In this document: positions 1-53,973 of the stretch, piece after piece
Layout of the letters: the number at the start of each line of letters is the position of its first letter
Position numbering within the stretch: position 1 is the stretch's first letter
Assembly (NCBI GenBank): GCA_023334545.1
Contig: JAADVB010000119.1
Span: forward strand, 1-53,973
Direction of reading: 5' to 3'
Origin: Salisapilia sapeloensis CBS 127946
Lineage: Eukaryota; Protista; Oomycota
Length of the DNA stretch: 53,973 nt
Position numbers and translations under genes: made by a program
Notes under the pieces: model-generated
Databases searched by the model: none
The model's input: the letters and a program-made list of their open reading frames with translations, nothing else
Told to the model about the DNA's origin: nothing

Positions 1-621
1 ACACCAACTTTATCTCCACCCCCGTCTCCACGGCGCTTAATGAAAACCTCATGCATAGAGTACCTCCGCTTGCACTCCCCATACGTCCATCCACTCACAC
101 CCTCCCATAGCCAGTCTTCCACTACGACTTTAACCAAGAACGCGAATTTCTCGAAATCGCAACATCCGAATTGGCCGACAGAGAACAAGGAGAGAATGTG
201 AAACCGCCGCGGACGTCATCCGAACACGACGAAGCAGAATCTGCCTCGACAACGGTGTTTTTGCATAATACATGTTGCTTGATGTTAAACAGTCTAACTA
301 GCTTTTGCTATCCAACACTTCTTAGGACACGCCAAACAACACTGAAGACGATGAACTCGCAGCAGCCATGGCCAATTCACTTCGAGAATATTAATCGAAA
401 GCATATCTTGATGTTGAAAGCATACTTTTTGTTGATGTATTCGTGGGCTCCTACCACAGGGTCGTCTTCTGTCTTCTCTGTAATCAACGCCGCGCGAAGC
501 AGCGGCGTTGGGTGTAGTCAGCCGACCTAACTTCCTAAATAAATAAATGTTGATATATTCGTACGAATTACTTTTGAACTTGATTTCAATATATCAATAG
601 CTTTGTTTCTCGTGACTACTT

Positions 622-2688
622 TCATGGGAATGAGAGCGACTTAACCACCGAATGCAAAGAGTATGCAAACTCCAATGCCGTCGGAAAATGTGTTGACTCT
701 GAAGTATGATACACCTGACCGATGTCTGCGATTCCGGACTGAAAACTTAGTGAGAAGTTAGATTTTAGCTTTTCGCTCGTCGATATCGTTAAGAGGTCCA
801 TCACCAACACCTCGGCACCTGGTCTGTCTGTTGAGTGGTAATACGGCATGTTATGCGTGTCCAATTTGCTCAGCTTACACGAAGTTCGCACACGCTTGAT
901 TGAGTCACGCTTGAAGAGCAGTTTATCACAACCTTCGACTCCAGCCAACGAGCTATTCTAATGCAAGATGCCGTGATGAAATTGTCTGACAGGAAACAAG
1001 CGAGTCCAAATTCTAACACCTTTGTTCACATTACTTCTAGCGAGAAGATATTCCTGCAGGTGAGGGATCGATTCATGGTCATATCGTCTGAGCCATGTAT
1101 GTACACCAATGTCTATACCTCGAATGCGCCTTTGGATGATTGGTATTGGGGGCTATGGAAGTAAACAGTTCAAACTGAGCCCGACTCTCCTTATCCGATG
1201 ATCCGGTTGTCTCCAAGATCATTCACTTAAACTTTGTTGAAAAGATAGTCTTTATCCCTTCCTATAAACGTTCCCAATGTTCGTTACGGTTGTACCGGTG
1301 GGGACTAAGTTGCATGAAATGCCAAGGTTATTGTCTCTTGATTGGGATTTCTTCTCATGATAGATCGCGAAGCTAAGAACCGCTGCTAGTGCAAACGCAA
1401 CCCAGCTAATTTTGACAGTATAGTTGGTACTAACTTCATTGCTGTCATCAACTGTTGCAGCGTTCGGGGTGATCGACTTGCTTTAGCCACTACAGTTTAT
1501 GTCTTTACTTCCTGGGCTATTGTTCGGTCCAACACCGATCGTGCTGTCGCTACCTTGATTGTCACTGTGGGTATTGTCATGGATGTTTGTATTATGGCGC
1601 ACTCGATCCTCCCGGAGCTCTTGTTGAGATCGGAACTCGCAAGTAAGTTTTCAATACCACCGCCGCTCACTCAGCTTAAACTTGCTGCGGCTAATCAATT
1701 AGCTTACAAAATGCTTGCAGCTTCTGTATGGAGTCTCTTTGAGATAATAAGAAATGGACAGGAAAACTTAGCGACGACTTTTGGAATCGTGTGTGATAAA
1801 TTTTCGCCTAGGTTTCTACAAGGACGAGTTGGTTGTGTAAACAAAGGAAGATGAGTTGATAAAACCGTACAGCAACTACATGCTTAGAAGTGAGCCTTTG
1901 GGGTTTGCGAAGTTGTTGTCAAAAAGGTTGATGCTGAAAACCCTTGTCATGTTTCAAGTTCGTGGAAAACCCATCGAAAAGTTGGCGAGGTGCATACTTG
2001 CTACACCTGGAAATTTGCAATATCAAGTGGCGATCTTTTTTACAAACACTTGCCCATTTTGCTCCCTTCGAGGTTCTTGGTAGCATTTGGATGGCATTAA
2101 CCGTCGCCGTTCCCAAATGCATCTTAAACGTCATGATAAGCTTCACTTGAGAAGATGTCTTTTAACATGTTAGATAAATTCTACATGTTATATGCTGTAA
2201 ACTTAGCAGATCATTTGATCCATCCGCATCTACCAATATATCCATAGCTGAACATGCTTGAGAATTTTAGTGTACTAGTGTTTTGGACGCAGCCGTTGCC
2301 CTGAATTGGAACTGTGTCAGTTTCATCCGGAAGTATATTTGTAGCGTTTGGTTTGGTAACTCTTGCCCTCCTTCTCGGTCTTGACATGGAGTTCAAGCTT
2401 GCTAGAGGAAACTAAGAATCGAAAACTCCGTTGCTGTTATCCAGTACTGTCGATTTCTCGCACTGAGCGATGCATTTCAATTTTATCCTCCTTCAGATAC
2501 TTGGTCGTGGTACGCCCATCACTGTCGCCTTTGACACTACTTGGTTCGTCATTGGATCGAGAGAGATAACACAACGTATATCTATCAATTCCTTCATCCC
2601 GGCAATCGGATATGAGTCTTCTGTTGTGGTCACACTTGTCAAAGTACAGCTTGTAAAGATAACTCACGCGATAAATAGGCAGAGCCAT
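622..2688 (-). pseudogene. Decayed LRR receptor-like TKL kinase, paralog of the intact gene at 23402-25582
   Basis: Manual minus-strand translation gives collinear fragments broken by stops and frameshifts: KLYFDKCDH...C (N-terminus), NMTRVFSINLFDNNF and LGENLSHTIPKVVAKFS (LRR-like), ISWVAFALAAVLSFAIY (TM), IGRDKDYLFNKV*VNDLGDNRIIG*GESGSV*TV (Gly loop), V*TLVYIHGSD...RNIF...VLEFGLACF...ARWLE, then LSKLDTHNMPY. Confidence 0.8.
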
Positions 2689-3141
2689 CGCGTTTTCTTA
2701 TTCAGTAACCTTAGAAGGCAGCAACAAAATGGAAGTGAGTTCAATGAACTAAACTACCGACTAGAACGATGACTGACCAAGATACCAGCAAACTCTCGTC
2801 TGCAACTAACATTTAGCACCACGGATGGCAGTACTCCTTCGCACAAGCAGGAATCTAGATAAAGGAGCTACGATCAAATACCCTCCACATTTTGCTTTTA
2901 ATCCGTATAAACCCAAGAACACCTACATGTATATGCGTTCAAAAGCAATTTGATGAGCGTACATCCCACTACCGGATGACCCTACAAGATCGACCAGTTC
3001 CACCATCTGCCAACCCATCTCTATTTCCGAAAGGGTACGATAAACTAGCTGTCCATCCATCTACTTCAACTAAACTTCCACCAGCGTTTGTATGCGTTTT
3101 CGTGTTTTTTAGTAAGTAGAAAAGAAACTATGAAACCTGCC

Positions 3142-4104
3142 TCACTTGTCCTTCTTCGGAGGTCGGTACGCGCCGACGACAACGGCGTGGTCTCGCTCGT
3201 ACGGCTCTAACGTCAACTGCTCGGCGGGCTTAAACTGCTCTTGCTGCAACTTCTTCACCTCACGCGCAAAGACGGCTTCCGGCGACGCCGTCGAGTCAAT
3301 GCAACTGGCCTTGATCGAAATGACAAAGTGGCCTCCGTTCTTCAAAAAGTAGCCGGCGTTCAAACTCACAATACGCGCCTGGTCTGGCTGAGCAACATCC
3401 GCAAACACCGTGTCGACCATCGGCACGAGCATGCGGTACTTAAGCGGGTGACGCGCATCTTCAATAATCGGTACAACATTGGTACGGCTCTTGGCCATGT
3501 TAATCAAGTCGCGACCCGATCGGTGGGAGAACTCGACGGCGTAGACGGCGCCAGTCGGACCAACAATGTCGGAGACGTGAGACACGGTCGTACCGGACGC
3601 ACCACCGAGGTAGAGCACCTTGCTGCCTGGCGTGATCCAAATGTTGTCGACACCACCCAAGACGGCAGCAGCCAACTTCGATCGGAACGGGTTCCACACA
3701 CGGTATTCGACCTTTTCATTCGTGCCGTCGCCGGACTGGGATGGCACTTCAACCGAAATGCGCTTTTCGCCGTAGACACTCTTGCCTGGCGTCGAGTTGA
3801 GGGTCACAAGCGCGTCTTCCTTGCCACGAGCGATGAAGACACCGGCGTGACGATGCGGCTCAACCATGACCTTTGCGCCACCCTTCATGCCGCCACGTCC
3901 ACCGCCACGTCCACCGCCACGTCCACCGCCACGGCCACCTCGGCCACCACGGTCACCGCCACGGCCACGACCGCCGCCGCGTCCACCGCCACGGCCACCG
4001 CGGTCACCACCGCGTCCACCACGGCCTCCGCGTCCACCGCCACGGCCACCACGGTCACCGCCGCGTCCACCTCGTCCTCCACCTCGCATTCCTCGACCAG
4101 ACAT
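3142..4104 (-). CDS. NOP1: Fibrillarin (box C/D snoRNP rRNA 2'-O-methyltransferase)
   Basis: N-terminal RGG/GAR domain; [56 protein letters not shown]. Confidence 0.98.
3888..4095 (-). repeat. RGG low-complexity coding repeat (GAR domain of fibrillarin)
   Basis: Tandem ccaccgccacgt/ccaccgccacgg units encoding GGRGG repeats. Confidence 0.9.
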
Positions 4105-4268
4105 GATCTATAAAAGTATGAAAATGACACACTTTGAACTGTTGGATGGTGCGTCCCGAGCCAATTGTTTCTAACGACTTTAGTAGCTACGTAACTGATA
4201 GTCGGCATAGTCAGATTCTGATTATAAGGGGGATGGGGATTTGCTTACTTTCAAATTAGCTCGAGCAA

Positions 4269-5240
4269 ATGCTTGTACCAGAGATTGATATCAGTGCGTT
4301 TCTAGATAGCACTTGTTCTTCGAGTGAACGAGATGTTGTCGCGAAACTCGTGGCGAAAGCTTGTCGGGAAGTCGGGTTTCTCGTGATTACCAATCACGGG
4401 ATACCGAGTGAGACGATCGAGACGGCATTTGCTGCGGCAAAAGAGTACTTTGATATGTCGGAAGATGAGAAGAAGAAGATTCCGATGACACCAACGTACC
4501 CGTATGGGTATGAAATGGGAGAAATTTTGTCCAAATCACGAGATCCGAGTAATCAGCAAGAGCCTCAGAAAGATGCAAAAGAAACTTTTCAGATCTGTCT
4601 AGGACCGGTAGGCAAGTCACCCAAGCTCGAACCACAATGGCCTGCTCTCCCCACGTCATTCCGACCTGCCATGGCAACTTACTATCGTGCAGTCGAGTCT
4701 CTCGCTTCTGTCATGATGCAAATCTTTGCTACTGCACTCGACTTGAGTCCAGATTTCTTTAACGACAAAATCGATGAGCACATGTCTGCTCTGCGTATCC
4801 TGAACTACCCTCACCAGGACCATGTAGCAGGCATGGAGCAACTGAGAGCTTCTCCCCACACGGACTATGGGAGTTTGACCATCCTGGCTGTGGACGATGC
4901 TCCTGGCGGCCTCCAAGTAATGGATCAAGGCGGACAGTGGCAGGATGTGAAACCACCAGTAAACTCGTTTGTGGTGAACCTGGGTGACTTGATGCAACGC
5001 TGGACGAACGACGTCTGGCGCTCGACGTTACACCGTGTGGTGAACCCGCCGGAAGCTGCCATGAAGACCGGTGCGAGTAATCGTCGCCAGTCCATCGCGT
5101 TTTTCCACAATATCAACCATGATGCTGTCGTGGAATGCATCCCGAGCTGTCAATCAAAGGATAATCCACCCAAGTACACTCCGATACTTGCCGGTGAACA
5201 TCTTATGATGAAGCATTCAGCTGCACAAGGCTACAAGTGA
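4269..5240 (+). CDS. 2-oxoglutarate/Fe(II)-dependent dioxygenase (IPNS/DIOX_N-like)
   Basis: ACREVGFLVITNHGI N-terminal motif; HTDYGSLTIL (HxD), distal His in STLHRV, RQS 2OG-binding motif. Confidence 0.93.
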   Translation: MLVPEIDISAFLDSTCSSSERDVVAKLVAKACREVGFLVITNHGIPSETIETAFAAAKEYFDMSEDEKKKIPMTPTYPYGYEMGEILSKSRDPSNQQEPQKDAKETFQICLGPVGKSPKLEPQWPALPTSFRPAMATYYRAVESLASVMMQIFATALDLSPDFFNDKIDEHMSALRILNYPHQDHVAGMEQLRASPHTDYGSLTILAVDDAPGGLQVMDQGGQWQDVKPPVNSFVVNLGDLMQRWTNDVWRSTLHRVVNPPEAAMKTGASNRRQSIAFFHNINHDAVVECIPSCQSKDNPPKYTPILAGEHLMMKHSAAQGYK

Positions 5241-5298
5241 TGACAGCAAGCATTCTTTTTCTTTTCTTTTAATCTCAATGACTCTTTGGTATTCCAAT

Positions 5299-5989
5299 CT
5301 AAAGTTGATCTGGTGTCACTGGATGCGGAAGTGGTATAATCGACTTTTTCTCGACGTCTCGAGGCAACGCTTTCCGCATATCTACGGACAAATGTATAAG
5401 ACGATATAATCAGCAAGGTGGAAGTTGGCATGTACCGAAAGCGTCCTCTCCATCCGACTCACTGCTATAGTACTCTAGTACACGTCGGTAGACAGAGTAG
5501 CCGAGATTCTCGTACATGCCGATTGCGAGGTCGTTGGAGACTCGAACGAACAAGTCGACAAAGTAGCCGTCGTAGAGATCGGTGGAGACGTTTTCGAGGT
5601 GATCCATGAGTCGCCGAGCAACACCTAGGCGACGGAACTCGGGAGCTACGGTTACTGCTGTCACGTGTCCATGCCAGTCTTCTCCGAATCCCTCTGCTTT
5701 GCCCATAACTATACATAAATCGTTATTATGTTATCTTTGTAGTATTATTGAAGAAATATACTGTAGCCCATCATCTTGCCATTCGGGTCTTCCTGCACGA
5801 CAAAGTAGTCGGGCCATTTCGAGAGGTATTGGAGGTAGAAGGCGTTATTAAACTAATGGTGATGGATAAGGAGGTGAGAACGGATAGACGTTCGATACAT
5901 AAGTGTCATACCGTCTCGGTCAAGACATCCAAGTTCACGTTGTTAAACTTGAACAAGTCATCACAGCAGAACTTCCTCGTAGTCGTCAT
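5299..5989 (-). CDS. NAA20: N-terminal acetyltransferase B catalytic subunit, multi-exon
   Basis: Exon 1 MTTTRKFCCDDLFKFNNVNLDVLTET; MGKAEG...WHGHVTAVTVAPEFRRLG; VDLFVRVSN; YRRVLEYY; last exon DMRKALPRDVEKKSIIPLPHPVTPDQL; short GT-AG introns between them. Confidence 0.93.
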
Positions 5990-6142
5990 CTCTGCGTCCG
6001 AATGAGCGGATCCTGCGATCGATCGAATTAGCTTGTCAAAGTGCTTTGCAACGACTGGATCATTTATATGATACTTTTATTATAAAACGACATGCTTTGC
6101 TATATTCGTGCAACTTATTAGACAGAGCCGAAACAAATTAAG

Positions 6143-6610
6143 ATGCTTTATGCGGAGGAAGACTCGGCCAAGTTACAGCTTTATTACCTTTTGCATGCGA
6201 AACCGAAACAATATGGAGTGCAAATGAAACCCTCCTCGATTCCCAATGCCGGTCTTGGTTTATTCACAACAAAATCTTTTGCAAAAGGGGAGTTAGTATG
6301 TGAATATATGGGCATCCCATACACTAGCTTGGAAGCTCTACATCTCCCGGACAAGACGTATTTAATGCGTCTAGGCGATGGCAAGTTCATTGACGCATTG
6401 CATGCCCCTCAGGTATATGCTCGATACATTAATGACTGCAGGAGTCGAGCACCTGGTCACAATGTTCGATTCGTCAAAATTCCGAGAGACGAAAAAGCAA
6501 ACGTGATCGCTCTTCGAGACATATCCGCCGGTGAAGAGCTATTCGTGGACTATGGAAAGCTCTATTGGCTAGCATACAACCTGATGCATCCAGAAGCTCC
6601 AGTTCGATAG
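6143..6610 (+). CDS. Small stand-alone SET-domain methyltransferase
   Basis: SSIPNAGLGLF, GELVCEYMG, ARYIND, ALRDISAGEELFVDYG SET motifs. Confidence 0.88.
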   Translation: MLYAEEDSAKLQLYYLLHAKPKQYGVQMKPSSIPNAGLGLFTTKSFAKGELVCEYMGIPYTSLEALHLPDKTYLMRLGDGKFIDALHAPQVYARYINDCRSRAPGHNVRFVKIPRDEKANVIALRDISAGEELFVDYGKLYWLAYNLMHPEAPVR

Positions 6611-6867
6611 TACTAAAACAGCGCAATAGACACATTTTACACATCTAAATCGTCCTCTCATTCTCCTTTATCCAATCGTCCGAAGGCACCGAACGCCACA
6701 TACTCTTTCCGATCGATGTCCAAGTCCCACTCGTTTCCATTAAAGTAAGCTCAACCGATACAGTATTAAATAATTATAAAGTTTAATAAAAATAGTTAGT
6801 AGTACAAGAGAACGACGAGATGCGCTTCCAACATCAAAGTATCGATTTCTAAATGCTTAATTACTGC

Positions 6868-7971
6868 CTAGTTGGTCTTTCGAAGCTGTTGGCTAGATGC
6901 AACGTCAAGTGCAAAGCCGTCCGTGCCGAATGAAAGTGCTTCTTCCGCATGGAGCAGCTGGAGGGACTGTGCACCAAGGTCTTTCGCCACTTGTGTCGCC
7001 AATCCGAACAGACTTTGCGCTGCCATGAGCTCTCCACTTAGAGCAGTCATGCGCTTACTACCTTGCGCAAACAAGAGGATGCCATGTCCATGCTGGGTGA
7101 TCGTTTGCTGGGCCCATTGAGCCTGTACAAATACTTGTGTCTGTCCCTTGCATCCGTCCGTCTCGTTCGAGATGAAGAGCGGCACATTACCTTGATGGAC
7201 GTCGCCATAGACGAAAGCTTCAAACGTGATACCACTGTCTCCCAAAGACGTGTCGTACTGGACAGACGTGAAGGTACCGAGTGGTGTAACTGCCTTGGAC
7301 GTGGTCTTGACACGCTGGATGAGAGATTCCGTTCGTACTCGATAGCGGATCAAGTCGGAGATGGTGATGAGAGGCAGATGATGCTCCTTGGCAAATTGCT
7401 GTAGCTGTGGTCGACGCATCATGACACCATCGTCGTCATTAATTTCACAGATGTATCCGACTGGTGCAGCGCCAGCTAGTTTGGCAAGGTCGACGGCAGC
7501 CTCCGTATGCCCCGATCGTGTGAGTACACCTCCTGGCTGTGCTTTTAATGGAAAGACATGGCCTGGTCGGTTTAGGTCGGATGGATTGGTGGACGGATCT
7601 GCAAGTGCCTTGATGGTACGAGCTCGGTCGGCAGCAGAGACACCACTGGTGTTACCAGGACGCAGGTCTACTGTGACCGTGAATTGACACTGATGCGTCT
7701 CTCCATTGTTTTCATCATTGACCATAAGCGGCAGTTGCAATGCTTCGAGTCGATCTGGAAGTGCTGGGGCACATACGATACCAGTAGAATGACGGATGAG
7801 GAATGCCATGGCTTGCGGCGTAACAAACTCTGCAGCACCGATTAAGTCGCCTTCATTCTCTCGATCCTCATTGTCCATCACGACAGCGAGTCCACCATTG
7901 CGTATCGTTTCAATGGCTTGTTCGATCGTATCTGGACCAGAGTTGATGAGTCCATTGACGGAAGTGGACAT
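6868..7971 (-). CDS. ribB: 3,4-dihydroxy-2-butanone 4-phosphate synthase with a degenerate GTP cyclohydrolase II-like C-terminus
   Basis: DNEDRENEGDL, FTVTVD, GVSAADRA, RPGHVFPL, GGVLTRSGHTEAAVDLA. The C-terminal ~150 aa resembles GCH II but lacks its Zn-binding cysteines. Likely start MSTSV at 7971. Confidence 0.92.
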   Translation of the reverse strand: MSTSVNGLINSGPDTIEQAIETIRNGGLAVVMDNEDRENEGDLIGAAEFVTPQAMAFLIRHSTGIVCAPALPDRLEALQLPLMVNDENNGETHQCQFTVTVDLRPGNTSGVSAADRARTIKALADPSTNPSDLNRPGHVFPLKAQPGGVLTRSGHTEAAVDLAKLAGAAPVGYICEINDDDGVMMRRPQLQQFAKEHHLPLITISDLIRYRVRTESLIQRVKTTSKAVTPLGTFTSVQYDTSLGDSGITFEAFVYGDVHQGNVPLFISNETDGCKGQTQVFVQAQWAQQTITQHGHGILLFAQGSKRMTALSGELMAAQSLFGLATQVAKDLGAQSLQLLHAEEALSFGTDGFALDVASSQQLRKTN

Positions 7972-8153
7972 AGTAGGTAGGAGATTGTAGATAAATGAAC
8001 TTGTGTTCGACAGAGTGAGGACACGAGGAACGAATGTCTGTGGCTTCCAATCACATCCGCAGATTGACTGACAGTCACTATTGCTTACGAATCTCTGATG
8101 CAAGTTTATCGGACAGGGATAATTATATCTATTGATTATACAATCACGTATAA

Positions 8154-8708
8154 ATGGCGAGAGGAGCGCGAGTTGGAGCGAAGAGCGATGCGATCAAGAC
8201 GCTGCGTGCGTTGCTTAAAGTAGCTCGTGAACGCAGCTCCAGTGAGCAGTTGAAAGAATGCTCGTTTTCCCAGCACATCCTTGCAACGGTAGTTTTTGCT
8301 ATCATGAAAGAATGACGTGGCGGAGACTAATTTCGCGAATATCATCTAGTATCGCGCGAGGCAACACGAGACGGATAAGAGCAAGATCAAGGCGTACAGG
8401 CAAGAAGCAACGGATACGCTCATGTTGCTGAAAGGCGTTGAAGAGCAAAAGGTACATAGAATACAACTAGTACCGTAGTCGTACCATCTAACATCTTTTG
8501 ATACTAGTATCTCTGGTCGTTGGATGCTGGTGTCGAGCGCAAGTTCAGTACTGGTGAAATCGTCGACAAGTCTGCTCATCGTGTCGGACTGGACATGCCA
8601 GAAACGTATGCTGAAGAAGAAGAACGTCGCAAGCGAGAGTTGGCGGAGAAATACATTGCTGAAAAGAAAGAAAAGCAAGCAAAGGAGCAATTGAAAAGCT
8701 CGGCGTAA
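8154..8708 (+). CDS. LYR/FMC1-like mitochondrial protein, 3 exons (introns about 8289-8349 and 8452-8507)
   Basis: Spliced translation MARGARVGAKSDAIKTLRALLKVAR...HILAT|YRARQHETDKSKIKAYRQEA...EEQK|YLWSLDAGVERKFSTGEIVDKSAHRVGLDMP. The VGL-x-x-P ending is reminiscent of FMC1. Confidence 0.65.
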
Positions 8709-8743
8709 GCAAAAGAAAAGAGAAAGACAATTTGTTTGTCGTG

Positions 8744-9936
8744 TTATTTCCAGCTACCATCCATCGGGTCATCCATGTCCATACTACCCACAGCCACTTC
8801 CTCCACTTCATCGTTATCCGGGATCAACGGACTCCACAGCCGAATCTTGCCTTGTCGTAAATCGCTGATAACAAGTCGGAAATACTTGCCTCGTTCCGAA
8901 AGCACATACGCTTCCGTCGTGGTCACACTAACCAGAATCGCTGTCACCTGCTTCCCACTGTTCACATACAGCACGCGTACTTCATCTCCTTCTTCCAGTA
9001 TCCAGTCGCCATACAGCAACTTGCCTCGGTGGTATCGTACCACACTGGGTGCTATATCACAGATACAGATTACGTTTTCATAATTGCAAATGTGCAAAAG
9101 AAACATACCGGTGGAAGTCGCGTGGTCTTTGCAATGACGTTTGGCATGCTCAAACGCGTTCGTAAGTTGCTCCAGATCTTCATTCACTTCTGATTCGGCC
9201 AAATTGTTATCTAGAGATTGCGCCATGTAGCCAGAACTTTTCTTTTTCTTCTGTGGTGTGTCCAAAGCCGAGTACGAACTGTCGCTTGCTGGACCATTTT
9301 TATGGCGTGTACTACGAGTTTTACGCGTCGTCTTGCGTGCTATTCCAAAGCAAAGTGAGTCCACATGGATGCATGTGTGTTGAAAAGATGCTGATTTGTA
9401 TCCAATACAAAAAGCAAGTGAAGACGGAACGTACCGGCCAAAGACGTTGTCGTCGTCTTCCCCTGGGCTTCACTTAGATATTCGATCTCCTGCTCGATTT
9501 CATCCAACATGTCTTGCCGCAATTTCTCACAATTCAGCATGCATTCACTTCGTGCCTCGTCACACTCATAATCAAAAATGACGTTGGAAGTATGATGCAT
9601 GTACTCCTCCTGCTCCTTTGCAAGCGCTAATCGGTCCTCCCGTTCCTGTTGCAGCGCAAGCAGGCGAGGCGCCAAGTCTGGATGGGATTCATCTTGCACT
9701 GCCGACCGGGCACGCTCGAGGTATTGTCGCTGTATTTCAAGCCGCTTGCGCCGGTGCTCACGCTGTAAAGCTACTGTACTATTGCTGATATGAGGGGGAT
9801 TGCCCGACATGCTTTGCTGCTCCTTGGAGCCATTAGCAGAGACCTCAGTCTGCTGCTCCGATTGCGTACTATCCGACGTCGGCAACGACGACGACTCCAT
9901 GGATGGAGCTGGTCGAGCCACCATTGGCGTAGACAT
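8744..9936 (-). CDS. Sds3/BRMS1-like (Sin3-HDAC) coiled-coil protein with C-terminal beta-rich domain, spliced
   Basis: LLALQQEREDRLALAKEQEEY...FDYECDEARSECMLNCEKLRQDMLDEIEQEIEYL resembles the Sds3 coiled coil. ORFs 9340-9936 and 8744-9364 are joined by a GT-AG intron; a second intron lies at 9052-9108. Confidence 0.7.
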
Positions 9937-10236
9937 GCTCCCTATTACTTAATTGAATACCTGATAGAGGACAGAGCTCGCGGTCAAGTGCCAGTCGAAT
10001 GTCGATCGCTGGAAGCGTTTCTACTGACCGAGGTACTGAACTTTGTAAGTGGATCCGCGTCCGCTCCAGCGCAAGTGCGATTGGGTAATCGATGACGAAT
10101 CAGACATGCAATCTAGTGGACGAGTGGGCGTACTGGTCGAGATTAAAATATTGATATCTAATACATTTTTCAGGTTTAAACGAGGCTTTTATTGTGAAAA
10201 GGTAACGTACCAGCATGTGGACACAAGTGAGAAAAA

Positions 10237-10899
10237 ATGTTGCGAGTGTGTCGAGCTGGAGCGATTGCCCGTCGTTGTGTGGCGACGACGCTGCCTTCTG
10301 CAGCTAGCGCATCATCGAACCTTATCTGCAACTACTCGTCTTCATCGGATGATGAAAAACCCATATTCCCGACGTCGCATACGGTCAATAATGACGCATA
10401 CTTGGATTCTTTGCCAGAAGAATTGGAGGCGAGAGCGAGACAGCGAAATGAAGAGATCCGAACGCAGCATTTCGCTGCTCCAGCTTCTTCGAGCATTCCA
10501 GCTAACAGGTATACTACTATGTAATTCTCTAGTTGTGCATCATTGCTTACGTACGACGATCCTAGCCATGGCGAAACGACCATCGATGCCGATCTAGCGC
10601 GTCGTAAGCGTGTGATCTATCGCAGCAAGCAGCGTGGATGGCTGGAAGTTGACCTCTTGCTCGGATCTTGGGCGAGTAAGAATGTCATGGACTTGTCCGA
10701 GGAAGACTTGAGCCAGTATGAGGACATTCTCAACCAAGAAACGATCGACATTTTCAACTACATTTCTGGAAAGCAAGAGATTCCAGAGGAGTTGAACACG
10801 CCCATGATGCAGAGGCTACAAGAGTACAGTCGCAGCTCTCCTATCGGCCAAGCATCGGTCGATGCCTTTGAAAAGAACAAGAAATACATGAGCAATTAA
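10237..10899 (+). CDS. SDHAF2: Succinate dehydrogenase assembly factor 2 (flavinator), intron 10509-10565
   Basis: RKRVIYRSKQRGWLEVDLLLG (RGxxE motif); mitochondrial presequence; 57-nt intron keeps the frame. Confidence 0.93.
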
Positions 10900-10934
10900 G
10901 GCGACAACGATGCAAAGTAGACATTCTTTTCTTG

Positions 10935-12914
10935 TTATTTGCTACTAACTAGACACTTGTAGTACGAAATGTTGTTCTGATAGAGTGCAAGACAGGTGAG
11001 AATATGCCGAGATTCCGTTGCTAGTAGTACATGGCTTTCCTGCAAGCGTACGAGTACTCTCAGCACTAGATGTAAAGCCTCTGGAAGCTTGAAATCATAG
11101 TACGATACGTTGAAACTATTTGTGGATTGAAGGAGGTAGCCAAAGCCGACCTCGGATAGTAATCGACCTGAGTATACTGCTTCCTCATCTACTCTTTGCT
11201 TCCAGACTCGATGCTCATCATCATCCTGCCGCATCTGTACATACTCTTCTTTGGCTTTATCTAGCTTTACTATATTCTGTCGGATGTGGCCGAGGAGTAC
11301 GTTCAGATCTTCATCTGAAGTGGTAGAAGTGTCTGGAAACAAGTCGATGAGACGCGTGTTCGATGTCTCAGCAAAGTAGGAAGCATTGGCATAAAACGGA
11401 GAGTTTGAGCTTTGAGCTAGCTGCGTGAACACATCGCGATTGCTGTTTGTAGTGGACGTTGTGACATTGGTAAAGCCTAGAATAGAATCTGCAAACTCGT
11501 CGCAATTGCGATCTTGAGGTGAATACCAGACTGTAGAAGGTGCTTGGAGACCTAATGACAAAGCGGAAACTTCGGCGTCGAAAGCTTGGTTGATTGTGTC
11601 GAGTATCAAATCGATACGACTTGATCTTTTGCTTTCCAATGCAGCATCACCGGCAAGGATGGCACTTAATCTAGAACGCAATGACGGTGTGTAGATCGTC
11701 ACGCCTGACCGGATATTCTTCGGAGATGGAGTATCATCTCGTGTATCGGATGATACGTACTGAGCTCGACATTGACAGATCGGTACGGTGTGCCCAGGAA
11801 AACATGGAAACGAGTACAAGCTTCGCGTGCCATTTACGAGTACGTCTTCGAGCGAATTTGTATCATTCGTCTCCTGATTGTTGATATTAACTGGTAAATC
11901 TGTTACTTCACTTGGTGAAGTTCTTTCGAAAGCATCTACGAATACTAATTGGCATCCAACTGGTGTGTCCATTTTTTTCAAGATCGGAATTCCAGTGTTA
12001 AAGTCGATCTCAAGCATACGCTGAAGTGCTTTGTCGAAAACGATCGACTCGTTCTCAGTTGATAGATCTGTAAACACTGGATGGCGATCTTCTGTATTTC
12101 GATATGACGAATCTGCACTTGTCGATATGTTCATCCTAGCATGCAAAAAATCTCGTGCAAATAGAATGATATGCCTCGAATCGGTCAGTCGAGCTTTCCA
12201 TGGCCAGTGATAGTTTATGGCAGGGATATGTGCGGGTGGAAGTTGCTTGTCATTTGTGTAATAGATTGCTTCGTATCCTGGATATGGTGTCCAATGGCGT
12301 GCATAAGATGGATAGATGGCATATCTACCTGAAGGTTCCATTTCCCTCGAGACGTTGTTAATCTCAAGAGCTTCCATTTCCCATCGTATTATCTGCTCAT
12401 CACTTGGCGGAGAGATGTTAAACCTAGCGTAGAGGTCCGTAGCATTCATATTCGCTAGTTCGTGTAATTGTACTTGCTTCCTTATCTTTTCTCCGTACAT
12501 AGCGTCGGCCATATTGGCCAGTTTCTCCTTAAAATTCGCTGCGAATGGAAAGGCTAGTTCCCGAAGAAAATACGTTCGGAGTGCTTTATTACGTCGTTCA
12601 CCAGATCGAGTATCAGGCATTGGGGACACAAGAGTGTATAGCATGAAGCGAGATGCAGCGGATGTGGCGTTCCATCCTTGTGGGGAAAAGTACCATTGAG
12701 ATGGAGGAGATAGATCACTCGTTGCATTCTTCCACATATCCTCCCATGATATACCATTGTAGTCTACAGGACCATAAAGCGCCGATTCATTGATTGGTGC
12801 TTCCACTTGCCGTGCATTGGGCATGCTGGTGGAACCTGTTAACTCTGACAATGCAGGCAAGATGTGGGCATATAGGACGCATAGCGCCCATATAAGTATG
12901 ACGTCGTAACGCAT
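10935..12914 (-). CDS. Uncharacterised secreted or surface glycoprotein (~659 aa; 3' end may be spliced)
   Basis: Long ORF with a hydrophobic signal peptide (MRYDVILIWALCVLYAHILPALS) and about 14 N-x-S/T sequons by my count; no family recognised. Confidence 0.7.
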   Translation of the reverse strand: MRYDVILIWALCVLYAHILPALSELTGSTSMPNARQVEAPINESALYGPVDYNGISWEDMWKNATSDLSPPSQWYFSPQGWNATSAASRFMLYTLVSPMPDTRSGERRNKALRTYFLRELAFPFAANFKEKLANMADAMYGEKIRKQVQLHELANMNATDLYARFNISPPSDEQIIRWEMEALEINNVSREMEPSGRYAIYPSYARHWTPYPGYEAIYYTNDKQLPPAHIPAINYHWPWKARLTDSRHIILFARDFLHARMNISTSADSSYRNTEDRHPVFTDLSTENESIVFDKALQRMLEIDFNTGIPILKKMDTPVGCQLVFVDAFERTSPSEVTDLPVNINNQETNDTNSLEDVLVNGTRSLYSFPCFPGHTVPICQCRAQYVSSDTRDDTPSPKNIRSGVTIYTPSLRSRLSAILAGDAALESKRSSRIDLILDTINQAFDAEVSALSLGLQAPSTVWYSPQDRNCDEFADSILGFTNVTTSTTNSNRDVFTQLAQSSNSPFYANASYFAETSNTRLIDLFPDTSTTSDEDLNVLLGHIRQNIVKLDKAKEEYVQMRQDDDEHRVWKQRVDEEAVYSGRLLSEVGFGYLLQSTNSFNVSYYDFKLPEALHLVLRVLVRLQESHVLLATESRHILTCLALYQNNISYYKCLVSSK

Positions 12915-13484
12915 CGTAGAGCTTCTCTTGGAATAAAACTTACTTGTTCTTGCTTTGGGTCGAATATGCTACTGAATAAAATACTTTAAATAGGATGAGA
13001 ACGCTACGAGTCGGTCAATCGAGCGAGATATTTGGTGACAAGAGTGAACTTAATATAAGGACACAACATATTATGCTGGCAAATTAATTCATTTAGTGCT
13101 TTCTACTCTTCACAGCATGCTGGAAACATTCCCGCAGTTTCTGGAACTCCTTTTCGCAAGCACCTTTCGAGACACCTCCCGTGATATTAGCCACACAGGC
13201 TCCGTAGACTTGGATCTGCCATGACAACGTATACAATGAATGATCGTTCTCACATAAGTTCAAAAGACAGGTATCTTACATCTTGAGGACATTTTTCCAC
13301 CATGGATGCGAAATGCTGGCTCATTTGTGCCGGCTTCTTAGTCCTGCTTCCTGTCATCTCTTGCTTGTCTGCTTAGTGTCCAAATTCGCTCAGGCGATAT
13401 TTCTGCCAATCCGAGAACGTCTTTTTTATTTTCCACCAACCACAGAATCTAATTGAGCACAAAAGCATAACCTATTTGACAGAT

Positions 13485-14591
13485 ATGACGAAATGGCGTC
13501 GCCATCTTGGCACTTCGAGTCTACCACGCGGCTTCCAGACGAATGAAGAAGCCCAAGAAGCTGTACACGGTCAAGGTGACTCTTTATTGTTCAGCTCGGA
13601 TAGCGAATGGAGCGATACCGACGTGGCTGAGAGCCCGACGCCAGATCAACAGAATGCTCTCCTGGCGTTGCGTTCCGAAATACAAAACCGCATACAGGAA
13701 TTACAAGACGGGTCGGAAAAAGACTTTTTACTAGGTTGTGCAGTGCTTGAATTGAGGAAACAAACGCGCGTACACAATGCCTATGGTGCGTTCGAGCGTT
13801 TAAAAAGAAGCGCGGATGGTTTGTACGAATATGAATCTCAGCTGGCTCATAATCAATACCGTCAAAGCTGTACAAAATTGCAACGAGAAATGGATGATGA
13901 GATATGTCGTGAGATCAGACGTCTAGAGAACACGCGTGACGGGGTATCAGTCATGGACAGGCGACGGTTGACACGTCATGCCCAGCAATCGGCGAGTTCA
14001 GGCGAGCCACAGACGATCACGAATCATCTTGGTTGGGCAAATGGTGGACAAGGAGCCCAGAATGACAGTAAAAACAACGTTTCTCCCCCTTCAAACGGAC
14101 CTCTGCCAAGTACTCGGATGTATCCATTGAACCCAGTGATTGATGGCGAAAGCAGCGCCGCATCGGAAGCACATGAAAAGGCCATTCAGGAGCAAAAGGA
14201 GTTGAAAGCTTTACTTGACAAACCACGTGTCTTTCCGACGCTACAGAAAAGAGCTCCTGCGGAACAAGTAACGAGTGATCTGAATGCCATCACAGATCAA
14301 GTCGGACGAGTTTCCTCTTCCTTCGTACCATCGCAGAAACCTTTCCAGCATGACCAGCCGAATCGTGTCAAGAGACGGAAACTTAACCCGAAGATGTTGC
14401 AAGAAGGGCAAAAGGTAACATTACTCAAGGCCACGGATGACGAATGGCAGGAAGTTGTATCCGGAACGATCATATCGGCGACGAAATCCATGGTCTACCT
14501 CCAGACACGTTCAGAACAGTTTGAAAAGGTGCCGATCGAAGATATCGTGCGTCAGCGAGTTCGACTGGAACCCACGGATAACATAGATTAA
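13485..14591 (+). CDS. Second Sds3-like protein with the same C-terminal beta-rich domain
   Basis: LYEYESQLAHNQYRQSCTKLQREMDDEICREIRRLE parallels the 8744-9936 gene. C-terminus LQEGQKVTLL...SGTIISATKSMVYLQTRSEQFEKVPIEDIVRQRVRLEP. Confidence 0.7.
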   Translation: MTKWRRHLGTSSLPRGFQTNEEAQEAVHGQGDSLLFSSDSEWSDTDVAESPTPDQQNALLALRSEIQNRIQELQDGSEKDFLLGCAVLELRKQTRVHNAYGAFERLKRSADGLYEYESQLAHNQYRQSCTKLQREMDDEICREIRRLENTRDGVSVMDRRRLTRHAQQSASSGEPQTITNHLGWANGGQGAQNDSKNNVSPPSNGPLPSTRMYPLNPVIDGESSAASEAHEKAIQEQKELKALLDKPRVFPTLQKRAPAEQVTSDLNAITDQVGRVSSSFVPSQKPFQHDQPNRVKRRKLNPKMLQEGQKVTLLKATDDEWQEVVSGTIISATKSMVYLQTRSEQFEKVPIEDIVRQRVRLEPTDNID

Positions 14592-14624
14592 ATCAGATTA
14601 ATAAGAATGAGCACCAAGAGCCGT

Positions 14625-16085
14625 TTATTTCGTTTTCCGAAGACGGTCTTGACCGCCGAGGTACGGTTGTAAGACGTCGGGTACAAGGACGCTGCCATCC
14701 TCTTGCTGATGCGTTTCTAAGAGACTGACGAGCAGTCTGGGTACAGCACAGGCTGTGCCATTAAGAGTATGAGCAAACTGCGGTGACTCCTTTTTATCCT
14801 CACGATGACGAATGTGCAGTCTTCTAGACTGGTAGTCCGTACACATACTAATACTCGCTACTTCGCCATATTCCTGTCGACCAGGCATGTACGCCATCAC
14901 GTCGTACTTGCGATATGCTGGTGCACCTAGATCTTCCGTCGCCATATCCAGCACCTTGAAGTGGAGTCCCAACTCGGAGCAGAGTTCAATCTGTAGCTCA
15001 AGCATTTCATTGAAGAATACTTCACTTTGTGTCATATCGGCACAAAAGCCGAACATTTCGACTTTCGAGAATTGATGCACGCGATAAAGACCCCGATTGA
15101 GACGGCCACCATGACCGGCCTCCGTTCGGAAGCAATGGGAATGGGCAGCGTACTTTAGTGGGAGGTCACTCGTCTTTAGCATCTCATCGCTTTGCATACC
15201 TGCTAAGGAGATCTCAGATGTGGCAGCGAGACATAGGTCAGAGTTTTCGATGGAATAGATTTGCGTCGCTTCTCCACGTGGTTGGAAGCCACAACCTTCC
15301 ACCATTTTGTGGTGAGCGACATCTGGAGGTAGAACGACCTGGAAGCCGCGACTACGGAGTCGTGACAATGTGTGATGTACAAGAGCGAGCTCTAGCATCG
15401 CGCCTTCGTTACGCAAAGCGACGAATTTACTGCCACTGACTTTAGCTGCCTGTGTCAAGTCTAGTATATCGAGGTCTAATGCTAGGTCAACATGGTCTTT
15501 TGGATCAAAAGTATAGACTGGTAAATCTCCGTGGGTCATGACGGTCCGAGACTTATCTTCATCACCAACAGGACTATCCGGATGAGTCTCATTCGGTAGC
15601 TTTAGAGCCTCAGATTCGAGCTGACTCGTGACAGATTCGAGCTCAGTCTCGCAGTCAGCAATTTCAGTCTTGAGTTCCTGACCACGAGTCTGACGCTTGG
15701 AGGCCTCCTCCTCGGAACCTCCGCTGCGCTTGAGTTCGCCTAGTGCTTTGGCATTGGCATTGCGTTCAGCACGTAGTTCATTTGCACGTTGTTTAAGCGA
15801 ATTCGACTGTTCATACAACGTTGCCACAAGTCTTGGATTGGCATCCGAGGCTCGCTGACGTGCATTGAGTTCTGCAGCATCAATGTTTTGCAGCAGTGTT
15901 CTGTAGTCGATACGAGGTTTGATGTGACTGTGGTTATTGGTCACTTCGGAAGGTTCTTGCAAATTGGAGGATGATTGCACAGACGATAACCAGCGACTAT
16001 GAATTGTATTGGATCTAGTCGATCGAATAGCAACCGCCCGAGAGGCTGGAAAGAGCCTCCGTAGACTGCCAAAGTAGCTTGTCAT
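14625..16085 (-). CDS. SARS2: Seryl-tRNA synthetase, mitochondrial type
   Basis: LPNETHPDSPVG, LAATSE, CFRTEAG, GLYRVHQFSKVEMF, HTLNGTACAVPR; Arg/Ser-rich presequence. Confidence 0.96.
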   Translation of the reverse strand: MTSYFGSLRRLFPASRAVAIRSTRSNTIHSRWLSSVQSSSNLQEPSEVTNNHSHIKPRIDYRTLLQNIDAAELNARQRASDANPRLVATLYEQSNSLKQRANELRAERNANAKALGELKRSGGSEEEASKRQTRGQELKTEIADCETELESVTSQLESEALKLPNETHPDSPVGDEDKSRTVMTHGDLPVYTFDPKDHVDLALDLDILDLTQAAKVSGSKFVALRNEGAMLELALVHHTLSRLRSRGFQVVLPPDVAHHKMVEGCGFQPRGEATQIYSIENSDLCLAATSEISLAGMQSDEMLKTSDLPLKYAAHSHCFRTEAGHGGRLNRGLYRVHQFSKVEMFGFCADMTQSEVFFNEMLELQIELCSELGLHFKVLDMATEDLGAPAYRKYDVMAYMPGRQEYGEVASISMCTDYQSRRLHIRHREDKKESPQFAHTLNGTACAVPRLLVSLLETHQQEDGSVLVPDVLQPYLGGQDRLRKTK

Positions 16086-16537
16086 GTTTCGATGTATGTG
16101 GTTGTGCGTCCAACTCATAGTCAGGTGCATATACTCGATCAAGTACGAATTTAGATATTGAGGCGCATCTATGGCGCTAAATGATGTTTTCTATGTAAAC
16201 TTTGGTGTGGACTCACTGTATTTCGTCTTCACCATGCCAACGATAAAGTGGTATGTGATGGAGACGAAAGCAGGCAAGTCCTAACTTTTTATGTTGCACC
16301 GCAATGTGAAATGGATTGCAAAGGAGCAATCGGGAGGAGAACCAATTGCCAACTTCTGTGAGGTGCTATGCAGTAGATTGTATACAAGTACAGGAGCAAG
16401 CAGTGTTGCGTCCTGCCGCGAAAATTGAAAAATGAGCAAAGTGGTGGCTGAGACGGACATGTGCACTTTTGTAATATTCGGAGGATCGGGTGGTACATTT
16501 GTAAATGGAGCCACCGTACTTCTGAACTGATCAAAGG

Positions 16538-17440
16538 ATGGAAGACGTTCCCTCCCGTGTCTTGGTCGTATCCACCTCCTCTAGCGATATCAATCGCTTT
16601 GCATCTGCCCTGCTAAAGCAATGCAAGCAACAAGCGACAGAAAGCCCCGTGCAAAATCTGCATTTGGACAATAAGTATTACTCTGCAGATCTTGAGCTGC
16701 ATTCGTGCGTTCTTGATAACGATGGACCTACTGCACCGCTCTCACACGAAACTTCCAGCTTTGAAGCTATTGTATGGATCGTTGATTTGGATGAAGATGC
16801 CTCAATGCTACTGTCTCGCCCATTCATCCAGCAAAGTGTAGACGAGCATACATTCGATGTATCATTACTGATTACTCTGCATGCTTCGAATTCGAGCAAG
16901 AAGCAGGAGCTGTGTGAGTGGGGTCAAGAGCACTTGTTTGAGTACATTGAGTTGGATCCTGATAGCAATCTCCACGATTTCGAGCTGCATCATCAGGGCA
17001 ACTATCAAGAAAAAACAGGCATGGAAAGAGTGGTAGAAGTACTGGAGAGTAATATGTGGAGCTCCATGTGCATGAAGAAGATGTCTGACTCTACGGATTC
17101 ACCAGCCGAGAAGGACACGAGTGAGAAACCAGCTACAACTGTGGAGAAAGGGGAAGATGATAAACTGAATAAGGCTTTAAAGTCTCTCGACATGCTAGAC
17201 GTATCTGATTCGGCTCATCAGACTTCTCAAGGCTCTTCTGATGCTTTGTTAAGCAGCTCGGAGCTCGGAGATGACGGTGATTTGGCGGAATTCAGTTCTT
17301 TATTGGCGCAAGCTCAGAATATACGTGACCAAGGACACCTCATGTCGGAAGAAGAACGACGTGAGAAGGCATCCAAGGTTGCCATGCAATTGCTGGAAGC
17401 CATGGGCGAAAGTGACGAGGAGGAAGGAAGCGCCAAGTAG
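16538..17440 (+). CDS. AAGAB: Alpha- and gamma-adaptin-binding protein p34
   Basis: LDNKYYSADL, EWGQEHLFEYIEL, EKTGMERVVEVLESNMWS, C-terminal EERREKASKVAMQL. Confidence 0.82.
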   Translation: MEDVPSRVLVVSTSSSDINRFASALLKQCKQQATESPVQNLHLDNKYYSADLELHSCVLDNDGPTAPLSHETSSFEAIVWIVDLDEDASMLLSRPFIQQSVDEHTFDVSLLITLHASNSSKKQELCEWGQEHLFEYIELDPDSNLHDFELHHQGNYQEKTGMERVVEVLESNMWSSMCMKKMSDSTDSPAEKDTSEKPATTVEKGEDDKLNKALKSLDMLDVSDSAHQTSQGSSDALLSSSELGDDGDLAEFSSLLAQAQNIRDQGHLMSEEERREKASKVAMQLLEAMGESDEEEGSAK

Positions 17441-17575
17441 ATACTTCATACAACCACTTCAATACACAACGCTTTCTTTTCATTGGGTAAAATAATTTTT
17501 GAACGTACCAGATTGGTTGAAAAGAGACCTGGTTGTAAGCGCCATACGAAAGGATCGAAAAGCTCGACATTAAAT

Positions 17576-18049
17576 ATGGCGGACGCAGGTACTTCGAGTG
17601 TAGAGCAGCAAGAGATCAATCTCACGGGTCTCTCGCTCGAGCAGTTGAACTCGCTCAAGTCTCAGCTTGAACAGGAGCTTCAGCAACTTAGCAGCTCCTT
17701 CACGGGACTGCGAGAAGCTCAGACGCGGTTTGGCGAGTCCAAGGAGTCGCTCTCGAGTCTGCAGAAGAGTGAGGAAGGAAAGCAGGTACTCGTGCCTTTG
17801 ACGTCTTCGATGTTTGCACCAGCCAAGCTGGCTGATGTGAATGACGTGCTAGTGGATATTGGCACCGGGTACTATGTCCAGCACGACGTGGACAACGCAA
17901 AGCAGTTCATGGATCGCAAAGTGGCATTTTTACAGCAGAACTTGGACGCGCTGAAGGAAGTACTGGAGAACAAGCGAACGATGCTACAGAATGTTGTCAT
18001 GGTCATGCAGTATAAGATGCAAGCAACGCAACAATCACAGAGCAGTTAA
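17576..18049 (+). CDS. PFDN5: Prefoldin subunit 5 (alpha type)
   Basis: LSLEQLNSLKSQLEQE, VLVPLTSSMFAPAKL, VLVDIGTGYYV. Confidence 0.95.
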   Translation: MADAGTSSVEQQEINLTGLSLEQLNSLKSQLEQELQQLSSSFTGLREAQTRFGESKESLSSLQKSEEGKQVLVPLTSSMFAPAKLADVNDVLVDIGTGYYVQHDVDNAKQFMDRKVAFLQQNLDALKEVLENKRTMLQNVVMVMQYKMQATQQSQSS

Positions 18050-18385
18050 TTTTGTTTCAAAGATAATTGCTTTCCTTTTCTTTTATGCCTCCACCATACT
18101 TGTATACCTGAGTACAAGTGTATCCAAGATGTCCTATCATCTCGATAATGCTCTTGGTCGTCTGTAACTTTGCTCCTTGAAGTATTAATTTGGAGGTTTA
18201 AGATGAATATTTAGCACGCTTTGGGGGAATGCACACTAATGTTCACGCGTCGCATTATTCCTTTCATCAAATATGAAGAATTGCGGTACGTATAAAAGGT
18301 AGGTGGAAACAATTAATAGGCATGCTTTCTGGCTGTATAACAAGCGTGAAGTAGATTGTATCACTGACGTTATGGATCATCCTAT

Positions 18386-18730
18386 CTAGTAAATGTGAAC
18401 GAGTCCGTACGCGAGTGTCCAGAACAGAACGAACGAAGCTGCTTGTGTGAACACACGACCGAATAGGAAAGATGCTGTGGATTCGTGGAAGTACTGTGGG
18501 ACGTCCATCTGCAGCTTGACGACCCAAATCGCAATGGCCGTGATGAAGTACATGGCGATAAGGAAGGCAAAGCCGGTGAGTCCTGTGAGTCCCATGATGC
18601 CTGCAATGCTCCCAGAGACGACGCTCATGGAGGTGTGGCAAAACTCGACCGCTTTTTCATTCTTCTTGCGGCTTTCCGCCGAAAACAGCTCGACGTTCTT
18701 GTCACCTCCCTCCTGCTGTTGCATCTGCAT
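18386..18730 (-). CDS. EMC6: ER membrane protein complex subunit 6
   Basis: N..AVEFCHTSMSVVSGSIAGIMGLTG and C-terminal FVLFWTLAYGLVHIY. Confidence 0.92.
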   Translation of the reverse strand: MQMQQQEGGDKNVELFSAESRKKNEKAVEFCHTSMSVVSGSIAGIMGLTGLTGFAFLIAMYFITAIAIWVVKLQMDVPQYFHESTASFLFGRVFTQAASFVLFWTLAYGLVHIY

Positions 18731-18920
18731 GTTTGGTTGTGTAAGATTTAACGGTTAGGATTTCGGACACTTGTTAAGGTATTGTTCAATCGGCATTTAG
18801 CAATATCCTTTTTGAACATCAAAAACAGAAACTTCAAGGCATAATTTGGCGGCAATTTCATTTGGAGACGAGCCAGGATACTTGAGTCCATAGTGTAGTA
18901 TTTAGCGTTCGAAAGGCAAC

Positions 18921-19382
18921 ATGACGCAGTACATGACGACGAAGCTTATTAATAGGCGGCCACCAACATTGTCGCTTTGTCTTGTGCAACTACGAAGTAG
19001 AAAGTTGCATTCGACGCTAGGTGGAGACGTTCACAGGGAGCAAAGAAATCCGACGCCTGACACAGAGCCGGCCTCACTAGTCCGAGAAATGGCGTCCAAT
19101 ATGCACGTAGCTCAGAACGAGCAGCAGGAGCTTGTCATCCGAAACAGACCGGCTATACGTCGACTTCATTTTCGCAAGACCAAGCGAGAGCTAGAACGGG
19201 AGCAGCGTGCCCGTTTGTATCGTACAATCCGTGCAAAGCCACCGTCTGACCGGAGCGTGCATACGAAAATCAAGTGGCAACGCAAATACGCTCAACTCCG
19301 GTTTCTTCACGAGCGTCGTATCTACAGCCTTGACCGTCCTGTTCGTCCACAACGTCAGCTCCAATTCGAGAATTTGCCTTGA
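18921..19382 (+). CDS. Hypothetical basic protein
   Basis: 153-aa ORF head-to-head with EMC6; Arg/Lys-rich; no motif recognised. Confidence 0.5.
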   Translation: MTQYMTTKLINRRPPTLSLCLVQLRSRKLHSTLGGDVHREQRNPTPDTEPASLVREMASNMHVAQNEQQELVIRNRPAIRRLHFRKTKRELEREQRARLYRTIRAKPPSDRSVHTKIKWQRKYAQLRFLHERRIYSLDRPVRPQRQLQFENLP

Positions 19383-19649
19383 CTTTCCCATTAGCTAAGT
19401 AAGATTTTACTATTCCAACTACAATAAACAAGTTAGCATCCTCTTCATCGCTTTCATCCTTTAGTCGATCACCATTTGCCTTTTCAAGATCGCGAATTTC
19501 AGTATCCGCGGTCGTTCCGAATGAAAAGGATAGAATCTATTTGAAAGCTGTATATAAATTATCCGATTAAAGCAGGACTAAGAGAGATTTTTGAAGCCAG
19601 AACGTGGTGAAAAGACAAAATCGAAAGAAAAAAAAGAGCTGGACGGAGG

Positions 19650-19889
19650 ATGACGGCGGGGCTTATAGTCACAGCAGCATACCTCTCTGGGGCAGTCTGC
19701 ATTGTACTATTCACGCTAGCAGTGCTCTGGATTGTTGTGTGGAAATTCGTGCTGGCAAAAATGCCGTTTATCCAGGAGCTCTTCGATCTCAAACGGCCGC
19801 GAAGTTCGAGCAATCTATCGAAGCAAGACCCTGAGACGATTTCATTCGAGAGTCGATACAAATCGTATCGCCAAGTACGTCTTGCATGA
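19650..19889 (+). CDS. Small single-pass membrane protein, SMIM13-like
   Basis: TM helix followed by WIVVWKFVLAKMPFIQELF, resembling the SMIM13 WxxxLSKFxFLREL motif. Confidence 0.6.
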   Translation: MTAGLIVTAAYLSGAVCIVLFTLAVLWIVVWKFVLAKMPFIQELFDLKRPRSSSNLSKQDPETISFESRYKSYRQVRLA

Positions 19890-20058
19890 ACTATATTGTA
19901 TGCTATCGTGTTATTAATCGCTGTGATGACGATAGAAGCGACAATCGGTAAAAAATTTGCGGTGAGCTGAAGGAGGGAGATATATGATGATAGACTAATA
20001 ATACAGCATTGCATTATACTTTACAAGAGCATATCGTCTTGCTATTGCATCATTTTAT

Positions 20059-20371
20059 TCATTTTTCCCGGTTGGAACTAGAACTCGTAGTTTGCTTCTC
20101 ATTATGTTGACCAAATACATCCTCGCCACTCTTCTGGCTGTCAGATTGAGCTGCATTACGCTCTTGAAGCTGCTGCTGCACTGGTTTGTGTACTTGAGAC
20201 TGCATGTCTTCTGGCAGCTCCCAGTAGCTTCGGCCCTTGGCCATGTTATAATAATACACACGCTAGCACACACCAAGTTGGCATAAAAATTCATACGTAT
20301 CTAAATACAAAGCAAGGTAGCAATACGCCTTGATCGTCCATGTGCTGCGTCCATAGACCACTCTTCTCCAT
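20059..20371 (-). CDS. Small WW-domain protein (intron 20263-20326)
   Basis: Spliced MEKSGLWTQHMDDQG|RVYYYNMAKGRSYWELP matches the WW consensus W...YYYN...W..P. Confidence 0.8.
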
Positions 20372-20467
20372 CGCTGTATCCGACGCGGTAGTTGGTACAA
20401 TGAACCAAAAGTGTACCTATGCAGTTATTCTTGAAGTTCACGTCATCACGTCAGACGTGATTCAGTC

Positions 20468-21478
20468 ATGCTACGAGCATTCCAGCGGTCTCAAGCGAGA
20501 CTCTCCCTCCATATACGACCTAATGCATGGATGAAACAATTTAGCTCGGAAGGAATGGACTTTGACCAATTTTATTCGGTAGAAGTGGGTTCGAAATCTT
20601 TAGTGAGCTACATTGATATTGGACCGACGGATTCGACGATCGACGCGACCAAAGCGCCGACTATTGTGATGCTGCATGGAACTCCAGGGAGTTTCAACGA
20701 TTTTCGCTACATGGTACCACATTTGCAAGCGACCAATCGAGTCATTGGCATTACCTTGCCAGGTTTTAATGACTCCAAAGTGCTCGATCGAGAACACTTT
20801 TATGACCTCACGACAAACGTACAAGGCGCTGCCTTAACATATGAAGCTTTGCAGGAAATACTAGGTGCTCGCAAAGGTAGTGGAAACCCGAAAAACCTGT
20901 TCGTACTTGGTCATTCGTTTGGTGGGCACTCTTCCATCCACTTGACTGCCTTGGACGCGAAAGAGCAAAAGCTTCATGTTAAGGGACTCGCACTTGTCTC
21001 CTCAGCAGGGACGCGTCCTCATAAAATCTTGACCCCCTCCTTTAACGCCATCATCTGGAGCATGATTTCTTCCAAATTACCACTAGTGGAGCCAGCTGCG
21101 CGATATATCACTCGCTTGTTCATGTTGCATATACTCAAGTTTCCAAACAAAGGCGACGAAGACTACTTTATCGCTGGTTTCGCTCGAGCTGCGACAGCTG
21201 AATTTGCAAAAGTCTCCGAAGAGTTGGATCGATTGTATGACTTACCAACTTTCTATGCGTGGGCAAAGGATGACAGTCATATTGAAGAAGAAGTGTTCCA
21301 GGAAGTCGCTGCAAAGAGCCAGGCATTTGGTCCTCGCCTCGTATTTGCTTCTGGAGGACACAATATCCAAAAGACAAGAGCTGAAGTCATTTCTGAACAC
21401 CTTGTGGAATGGACGAGGAATGTTTTAGATGGGAAAGCCCAGAAAAAGTACTCGGCAACACCAGTAGAGCTTCCGTAA
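20468..21478 (+). CDS. Alpha/beta-hydrolase (serine hydrolase), tandem copy 1
   Basis: HGTPGS oxyanion motif, GHSFGG nucleophile elbow, KDD acid, GGHNIQK catalytic His. Confidence 0.9.
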   Translation: MLRAFQRSQARLSLHIRPNAWMKQFSSEGMDFDQFYSVEVGSKSLVSYIDIGPTDSTIDATKAPTIVMLHGTPGSFNDFRYMVPHLQATNRVIGITLPGFNDSKVLDREHFYDLTTNVQGAALTYEALQEILGARKGSGNPKNLFVLGHSFGGHSSIHLTALDAKEQKLHVKGLALVSSAGTRPHKILTPSFNAIIWSMISSKLPLVEPAARYITRLFMLHILKFPNKGDEDYFIAGFARAATAEFAKVSEELDRLYDLPTFYAWAKDDSHIEEEVFQEVAAKSQAFGPRLVFASGGHNIQKTRAEVISEHLVEWTRNVLDGKAQKKYSATPVELP

Positions 21479-21565
21479 CTTGAAATAAAGTTTTCTTTTC
21501 TTTTCTTTGTTCACCTCCATCTGAAGTTGACGTCAACAACATCGCTGATCGGCACATTTGCAAAA

Positions 21566-22546
21566 ATGCTTCGTCTCGCACATCTCTCTCCACGGGTTTC
21601 TACGTCTCGATGCCTTGCAATGGCTTCCAATAAGGCTGGGAATCGTGCATTTTCCTCACGGATCGAATTGCCGGAACCCAAGTTTGTCCAAGTGGCCGAG
21701 AAAGCATCCATCGAGTATATTGATGTCCAACCAAAGTCGTCGACTGAAAATAGACCGACAATTGTGCTCATGCATGGAGCTCCTGGGACGTATAAGGACT
21801 TTCGGTACTTGATACCTCATTTGCAACACTCTGCTCGAGTCATTGGCATTAATTTGCCTGGTTTCGGTCAATCCCAAGCTCTAGATGACCGCAACTTTTA
21901 TGACCTCGCTGGCACCGTTGCTGGTGCACAAGTAGCCATTGATGCTTTAGAGCAAATTTGCAACCCCGAAGAAAAGTTATTTATACTCGGACATTCCGTC
22001 GGTGGTCATTCAGCCATCCACGGAACAGCCATTGCTCGCCAACGTGATGTACTGAATGTGAGTGGTCTGGCTTTGCTTTCATCAGCAGGCTTAAAGCCAC
22101 ACAAAGCACTCACTCCATCATTCAACAGCTTTATTACAGAAGTGGCGAAAACGAGATTACCAGTCGTAGAGCCTGCAGCTCGTTGGGTATGCAAGAAAGT
22201 ATTCGTGGACTATCTCGGGTTTCCAGGTCGATTCGACACTTCGTATTACACGGCTGGCTTGGTGCGTTGCGCTGCGATGGATTACCCCCAGATACAGAAG
22301 GATGTGCATTCGTTGCGTGATTTGCCAGGGTTCTTTGCCTGGACTAAAGACGATCATTTGATCGAGGAAGACATCTCGAAAGATGTGGCAGATACAAATG
22401 CCTTTAGCCGGCAGATTGTATTTCAAGAAGGAGGACATAACATGCAGAAGACGAGAGCAGAAGTGGTTGGGAAGCTTTTGGTCGAGTGGATGGACCTCGT
22501 TGCTGATGGAAAGGGTGGGTTAGAGATGTCGTTGGAGCTCCCATAG
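21566..22546 (+). CDS. Alpha/beta-hydrolase, tandem copy 2
   Basis: HGAPGT, GHSVGG, KDD, GGHNMQK; collinear with copy 1; ATG at 21566. Confidence 0.9.
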   Translation: MLRLAHLSPRVSTSRCLAMASNKAGNRAFSSRIELPEPKFVQVAEKASIEYIDVQPKSSTENRPTIVLMHGAPGTYKDFRYLIPHLQHSARVIGINLPGFGQSQALDDRNFYDLAGTVAGAQVAIDALEQICNPEEKLFILGHSVGGHSAIHGTAIARQRDVLNVSGLALLSSAGLKPHKALTPSFNSFITEVAKTRLPVVEPAARWVCKKVFVDYLGFPGRFDTSYYTAGLVRCAAMDYPQIQKDVHSLRDLPGFFAWTKDDHLIEEDISKDVADTNAFSRQIVFQEGGHNMQKTRAEVVGKLLVEWMDLVADGKGGLEMSLELP

Positions 22547-23401
22547 ATAGAAGATGCAGTGTAGATATCGAGTGCATCGGTTTAACAAGAACGCGACCTG
22601 TGGAAATGAGCGTCTATGCTTAGTGCTTGTTTTTTCGAGATGACAGTAGGTCTATTACAAGAGCTTGAGGATGATGAAGAAAGTGTTTTTTAGGAAAGGT
22701 AAATAAGCAGCCACGTATGCGTTGCGGGTACTGCATGTAGATAGATTATATGGTCCACATACTTGTATTACACGAATTTCGCGATTGTTACTTTGCTACA
22801 TCAGGAGGTATGCTTTATCAAAGTTTGTATCTAGCATCCCACACCTCTCGTACGCTCACAAAGGCATTGTGTCGTGATGGCTGATTCGCACCTGCACGCT
22901 AGGTGCTACGCAATGCTCTTGACTGGGCTCTGAAAATACCAGTGGACACATAGAGTGAGAGTGCACTCAAAATGAGCCCACAGGCACAAGTGCTTCCTCA
23001 CTTATAGTAACTTTTCGGCTACAATGCCTTAAGTTAAGTAGTCGAGAGGTGGAGTGCTCCCAGCGACTATGCCATCATTTAAAGCAGTACATCTATTGAA
23101 ATGATTTGTAGAGCAGTCCTTGGCCTGAGAGGCATAAACATGATTCTAGACAAAGTATATGGCATTGCCAATGAAGGTGGTAGTGGTATCGTGGCATGCT
23201 GCCATCATGGCATGTCCGACAAGATGAATGGCCACTGTCACCACGAATCTGGCCTCGCGCTGGAACACAGTGTACACAAGACTTGGCACAAGAGGATACG
23301 AATTATCATGAAAGCTGAACGAGGGAATTTCCAGAGGAAACTTTAGAATTTTTATTCACTTCAAGCAAAATATAGAGGCAAGCAAAAGCTAAGGGATTCA
23401 T

Positions 23402-25582
23402 CTACATGACCGGCTTGGGATGCACCGTGCCCTCCTTGAGGATGCTCCGGAGCCAGTAAGCAAGTAGCGTCGCCATAGGACGCTCCGATGGATCTCTTGA
23501 CAAACATTGCTGTGCAATGTCATAGATACGAGTGGGGCACGTTTCGCTGAAATCAATCTTGATCGTGCCTGTGGCGATACGGTTCATAAGCGCAACTTCT
23601 GCCAACGGCTGTCCCGTGACGTTTCGGACGTCCGAGTACGGCAGATTGTGCGTATCTAGCTCCGACAGAATGACTCCAAGCGAGTAGATGTCTGCGCTGG
23701 TACTATAGTCCGATGACCCGGTCAGGATCTCTGGAGCTAGCCACTTGGCCGTTCCTACTCCTTTCGTCATCGTCGCATTCTCCGATTCAAAGCGCGAGAC
23801 ACCAAAGTCACTCAACTTGCCTCGGATATCTTCCGTCAGAAGCACGTTCCGAGACTTGAGATCACGGTGGACGATCGGAGGGTCGAATGAATGCACGTAC
23901 ACGAGAGCCTCAACGATATCGATGGCGATGCGGAGCTTCGTATCGGTCCACTCTGTCGAACTTTTTTCCTGGTCGAGATACTGTCGAAGGTCACCCTTTT
24001 CCATGTACTCAAACAGGCCTTGGAGGTCCGACTCCATCGTCCACGCAACACCGACCAACTCGACGACGTGCGGGTGATCGAGGCTACCCACGAGCTTGAG
24101 TTCGTTGACAAAGTCGTGGATGCGGCTTCGAGTAGCATGCTCCTTCAACACACGTTTGGACGCGAGATATCTGATTCGACGATACAGCACGAGATGCACG
24201 ACGCCATAGGCTCCAGCACCAAGCACACGCACATCTTCAATGTCTTCCGATTGTACTTGCTTTGCTAGCAACTCATCGTCATTCCAAATAGATGGTAGGT
24301 TGATGGCTGTATCCATCGGTCCGGTCTTCACCGTATTTGCCACCGTCTCGTCCAAATTCTTCCCAGTATGACGTCGTCGGTAGCACCACCAGCCTATGCC
24401 CAAAGCGACGATAATACCAACGCAAACGCCGACAACTGCGCCGATGATTGTTACACTACCGCCATCGCCAGATTTACTGGTTGTGGCTTTTACATTTTCG
24501 CCTACGCAGACGATAAGTTGGTCTCCAATGCGCTTACGAGTGCTGTTTCCACATTCGACGTCAACTTCATCGATGTTGTCGATCTTGAAGGTCGTGAGAC
24601 CATTGAGAACATCGTATAGTTCCTGACTTACCGTTCGATCTGTCAATGGATTGTTGGACAAATCAAGCTCCTGAAGGTTGGTGTATTGCGATAATACAGG
24701 AGGGATAGAGTCGAGCGAGTTGTCCTCGAGAATGAGTGACTGGATGCTGGTGGAAACGAGCTCGAAATTGGTTAAATTGTTCATTCGGAGCGTCAGTGTG
24801 AAGACATCGGGAAGGCTAGCGTTCTGTCCGATCGACTCGATAAAGTTCCCAGACAATTCCACATCTTCTAAAGATGTGACGGACATAAAGTTCGTAGGAA
24901 ATTCTGTCAGCATCAAATTCCGAAACGCCATCTCCTTTGTGTTGGGAGGAATGAGCTTGGAGACGTCTATCTCTTCTTTGCTCATGTCGATGTTCATAAG
25001 TCCAAACAACGTGACATTAGTAGCACTGGCGAGGAAATCAGGTTCGATTGTCACTTTCGCCACTTTACCTTTGACGTATGTTGTCAAAGTACCTCCACCA
25101 GAAATATAAACGCTCGTGTGTCCGGGCGGAATGGTGAGAGGGCCGACACTGTCCACATGGTCGTCGTTCTTAAATGGTATGAAGGCCATTTCATACGGTA
25201 ATGCGTCAACCTGAGCTTGCCATTTCTCGTTCCCTGCCTGCTCTTTTTCAAAGGAGCTATTGTAGTCGCCGTAGGGAATGTAAAATAAGGAAAAAGATTG
25301 GGGTCTACTCGGGTTTTCCCAGGCGAAGCATTCGTATCGGCAGTTTGTCGATTCTTCTGGCTTCATACAAGTGCTCGCGTTGCTTATAAACTCCGGGTCT
25401 GGCCAGCAATCTTTGGTCCACTTGTTTGCATTGTACGCAATGCAGAGGTCAGTGAACCCTTCGGAGCAGTGTGCTTCACAGTCTTCTGAAGTCACATACA
25501 ACTTTTTGTTGGAACATTCGGCTGCCACTAAGGAAGGAAGCAACCACAGTGCCATTAGTGCACCATATCGAAGCGTTACCAT
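23402..25582 (-). CDS. LRR receptor-like protein kinase (TKL group), single exon
   Basis: Signal peptide; Cys-rich N-terminus; LRRs (LEDVELSGNFI, LQELDLSNNPL); TM IIGAVVGVCVGIIVALGIGWW; kinase LGAGAYG, HRDLKSRN, DFG, WLAPE. Confidence 0.95.
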   Translation of the reverse strand: MVTLRYGALMALWLLPSLVAAECSNKKLYVTSEDCEAHCSEGFTDLCIAYNANKWTKDCWPDPEFISNASTCMKPEESTNCRYECFAWENPSRPQSFSLFYIPYGDYNSSFEKEQAGNEKWQAQVDALPYEMAFIPFKNDDHVDSVGPLTIPPGHTSVYISGGGTLTTYVKGKVAKVTIEPDFLASATNVTLFGLMNIDMSKEEIDVSKLIPPNTKEMAFRNLMLTEFPTNFMSVTSLEDVELSGNFIESIGQNASLPDVFTLTLRMNNLTNFELVSTSIQSLILEDNSLDSIPPVLSQYTNLQELDLSNNPLTDRTVSQELYDVLNGLTTFKIDNIDEVDVECGNSTRKRIGDQLIVCVGENVKATTSKSGDGGSVTIIGAVVGVCVGIIVALGIGWWCYRRRHTGKNLDETVANTVKTGPMDTAINLPSIWNDDELLAKQVQSEDIEDVRVLGAGAYGVVHLVLYRRIRYLASKRVLKEHATRSRIHDFVNELKLVGSLDHPHVVELVGVAWTMESDLQGLFEYMEKGDLRQYLDQEKSSTEWTDTKLRIAIDIVEALVYVHSFDPPIVHRDLKSRNVLLTEDIRGKLSDFGVSRFESENATMTKGVGTAKWLAPEILTGSSDYSTSADIYSLGVILSELDTHNLPYSDVRNVTGQPLAEVALMNRIATGTIKIDFSETCPTRIYDIAQQCLSRDPSERPMATLLAYWLRSILKEGTVHPKPVM

Positions 25583-25598
25583 GCCTTCTGACCAAGGT

Positions 25599-25615
25599 GG
25601 AAACTTGAATAATGC
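25599..25615 (-). promoter_or_regulatory. Inr/FPR-like core promoter of the LRR kinase
   Basis: GCATTATTCAAGTTTCC just upstream of the ATG resembles the oomycete YCATTYY + MWTTTNC element. Confidence 0.45.
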
Positions 25616-27105
25616 GCGAAGACGAATCGACAGATGATGGCCTCAAAAACTTCGCATTCTTAGTCACTTCGGCTCAACGTAACAACATAGCCCATTTCAT
25701 GTACGGATTGTATGGTTTGCCAAATCACCTTGGATGGCTCACAATAAATAGGGCATTACTTTTGTTCTCGTAAAGTACTTTGCGTTTAGTGGTCTAAAGA
25801 CCTGTCAGTTCAAGCCTACGCTTCCATTCAACCACAGAATAGACTGAAGTGAACATGCATACATTCGTTTACACAACTTGGACATTGACTGTAGCATGAG
25901 CTCTCTGCTTGAAGGTGACGAACCAAAGCGATGGTATCATTGGCGTACTTAATTTATTTAATATTCTTCGTAGGTATCCCACTCTCTACGAGTAAAAAAG
26001 CTCTCGAATGGATATCTAAGAAACCTTCCAGCACAGCATCGAGAAACTTACTGCATGATCCTATCAACAACTGCTATAGCACTCTTGTACATGTTTTTGC
26101 AAAGATTCGCTTCGTCTTTGTTTGTGGACCGATCAGCTTGGAGGACATAGACGGCAGTCAATTAGTTGCCAGTACCGCATGTAGGTTGCTTTTCGATGGG
26201 ACTTGCCAGCATTATCATGAATAGCAAAACTCAGTACAAAATAGCCTGGTGACGAGTAGAAATTATGGCGTCCATCTCTCATGTTAGAACGAAACTTTGA
26301 TGAGTGCTTTTAAATAGATTGGTGGCGATGCCTTCAAAATCTAATTTATAGATAGATTTAAATGCGATATGCGCGCTAGCGGTAGTTTTGTTTAGAAATG
26401 TCCATCCAGAGTCATACATCGAAATGATACGCTTCCAGAGCGTTGCAATCTCTGGTAACCTGGCCTGGCAGCCCAGGTTGCCAGCATCAAATTTCAACGC
26501 AACTCCCATTTCGCAGGGAATGCAGGTACGCACGTTAGTGAGGTATAGGAGCAATGAAAATAAAGAAAAACAACATATTCTTACTTTTCCACTCCTTAAC
26601 TGGTCATCCAACTTCCGACCGCAACTGGAACATCAAGCGATTTCCAGAAGCTATCACCATGACATACAGCTTCCTCGAAACTGTTACTACTGGAGGCATA
26701 GCCATAGAAAAAGAAATAACCTTTGCATTGTGCTAGATATTGCAAAGACTCAAAGTACTCGTGATTGTATCTTATAGATCATAATACAATAGATTGTCTA
26801 CCAAGTCGTTCAAATTGTTCTCGACACCAATGAATGTGACAATTTTGTCGCCTCGGACTCTAGAAGCAATCATGTCCGTCCAACTACTCCAAATCTTAGC
26901 GGCTTTCATGCTGTCAAAAAATAGAGGACTTAAATACTGCACTTCTATATTTGGCATGGTAGAATACTAAGAGCTCTACTGCGAACCAATGAACTAGTCG
27001 CAAGTTGAAATATGCACGAGCAATTGCGATGACTATGGGAGAAGCTAATCACTGTGTACGACAAAAGGAAGAAACGGGCACATTCAAACAAACTTTTAAC
27101 ATTGG

Positions 27106-28183
27106 TTATGCAGCAGTAGGCGGTCCTCCGTAGTAGTTCCAAATAGCGACTTGACGATCCCAAGAACAGGATGCAATGAGACCATCGACAAAGAGACTAA
27201 AGTCGACACCGAACGCAAATTCACGATGATGCTGAGCAGTTTGTAGTCTCGGATACGGTGATCGAACATTCCATACACCAACCGACATGTCGTACGACGC
27301 AGTGGCAATCACATCTCCATCGAAAGGAGAGCACTTAACTCTACGAATGGCATACTGATGTCCTGGCAAAACACGAAGCTCCTTGGACGGGTTTCTCGTG
27401 TCCCAGACCTTGATGCTGCAGTCTGCTGAACCAGAAACGAGCTCAAAGGGGTTGTATTTGTTCCAGTCGAGAGCAAGCACCTCGTTGTTGTGCGCAGGAA
27501 TGGTCATAGTAGACATGCCAGTGTTCATATCCCACACTTTGATCGTGCCATCACCGGAGCATGACGCTAGACGTTCGTTCTGTTGGGCATTCCATGCAGC
27601 ATGATACACTGGCTTGGTGTGTTCTGCTAACGTGAGTATGGATCGAGGTCGTTCTGGTCGCCATACTTTGATACAACTGTCCCAACTGGCCGAAGCGAAG
27701 CAATCTTTTGCGACGAGGTTCCAGCTCACGCCAGATACTTCTTGCCGATGCTCACTAAAGCTTTGAATAGGAAAGCCGTCGCGAGTCTGTAGGTGCCATA
27801 GCTTTAGAGCTCCACTAGCACACGCACTTACGAGCTGTTGGCCGTTCATTTCACTCCAAGCACAGTCGTACACGCCTTCCGGCGTGTCAAAAGCACGGAC
27901 CTAGTATTTGATATTAGATATGCCATTGCATACATATTCTTGTGACAAATTAAGCATGGGAGATGCATAGCAATGCTTGCAAATACTCATTAAAGACGAG
28001 AAATAAAAGTCTTACAGGAGCTAGGGAGCCTGACGGTAGTAGCTCATAGACGCATTGCTGTCCATTGCCAATGATACCATAGTACTGAGACGTCCCGACG
28101 GCTACGAGGTTATCTGCAAACGGACTGAACTCGACAGAGTAGCCATGTAGCTCCGTCTGCGTATGTCGAGACTGCATGAACAT
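27106..28183 (-). CDS. PEX7: PTS2 receptor peroxin 7 (WD40), intron about 27901-28015
   Basis: HGYSVEFSPF...VGTSQYYGIIGNG|VRAFDTPEGVYDCAWSE...EHRQEVSGVSWN...HHREFAFGVDFSL...SCSWD. Confidence 0.95.
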
Positions 28184-28267
28184 ACTGGATATCGATTCTG
28201 ACGGCGGTTTTGCGTGCGTATATAAATGCGATGAATGCTGACGTGATCACAGCCATTAAATGCGCAT

Positions 28268-29202
28268 TTATATTGAAGTTGTGTTATGTTCAAGACTACC
28301 GACGAGATCCGCAAGCTCGCGCTGTTCCCAAGTCTTTGTCGGTGTATGCAAGGCACATGACTCTTCAGGAGGGCTAGCAAGTGTCGTTACGGGAAATATG
28401 GAACTTGTGTATGGTTGATGCATTGCCGACAATGGACCTTTGGCTACACTAACGAGGTGGTATCCATCGTCGCAAAGAGTGGACGTTAGTTGCCAGTCCG
28501 TCGCGATACACCGGTCAAGATACAACGTCGCTTCAGATTGATAATGCTTCGCGTCTGTGGGGATAGGTTGAGAGACGACGATCTCGAGGCGATGTAGTAC
28601 AAATCCTAATCCGATACCCACAGCTTTAATAAAAGCTTCTTTGAGCGACCAGAGCAGGTAAAAAGCTCGGTACCGCGCATCTTCATCGTTCTCTTGTGCA
28701 CAGATGAAGGACCATTCTCGACCAGTAAAGTGGGAACTGAATGCTTTGAAAAATTCTGTCGAGGAAACGTTGCCGTTCGGTCGGTCCGACAGGTTAACGA
28801 CATCGACGCCAACAAGGCGGTTTATATCACTCGAGATGGCTACGACGGATCCATGATGAGAAACATTGTAATTCCAGTAGATCGGTGCATCTTGCTTTCC
28901 ACGTCGCCAATACGGTTTTTTCTATCGAGCACAAGTTGAATCATCGAGTGTGTCCACGTGCTACACAAAGTAAAAACCTCAGGTGTCCGGCAGATCTCAA
29001 TATCTTGCGTCGGCACGTCAAAACTTTCGTGCACGATGCACCGTTGTAGCAAACGACTGGCGAGCGCTAGTTTCCGATCTTTCGTAAACATAAACTGGCC
29101 GACCTGGCGTGCCTCATCCTCTGACAGCAAATGCATCGCGCGTTGCCACAGAGACGATGTCGGTTGCCAGCTAGTTACATCAACCAGCCATTGCGTCTGC
29201 AT
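28268..29202 (-). CDS. LYS5: Sfp-type 4'-phosphopantetheinyl transferase (LYS5/AASDHPPT-like), one 56-nt intron
   Basis: DRKLALASRLLQR, spliced RTPE|KKPYW, WNYNVSHHG, LVGVDV, WSLKEAFIKAVGIG. Confidence 0.9.
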
Positions 29203-29377
29203 CTTTCGATTCCGTTCGACGTTGCCTCGACTTCCCTATGCCTACGAAACGCATCTATCAAGGGCAACCGAATCAAAGCGATCGTCTCGCAGGATCAGCT
29301 GCACGATCTTCGTCTGTCTCAGCCTTTACATTTTTCAAGTCAAAGGCAAAAATCTTTTTCCCAGCTCAAGATCGCTC

Positions 29378-29395
29378 TTCATTTCCCGATTTTCC
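29378..29395 (+). promoter_or_regulatory. Inr+FPR core promoter of the GH5 gene
   Basis: TTCATTTCCCGATTTTCC about 40 nt upstream of the ATG closely matches the oomycete Inr/FPR consensus. Confidence 0.6.
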
Positions 29396-29434
29396 ATCCC
29401 GCGCGCGCATCGATTGAAGACCTCGAATTAAAAG

Positions 29435-31744
29435 ATGGTCGGACGCAAACTCGTCGGGATGATCTGTTTCGCCCTTGCGGTCACGAACAGTCTCGCGCAG
29501 GAGCAACCGGTGGAAACACCAGTGGTGACGCAGGTCGAAGAGCCTGCCTCTGGTAACGCAGACTTGGAAACTGCGGCCCCAGAAACCCAAGCTCCTGCGG
29601 ACACCGCTGCACCAGAGACGGAGGCACCTGTGGAAACACCTGCACCAGAGACGGAAGCTCCTGCTGAAACAGCGGCTCCGGAGACGGAAGCTCCTGTCGA
29701 AACTGAAGCACCGAAGACGGAGGCACCTGTTGCGACCCCTGCTCCGGAGACGGAGGCACCCGTTGAAGCGGAACCCGAGCATGATTTCGAATGGTACTGG
29801 TTCCATGAACAAGACCCACGCTTTGTGGATGAAACTGGTACGTTCCCGTTCTTCCAGCCGGATGACGACAACATGAACTGCACGTACGATGAACACGCTA
29901 CGCCGTTCAACAAGCAGGTGCGCGGGGTGAATCTCGGTGGCTGGCTTGTTCTTGAGCCGTGGATTACCCCGACGATCTTTTACCAGTTCCTGGACACGCA
30001 AGGTCGATACGGCGATGAAGCTCCGGGCAAGACTGCTATGGACAGTTACACTTTCTGCACAGCTCTTGGTCCGGAGGAAGCAAACCGTCAGCTCCGTATT
30101 CACTGGGCTAACTGGGTCACGGAAGAGGACTTCAAGAAGCTCGCTGATGCCGGTGTAAACAGCATTCGTATCCCTGTTGGTGACTGGATGTTCACGCCGT
30201 ATGTACCGTACATTGGATGCACGGAAGGTGCTGTGGAAGAACTCGACCGTGGTATTAAACTCGCCGAAAAGTATGGCATGGATGTATTGATTGATATCCA
30301 CGGCCTAATTGGTTCCCAGAATGGTTTCGACAACTCGGGTATGTCCAATTCTGTGGCTTGGACGTCCATCGCGTCGACGCAGCCTGTGGGCACAACCACT
30401 TTCGAGCACTGGCCCATCCGAACTGCCGAGTGGGCTGGGACCTATGACCCGAACAATCACAACTACTCTTCCATCAACTACGCGCACCTCAACCAGAGTC
30501 TTACGGCCGTGGAACGCATCGTCGAACGTTACAAGGATGAACCAGCAGTGCTCGGTCTGCAGCCGGTGAACGAACCGTGGGAATTGACTCCAATTGAAAC
30601 ACTCAAAGAGTACTACTGGAAGTCTTACAAGCGCATCAAGGTGATGGCGCCCAAGTGGAAGTTCGTGCTGCACGATTCGTTCCGATTCGGCGTCGACTAC
30701 TGGTCCACGTTCATGACTGGCTGTCCCGACATTGCTCTTGACACGCACATCTATCAGGCGTGGATGAACCCGGGAACGCAACAAGACTTTTACGCCAACG
30801 CTTGCCAGCAAAAATACACGATTAGTGCTATGGAGGAGGAGCGTATGCCTGTCATTGTCGGTGAGTGGTCGCTCGGTACGGATAACTGTGCCATGTGGCT
30901 CAACGGCTTCAACGACAACCTACCTGGCTTCCCTAAGGTGCAGTGCCAGATGATCGACTGCCCGATCAACAGTACATATCTTGGAGACGGTTTCCCAGGC
31001 ACCCCGCTCGACATCACCAAGCCTATTCCGGGTCCGTACGGAACTGGTGTGTCCGGTCCGTCCTTCGGCAAGTGCCCTGTGACCAGTGACAACGCCTTCT
31101 TGCAGCAAGATGATGACGAGTGGACTCGTCAATTGACGCTGAAGAAGCTGAACGCTTGGTCTGCCGGTCACGGATGGTACTTCTGGAACTTCAAGGCCGA
31201 ATTTGCCCCCAAGTGGGACTTCCTAGACCTTGTCGCCAAGGGAGCGTTCCCGGCCAATGTGTCGTCGTACACTGACGATGTCGGCAACGAGGTCTTTGAA
31301 GCCTGTAACAAGGAGGACAATGGCGAATTCGTATGCCGCGCGAAGCGTGGTGTCAGCCCGCACGACCTCAAGAACGGTCTTGCCTTTGCCTGCAATGCTG
31401 ATCACGTGAACTGCACAAACCTTGACGAACGCTTCGACACGTTGACGGAGCAGGCTGACTGGGCATTCGACCAGTACTGGCACCACGAACGTACCAAGGG
31501 CGCTACGTGCGATTTCGGTGGCACTGCGCATTTGATGACGGTTCCGGGTAAGGACCCGTGGTGGTCTCCGGCTCCGCTCGAAGGTGTCGGTGACAAGGTC
31601 GAGACGTTGACGCACGAAAGCTGGACGGGTTTCATCGCGATCATCGTCGGTGGCATCGTCGTGGTGGTTGTCGTCGGCACGCTTATCTACCGCTGGACGC
31701 AGCGTCGTCGTCGTCAAGCATACCAGCCGATTCGTGGCAACTAA
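29435..31744 (+). CDS. GH5 glucan 1,3-beta-glucosidase with X8/CBM43-like domain and C-terminal TM helix
   Basis: VRGVNLGGWLVLEPWITP, VNEP acid/base, VGEWS nucleophile, GWYFWNFK; X8-like C...AFAC...NC...WAFDQYW...CDFGG; TM followed by RRRR. Confidence 0.95.
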   Translation: MVGRKLVGMICFALAVTNSLAQEQPVETPVVTQVEEPASGNADLETAAPETQAPADTAAPETEAPVETPAPETEAPAETAAPETEAPVETEAPKTEAPVATPAPETEAPVEAEPEHDFEWYWFHEQDPRFVDETGTFPFFQPDDDNMNCTYDEHATPFNKQVRGVNLGGWLVLEPWITPTIFYQFLDTQGRYGDEAPGKTAMDSYTFCTALGPEEANRQLRIHWANWVTEEDFKKLADAGVNSIRIPVGDWMFTPYVPYIGCTEGAVEELDRGIKLAEKYGMDVLIDIHGLIGSQNGFDNSGMSNSVAWTSIASTQPVGTTTFEHWPIRTAEWAGTYDPNNHNYSSINYAHLNQSLTAVERIVERYKDEPAVLGLQPVNEPWELTPIETLKEYYWKSYKRIKVMAPKWKFVLHDSFRFGVDYWSTFMTGCPDIALDTHIYQAWMNPGTQQDFYANACQQKYTISAMEEERMPVIVGEWSLGTDNCAMWLNGFNDNLPGFPKVQCQMIDCPINSTYLGDGFPGTPLDITKPIPGPYGTGVSGPSFGKCPVTSDNAFLQQDDDEWTRQLTLKKLNAWSAGHGWYFWNFKAEFAPKWDFLDLVAKGAFPANVSSYTDDVGNEVFEACNKEDNGEFVCRAKRGVSPHDLKNGLAFACNADHVNCTNLDERFDTLTEQADWAFDQYWHHERTKGATCDFGGTAHLMTVPGKDPWWSPAPLEGVGDKVETLTHESWTGFIAIIVGGIVVVVVVGTLIYRWTQRRRRQAYQPIRGN
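29567..29764 (+). repeat. About six tandem 33-nt (11-aa) coding repeats, (E/D/A)T(A/P/E)APETEAP(A/V)
   Basis: ETAAPETQAPA DTAAPETEAPV ETPAPETEAPA ETAAPETEAPV ETEAPKTEAPV ATPAPETEAPV. Confidence 0.9.
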
Positions 31745-31913
31745 GACCACGTCGATGGGTCTCCGTCAGGACAATAGCTATCACTTTTCCGCTTTTGGTT
31801 TTTTGATACTCCACGTCAGAGTTTTGACTGTGTGCATCATGGAGAAATATCGAAAACAAATGAATTTGCTCATAAATGACTTTGATTGTGGTTACCAGTT
31901 GGATAGTAGTAGC

Positions 31914-32240
31914 TTAGGCGTCGCTATCTTCACTGTCACTTAATGGAAGGAGTTGTTGGAGCATGATAATATCTTGCAATGTCGGTTTGTCTGGTGCGTT
32001 CAGTGGATCGAGGTGGATGCTGTTTACCCATCGGTCAAAGTCCTCGTCACATGCCGGCCCTTCCTTTACCTTTTGCAGCAACGCATGACGATCTTTTAGT
32101 CGTCGTTGGTTCTCATTTGCTTTCGTTCGATGAAATTGGCATAGTGAATGCAACTTTCCATTAAGCTTGACAGCTCGTGGGTTTCCACACGTTTTTCCCT
32201 TGTATGTACAACGGAGGTTGTCTGGGACTTGTTGCTCCAT
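31914..32240 (-). CDS. Small C3H zinc-finger-like protein, copy A
   Basis: CTYKGKTCGNPRAVKLNGKLHSLCQFHRTKANENQRR with C-terminal LQQLL; ATG 32240 follows an Inr/FPR-like motif. Confidence 0.8.
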   Translation of the reverse strand: MEQQVPDNLRCTYKGKTCGNPRAVKLNGKLHSLCQFHRTKANENQRRLKDRHALLQKVKEGPACDEDFDRWVNSIHLDPLNAPDKPTLQDIIMLQQLLPLSDSEDSDA

Positions 32241-32260
32241 ATTGATCGTACGTGTGGTAA

Positions 32261-32278
32261 GGTAGATTTGGGAATGAG
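32261..32278 (-). promoter_or_regulatory. Inr/FPR-like core promoter of zinc-finger copy A
   Basis: CTCATTCCCAAATCTACC about 20 nt upstream of ATG 32240. Confidence 0.5.
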
Positions 32279-33607
32279 ATTGAGAACGATATTGATTCAT
32301 GTGATTCTCTGCATGCATTCTCGTTGTACCCAAGAGATATTCACAGGTCTGCTCTGTCTAACGGCCATGGCCTTCTGATAACATCAGCTCACGACGATAG
32401 AGCTAGAGCCATACATCTTTGCAAGCAGAGAGTACTCTCTAGACGATTTGTACACGTACGTCAGCTTCATTCCTCTCTTCATGTCTGGATCGTAGTGAAA
32501 GCTACGAACATAGTCGACGTGGTTTGTGGCGGGCGACGAAGACAGAACTTGTGTTGGATAGTGAAGTCATTAGTTATACGATGGTAGCCCCACATTGTGA
32601 AGCCATTTACCATCTGAGCAGATTTTCGGGAGACACTCAGCGACACAGCTTCATTCGCAGCTTGATTGTTGGTCTGTGCTTGGGCAGAAAAAGCAAGGTG
32701 GAAGAAAATGACGATTGTGCCGAATAGGTAACAGAAGAATGTAACCTTAACCGAATGTATGAGTGTCATTCCAGCTTCCATCACAGTATTGGTGTCTGTA
32801 GCTATTACCACTTTAATTGAAAAGTAGGCACGCACTCGTCACGATGGATGACCTGGCAGTTCAGTGCTATCATGTACAGTGAATAGCGTTTTGCCTCGTT
32901 ATTCGATCAAGCTTGTAGAAATACGTGGATGGATGCTTGCTCGAGCTGTATGTAGCCACGCCTGAATGCTATGCACCTCTATAAGAGATTTTCATAAAGT
33001 GAGCATGTCTTCGCTTTTATTTGTTTATAATCACCACGCGCAAACTGAAAGTAATCGGTAGGGGCAACTGTGGCCATTGCGGTAGTCTTTAAACAGAATC
33101 ACGTACTTGTTTGCATTCGTGACAAACGATAGACATGCTTTTCCAAAATGGCCAGCAGGATAGTATACGAACCTATTTAAGGACCAAGTATCAACTGGTG
33201 ACGTGGGAACTCCTAGAATAGTTTTAATAAAGCCTGTGCTCGACTACAAAATATCAATATCTACGTAGTGATGGGACTACATACAAATACATTCAATTTA
33301 AAATTTCTACGCACGGCTTCGTGTTCACAACTCTAACGTACTCTATGGATCCATATCCAGCGCAAAGATTGCAAAGGACAAAGACGAAGTCATGTCAAAT
33401 AGAGTGAAACTTGCTGCATCGTAGTCTATTTGTTCCAATGAATAGCACAATGATCAAGAGCTTGGAGCAACCATTGAATATATTAGGCATCCTTTCGATT
33501 CATCCGTGACGTGGTATTTTGAACCCTCGCGTCACCTGGGTTATGTTTCATTCGGAGAATGTAAAATAAATCCAGACGTCGTATAACTTCGCTTCAATTC
33601 ATCGAGT

Positions 33608-33913
33608 ATGCCGAGTGACGCACCTTCGCAACTCTGCTCCTACCGTGGTAAAGTTTGTACGAGCCCAAGGGCAGTAAAGAAGAATGGACGCCTGCACTCC
33701 TTATGTGAGTTCCATCGCGCGAGAGCAAATGAGAACCAGCGAAATCTTAAAATCCGTCGGCTTCGACATCGTACCTCGGCCGACTACGTCTTCACATCTT
33801 CAAACGCCAAAGAAGTTACCAAGAGGAATGAGATCGATCCACTGACTACCTCAGAGGCCTTGACACTTGAGGATGTTCGTATCCTGCAAGAGCTATTATT
33901 CAATAGGGACTGA
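33608..33913 (+). CDS. Small C3H zinc-finger-like protein, copy B
   Basis: CSYRGKVCTSPRAVKKNGRLHSLCEFHRARANENQRN with C-terminal LQELL. Confidence 0.82.
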   Translation: MPSDAPSQLCSYRGKVCTSPRAVKKNGRLHSLCEFHRARANENQRNLKIRRLRHRTSADYVFTSSNAKEVTKRNEIDPLTTSEALTLEDVRILQELLFNRD

Positions 33914-35486
33914 TCGCCATACTGAGTGAATAAGATTGCCCAATTGAGTAGTCTTTTTAACTATATTGATCTTCAGATTGCTTCTTGGCTTGGATATAAA
34001 TACATCGAGGTAGTATATAGGATACGTTGTTCTGCTTTTGCCTTTGTAATCGAAAAGCAATTTTTTGTCCTACTGGGCTAGTGCGAAGGTGATGTTCAGG
34101 ACAAATGACTTTGTTCAACAACTTATTTGCTTTTATTTATGTCTATTCCGATATGTTACAAGCGGGTAGCACTCGTCTTTATCAGTGGTTCTTGATAAGA
34201 GAAGAAGCCTCAAACAGGGTGGCTTACTTTCCTCAACTGCAAAACATGAGAAGTAGCAATATGTTAAACATGGATGAAATACTCCTGCCATCTATACAGT
34301 AGCAATGAAGTCAAAGTCTATGCGATAGCACCATCGTAGATGGTCGCTTTCGTTGAATTTAGAACAAGCTGCTTTCAGATTAAGGCCATTTACCTCATTG
34401 ACGATTTCTAGCAATCAGTTGTCGTTACTTTTAAGTTTTTATCTCTACTACTGACTGCACTTTTGTCACTTCATCCGTTACAATAACGATTCTACACCAG
34501 TCGAGTCATTCACTAGCGACGTTCGTCATCATACATACTGTACACTGGTGAACTTGGTATGCCCAGATCTTGTCGGGACCAGCGAAAGAAACAATATTGA
34601 TGGTGAGGCAAGTTTGCCTCGGTTACACTCCCTTTAAAATAAATTCAAGAGAAAAGAATAACTCTGTCAAGTAGAGGTCACCTCTACCTATATCATCGTC
34701 GTGATCTGTAAATATTGTCATGGGGAATTTCGCTGTATCGACACAAATTGAAATCCGTTGTTCTACATTGCTTCGATTTTAAGATACTTAAGATACTGAA
34801 TCTTCAATCAAAAAGCTATAAGCTTTTCGTGTTCATGGAAAATGTTCGTGTAATAGTTATCGTTACGGCTCTAAAGGACTCGTAGTGCTATATTGATGAG
34901 GCGAAAGCATCTGAACAAGTACAAAACAATAAGTCAATTTGGTCGTACCAGTGCTAGATAAGATAGTCAATCGATCTTTGTTTGATCCTTTCTCGTCCTA
35001 CTCGTCGAGTGATAGCAACAAACAACATTATAAGTATACACATCCTTTGTGTCCATAATCTTAGTCGACTAGAGTGCATAATGAATGCTTGACAACCAGC
35101 GCAAAATGCTGCGCGCCAATTGAACTCGATATACCAGAGGCGATTGAACAATGCTTGTAAGCACATAAACGTTGACTTCTCAGTTATCTAGGGCAGAATC
35201 AAAACATAAGTGGCTGTGAGACTTGGAAATGTAGGTTATAAATTACGCTCTGAGAACTATCATTAATACGACAACGACGCCAAATGCCGCTTCAAGGTAA
35301 ACTCGGCAAGCTTCAAGTTCCATCCCTCCTATCATCGTTTGCAATAATAGAGTAAAATATTCTTCTATCTTCCACCTTTCTTTCCGCCTTATCTATAAAA
35401 TCAGCTCACAAGATAATAAAGTTATTGTGTCGCTTCATCCATTATACCAAGCTCCTGACCATAACCCTGACACAACCAACGTAGCC

Positions 35487-35499
35487 AAAAAAAGAAAAA
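35487..35499 (-). terminator. Pol III oligo-T terminator of tRNA-iMet
   Basis: TTTTTCTTTTTTT on the minus strand immediately 3' of the tRNA. Confidence 0.75.
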
Positions 35500-35500
35500 G

Positions 35501-35572
35501 TAGCACTTGGTGGTTTCGATCCACCGACCTTTGGGTTATGAGCCCAACACGCTTCCCCTGCGCCAAAGTGCT
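35501..35572 (-). tRNA. Initiator tRNA-Met (anticodon CAT)
   Basis: AGCACTTTGGCGCAGGGGAAGCGTGTTGGGCTCATAACCCAAAGGTCGGTGGATCGAAACCACCAAGTGCTA: A1:U72 pair, three G:C pairs in the anticodon stem, GAUCGAAA T-loop typical of eukaryotic iMet. Confidence 0.97.
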
Positions 35573-35709
35573 TTCTTACTTTGCCACTTACTATAAACTA
35601 TATTAAGCATCTAAATATATCATTTAATAAATGTCGTAAAAGCTATTTTGGACAAATAAATTTCTTGTTATTTACATATCAAGATTTTCTATTGATATAA
35701 GTATCCTGC

Positions 35710-37871
35710 CTATGCATCCAACACATTGTGTAGTTGCTCAACAAAGTGCTGAATATCCTCCGTCTGAATCTCCATCGCTGAGCTAGTAAATCCATCCTGA
35801 CGAAAGTTCGCGCCTGCTTCCGTCGCTGCCAATCGAAACGCCGTGCCCAACGTACTATCAACATCTTATCAGTACCTCTACTAGTCTCCATATGAAACAT
35901 AAATACGTACTTGCGATGTACTTCTCCAGGAGTCGACGGACAAGTGATCCCGACGACGAGATAGCAGTTCTGAGACGGGTTCCATGTGATCAGCACCAGC
36001 GGTACAATGCTTATAGTCCGTTCTTCTCCATCCTCTTGCGTCTTTCCTCCCCACTTACCGCTTCCACGATGAACATTCAGAAGGAAGAGAGATAGCTGGG
36101 TCAAGACGTCCGCACTTGCAAAGAGCTCTTGGTCTTTATCACTCACCTCTAGACACACATACCGAAAGTGCTTCACACGTACAATCAACTTGCGTTCAAG
36201 CACGGATACACCAACACGTACGATAGCTTTCTTTAACGCCATGCTCACGTTGACGCCACTCTCCATCAAATGAGCAGACTCGACATCGTGACAGGTCAAT
36301 GCGTTTTGAGCCAAGTAAAAGTTGGGTGCTTTATCCGGCGTCAAGGAGCTTTCGGCTGACGAGAGGAAGCGATCCCATGCACCGGCAACGTCGTGATGTT
36401 TATTCTGATGCGCTTGAGATTGGAAAATGGATGAGATGTAGGAAGCTGGGGCTTCCAAAAGTGCCTGTAGTCCGTACACAGCGTCAGCAGCGCTTAATTC
36501 GAAGTGGAAGGCAAGTTGTCGGACGAAGGAGTCGTAGAGCAAGTCGTCTAGTCCAAAGTCAGGTGCGATTTCTTCAGCTTGTCTCTTTAGCTTTTGTTTC
36601 ATCGTCAATGGCATGTACGAGAATCGCTGTTGACTCTGGCGGAGGGAGAAACCCATGCGAGCTAAAAGGACGTGGAGCGATGTATCTCCATCTGATGCAG
36701 TTCCGATGCGCAATCGGTGTGCATGGTCTTGGTACAGTCCGAGTTTGGAAGCAACATAGTCCGAGTAGTACATGGAGTCGTAGAGAGACCAGTGACGATG
36801 ACACATGAAGCGAAAGTCTTCTTCTGCCGCGATACGACCATGGGAATATCCTGGGTTAGTTACTTCGTCCGTATAGCTCTGCGTAGCCGTTTGAGATGGA
36901 GGATCGACGGCTAGTAGCTCTTCACGGAAATATTGGGCTAGCAGGGCGTAATTGTCTTCATCAATTTGCTCCAGAATGAATTGCTTGGTAAGTCCAATCA
37001 TTGCGAACCATAAGAGATCACGATGAGCACCATTCATCTGTTGCGCTAGCTCGTACGCTACAGAAGCCGCTGGCGCTCCGTAGAAGGAGCCACGGTAGTA
37101 CTCCAAAAGCTCTGTTCGACGTTTACGCTTGGCTTCTTTATTCGATACTTGCGCAGTCTCTTCCTGCGATGCTGCTTCTGTGTCCTCAGTTGCTTTTTCA
37201 TCCTGAGCTTCCGTTTCCATTCCTGCATCGATTTCAGTATCATTCTCAGTAGATTTATCTGCTTCAGGCGGTTGATTTTCCTTATCAACGGCTTCAGCTA
37301 GGTTTTCGGAAAAGTCGACTTCTTCTTCATCGGAGGATTCGTTCATGTCTTCTCTATCATTGTCGTTCTCATCTTCACTTTCGCTTTCATCTTCTGACAT
37401 GTCTTCATCCTTCTCCTCCTCCTCTTCTTCAATATCCGAGCCATCCGCAGGAAAATCATCAATATTTTGTGCGCCATCGTCAAACACGACGATCTGTTGG
37501 TCGTTGTCATAGATGTTGGTCAAGTGTATCGGACGATGACTGTCCAGCACATACAACTTGACTTGCGGCGGTGGAGAAAGTAGCCTAGTAAGATTCACAA
37601 GCGCCCCGCAGTTGACAAAAACAACTGATCGTAGCTCTTCCGAGTTCTTCAAGTGCGTTTCTGCAACTCTTGCAATATCTGAGTAGCCTCGTACAGGTAC
37701 TAGCGTATAGCTAATAAAATCTGTGCGTAGCAATCGCGTCAATATATTGCTTGCGCACAGTCCATCCACATCTTGTGCGACGAGCACAAGCACACTCGAG
37801 CCACCACTTTGCAAAGCTGCATGTTTAATCTGGCCGTACGCAATGTGAAAATCAGAGCGTGGCCAGAGCAT
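35710..37871 (-). CDS. CDC45: Replicative helicase cofactor CDC45 (one intron near the 3' end)
   Basis: DVDGLCA, DSHRPIHLTNIY, acidic insert, LRHWSL-like MCHRHWSLYDSM, LLARMG. Spliced C-terminus NTLGTAFRLAA...FRQDGFTSS...HFVEQL. Confidence 0.95.
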
Positions 37872-38050
37872 ACTAGTACAAAAAGAATAAACGCTCTTGT
37901 CTTGAACGTCAACAAGGGAAAGAAGTTGCTCTTGCGTCCGTGGCGGGAAATTGAAAAATGACGCGGGAAAAAGTTGCCGTTGTGGATAACAGTTAGAAAT
38001 CGTTAACTGTTATAAAACGCACACTAGCAAGGACGAGAATTCGATTGGAG

Positions 38051-39059
38051 ATGATGAAGCGACTTGCTGGTCGTATTGGACGCTTGCAAAGGCATCAACT
38101 TGGACGAAAGACTGTTCAAGTAGGTCTGACGAAAAGATGCAATTCACCTATGCAACAATTAGTTGCATTGCAATCTCAAGTGCCAATGCAGAGACAGTAT
38201 CATGCCACTCGAACGCTATTGACAGATTCCGAGGATCAAGAAACGTACTTGGGTGTCACGTACGATGAAACCAAAGTGAAGAAATACACTGCTGAATTGG
38301 AACTCGATGACCATATTATCAATGGTGGTGACTTTTGGACGGCTATGGATGCAGCAAAAGCTTACGATGAACTCGTCGAGCTCTATTGCGACTACGATAC
38401 ACCTCGCAACTTTCCCATTGGATCGGACTTGAGCTCCCAATCCAGTTCTGTGGATGCACCTTCGACGGAATGGGAAACCCCTGACGTCGGACGTCGTAAC
38501 GCTGATATCATTCCACCCATCCCACAGTACGTTCCTCCTCTCCTCCTCCTTCATCACCATCTAATCCAACACGAATAGAACCTACTTGACACTTGAGGAA
38601 GTGCTGTCTGCCTTGGAGCGTGAGAAAGCTATCGACGTGTATACAGTCGACTTGGCTGGTAAGTCCAGTCTGGCCGATTACATGATCTTTACGACGGGAC
38701 GCTCTCAAGGCCACATGCGTCGACTAGCAGACATGTTAATCCAGTCGATGCGTGCTCGGAACCTTTCGGACGACTTTGAATACAGCGTCGAAGGTCGTGA
38801 CACGGACGACTGGATGATCGCAGACTGTAACAACATCGTCGTACACTTTATGCAAGCCGAGACGCGTCGGATACTCAATCTAGAGGATCATTGGGAGAAC
38901 ATGGTAGACGATAAGCATCGTATCTATGGTGACATGACGGAAGACGAGTACATGGACAAATTCGGGACGAGTGAACTAATGGAGTATGTCGATGATGAAG
39001 ATCATCCGGCGAGCGTCTCGGACTTTGAAAAGCAAGAACCAGATATGGATTGGAAATAA
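38051..39059 (+). CDS. MALSU1: Ribosome silencing factor RsfS/Iojap (mitochondrial MALSU1-like), intron about 38526-38580
   Basis: ADYMIFTTGRSQGHM, VEGRDTDDWMIADCNNIVVHFMQAETRRILNLEDHW; presequence in exon 1. Confidence 0.88.
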
Positions 39060-39086
39060 AACTCTGCTGTTTTACCCTCGAGCATG

Positions 39087-40151
39087 CTATGCTTCGGATT
39101 TATCATCTAGATTCTGAGAATTGCTATGCACAGGCACAGGGACCGAATAGATGTAGACGCCAGATGCGACGCATCCAACAGCCACGATCGTGGATAGCGG
39201 AATAGGAGCACTGAAGAGCACAGCAGCTAAGAGCGGTAGCGCCACGAGTTCCAATGCACTTGCAATCGCCTTTCGGACACTGTCGAGGAGCTTGAGGAAG
39301 AGGCCGGTGACGACGCCGATGAAGGACATGATGAGGACCATGGGGAGGACGTAGACTGTAAAGAGTCGCTGCCAATTGGACCAGGTGAATGCCTCCTCCA
39401 TCGTCTGACCTGTGAGGCCAAACGCGAGCATGCACATGGTACAGATGATCGAGTCGATGTACATGAAGACGTTTTGGAGGTTAACCGAGACATTCGGTTG
39501 GTGTTTTAACAGAGCTTCATTGTAGACACCAGCAAAGGTGCTACTAAGGAGTTGGATGAAAAGCAAGATGTAGGCCATAAAATCAACCGTGGCTGGTTCA
39601 TTCTCCGATCGACGTTCGGCGGTGGCACCAAGCGTCTTGATCGTGCATCCAAATGTGATGACGAAGAGAGAGAGCCATTGGTTTCGATTGAGTTTCCGGT
39701 CGAACATGAGCTGATGGAGCAAACCGGTGATGACGAGACGGAATTGGAGGAGAAGGAAGTAGGTGGATGCGTCAAAACGACGCAGGTTGGCGTATGCCAG
39801 GACATCGTAGAGGACGTAGAGACCGGAGGGGACGAGGTATCGCAGTAATAAGTTTTTGTTCTCTCGAAATTGATGGAAAAAGACAGAGAACCGTTGAACC
39901 CAGGTGAGACGTGACACCCGAGTCTTACTGGGCAGCACTGGTGCGATGGCAGTGGTGTCGGACGAGAGGAAGAGGTAGCTAGCGATACACAGCTTGATGA
40001 TCGACTGCAGCACGACGGCAGCGGTGGAGTTGAAATGAACGTCGTTGCGTTTCGCCAGCTCATTCAAGAGACCGTAGCTGACCCATAGCATCATGTACGT
40101 GATGAAGACGAGGCGCTGGGCAGCAGTGTCAAGGCCTAGTACGCTCGACAT
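39087..40151 (-). CDS. SLC35A-family nucleotide-sugar transporter
   Basis: YLVPSGLYVLYDVLAY, STFAGVYNEALLK, QNVFMY, VVTGLFLKLLDSVRK; multiple TM helices. Confidence 0.92.
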   Translation of the reverse strand: MSSVLGLDTAAQRLVFITYMMLWVSYGLLNELAKRNDVHFNSTAAVVLQSIIKLCIASYLFLSSDTTAIAPVLPSKTRVSRLTWVQRFSVFFHQFRENKNLLLRYLVPSGLYVLYDVLAYANLRRFDASTYFLLLQFRLVITGLLHQLMFDRKLNRNQWLSLFVITFGCTIKTLGATAERRSENEPATVDFMAYILLFIQLLSSTFAGVYNEALLKHQPNVSVNLQNVFMYIDSIICTMCMLAFGLTGQTMEEAFTWSNWQRLFTVYVLPMVLIMSFIGVVTGLFLKLLDSVRKAIASALELVALPLLAAVLFSAPIPLSTIVAVGCVASGVYIYSVPVPVHSNSQNLDDKSEA

Positions 40152-40807
40152 GATCCAATTTGATTGTATTCGACGACAAGGGCGAAAGGAACGCTCGAGA
40201 TGAAAGGAGCACCGTAGAGAGGGTGCAAAATTCTAGTGCGATGTCAACAACAGGCGTAATCGTTGTGCACGAGTGACAGGCTCGAGGAAAGTAGGTGGGC
40301 TATTCCGAAAAAAATCACTCTTGTCGTCGCGTGGTAGGTACAATCGTGGTACACCAGGCACGACTAAGATTTGCAAGTGTGGGTTGTTCGCGTCCAGGGA
40401 AGATGTAGCGATGGTATACAGATATTTTTAGCAAGTTACCAAGTATAGGAATAGCAATGGATGTAGCATCGAAAGTAGGATATGATAAGATTCTTGCTAT
40501 TTTAAATCGGATGCGTCAAATATTTGGAAGATGTGTACTTTTGATTTTGGGTGTACGCGCTCATGTTCAGATCGTATGCTCATCTACCCGCAATGTGTTG
40601 TGCGCTCGCCAATGAGGCAATGCGCTTGGCGGTAGTAGCTGGCTTCAAGCAGATTACCAGGTCGTGACGCGCCCTGGTGATGCGATCTAATGCATTTACA
40701 CCAATCATACACTATCCTATATAATTTCTACCAATGAGAAAGTGTCAAGTGCTTATACGACTACCATCCGCCTAACGCGTCACTCTCCCTTTCGTCCCCC
40801 CAGCACC

Positions 40808-42310
40808 ATGTCCGACTCCTCCAAGCCGTCCATTGCACGCCGCGATTCTCGCATGTCCGTTGATGCTATGCTGAAAGATGCTTTTAATCGAGTGGATCAG
40901 GATCAGGATGGTATCGTGAACCACTTCGACATCGACAAAGCGCTTCGGTCCGCTGGCTGTCGCTTTTCGACGGACGAAATGGCGACGTTAATGCACCGGA
41001 TCGATCCGCATAACAATGGCAAAGTCACTTTTGAAGATTTTAAGGCCCTTCACGAAGCCTTTATCGACCGTACATTCCATGATTTCGATCCGTCCAATCG
41101 CGGGTACGTCGATGACCAAGGTCTGCAGGAAGGTTTGCGTCAATTAGGTGTCCAAGTGACATTGGAAGAAGCGCAGAGTATGCTCCAGCAGCTCCAAAAG
41201 TCGGATGAAAACCAACAGCTTCGTCTTCGACCAGATGAATTCAAAGACCTGTATCTGATTCTCCGAGCTAAGATGCTGTCGTTCCCGAATCTCGAGTACC
41301 TCTTGTGGGATCCAAACGTCCGGGAGTTGTCCAAGCACTGGTGGAAAGCCAGTGTCGAAATCGGCGAAGGTGGATTGCGTGCACCTTTGCCAGAAGACAA
41401 GCCGCTGGTGTCGCCAGCGCCTCAAAACGACGCGACCAAGGTGTCTCCGACCGTTAAATTCTTTGGTGGCGCCTTGTCTGGTGTCGTTGAAGCTCTCATC
41501 TTAACTCCTCTGGACGTTACCAAGACGAGGTTGCAACTCGATAAGATTAAACAGTACAATGGCATGCTCGACTGTGGTAAGAAGCTGTTCAAGGCTGAAG
41601 GGCCCAAGGGTTTGTACAAGGGTTTCACGCCCTGGACCATCCACGTCGTAACCAAGAACGGTACGCGCTTCTACTTTAACGCCATCTATCGAAAGCTACT
41701 TGCGGATAAACATGGACAAGTGAGTGGCTCGAAGGAGTTCGTGGCAGGTGCCATGGCTGGTGCGACGGAAGCCGTGCTCATCGTCACGCCGTTCGAAGTC
41801 GTGAAAACGAGATTGCAAGGACAGAACATTGTCGCGGGGGAAGTACCAAAGTATCGTGGTCCGATCCATACGACAGCGACGATTATCAAGCAGGAGGGCG
41901 TGACAGCCTTGTGGAAGGGTGTGTCGCCAACGATCTTCCGACAGGGACTGAATCAAGCATGCAGCTTCTGGTCGAATACGTTCGTGAAGAGGTACGTCTG
42001 GAAGGTGCAGGATGGAGACCACCTTCCGGCGTGGAAGAGTGTCTTGACAGGTATGATGGGTGGTGTCCCAGGTCCGTGCATCAACTGTCCGATGGACGTT
42101 GTCAAGACGCGGTTGATGGCGCAGGAGACGATTGCTGGACAGGCACCCAAGTACAGTGGTATGGTGAACGCACTGACGACGATTCCGAAGGAAGAAGGCG
42201 TGTTGGCCTTGTACAAAGGCTTGGGTCCTCGTCTCATGCGTCTCTGTCCGTCATACGGCATCCAGTGGCTTGTTATGGACCAAGTGTCTGCCTACTTTGC
42301 CCGCAAGTAA
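40808..42310 (+). CDS. Mitochondrial carrier (succinate/fumarate SFC1-like) with N-terminal EF-hand domain
   Basis: EF loops DQDQDGIVNHFD, DPHNNGKVTFED, DPSNRGYVDDQG; three carrier signatures PLDVTKTRLQ, PFEVVKTRLQ, PMDVVKTRLM. Confidence 0.9.
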   Translation: MSDSSKPSIARRDSRMSVDAMLKDAFNRVDQDQDGIVNHFDIDKALRSAGCRFSTDEMATLMHRIDPHNNGKVTFEDFKALHEAFIDRTFHDFDPSNRGYVDDQGLQEGLRQLGVQVTLEEAQSMLQQLQKSDENQQLRLRPDEFKDLYLILRAKMLSFPNLEYLLWDPNVRELSKHWWKASVEIGEGGLRAPLPEDKPLVSPAPQNDATKVSPTVKFFGGALSGVVEALILTPLDVTKTRLQLDKIKQYNGMLDCGKKLFKAEGPKGLYKGFTPWTIHVVTKNGTRFYFNAIYRKLLADKHGQVSGSKEFVAGAMAGATEAVLIVTPFEVVKTRLQGQNIVAGEVPKYRGPIHTTATIIKQEGVTALWKGVSPTIFRQGLNQACSFWSNTFVKRYVWKVQDGDHLPAWKSVLTGMMGGVPGPCINCPMDVVKTRLMAQETIAGQAPKYSGMVNALTTIPKEEGVLALYKGLGPRLMRLCPSYGIQWLVMDQVSAYFARK

Positions 42311-42384
42311 GTTGTCAAAAGGATACAGTGTAGCTAGCATCAAAGATAAAGACATGAACAAAGAGATATGTTTCCACGTCTTTT

Positions 42385-44149
42385 TTATTCATTTCTTGAT
42401 AAGAAGTAGAGATCTAGTGTCTGTGGCGCAGACATGTCCATGTCTTCTGTCGATATGTGTGGAGAGCAGCCTCCTATGTATGTGATCTGGACGTCGCTGG
42501 TGTGTACATCGTCGAGTGTCTTGGATAGCGGGATGGAAGCGGGGGTGATGACGTACATTGGATGTTCGTCATGAGTTACAAAATGAGCAGCAACGACACT
42601 TTCCAGTACGCGTGTATCACCTCCAACGTCCGATACGTTCGTTTGGTCTAGTATGGATGAGAGGAGGAAGCGAGGTGGCATGTACGTCTTGTAGAAGACC
42701 AAGGTGGATGCTAGTTCGACGGTATTAGTAAAGCTACAGGACGCTGGGAGAGTTGATGGGAGGGTGAGATGGCTGGATAGTGCCAGCAGCATGGGTATGA
42801 TACCACCTTGATGCAAGTATCCGTAGAAGACAAGTACGACTGCATTAAAGACGATGGAGAAGATTGCCATTGCCTTGCTGCTAGGACGGTAGAAGAGGTG
42901 GAGAGGGACGAGTAGTGGGAGTAGGAAGCGAGCTTCTTGATGAGGAGCAATGGAGAGGCAGAGGAGAGGGAAGAGGATGGAAGAGAGGGTAAAGACGGTT
43001 GGGAGGGAGGATGCTTTCGAGTGGAAGAGTACGAGTGGACCGAAGAGGAGAGGCATATTGACGACTGCGTGGGTAAAGCGAGGATGGACGCCATGAAGCT
43101 CCAGGTTATCATACTTGGTGTTGTAGAGGAAATTGTTGTAGGGTGCGATTACAAGGCCTTGGAATGTCGTTGGGAAGGATGCAAAGTACCAAGTATCCAA
43201 CGTCACAATGAGGCTTGAAACTAGGAGGAAGGAGAGAAGGCCCTGCAAGCCGGTGAGGACAACATTTCCTAGTCGAGACATGGTAGACGCCGACGTCTTC
43301 TTTGTCCATGCAGCGACATAGAGCTGGTCTTGGGTATGAACAAGATAAATGCCAAGCGGGAAGAAGAAGAAAATGAACGTAAAACGGGTGAAGAAGCCAA
43401 TAGCGAGGAGACAGCCGAGGACACTTGTCTGTTGATGGAGGCAACCAAAAAGAAGACGCTTGTGCTACTTTTGATTGAGTAAAATAGTTGTGATCATGAG
43501 TATGATGCAAACTTACAGGATTGAGGAGGAAGAGAGCAGCTAGGGAGAGTGTGAAGATAAAAGTCTCGAACGTATTGGAAAAGGGCCTGGTCAACAGAAG
43601 TAGAACAGGCCAGCTGCTTGCGTACAAAAGCAGCGTCCGGAAGGCGCTTGTCGTCTGCAGTTTCCTTGCCAGGCAATACATGAGGCAATCTATTACGCAG
43701 TTTAATATGGTGCTAACTGAGATTTTGTAATAGTTTAGTACCAGTAAGTAAAGAGAGAACGAAGAGGAGTAGTCTTGGGGCAATGAGTAAAAGATATCCA
43801 TCAGAGGCGAGTCCGAGACTTGCCAAGACTTTGTATGGTAGTCCTGCAACGATCATGCTAAGAATATTAAGTGCCATTAAATATGTATACAAACGGCGTA
43901 GTGGTATATGAGTTAAAAGGAATAGTACGGGAAGAGAATGGATCGATTGGGTGACGCAGGATCAAATTCCCATGGCGTAAAAAGCTTCGAAGCTTGGGTT
44001 TCAGAAATAAAATGGCGTGCCATGATCTCCTGACTTTGAAAAAACTCATCCGGGTGTATCATACCCGTGGAGGATATGCACACACCCAGTCGTATCAGCA
44101 AAAGTACGCCATAAAGTAGCTTCTCGGACATTTCGATTGTTCGTGTCAT
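42385..44149 (-). CDS. PIGZ: GPI mannosyltransferase 4 (PIG-Z/Smp3), multi-exon
   Basis: GMIHPDEFFQSQE, PWEF...RSILFP, TRPFSNTFET, NLELHGVHPRFTH, PHQEARFLLPL, GYLHQGGIIP. Confidence 0.9.
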
Positions 44150-44402
44150 GCTATTGTGTCCAAAAGTCGTATACTTTACAAAAATACCATCTTCAAGTCG
44201 AGCACATTTGTACTTATTTCAACAATTATATTATTTTGTATACACTTGAACTTCATATATAGTCTTAAAAAGCAAAATAATAACTTTTATAGCCTGGATT
44301 TACACTCTTTTGGCGGGAAGCTCACGATACAATCGAGCATTGGAAGGCGACGAGTGAACCGCCCGTAGGAGACATCAGGAACTACTAATTGAACGAACGA
44401 GC

Positions 44403-45429
44403 ATGAGCTCCAGTACTTCTGTATCTCGAGACATTCTAGAAAAAGTCCGGAAGGAGTTCCAAAGCGCAGTCGTGGCACTAGAACGCCAAGTCTCGACGCT
44501 TACAAGTCACAATGAGCTCCTCACGAACGCATACGATCGGCAACAAAAGTATTTTACCTCCTTTCTACATTCTTCCATTCCTTCCATATCATAATACAAT
44601 CTTCTCATCATCTCCATTCAATCATGTACTCATCCTCTTCTGTCCTAGACTCATCGAAAATCTGGAAAAGCAGCACGAATGGGACCAAGAAGACTTACAT
44701 TCGTTACAGGAAACACTTCAGATGACACAGGAAGACATGGATGCTTCTAGACATCAAAGTCAGACCCAACGACAAGCTCAGGAACATCAGATCACTCAGT
44801 TAAAACAGGATCTGGTCCAAACAACAGCTCGATTTAAACGCTGGGAGCTCAATAAAGCAGACGAAGTACATCTCCTAACACAGCAACTCGCTCAAGCACA
44901 AGCCTATGCTCTACAGCAGACGCAACGAGCTGAATCGTATGAACAGCGTATACAATTGAGTCAAAGTGCGTATGAAGAAGTGAAACGAGAGGCTGAGAGA
45001 TGGCGTACACAAGCAGAAACTCCTTCTCCACCATCCCAACAGACCAATACGGATTATGAGTACGAATTGACGCGACTGAAACGAAAGATGAAGGAGATGA
45101 AGGAGGAAAATGCGTTTTTAAAACAAGCAATAGTGGATCGATCTAGTCATGATCGAAAGGAAAGGAGGCATCGACATCGGAGTAGGAGTAGGAAGCAGGC
45201 AAAACCTAAGGAAGAGAGATGGGAGAACGTCGAGACCAAGTCGGACGGGGTTAAGACGATGGAAGAGTCTTCCCTCGTCCTCACAGATGCGACGGAACCT
45301 CCAGAATGGACACCACCGACGACGCCGGAGAAGAGTATCCGCCCTCGTCCATCCAGCGTCCGGTTAGAACGAGAGTTAAGTGGCCTTCGACACAAGTTGG
45401 ATGCATGTCTGCACTTGGACGAATCCTAA
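44403..45429 (+). CDS. Hypothetical coiled-coil protein (intron about 44550-44648)
   Basis: Gln/Glu-rich heptads in both ORF segments, joined by a GT-AG intron; no family recognised. Confidence 0.6.
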
Positions 45430-45448
45430 GCATCTAGTCTTGGGTATG

Positions 45449-46712
45449 TTAACTGTCGTATGTGAGTTCACATCCGGCTGGATCGGCGATGGCAAGTCGT
45501 CGATCTTGTAATTCATTTTCTTCGAACGACGAATCGACTGGCATCGTATCGAGGATACTATCATCTCGATCTCGTGTAAATGTCGTGAGATGATGTTCCT
45601 GTGTCTCGGCTTCATAGGCTGAAAAGTCTTGCAGCTCTTCGACACTTGTATCTCGAGACTATCAAGGTATTAGGCATTAGAGGAAGGTTATAAGGAGATA
45701 AGAGGGGAATGTACCGATGAGTGTTGCGAGAAGGTTGACCGAGTTGTTCGCGATGGACTTGTCGCGAGGCCGATGGACGTCGTGCGTTCTAGTACAGGCG
45801 TCATCTCTGGCATCGAGTCTCTGTATGTATCGTCGTAGAGCTCAAACTCTTGTCGCATCCATTCTTCCTGTTGTTGCTTTAACGCTTCTTCTTCATCATT
45901 ACGATGGCGTAAGATATCTTGTAACGACTTTTTCTGTTTCAATAGTACTTGCTGTGCGACTGGTGACGATGGTGGTGTAAAGTCGAGTACTTGCGACTTG
46001 CGCTGTGGTGTGGCAGGTCGAAAAGGTGCTTTTGAAGGATAGGATCCTGCTGCTCGTTTCGAGACTTGGATACGAAGTTGATCTCGTTGGGATTTCGCGG
46101 CTTTTGGAAATGCAGTTTGTGGTTCGGGAGGTCGTACGAATGTACTCCTTGGGGAGGTGGCATATTGGAGTGGAGGTGGCTTGTAGCTCGTGGCATTCGA
46201 TTGAACGTGGATATGCGGAACCGACTGGCGTTTGCGTTGGACAGGAGAAAATAGCGGAGTGGAGGTGAGGTCTCGCTGGTTGGATGGTTCTGTGAGAGAG
46301 ATATGGAGCTGGAAGGTACCCAGCTGGAGGATGGTATTGTCTTCAATGACTTTGGCTTGGTAGTAGAGGTTCGTGTCGTGTAGGATACTTCCTCGCTTGC
46401 TATGGTCGATGTAGACCCAAATGTGATGCTGTGGTGTACATTCGATTGTGCCATGCATCCAGTCGATCTAGACATCATAGATAAAGGTTAATATATATGC
46501 ATAGCGATTTGTAAAGGAGAAGAGTGTACGGAAGGGTTAGGAGGGCATTGCACATTGGCAGCAGGATTGGTGCCGACGGATATGGATGAGGCATCCGGAG
46601 AGAACGTCACTTCGGTCTTGTCGTTCGAACTTTCATGATTGTTTGGCTGAGACAAGAAGCAAAGCGTTATGCTCCGTGTAGATATAGGTTCCTGCACTGC
46701 CTCGATGGCCAT
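45449..46712 (-). CDS. Protein with an N-terminal degenerate FHA-like domain and low-complexity tail, 3 exons
   Basis: Spliced ISVGTNPAANVQCPPNPS|IDWMHGTIEC...WVYIDHSKRGS...ILQLG; last exon SRDTSVEEL...LTYDS*. Confidence 0.6.
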
Positions 46713-46899
46713 CGCTTAATTGATTTCTTCTGTTTGATCTATTCAGCACCCTTTCAAGATATTGTTTCTTATTAATTTGCCCACTTTATATATAAACTGT
46801 ATTATAGACGTCCAGTGCTAATGACACAACAAAAGACTAATTTAAGATTCCGACCGTTAAAGATACCATACGAGGTACATCTACCATGTTTCATGCGTT

Positions 46900-48345
46900 C
46901 TAGAGGTATGCGGCGATCATTTTCGCCACAGGTCGAATCCAGTGACCAGTCTTCCAGCTAAACATCCCCTGGAGGTTCCGTTCCGGTCGCTTCCACAACT
47001 GGTCCGTCACGACTTCTGCTGGTTCATGCATGCTTTCATACTCGTGTTTCAAGTCTCGTTGCAAACGATCGTTTTTCGTGTACAATACGACTTGAGATTC
47101 CAAGTCATATCCATACGACCGTTGTCCAAAATTAGAGCTCCCAAAGACAGTAATCCAAGGCTTTCGCTCCGTCCGACTTGGACTCCACCACATCCCTTTG
47201 CCATGGAATGTCCAGTCGGTCTTTTGAAATTCACGAATCGTCGTCTCGTATTTCTTGTTCGGACGTAGATGCTGTCTCGAACGTTCATAGAAATCTTGCT
47301 CAATGAGTGAATAGGCCATTGGCAAAGCTCCTTTGACGTCCGTGGCTGTGTAAAAACCATTGGCAATAGGTGCAGCAGTTAGGACGTCCAGATCGACGTG
47401 AGATTGGATGAGGAAATCAGATAAAAAGCGAGGAAAATTGAGATATCCGGATGCGATTGCTAGATGTGAGTCTTGTGGTAGCTCTTTTACGAACTGGATG
47501 AGCATCCGTTCATCTTGTGTGACATCCAAAGGTGAGAACTGGATGGTTGGAGACGCCCAGGCATCCATTTCTTCTGTCGCATCAAATGATGACGGACTTT
47601 GATCGGTTTCAAATAGCTTTTCCAATTCTTTTTTCAAGTCGGAAGGATGCGAGGACGACGGAGGAAGGAGTTCATACCCTTGCTTTTCATGTACTTGAAC
47701 GGTATATGAATGCATAGTCAAGAGATGAACGAAAGAGTGATAGAAAGTCGAGAGACCGCCTTTTGCTGCATCCATTTCGGACGAACCACAGTGCTGCATG
47801 AATACGTATCGATCCTGCCGGTTGGTAAAATAGTCAGAGGAGAGGTTGGCACCACTCATGACTAGTTGATCGTCTACTAGGTACACTTTGGAGTGCAATA
47901 CACCCATCGTCTCGTTAAACGGAGGCGGAAACATCGCCTTGAGACCTTTTAGTTGTGGCACTTTGTAGAGACTCAAGTGGACATTGGATGGGAACTCTCG
48001 GAGAAGAGGTGAGAGCATACCGACAGAGCTATGGATGTCTCCGCCACGCTGACCACGAGAGTAGTCGAGTACGATAGTTACTTGGAGTTCTGGTCTCTCT
48101 CGAAGTCGTTCCCCAAGCGATGATACAAGGCGTTGTTCGAGCTCACCTGTACCTAGATATAGCGAAGAGATGCTAATACGATGCTCGGCTTTCCGAATGT
48201 TGTCCAAGAGTTGCTCATAAAATTGCGTTGGAGTCGAAAGGAGCGAAATATCGGCACTTTTTAATGGGAAGACGTGCGACTTGCTCGATACTGATGCGAA
48301 TAATGCATCCACGTCCTCCTCCTTTTGTATATGTTCAGAAGACAT
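46900..48345 (-). CDS. PGS1: Mitochondrial phosphatidylglycerophosphate synthase (PLD superfamily)
   Basis: ISSLYLG, DYSRGQR, HSKVYLVD...SGANLSSDYFTNRQDRY, WTFHGKG...GSSNFGQRS. Confidence 0.95.
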   Translation of the reverse strand: MSSEHIQKEEDVDALFASVSSKSHVFPLKSADISLLSTPTQFYEQLLDNIRKAEHRISISSLYLGTGELEQRLVSSLGERLRERPELQVTIVLDYSRGQRGGDIHSSVGMLSPLLREFPSNVHLSLYKVPQLKGLKAMFPPPFNETMGVLHSKVYLVDDQLVMSGANLSSDYFTNRQDRYVFMQHCGSSEMDAAKGGLSTFYHSFVHLLTMHSYTVQVHEKQGYELLPPSSSHPSDLKKELEKLFETDQSPSSFDATEEMDAWASPTIQFSPLDVTQDERMLIQFVKELPQDSHLAIASGYLNFPRFLSDFLIQSHVDLDVLTAAPIANGFYTATDVKGALPMAYSLIEQDFYERSRQHLRPNKKYETTIREFQKTDWTFHGKGMWWSPSRTERKPWITVFGSSNFGQRSYGYDLESQVVLYTKNDRLQRDLKHEYESMHEPAEVVTDQLWKRPERNLQGMFSWKTGHWIRPVAKMIAAYL

Positions 48346-48633
48346 TGTGTTAGTTGATATATTCCAGAGATATACTCCAGAAAGACGTTGTGGAAGGGAG
48401 AATAAGCTGCTGAGAGCGATCGACGAGGCTTGGAATGCTTTGGTAGATGATGCTATTTTCGTGTATTATTATGGAACAGCGTATATTTCGTATAAATCTA
48501 TACAATATAACGAGAAAATAAACTAATACATAGATAATACAGAACTATACATGAGTGTGTAAATATCGTCTTGTAAATTGTATACAATTCTGTTACTACA
48601 ATTCAAAATTGAGCTCGGAATCGCTTGAGTAGC

Positions 48634-49401
48634 ATGTCTAGCAAGCGGCATGGTAGCAACGCTCCAGAGTCGTCTTCACCGTCGAAAAAGCGCGCCAGAA
48701 AAGCTGCAAAGACAGACAAGTACAGCTTAGATGAGCTGGGGTACGACAGTGGCGACAATGAGGACTATGCTCGAGGTGAAGAGGTCGAGGCCGATTCCAA
48801 TGAAGTGGCTCCTGTTGTCTTCCAATGCCTCTTTTGCAGCGCGATTCTTAGCGACTCGTACTTCTACGAAAGCTCTACACCAGCTCTGCAGCTCATATCA
48901 TTCACAGAAGCAACGAACGTAGAAATTGTGCAGGACGACCCACACACGTCGGACGATGCACATGATCTAGGAGCAACGTATCAAGAGCTCATTTGTCAGA
49001 ACTGCAACACTGTCGTCGGTCGAAAGTACCTGACGACACCAAATAAGCTCGACAGTCTCCGATCTCGCTTTAGCTTCCTTTCGACAGCATTGGCGTCATA
49101 TACATTAGGTGAATTAGCCCCGAACGATGTGAATGCGGAGGCGACGCAACAATTTGTCACCGATCTAAGTGCCCTCAACGACAATCGACCAAAAATTGCT
49201 AAACTAGAGGAACAATTGGCCAAGTTCCAGGATCTAATGCTCGTCATGGAAGATCGCTTGTACAAATTGGAGCAAAAGACACAGGTAGAAGAGCTTCCGA
49301 GTATGAAAGAAAGTGTCAAGAAGAAAGAGAGTCCAAAGAAAGCCGCTAGAAACGGTGTGGATGTGAGTAAGATGCCAGGATGGTCGTCTCTCCGAAAATG
49401 A
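48634..49401 (+). CDS. MIS18: Mis18/Yippee zinc-binding domain protein with coiled coil
   Basis: VVFQCLFCSAILSDS and LICQNCNTVVGRKYLTTPNKLDSLRSRF, followed by a coiled coil. Confidence 0.8.
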   Translation: MSSKRHGSNAPESSSPSKKRARKAAKTDKYSLDELGYDSGDNEDYARGEEVEADSNEVAPVVFQCLFCSAILSDSYFYESSTPALQLISFTEATNVEIVQDDPHTSDDAHDLGATYQELICQNCNTVVGRKYLTTPNKLDSLRSRFSFLSTALASYTLGELAPNDVNAEATQQFVTDLSALNDNRPKIAKLEEQLAKFQDLMLVMEDRLYKLEQKTQVEELPSMKESVKKKESPKKAARNGVDVSKMPGWSSLRK

Positions 49402-49431
49402 ACAAAGAATCTTTTGTTTCCTTCAGGGTCT

Positions 49432-50058
49432 TTATTCGCTACGTTCCGCCTGTACCTGTGCTTCAATTGTTTCTCGAACGGCGTCGACGCCTTGGGCAGG
49501 GCGTGGCTTTCGGATTTCGCCAGGGCTAGATGAGAAATTAGAAGATGGATGAAGGCTATTCTTGGAATTATTTTCATACCGGTCGATGTATTCGATAAAT
49601 GCCATCTCAGCACCATCGCCACGACGGAAGTCAGCTTTCATCACACGCGTATAGCCACCTTCACGAGTGCTATGGTTGCAAATATATGGTATTAGTGCCA
49701 TTGAAGGTGGAGTGAATTGGTAGACATAGGATACAGGTATCGCGGTCCGAGCTGGCCAAAGACTTTTTCAAGGGCATCATCCGTGCGTAGAATAGCTTGC
49801 GCACGACGACGAGAGTTCATGTCTCCCTGCTTGCCCAACGTGATCACCTGATCAGCAATGCGACGCAATTCCTTGGCCTTTGGCAACGTCGTGTGGATGC
49901 GTTCATGCTCCACGAGCTGCGTCACCATGGTTCTATTATACAAGTTTACTCGTCAAATGCCATTGCCTATAATTTGCAAGGCTGGTAACGTACCGGAGCA
50001 TGGCCCATCGGTGCTCCGATGTCCTATTGAGCTTACGGAAGGCGACGCGATGCTTCAT
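49432..50058 (-). CDS. MRPL17: Mitochondrial ribosomal protein bL17m, multi-exon
   Basis: MKHRVAFRKLNRTSEHRWAML|RTMVTQLVEHERIHTTLPKAKELRR...REGGYTRV...RRGDGAEMAFIEY. Confidence 0.95.
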
Positions 50059-50644
50059 GACGAGCTAGTGGACCGAGCGCGTTATGTGTGGAGCAGCGAC
50101 ACGAAACCTTTCCGCGACCTTCGCGCAACCTTTGCATGTGGTCAGATCGGGTCTATCCGGATCTGTAACCGTCACACGAAAATCTATCGGACCAGATCTT
50201 GGAGTGGATTCACCTGACGATGTTCGTCTTCACGGGCCATGTCCGGACCATTCATTCCCGAACAATCCATCCTTTCGCTCGATTGTGCTTCCTTTTTTAG
50301 AATTTTAGGTAAATCCAACGAGCGGGAACGAATGGCTTCATGTCAAGTCCTGTACGGCTCTCTTGGTGACTCTTTTTGAATATGCTACGGTAGATCTCCA
50401 GACAATCCGTCCGTCGATTCGTAAAACGTCGATAGCGAGTCTGTTGGACAGATATGAACTAGAAATCTTCTTGACACCCAGACATTGTTTTTCCTTTCCG
50501 TGGACATTAAGCCTTCTCTTCCGACGAAAGAAGTCGAACACCCAGCTGGGAGAACATCATTCTTGCCCTCTCGCTTTCTTAAACGAACCCACCTCGGACA
50601 TATTAGGTACTTCATTACGTTCTTTTGCTTACCAAGATCACAAG

Positions 50645-51085
50645 ATGGAAGCGCAATTCGTTCCTGTGAGTGAGGAATTGCGGTGCCGATATACCTCCAA
50701 GCGATGTGAAAATCCTCGTACGCACAAAAAGAATGGGACACTGCACAAATTTTGCCATTACCATCGAGAACGTGCGAATCGGAATCAAAAGCGACTGGAT
50801 CAACGTCGACGACAGCAGCGATTACAAGCAAAGGCGAGTGAAGAAAGAGTTGCAATGCAGTGTCCGGAACCAGATCCGCGATGGTTTGAAGTCTATTGTC
50901 AACCAACAGACGTAACCAAGGACACAGCTGCGATGGCCAACCTTTACTCGAGTAGCACAGAGGACAAGCCAGAGCTTATTGATACAGCATCCTACGTTAT
51001 AGCTAGCTTCGACTCGATCGAATTGGAAATTCTAAGAGAGCTTTTGCTCAGCAGTGACGAAGAAAGCAATCAGAGCAAGCTGTAA
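50645..51085 (+). CDS. Small C3H zinc-finger-like protein, copy C
   Basis: CRYTSKRCENPRTHKKNGTLHKFCHYHRERANRNQKR with C-terminal LRELL; ATG at 50645. Confidence 0.82.
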   Translation: MEAQFVPVSEELRCRYTSKRCENPRTHKKNGTLHKFCHYHRERANRNQKRLDQRRRQQRLQAKASEERVAMQCPEPDPRWFEVYCQPTDVTKDTAAMANLYSSSTEDKPELIDTASYVIASFDSIELEILRELLLSSDEESNQSKL

Positions 51086-52766
51086 GCAGCCTCAGACGGG
51101 TCATCAACCAAATTATTAGATTGCGCCCATTGAGAGTAGACAAATAGATTTAGGATAGTTGCCCACAAGCTCTTGCATGTGACCTGGAAGTGCGATGACT
51201 TGGGTACGTTTTAGCAACAAGAAAGATATCCATTCATGTATCATATATGCCCACTTCCGTTCCTTGCATGCCGTTGTTTAAATTGCCACAAAGTTGTGTA
51301 CAGGATCAACCGCTCTTATTTACAGATGACCAAGCTAATTAGAAAGCATATATTCTTTATCGAAAATTGAATTTGTGATAACACCTTTGGGTAAAGATCG
51401 TATCCAAACTCTCTGGAGTTATCAACTACAAGTCATTTTTCTCACAATGCAGCTCGATCGTCCATGTAATTGGTCCTGGGGTATTCGGAGCAGGTGAAAG
51501 CGCTGTTTGAAATGAAGTTTCTTCACGTGTCTTTAGTTGATCGTCATACCGAAAGTATCATTAGTTGCTGCTCCCTTATCTTTGGCTGTGCTTGACTGAA
51601 GCCACTTAAAGTCGATTCGATGTATTGCCAGTTTTAAATTATCATTCATGATGGCTCCAAGTACCGCCTCCGTCTCGTTTAAGAGGTATAACGTGTCGTA
51701 TATGAGGTTCTAACCTGTTTGAAGATGCTAAATTACCACAGCGCAATAGCTACAGTAGCTTCTAGTTAAGATAGTTTCATGGAGGTAAATAAAATTCATG
51801 CCTGCAAGGTCCCATTTGTGTCCATCATACGCGCTATCTAAGCATGCTAGAGACCGGTGAGGTTAGGAAGGTAATTATATGTCGTAAAGAGCTAGACGTC
51901 AACGTACTCCACTTTATAGTCCAGTCTACTTTGAATGTGAATTCCCAGTTTCATTAAATACTGACTCAGTGTGAACATGACCGAATGGTCGAAGGTCAAC
52001 ACCATACGAGCAGCAGAGGACTAATGCCAGACATTTTCACGTGTGTATCACAATCGACGGTGTGGTAAAGCTGTGGACCTTCTTTTTAACCTTGGCATCG
52101 GGATATTGTAATAGCCGTCTATGCAAGGGTGGATGGTGTACCGAGTTCTTTAACTAAAACTAGCTCATGGGGTATGCTTGCAGTAGATGAGGCAACTAAC
52201 AAGTTTCGTGGTAACTTTTTATTTTGAGGTGTTATTTGTGCGCAAATATGATGCGTTTCATGATCGATTTCAAGTAACATCGTGGAAAAGCACAAAGCTC
52301 CGATGAGTCAAAGCTGCTCTTCTTTTGCAGCCAACGAGATGAATTGACGTGCCAAGAGGAGTCTTGCGTCCGTTGCAACTAAGTTACTGCATCACTCGTA
52401 TGTTATCATTTGCGCATTGACTCGCAGTACTTGCGCTTGTCTCAATGCACTCGTCCGTTAGAGCAAAGTATGATCAAGGTGTTTTCGCGCAGAAAGTATG
52501 AACATCTTCAAAGATATCTTCATCGCCTCCTCGTATCATTTAGAATAGCAGAAATCGTTCGTCTGATAAGGATGTGCATAGACTAATGCAGCGTGTAGTT
52601 GTCGGATGAAATCCACATGACTGCCCATCCACTGGACACGCCTACGTCTGGGTGTCAAGCCTGTTGTGTAGCCGGAGAACTAGTCAAGTAAAGCGCTTTC
52701 GTCATTTCCACTTGATATTCCCCACTGTGATCATATCGGAATACTACGAGTGAAAATTACCTTGTT

Positions 52767-53973
52767 ATGAATCGGTCGGCAATCCTTCTCGTGATCCTCA
52801 TCAACACGCATTTCCAACAAAGCGTGCTGAGCGAAGTTTGTACCGAGGAAGAGGAAATTAATTTAATTGAAATGCAAACAGAATCAAACAAATTTCGATA
52901 CGATAATGTTTGCGTGGACATGGAAACTTTGACCTACGACTGCAAGGCTTCATGCGTCGAAGCGTATCAAGAATTGTATAAAGAGCTTCCAGGCTGCGAT
53001 TTTCTCTCCAAGTTATTTGGATACGTGAATATAAAGGAACTGCATCGTGCCTTCGAATATTTATGCAAAGAAGACATCGACAGCAAGAATGCTTCGAGTT
53101 TCGACTACCTACAAGGTATTCATGCACCTTTGTTCTTATGTGTGCGTGTATAGCAAAGTTAATCAGTCTGTATATATAGATGACTGGCACAACATAATCT
53201 TCCCAACCTATGCATCCGTGTCGAGCGATTTGAATGAGCGTAGGCTACTTCAAGTGGTTTCTACGGATTCTGCAGCATCCACTGATGAAGGCACTAGACG
53301 ATATACGGCTAGATCAGCAATAGCGAATATAATCTCAGCACTAATACCTCAAGGTGCTGTAGAATCTATCGCTGATGCTGCACTTGCGAATATTGGCTTA
53401 GCATCAAATGTTGGCGATGTAACAGCGGCCGTTGGTATTGCATCAGACCTTTCGAGCTCAGCATCAGCTACCAGTATGTCAGAGGATGCTCCAAACACAG
53501 CTAAACCCCAAATTACTATCTCCCCTTCGAAAAGCTCGTCAAAAGATTCCAACGGTTCACATGAAGAAAGCCTAGTAGACGAGGGACCCAGCACACTCGT
53601 CATCGTTATTCCGATCGTTATTGCTCTGCTCATTTTATCTGTTGCGGCAGTCTGGTGGTTACGTCGACGTAAGTCAGTTTCGGTGACGAAGAATGAGGAG
53701 AGTGGGTACACGCAAGATATGGCAAAGACAATGACCGAGATAGAAGTCCAAACTCTGCCAGCAACCTTTTTCGGAGACTCATCAGACGGCTTCAATTTCT
53801 ACGACATCTGGAGCGACCGAGAGCTCATCGATAAAAAGCTCAACTTCTCAGAAATCCAGGACATTAAGGTCCTCGGATCCGGGGCTTTCGGTGTCGTATG
53901 GCTAGTGTCCTACTACAACACATACTACGCGTCCAAGAGACTCGCACGCAACGTCGTCGACCCAGTAGCATTC
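52767..53973 (+). CDS. Receptor-like TKL kinase with an elicitin-like ectodomain; 3' partial; predicted intron 53116-53179
   Basis: Exon 1: signal peptide and six Cys. The open frame from 53029 to the window end encodes an S/T-rich stalk, TM VIVIPIVIALLILSVAAVWW, RRRK, then IWSDRELID...VLGSGAFGVVWLV...YASKRL. Confidence 0.8.

Follow-up and report, generated by a model that had tools for sequence, protein, structure and literature searches.

A predicted receptor-like kinase with a lineage-specific six-cysteine ectodomain in the oomycete Salisapilia sapeloensis

The 3' end of a 53,973-nt stretch of DNA from Salisapilia sapeloensis CBS 127946 (contig JAADVB010000119.1, positions 1 to 53,973 of the forward strand, analyzed here in full and referred to as the window) probably carries a gene of two or more exons, cut off after its 5' two-thirds, that encodes a type I single-pass receptor-like kinase of the oomycete-specific group that includes LRR receptor kinases. 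Its ectodomain bears a six-cysteine module that, as judged from sequence searches, is lineage-specific and matches no known family. The initial annotation had described this module as an elicitin-like (ELL) domain fused to a kinase. The label is borne out by none of the sequence tests applied here (Pfam, PDB sequences and protein collections), and the resemblance to ELL proteins is one of layout only.

Results and Discussion

Layout of the predicted protein

Direct reading of the DNA confirmed each sequence feature listed in the initial annotation, and their coordinates are collected in Table 1. Translation from the ATG at 52767 gives an N-terminus of strong hydrophobicity (MNRSAILLVILI...) and, after it, six cysteines located at residues 25, 49, 59, 63, 77 and 100. 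An LPGC motif is present in exon 1, and the 23/9/3/13/22 spacing of the six cysteines has its sole occurrence in the window here. The putative signal peptide was judged by hydropathy alone. The mean hydropathy of its core, SAILLVILI, is 3.0-3.9, and of all ATG-initiated ORFs in the window that reach 70 aa, this one has the highest 8-residue Kyte-Doolittle mean in its N-terminal core (3.86).

Table 1. Coordinates of the sequence features at the candidate locus (window numbering)
Feature	Position	Strand	Basis or remark
Initiator-like promoter element TCATTTC	52702-52708	+	65 nt 5' of ATG 52767
Exon 1, 116 codons and first base of split codon	52767-53115	+	Frame, codon log-odds
Probable signal peptide, residues 1-22	52767-52832	+	Hydrophobic core SAILLVILI; cleavage tentatively placed after VLS
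Six-cysteine module, C25 to C100	52839-53066	+	Cys gaps 23/9/3/13/22
Proposed intron, 64 nt, GTATTC...TATATAG	53116-53179	+	Low GC, negative coding score
Exon 2, truncated by window end	53180-53973	+	Open frame, codon log-odds
Ser/Ala/Thr-rich stalk, 138 residues, predicted extracellular	53182-53595	+	Residue composition
Single predicted transmembrane helix	53596-53661	+	Highest 19-residue hydropathy of the protein, 3.25
RRRK, putative stop-transfer	53662-53673	+	Directly after transmembrane helix
Juxtamembrane motif IWSDRELI	53806-53829	+	Common with LRR receptor kinase of the window (IWNDDELL)
Protein kinase domain start, Gly-loop GSGAFGVV and beta3 lysine (ASK)	53860-53973	+	
Gly-loop GSGAFG	53875-53892; V at 53893-53898	+	
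Lysine of ASK (beta3)	53935-53937	+	

The six-cysteine module is probably mostly helical, judging from the helix content seen in low-confidence AlphaFold2 models computed without an alignment. Two such single-sequence runs gave mean pLDDT values of 40.1 and 41.2. In exon 2, the frame is open up to the end of the window. Its first 148 residues, which comprise the stalk and the first transmembrane residues, consist of 17.6% serine, 14.2% alanine and 6.8% threonine, and the Pfam matches of the stalk, to families of mucin-like or single-pass membrane proteins, are weak and all below threshold. For the hydropathy scan along the whole protein, the two exons were joined with an X at the split codon. 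The positive-inside charges that follow the transmembrane helix would place the kinase on the cytoplasmic side.

A probable single spliced gene

It is quite likely that exon 1 and exon 2 form a single spliced gene; the exact splice sites are less certain. The 64-nt interval between them begins with GT at 53116 and ends with AG at 53179, and because its length modulo 3 is 1, its removal leads from the frame of exon 1 into the frame of 53182. A codon log-odds table was built from ten confident genes of the window, for which the mean is +0.12 per codon in frame and -0.15 out of frame. By this table, exon 1 reaches +0.18 per codon when read in frame, against -0.18 and -0.12 for the other two frames, and exon 2 scores +0.12 in frame versus -0.24 and -0.17. 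The stalk by itself reaches +0.06 per codon in the exon 2 frame versus -0.23 and -0.26 in the others, and this frame alone is coding-like over 53182-53475 of the stalk. Along a sliding profile, positive values in the exon 1 frame extend from 52767 to about 53080, beyond which the score drops sharply; in the exon 2 frame, values stay below zero as far as about 53130 and are above zero from about 53172 onward. The proposed intron has a negative coding score in both frames and a GC content of 0.34, compared with 0.41 and 0.48 in the exons.

The promoter element upstream of ATG 52767 has counterparts at other genes in the window: the TCATTYY motif is also found 90 nt 5' of CDC45 and 56 nt 5' of a GH5 gene, against an expectation of 0.098 per 200 nt. 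No initiator-like motif precedes the alternative ATGs at 53089 and 53122. Codon statistics, promoter motif and the signal-peptide-like core together favor a single spliced gene.

The bounds of the intron can be drawn in several ways. Both frames, that of exon 1 and that of exon 2, stay open across 53026-53153, and when the flanks of candidate GT..AG splices were joined computationally and each product was checked for stops, 138 pairs gave an uninterrupted product. The initial annotation had joined a signal peptide and cysteine module to the stalk, transmembrane helix and kinase through an intron at 53116/53179. The joining most likely holds, whereas the exact bounds are unproven because of these 138 in-frame pairs. 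Short alternative introns lie at 53098-53179, 53140-53179, 53146-53179 and 53116-53158, and in all of them the cysteine module and the stalk are retained. The donor consensus in Phytophthora is GTRNGT. The proposed donor, GTATTC, differs from it at +5/+6.

We regard it as unlikely that the locus instead holds two genes, namely a 128-residue secreted Cys-rich protein (52767-53153) and a transmembrane kinase that starts from an internal ATG at 53089, 53122 or 53476. The frame of exon 1 does continue to a stop at 53151-53153, and that of exon 2 is open back to 53026, but the kinase coding sequence would then overlap that of the secreted protein, on the same strand. Moreover, the sole upstream ATGs in the exon 2 frame, 53089 and 53122, fall in the part 5' of about 53130 where this frame is non-coding-like (-0.15 per codon between 53026 and 53181). 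The alternative N-terminus is also poor as a signal peptide (hydropathy of 1.6 versus 3.0-3.9), and the internal ATGs have no initiator-like motif upstream. With a start at 53476, only a short ectodomain would be left to the kinase and the coding-like stalk sequence 53182-53475 would go unexplained. Points for two genes are the weak donor site GTATTC and the frequency in oomycetes of small secreted Cys-rich proteins and of transmembrane kinases with very short ectodomains. Very improbable, in our estimate, is a decaying or catalytically dead copy (pseudogene or pseudokinase) in which exon 1 would be an orphan without conserved function. Predictions class many of the clustered oomycete TKLs as inactive; here, however, both frames are intact over 1.1 kb with gene-like codon usage, and the Gly-loop and the beta3 lysine are intact as well. 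The collections searched returned no homolog of exon 1 or of the stalk, which would agree with such a copy but is also expected from the absence of the organism's own genome and of its near relatives from these collections. A single spliced gene is the reading followed below.

Kinase and receptor class

The part of the kinase within the window is about 45 residues long and ends after the beta3 lysine, with HRD and DFG lying beyond the window. The last 100 residues of the candidate are 33% identical (E 1e-12) to a 726-residue LRR receptor kinase encoded at 23402-25582 of the same window, and the two proteins share the motifs IW.D.EL and VLG.GA.GVV..ASKR. The kinase fragment also gives a weaker match to the P. 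infestans LRR kinase of the PGP synthase neighborhood. On account of its identity to the LRR receptor kinase of the window, the kinase start was provisionally grouped with oomycete receptor-like kinases, and this sequence comparison supports a place for the candidate among the oomycete receptor kinases. Given the spliced model, the predicted layout is most likely that of a type I receptor-like kinase, with a signal peptide, one transmembrane helix and a C-terminal kinase.

Published oomycete kinomes make this architecture a known and abundant class. In P. infestans, 99 kinases have transmembrane domains, and all of these belong to TKL; a signal peptide is present in most, and many of their ectodomains are without a recognizable domain (PMC3019232). 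In S. parasitica, 131 kinases with transmembrane helices were counted (PMC3681718), and an oomycete-specific clade of transmembrane kinases has been described (PMC10463195). By class, the nearest kind to the candidate is the oomycete transmembrane TKL receptor-like kinases (oomycete subfamilies 2-4 of Judelson and Ah-Fong 2010; 'clade III' of PMC10463195). It has in common with them the predicted signal peptide, the one transmembrane helix and the kinase on the cytoplasmic side, as well as a juxtamembrane segment and kinase start close to those of the LRR receptor kinase encoded 28 kb away, and many members of the class likewise have ectodomains that contain no known domain. In contrast to the LRR receptor kinases, the candidate has no LRRs (neither exon matched an LRR family in a Pfam search), and it presents a small six-cysteine module, with no detectable relative, on a long Ser/Ala-rich stalk.

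The LRR receptor kinase gene at 23402-25582 (- strand) is complete, with LRR_4/LRR_8 and Pkinase matches. Its kinase is of the same type as that of the candidate, and its architecture is that of the Phytophthora sterol-sensing kinase SSRK1.

Comparison of the cysteine module with elicitins

Five slices of exon 1, among them exon 1 itself, the mature module, its C-terminal half and the unspliced ORF, were compared with Pfam. None matched the Elicitin family (PF00964) at E<=10, and no other Pfam family was matched by these slices at that threshold either. Elicitin structures have been solved, but a HMMER-type search of PDB chain sequences with three slices retrieved no elicitin. The larger protein collections were searched with each exon on its own. 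An exhaustive phmmer search of exon 1 against 1.84 billion representative proteins yielded two matches, neither of which is a true homolog or an ELL. One of the matched proteins is a bacterial T9SS repeat protein and the other consists of a seven-fold ACBP repeat; both matches were rejected as artefacts of internal repetition: in proteins of 6-8 near-identical repeats, weak per-repeat scores add up. A word-based search of a 5.8-billion-cluster collection found no homolog of exon 1, and with exon 2 it returned nothing under a length rule that left out full-length relatives. Two JGI metagenome scans gave no homolog, and the PGP synthase neighborhoods of Globisporangium splendens and P. infestans hold no relative of exon 1. 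The absence of homologs is due in part to the absence of the organism's genome and of close relatives from the collections. When one of the models with a pLDDT of about 40 was compared with the PDB by Foldseek, no match was found below E = 1, and the query model is unusable for this comparison.

The case for a relationship to elicitins lies in the cysteine spacing and in the order of the parts. Compared with the elicitin spacing of 23/23/4/14/23, one of the five gaps of the module is exact, three are one residue shorter and one is 14 residues shorter. Under uniform placement of the four inner cysteines, a match of four gaps within +/-1 has a probability of about 7e-5 (81 of 1,150,626 compositions), a figure not corrected for having picked the family and the tolerance. 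The stretch from C59 on can, we presume, be lined up with cryptogein through C...C, a hydrophobic i/i+3/i+4/i+7 pattern, P.CD, G.V.N[VI] and a phenylalanine four residues before the last cysteine. The elicitin fold itself is helical, with a beta-hairpin and an omega loop around a hydrophobic cavity and with 1-5, 2-4 and 3-6 disulfides.

ELL proteins (Pfam PF00964; classes of Jiang et al. 2006) have a signal peptide and six cysteines in a module of about 76-80 residues in common with the candidate, along with four of the five cysteine gaps to within one residue and an S/T/A-rich region that is followed by a membrane anchor. The published ELL layout consists of a signal peptide, the cysteine core, the S/T/A-rich region and a GPI anchor (PMC8231210, PMC3090399, bioRxiv 10.64898/2026.04.09.717489). 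The candidate differs from ELL proteins in having no HMMER-detectable similarity to them, in a second gap of 9 and not 23, and in an anchor that is a predicted transmembrane helix running into a kinase in place of GPI. Published surveys define ELLs by a match to PF00964 (PMC6502433), so by that definition the module is not an ELL. Overall, we consider an elicitin-type fold of the ectodomain doubtful, albeit with some chance of being correct.

No report of an elicitin-kinase fusion was found in the literature. In the text supplements of the S. parasitica genome paper, the 'Elicitin' passages listed are plain secretome or figure entries, and none of those listed is tied to a kinase.

A speculative role in sterol sensing

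The initial annotation had attributed sterol sensing in Phytophthora to an LRR kinase working with separate elicitins. This is correct, and the kinase is SSRK1 of Phytophthora sojae (PMC11551405). The likeness between the SSRK1-elicitin system and the candidate would be that of a receptor kinase coupled functionally to an elicitin-type extracellular module. The difference is that the ectodomain of SSRK1 is made of LRRs and its partners are free ELI-type elicitins loaded with sterol. If the cysteine module were an ELL, both partners of the SSRK1 system would be joined in one chain.

Improbable, in our view, is the reading in which the module is a divergent ELL domain fused covalently to the kinase and the protein is a one-component receptor that binds sterol or another lipid directly. 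Its first gap of 23 and gaps 3, 4 and 5 (3/13/22 versus 4/14/23, each one short) agree with elicitins to a degree that is improbable under uniform placement, the stretch from C59 on presumably follows cryptogein, and the domain order is that of ELL proteins with a transmembrane helix where GPI would be; the organism also falls on the Pythium/Phytophthora side of the oomycetes. These points are set against a Pfam Elicitin model that finds no slice of exon 1, PDB sequences and 1.84 billion representatives among which no elicitin or ELL was retrieved, and the definition of ELLs used in the surveys. The C2-C3 segment, which in canonical elicitins contributes the omega loop bordering the opening of the sterol cavity, is 14 residues short in the candidate; moreover, the first predicted helix is very acidic. 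Even a true ELL may not bind sterol. SOL7, the one ELL assayed in the SSRK1 study, has a KD of 513 uM for sitosterol and a sealed cavity, the ELLs tested with SSRK1 showed no sterol-enhanced binding (PMC11551405), and the residues that contact ergosterol are divergent in ELLs according to the literature. Direct sterol sensing by the candidate is speculation, weakened by the shortened C2-C3 segment and by the poor binding of sitosterol to SOL7. There is a very slight chance that the module is a minimal elicitin fold devoid of the omega loop, joined to the kinase so as to report a lipid or other hydrophobic ligand directly, which would make the protein a single-chain counterpart of the SSRK1-elicitin pair. 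Such a protein could possibly have arisen from an ELL gene in which the hydrophobic tail that signals GPI attachment gave way to a transmembrane helix and kinase.

Position of the organism and genomic neighborhood

A PGP synthase gene is located at 46900-48345 (- strand) of the window. Its product shares 57-61% identity with the enzymes of Globisporangium, Phytophthora and Pythium, and 45-50% with the enzymes of Albugo and Saprolegniales. In the PGP synthase tree, it forms a long branch in a polytomy on the Pythium/Phytophthora side, outside Albugo/Saprolegniales and near no sampled genus. Matches and tree together place the organism among the oomycetes. The genes for PGP synthase and CDC45 are near neighbors in Globisporangium splendens and are about 9 kb apart in the window. 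In P. infestans, an LRR kinase gene lies about 5 kb from the PGP synthase gene (L002 16395-19011). A 447-residue P. infestans kinase encoded beside PGP synthase was also considered and set aside as unrelated and cytoplasmic.

Several other features of the window were recorded. Two adjoining genes of the DUF1057-type alpha/beta-hydrolase kind, at 20468-21478 and 21527-22546 (+ strand), apparently represent a tandem duplication. An ALG9-like mannosyltransferase at 42385-43849 (- strand) is split over two overlapping ORFs in different frames, through either an intron or a frameshift, with many GT..AG options that fit, and a local GC-skew spike (0.30) at 42001-44000 spans this gene. A low-GC stretch (0.40) at 34001-36000 lies directly downstream of the 3' end of CDC45. 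The 659-residue ORF at 10935-12914 (- strand) has a signal-peptide-like start, eight cysteines and no Pfam match, and its product is probably secreted. The ORF directly 5' of the candidate, at 50363-51085 (+ strand), contains a basic Cys/His-rich stretch (C..C......FCHYHRERANRNQKR) that resembles a nucleic-acid-binding motif, and it has no Pfam match.

Proposed mode of action

According to the model we favor, cleavage of the signal peptide would expose a module of roughly 80 residues, probably helical and held by three disulfides, at the cell surface. The module would sit atop the stalk of roughly 140 residues, which is likely disordered and O-glycosylated in keeping with its Ser/Ala/Thr-rich composition. 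One transmembrane helix and the RRRK stop-transfer would follow the stalk, with the conserved juxtamembrane segment and the kinase turned to the cytoplasm. By analogy with other single-pass receptor kinases, a ligand or a partner protein may bind to the cysteine module. Such binding would change the oligomerization of the receptor and activate the kinase by autophosphorylation, again as in single-pass receptor kinases.

Implications

Transmembrane kinases number about a hundred or more in oomycetes, with ligands known for almost none of them. SSRK1 is the one case known to have been deorphanized, and it senses sterol via separate elicitins. As it stands, the candidate is just a further receptor-like kinase whose ectodomain is unclassifiable and apparently lineage-specific, from a lineage that is sparse in the databases. 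The value of the locus is that of a candidate for a fold and binding test, a modestly interesting lead and not a finding. Should the elicitin fold be confirmed, its combination with a kinase would be a new architecture, and a kinase with an elicitin module in its own chain, if true, would provide a simple, testable model for the perception of host lipids by sterol-auxotrophic oomycetes.
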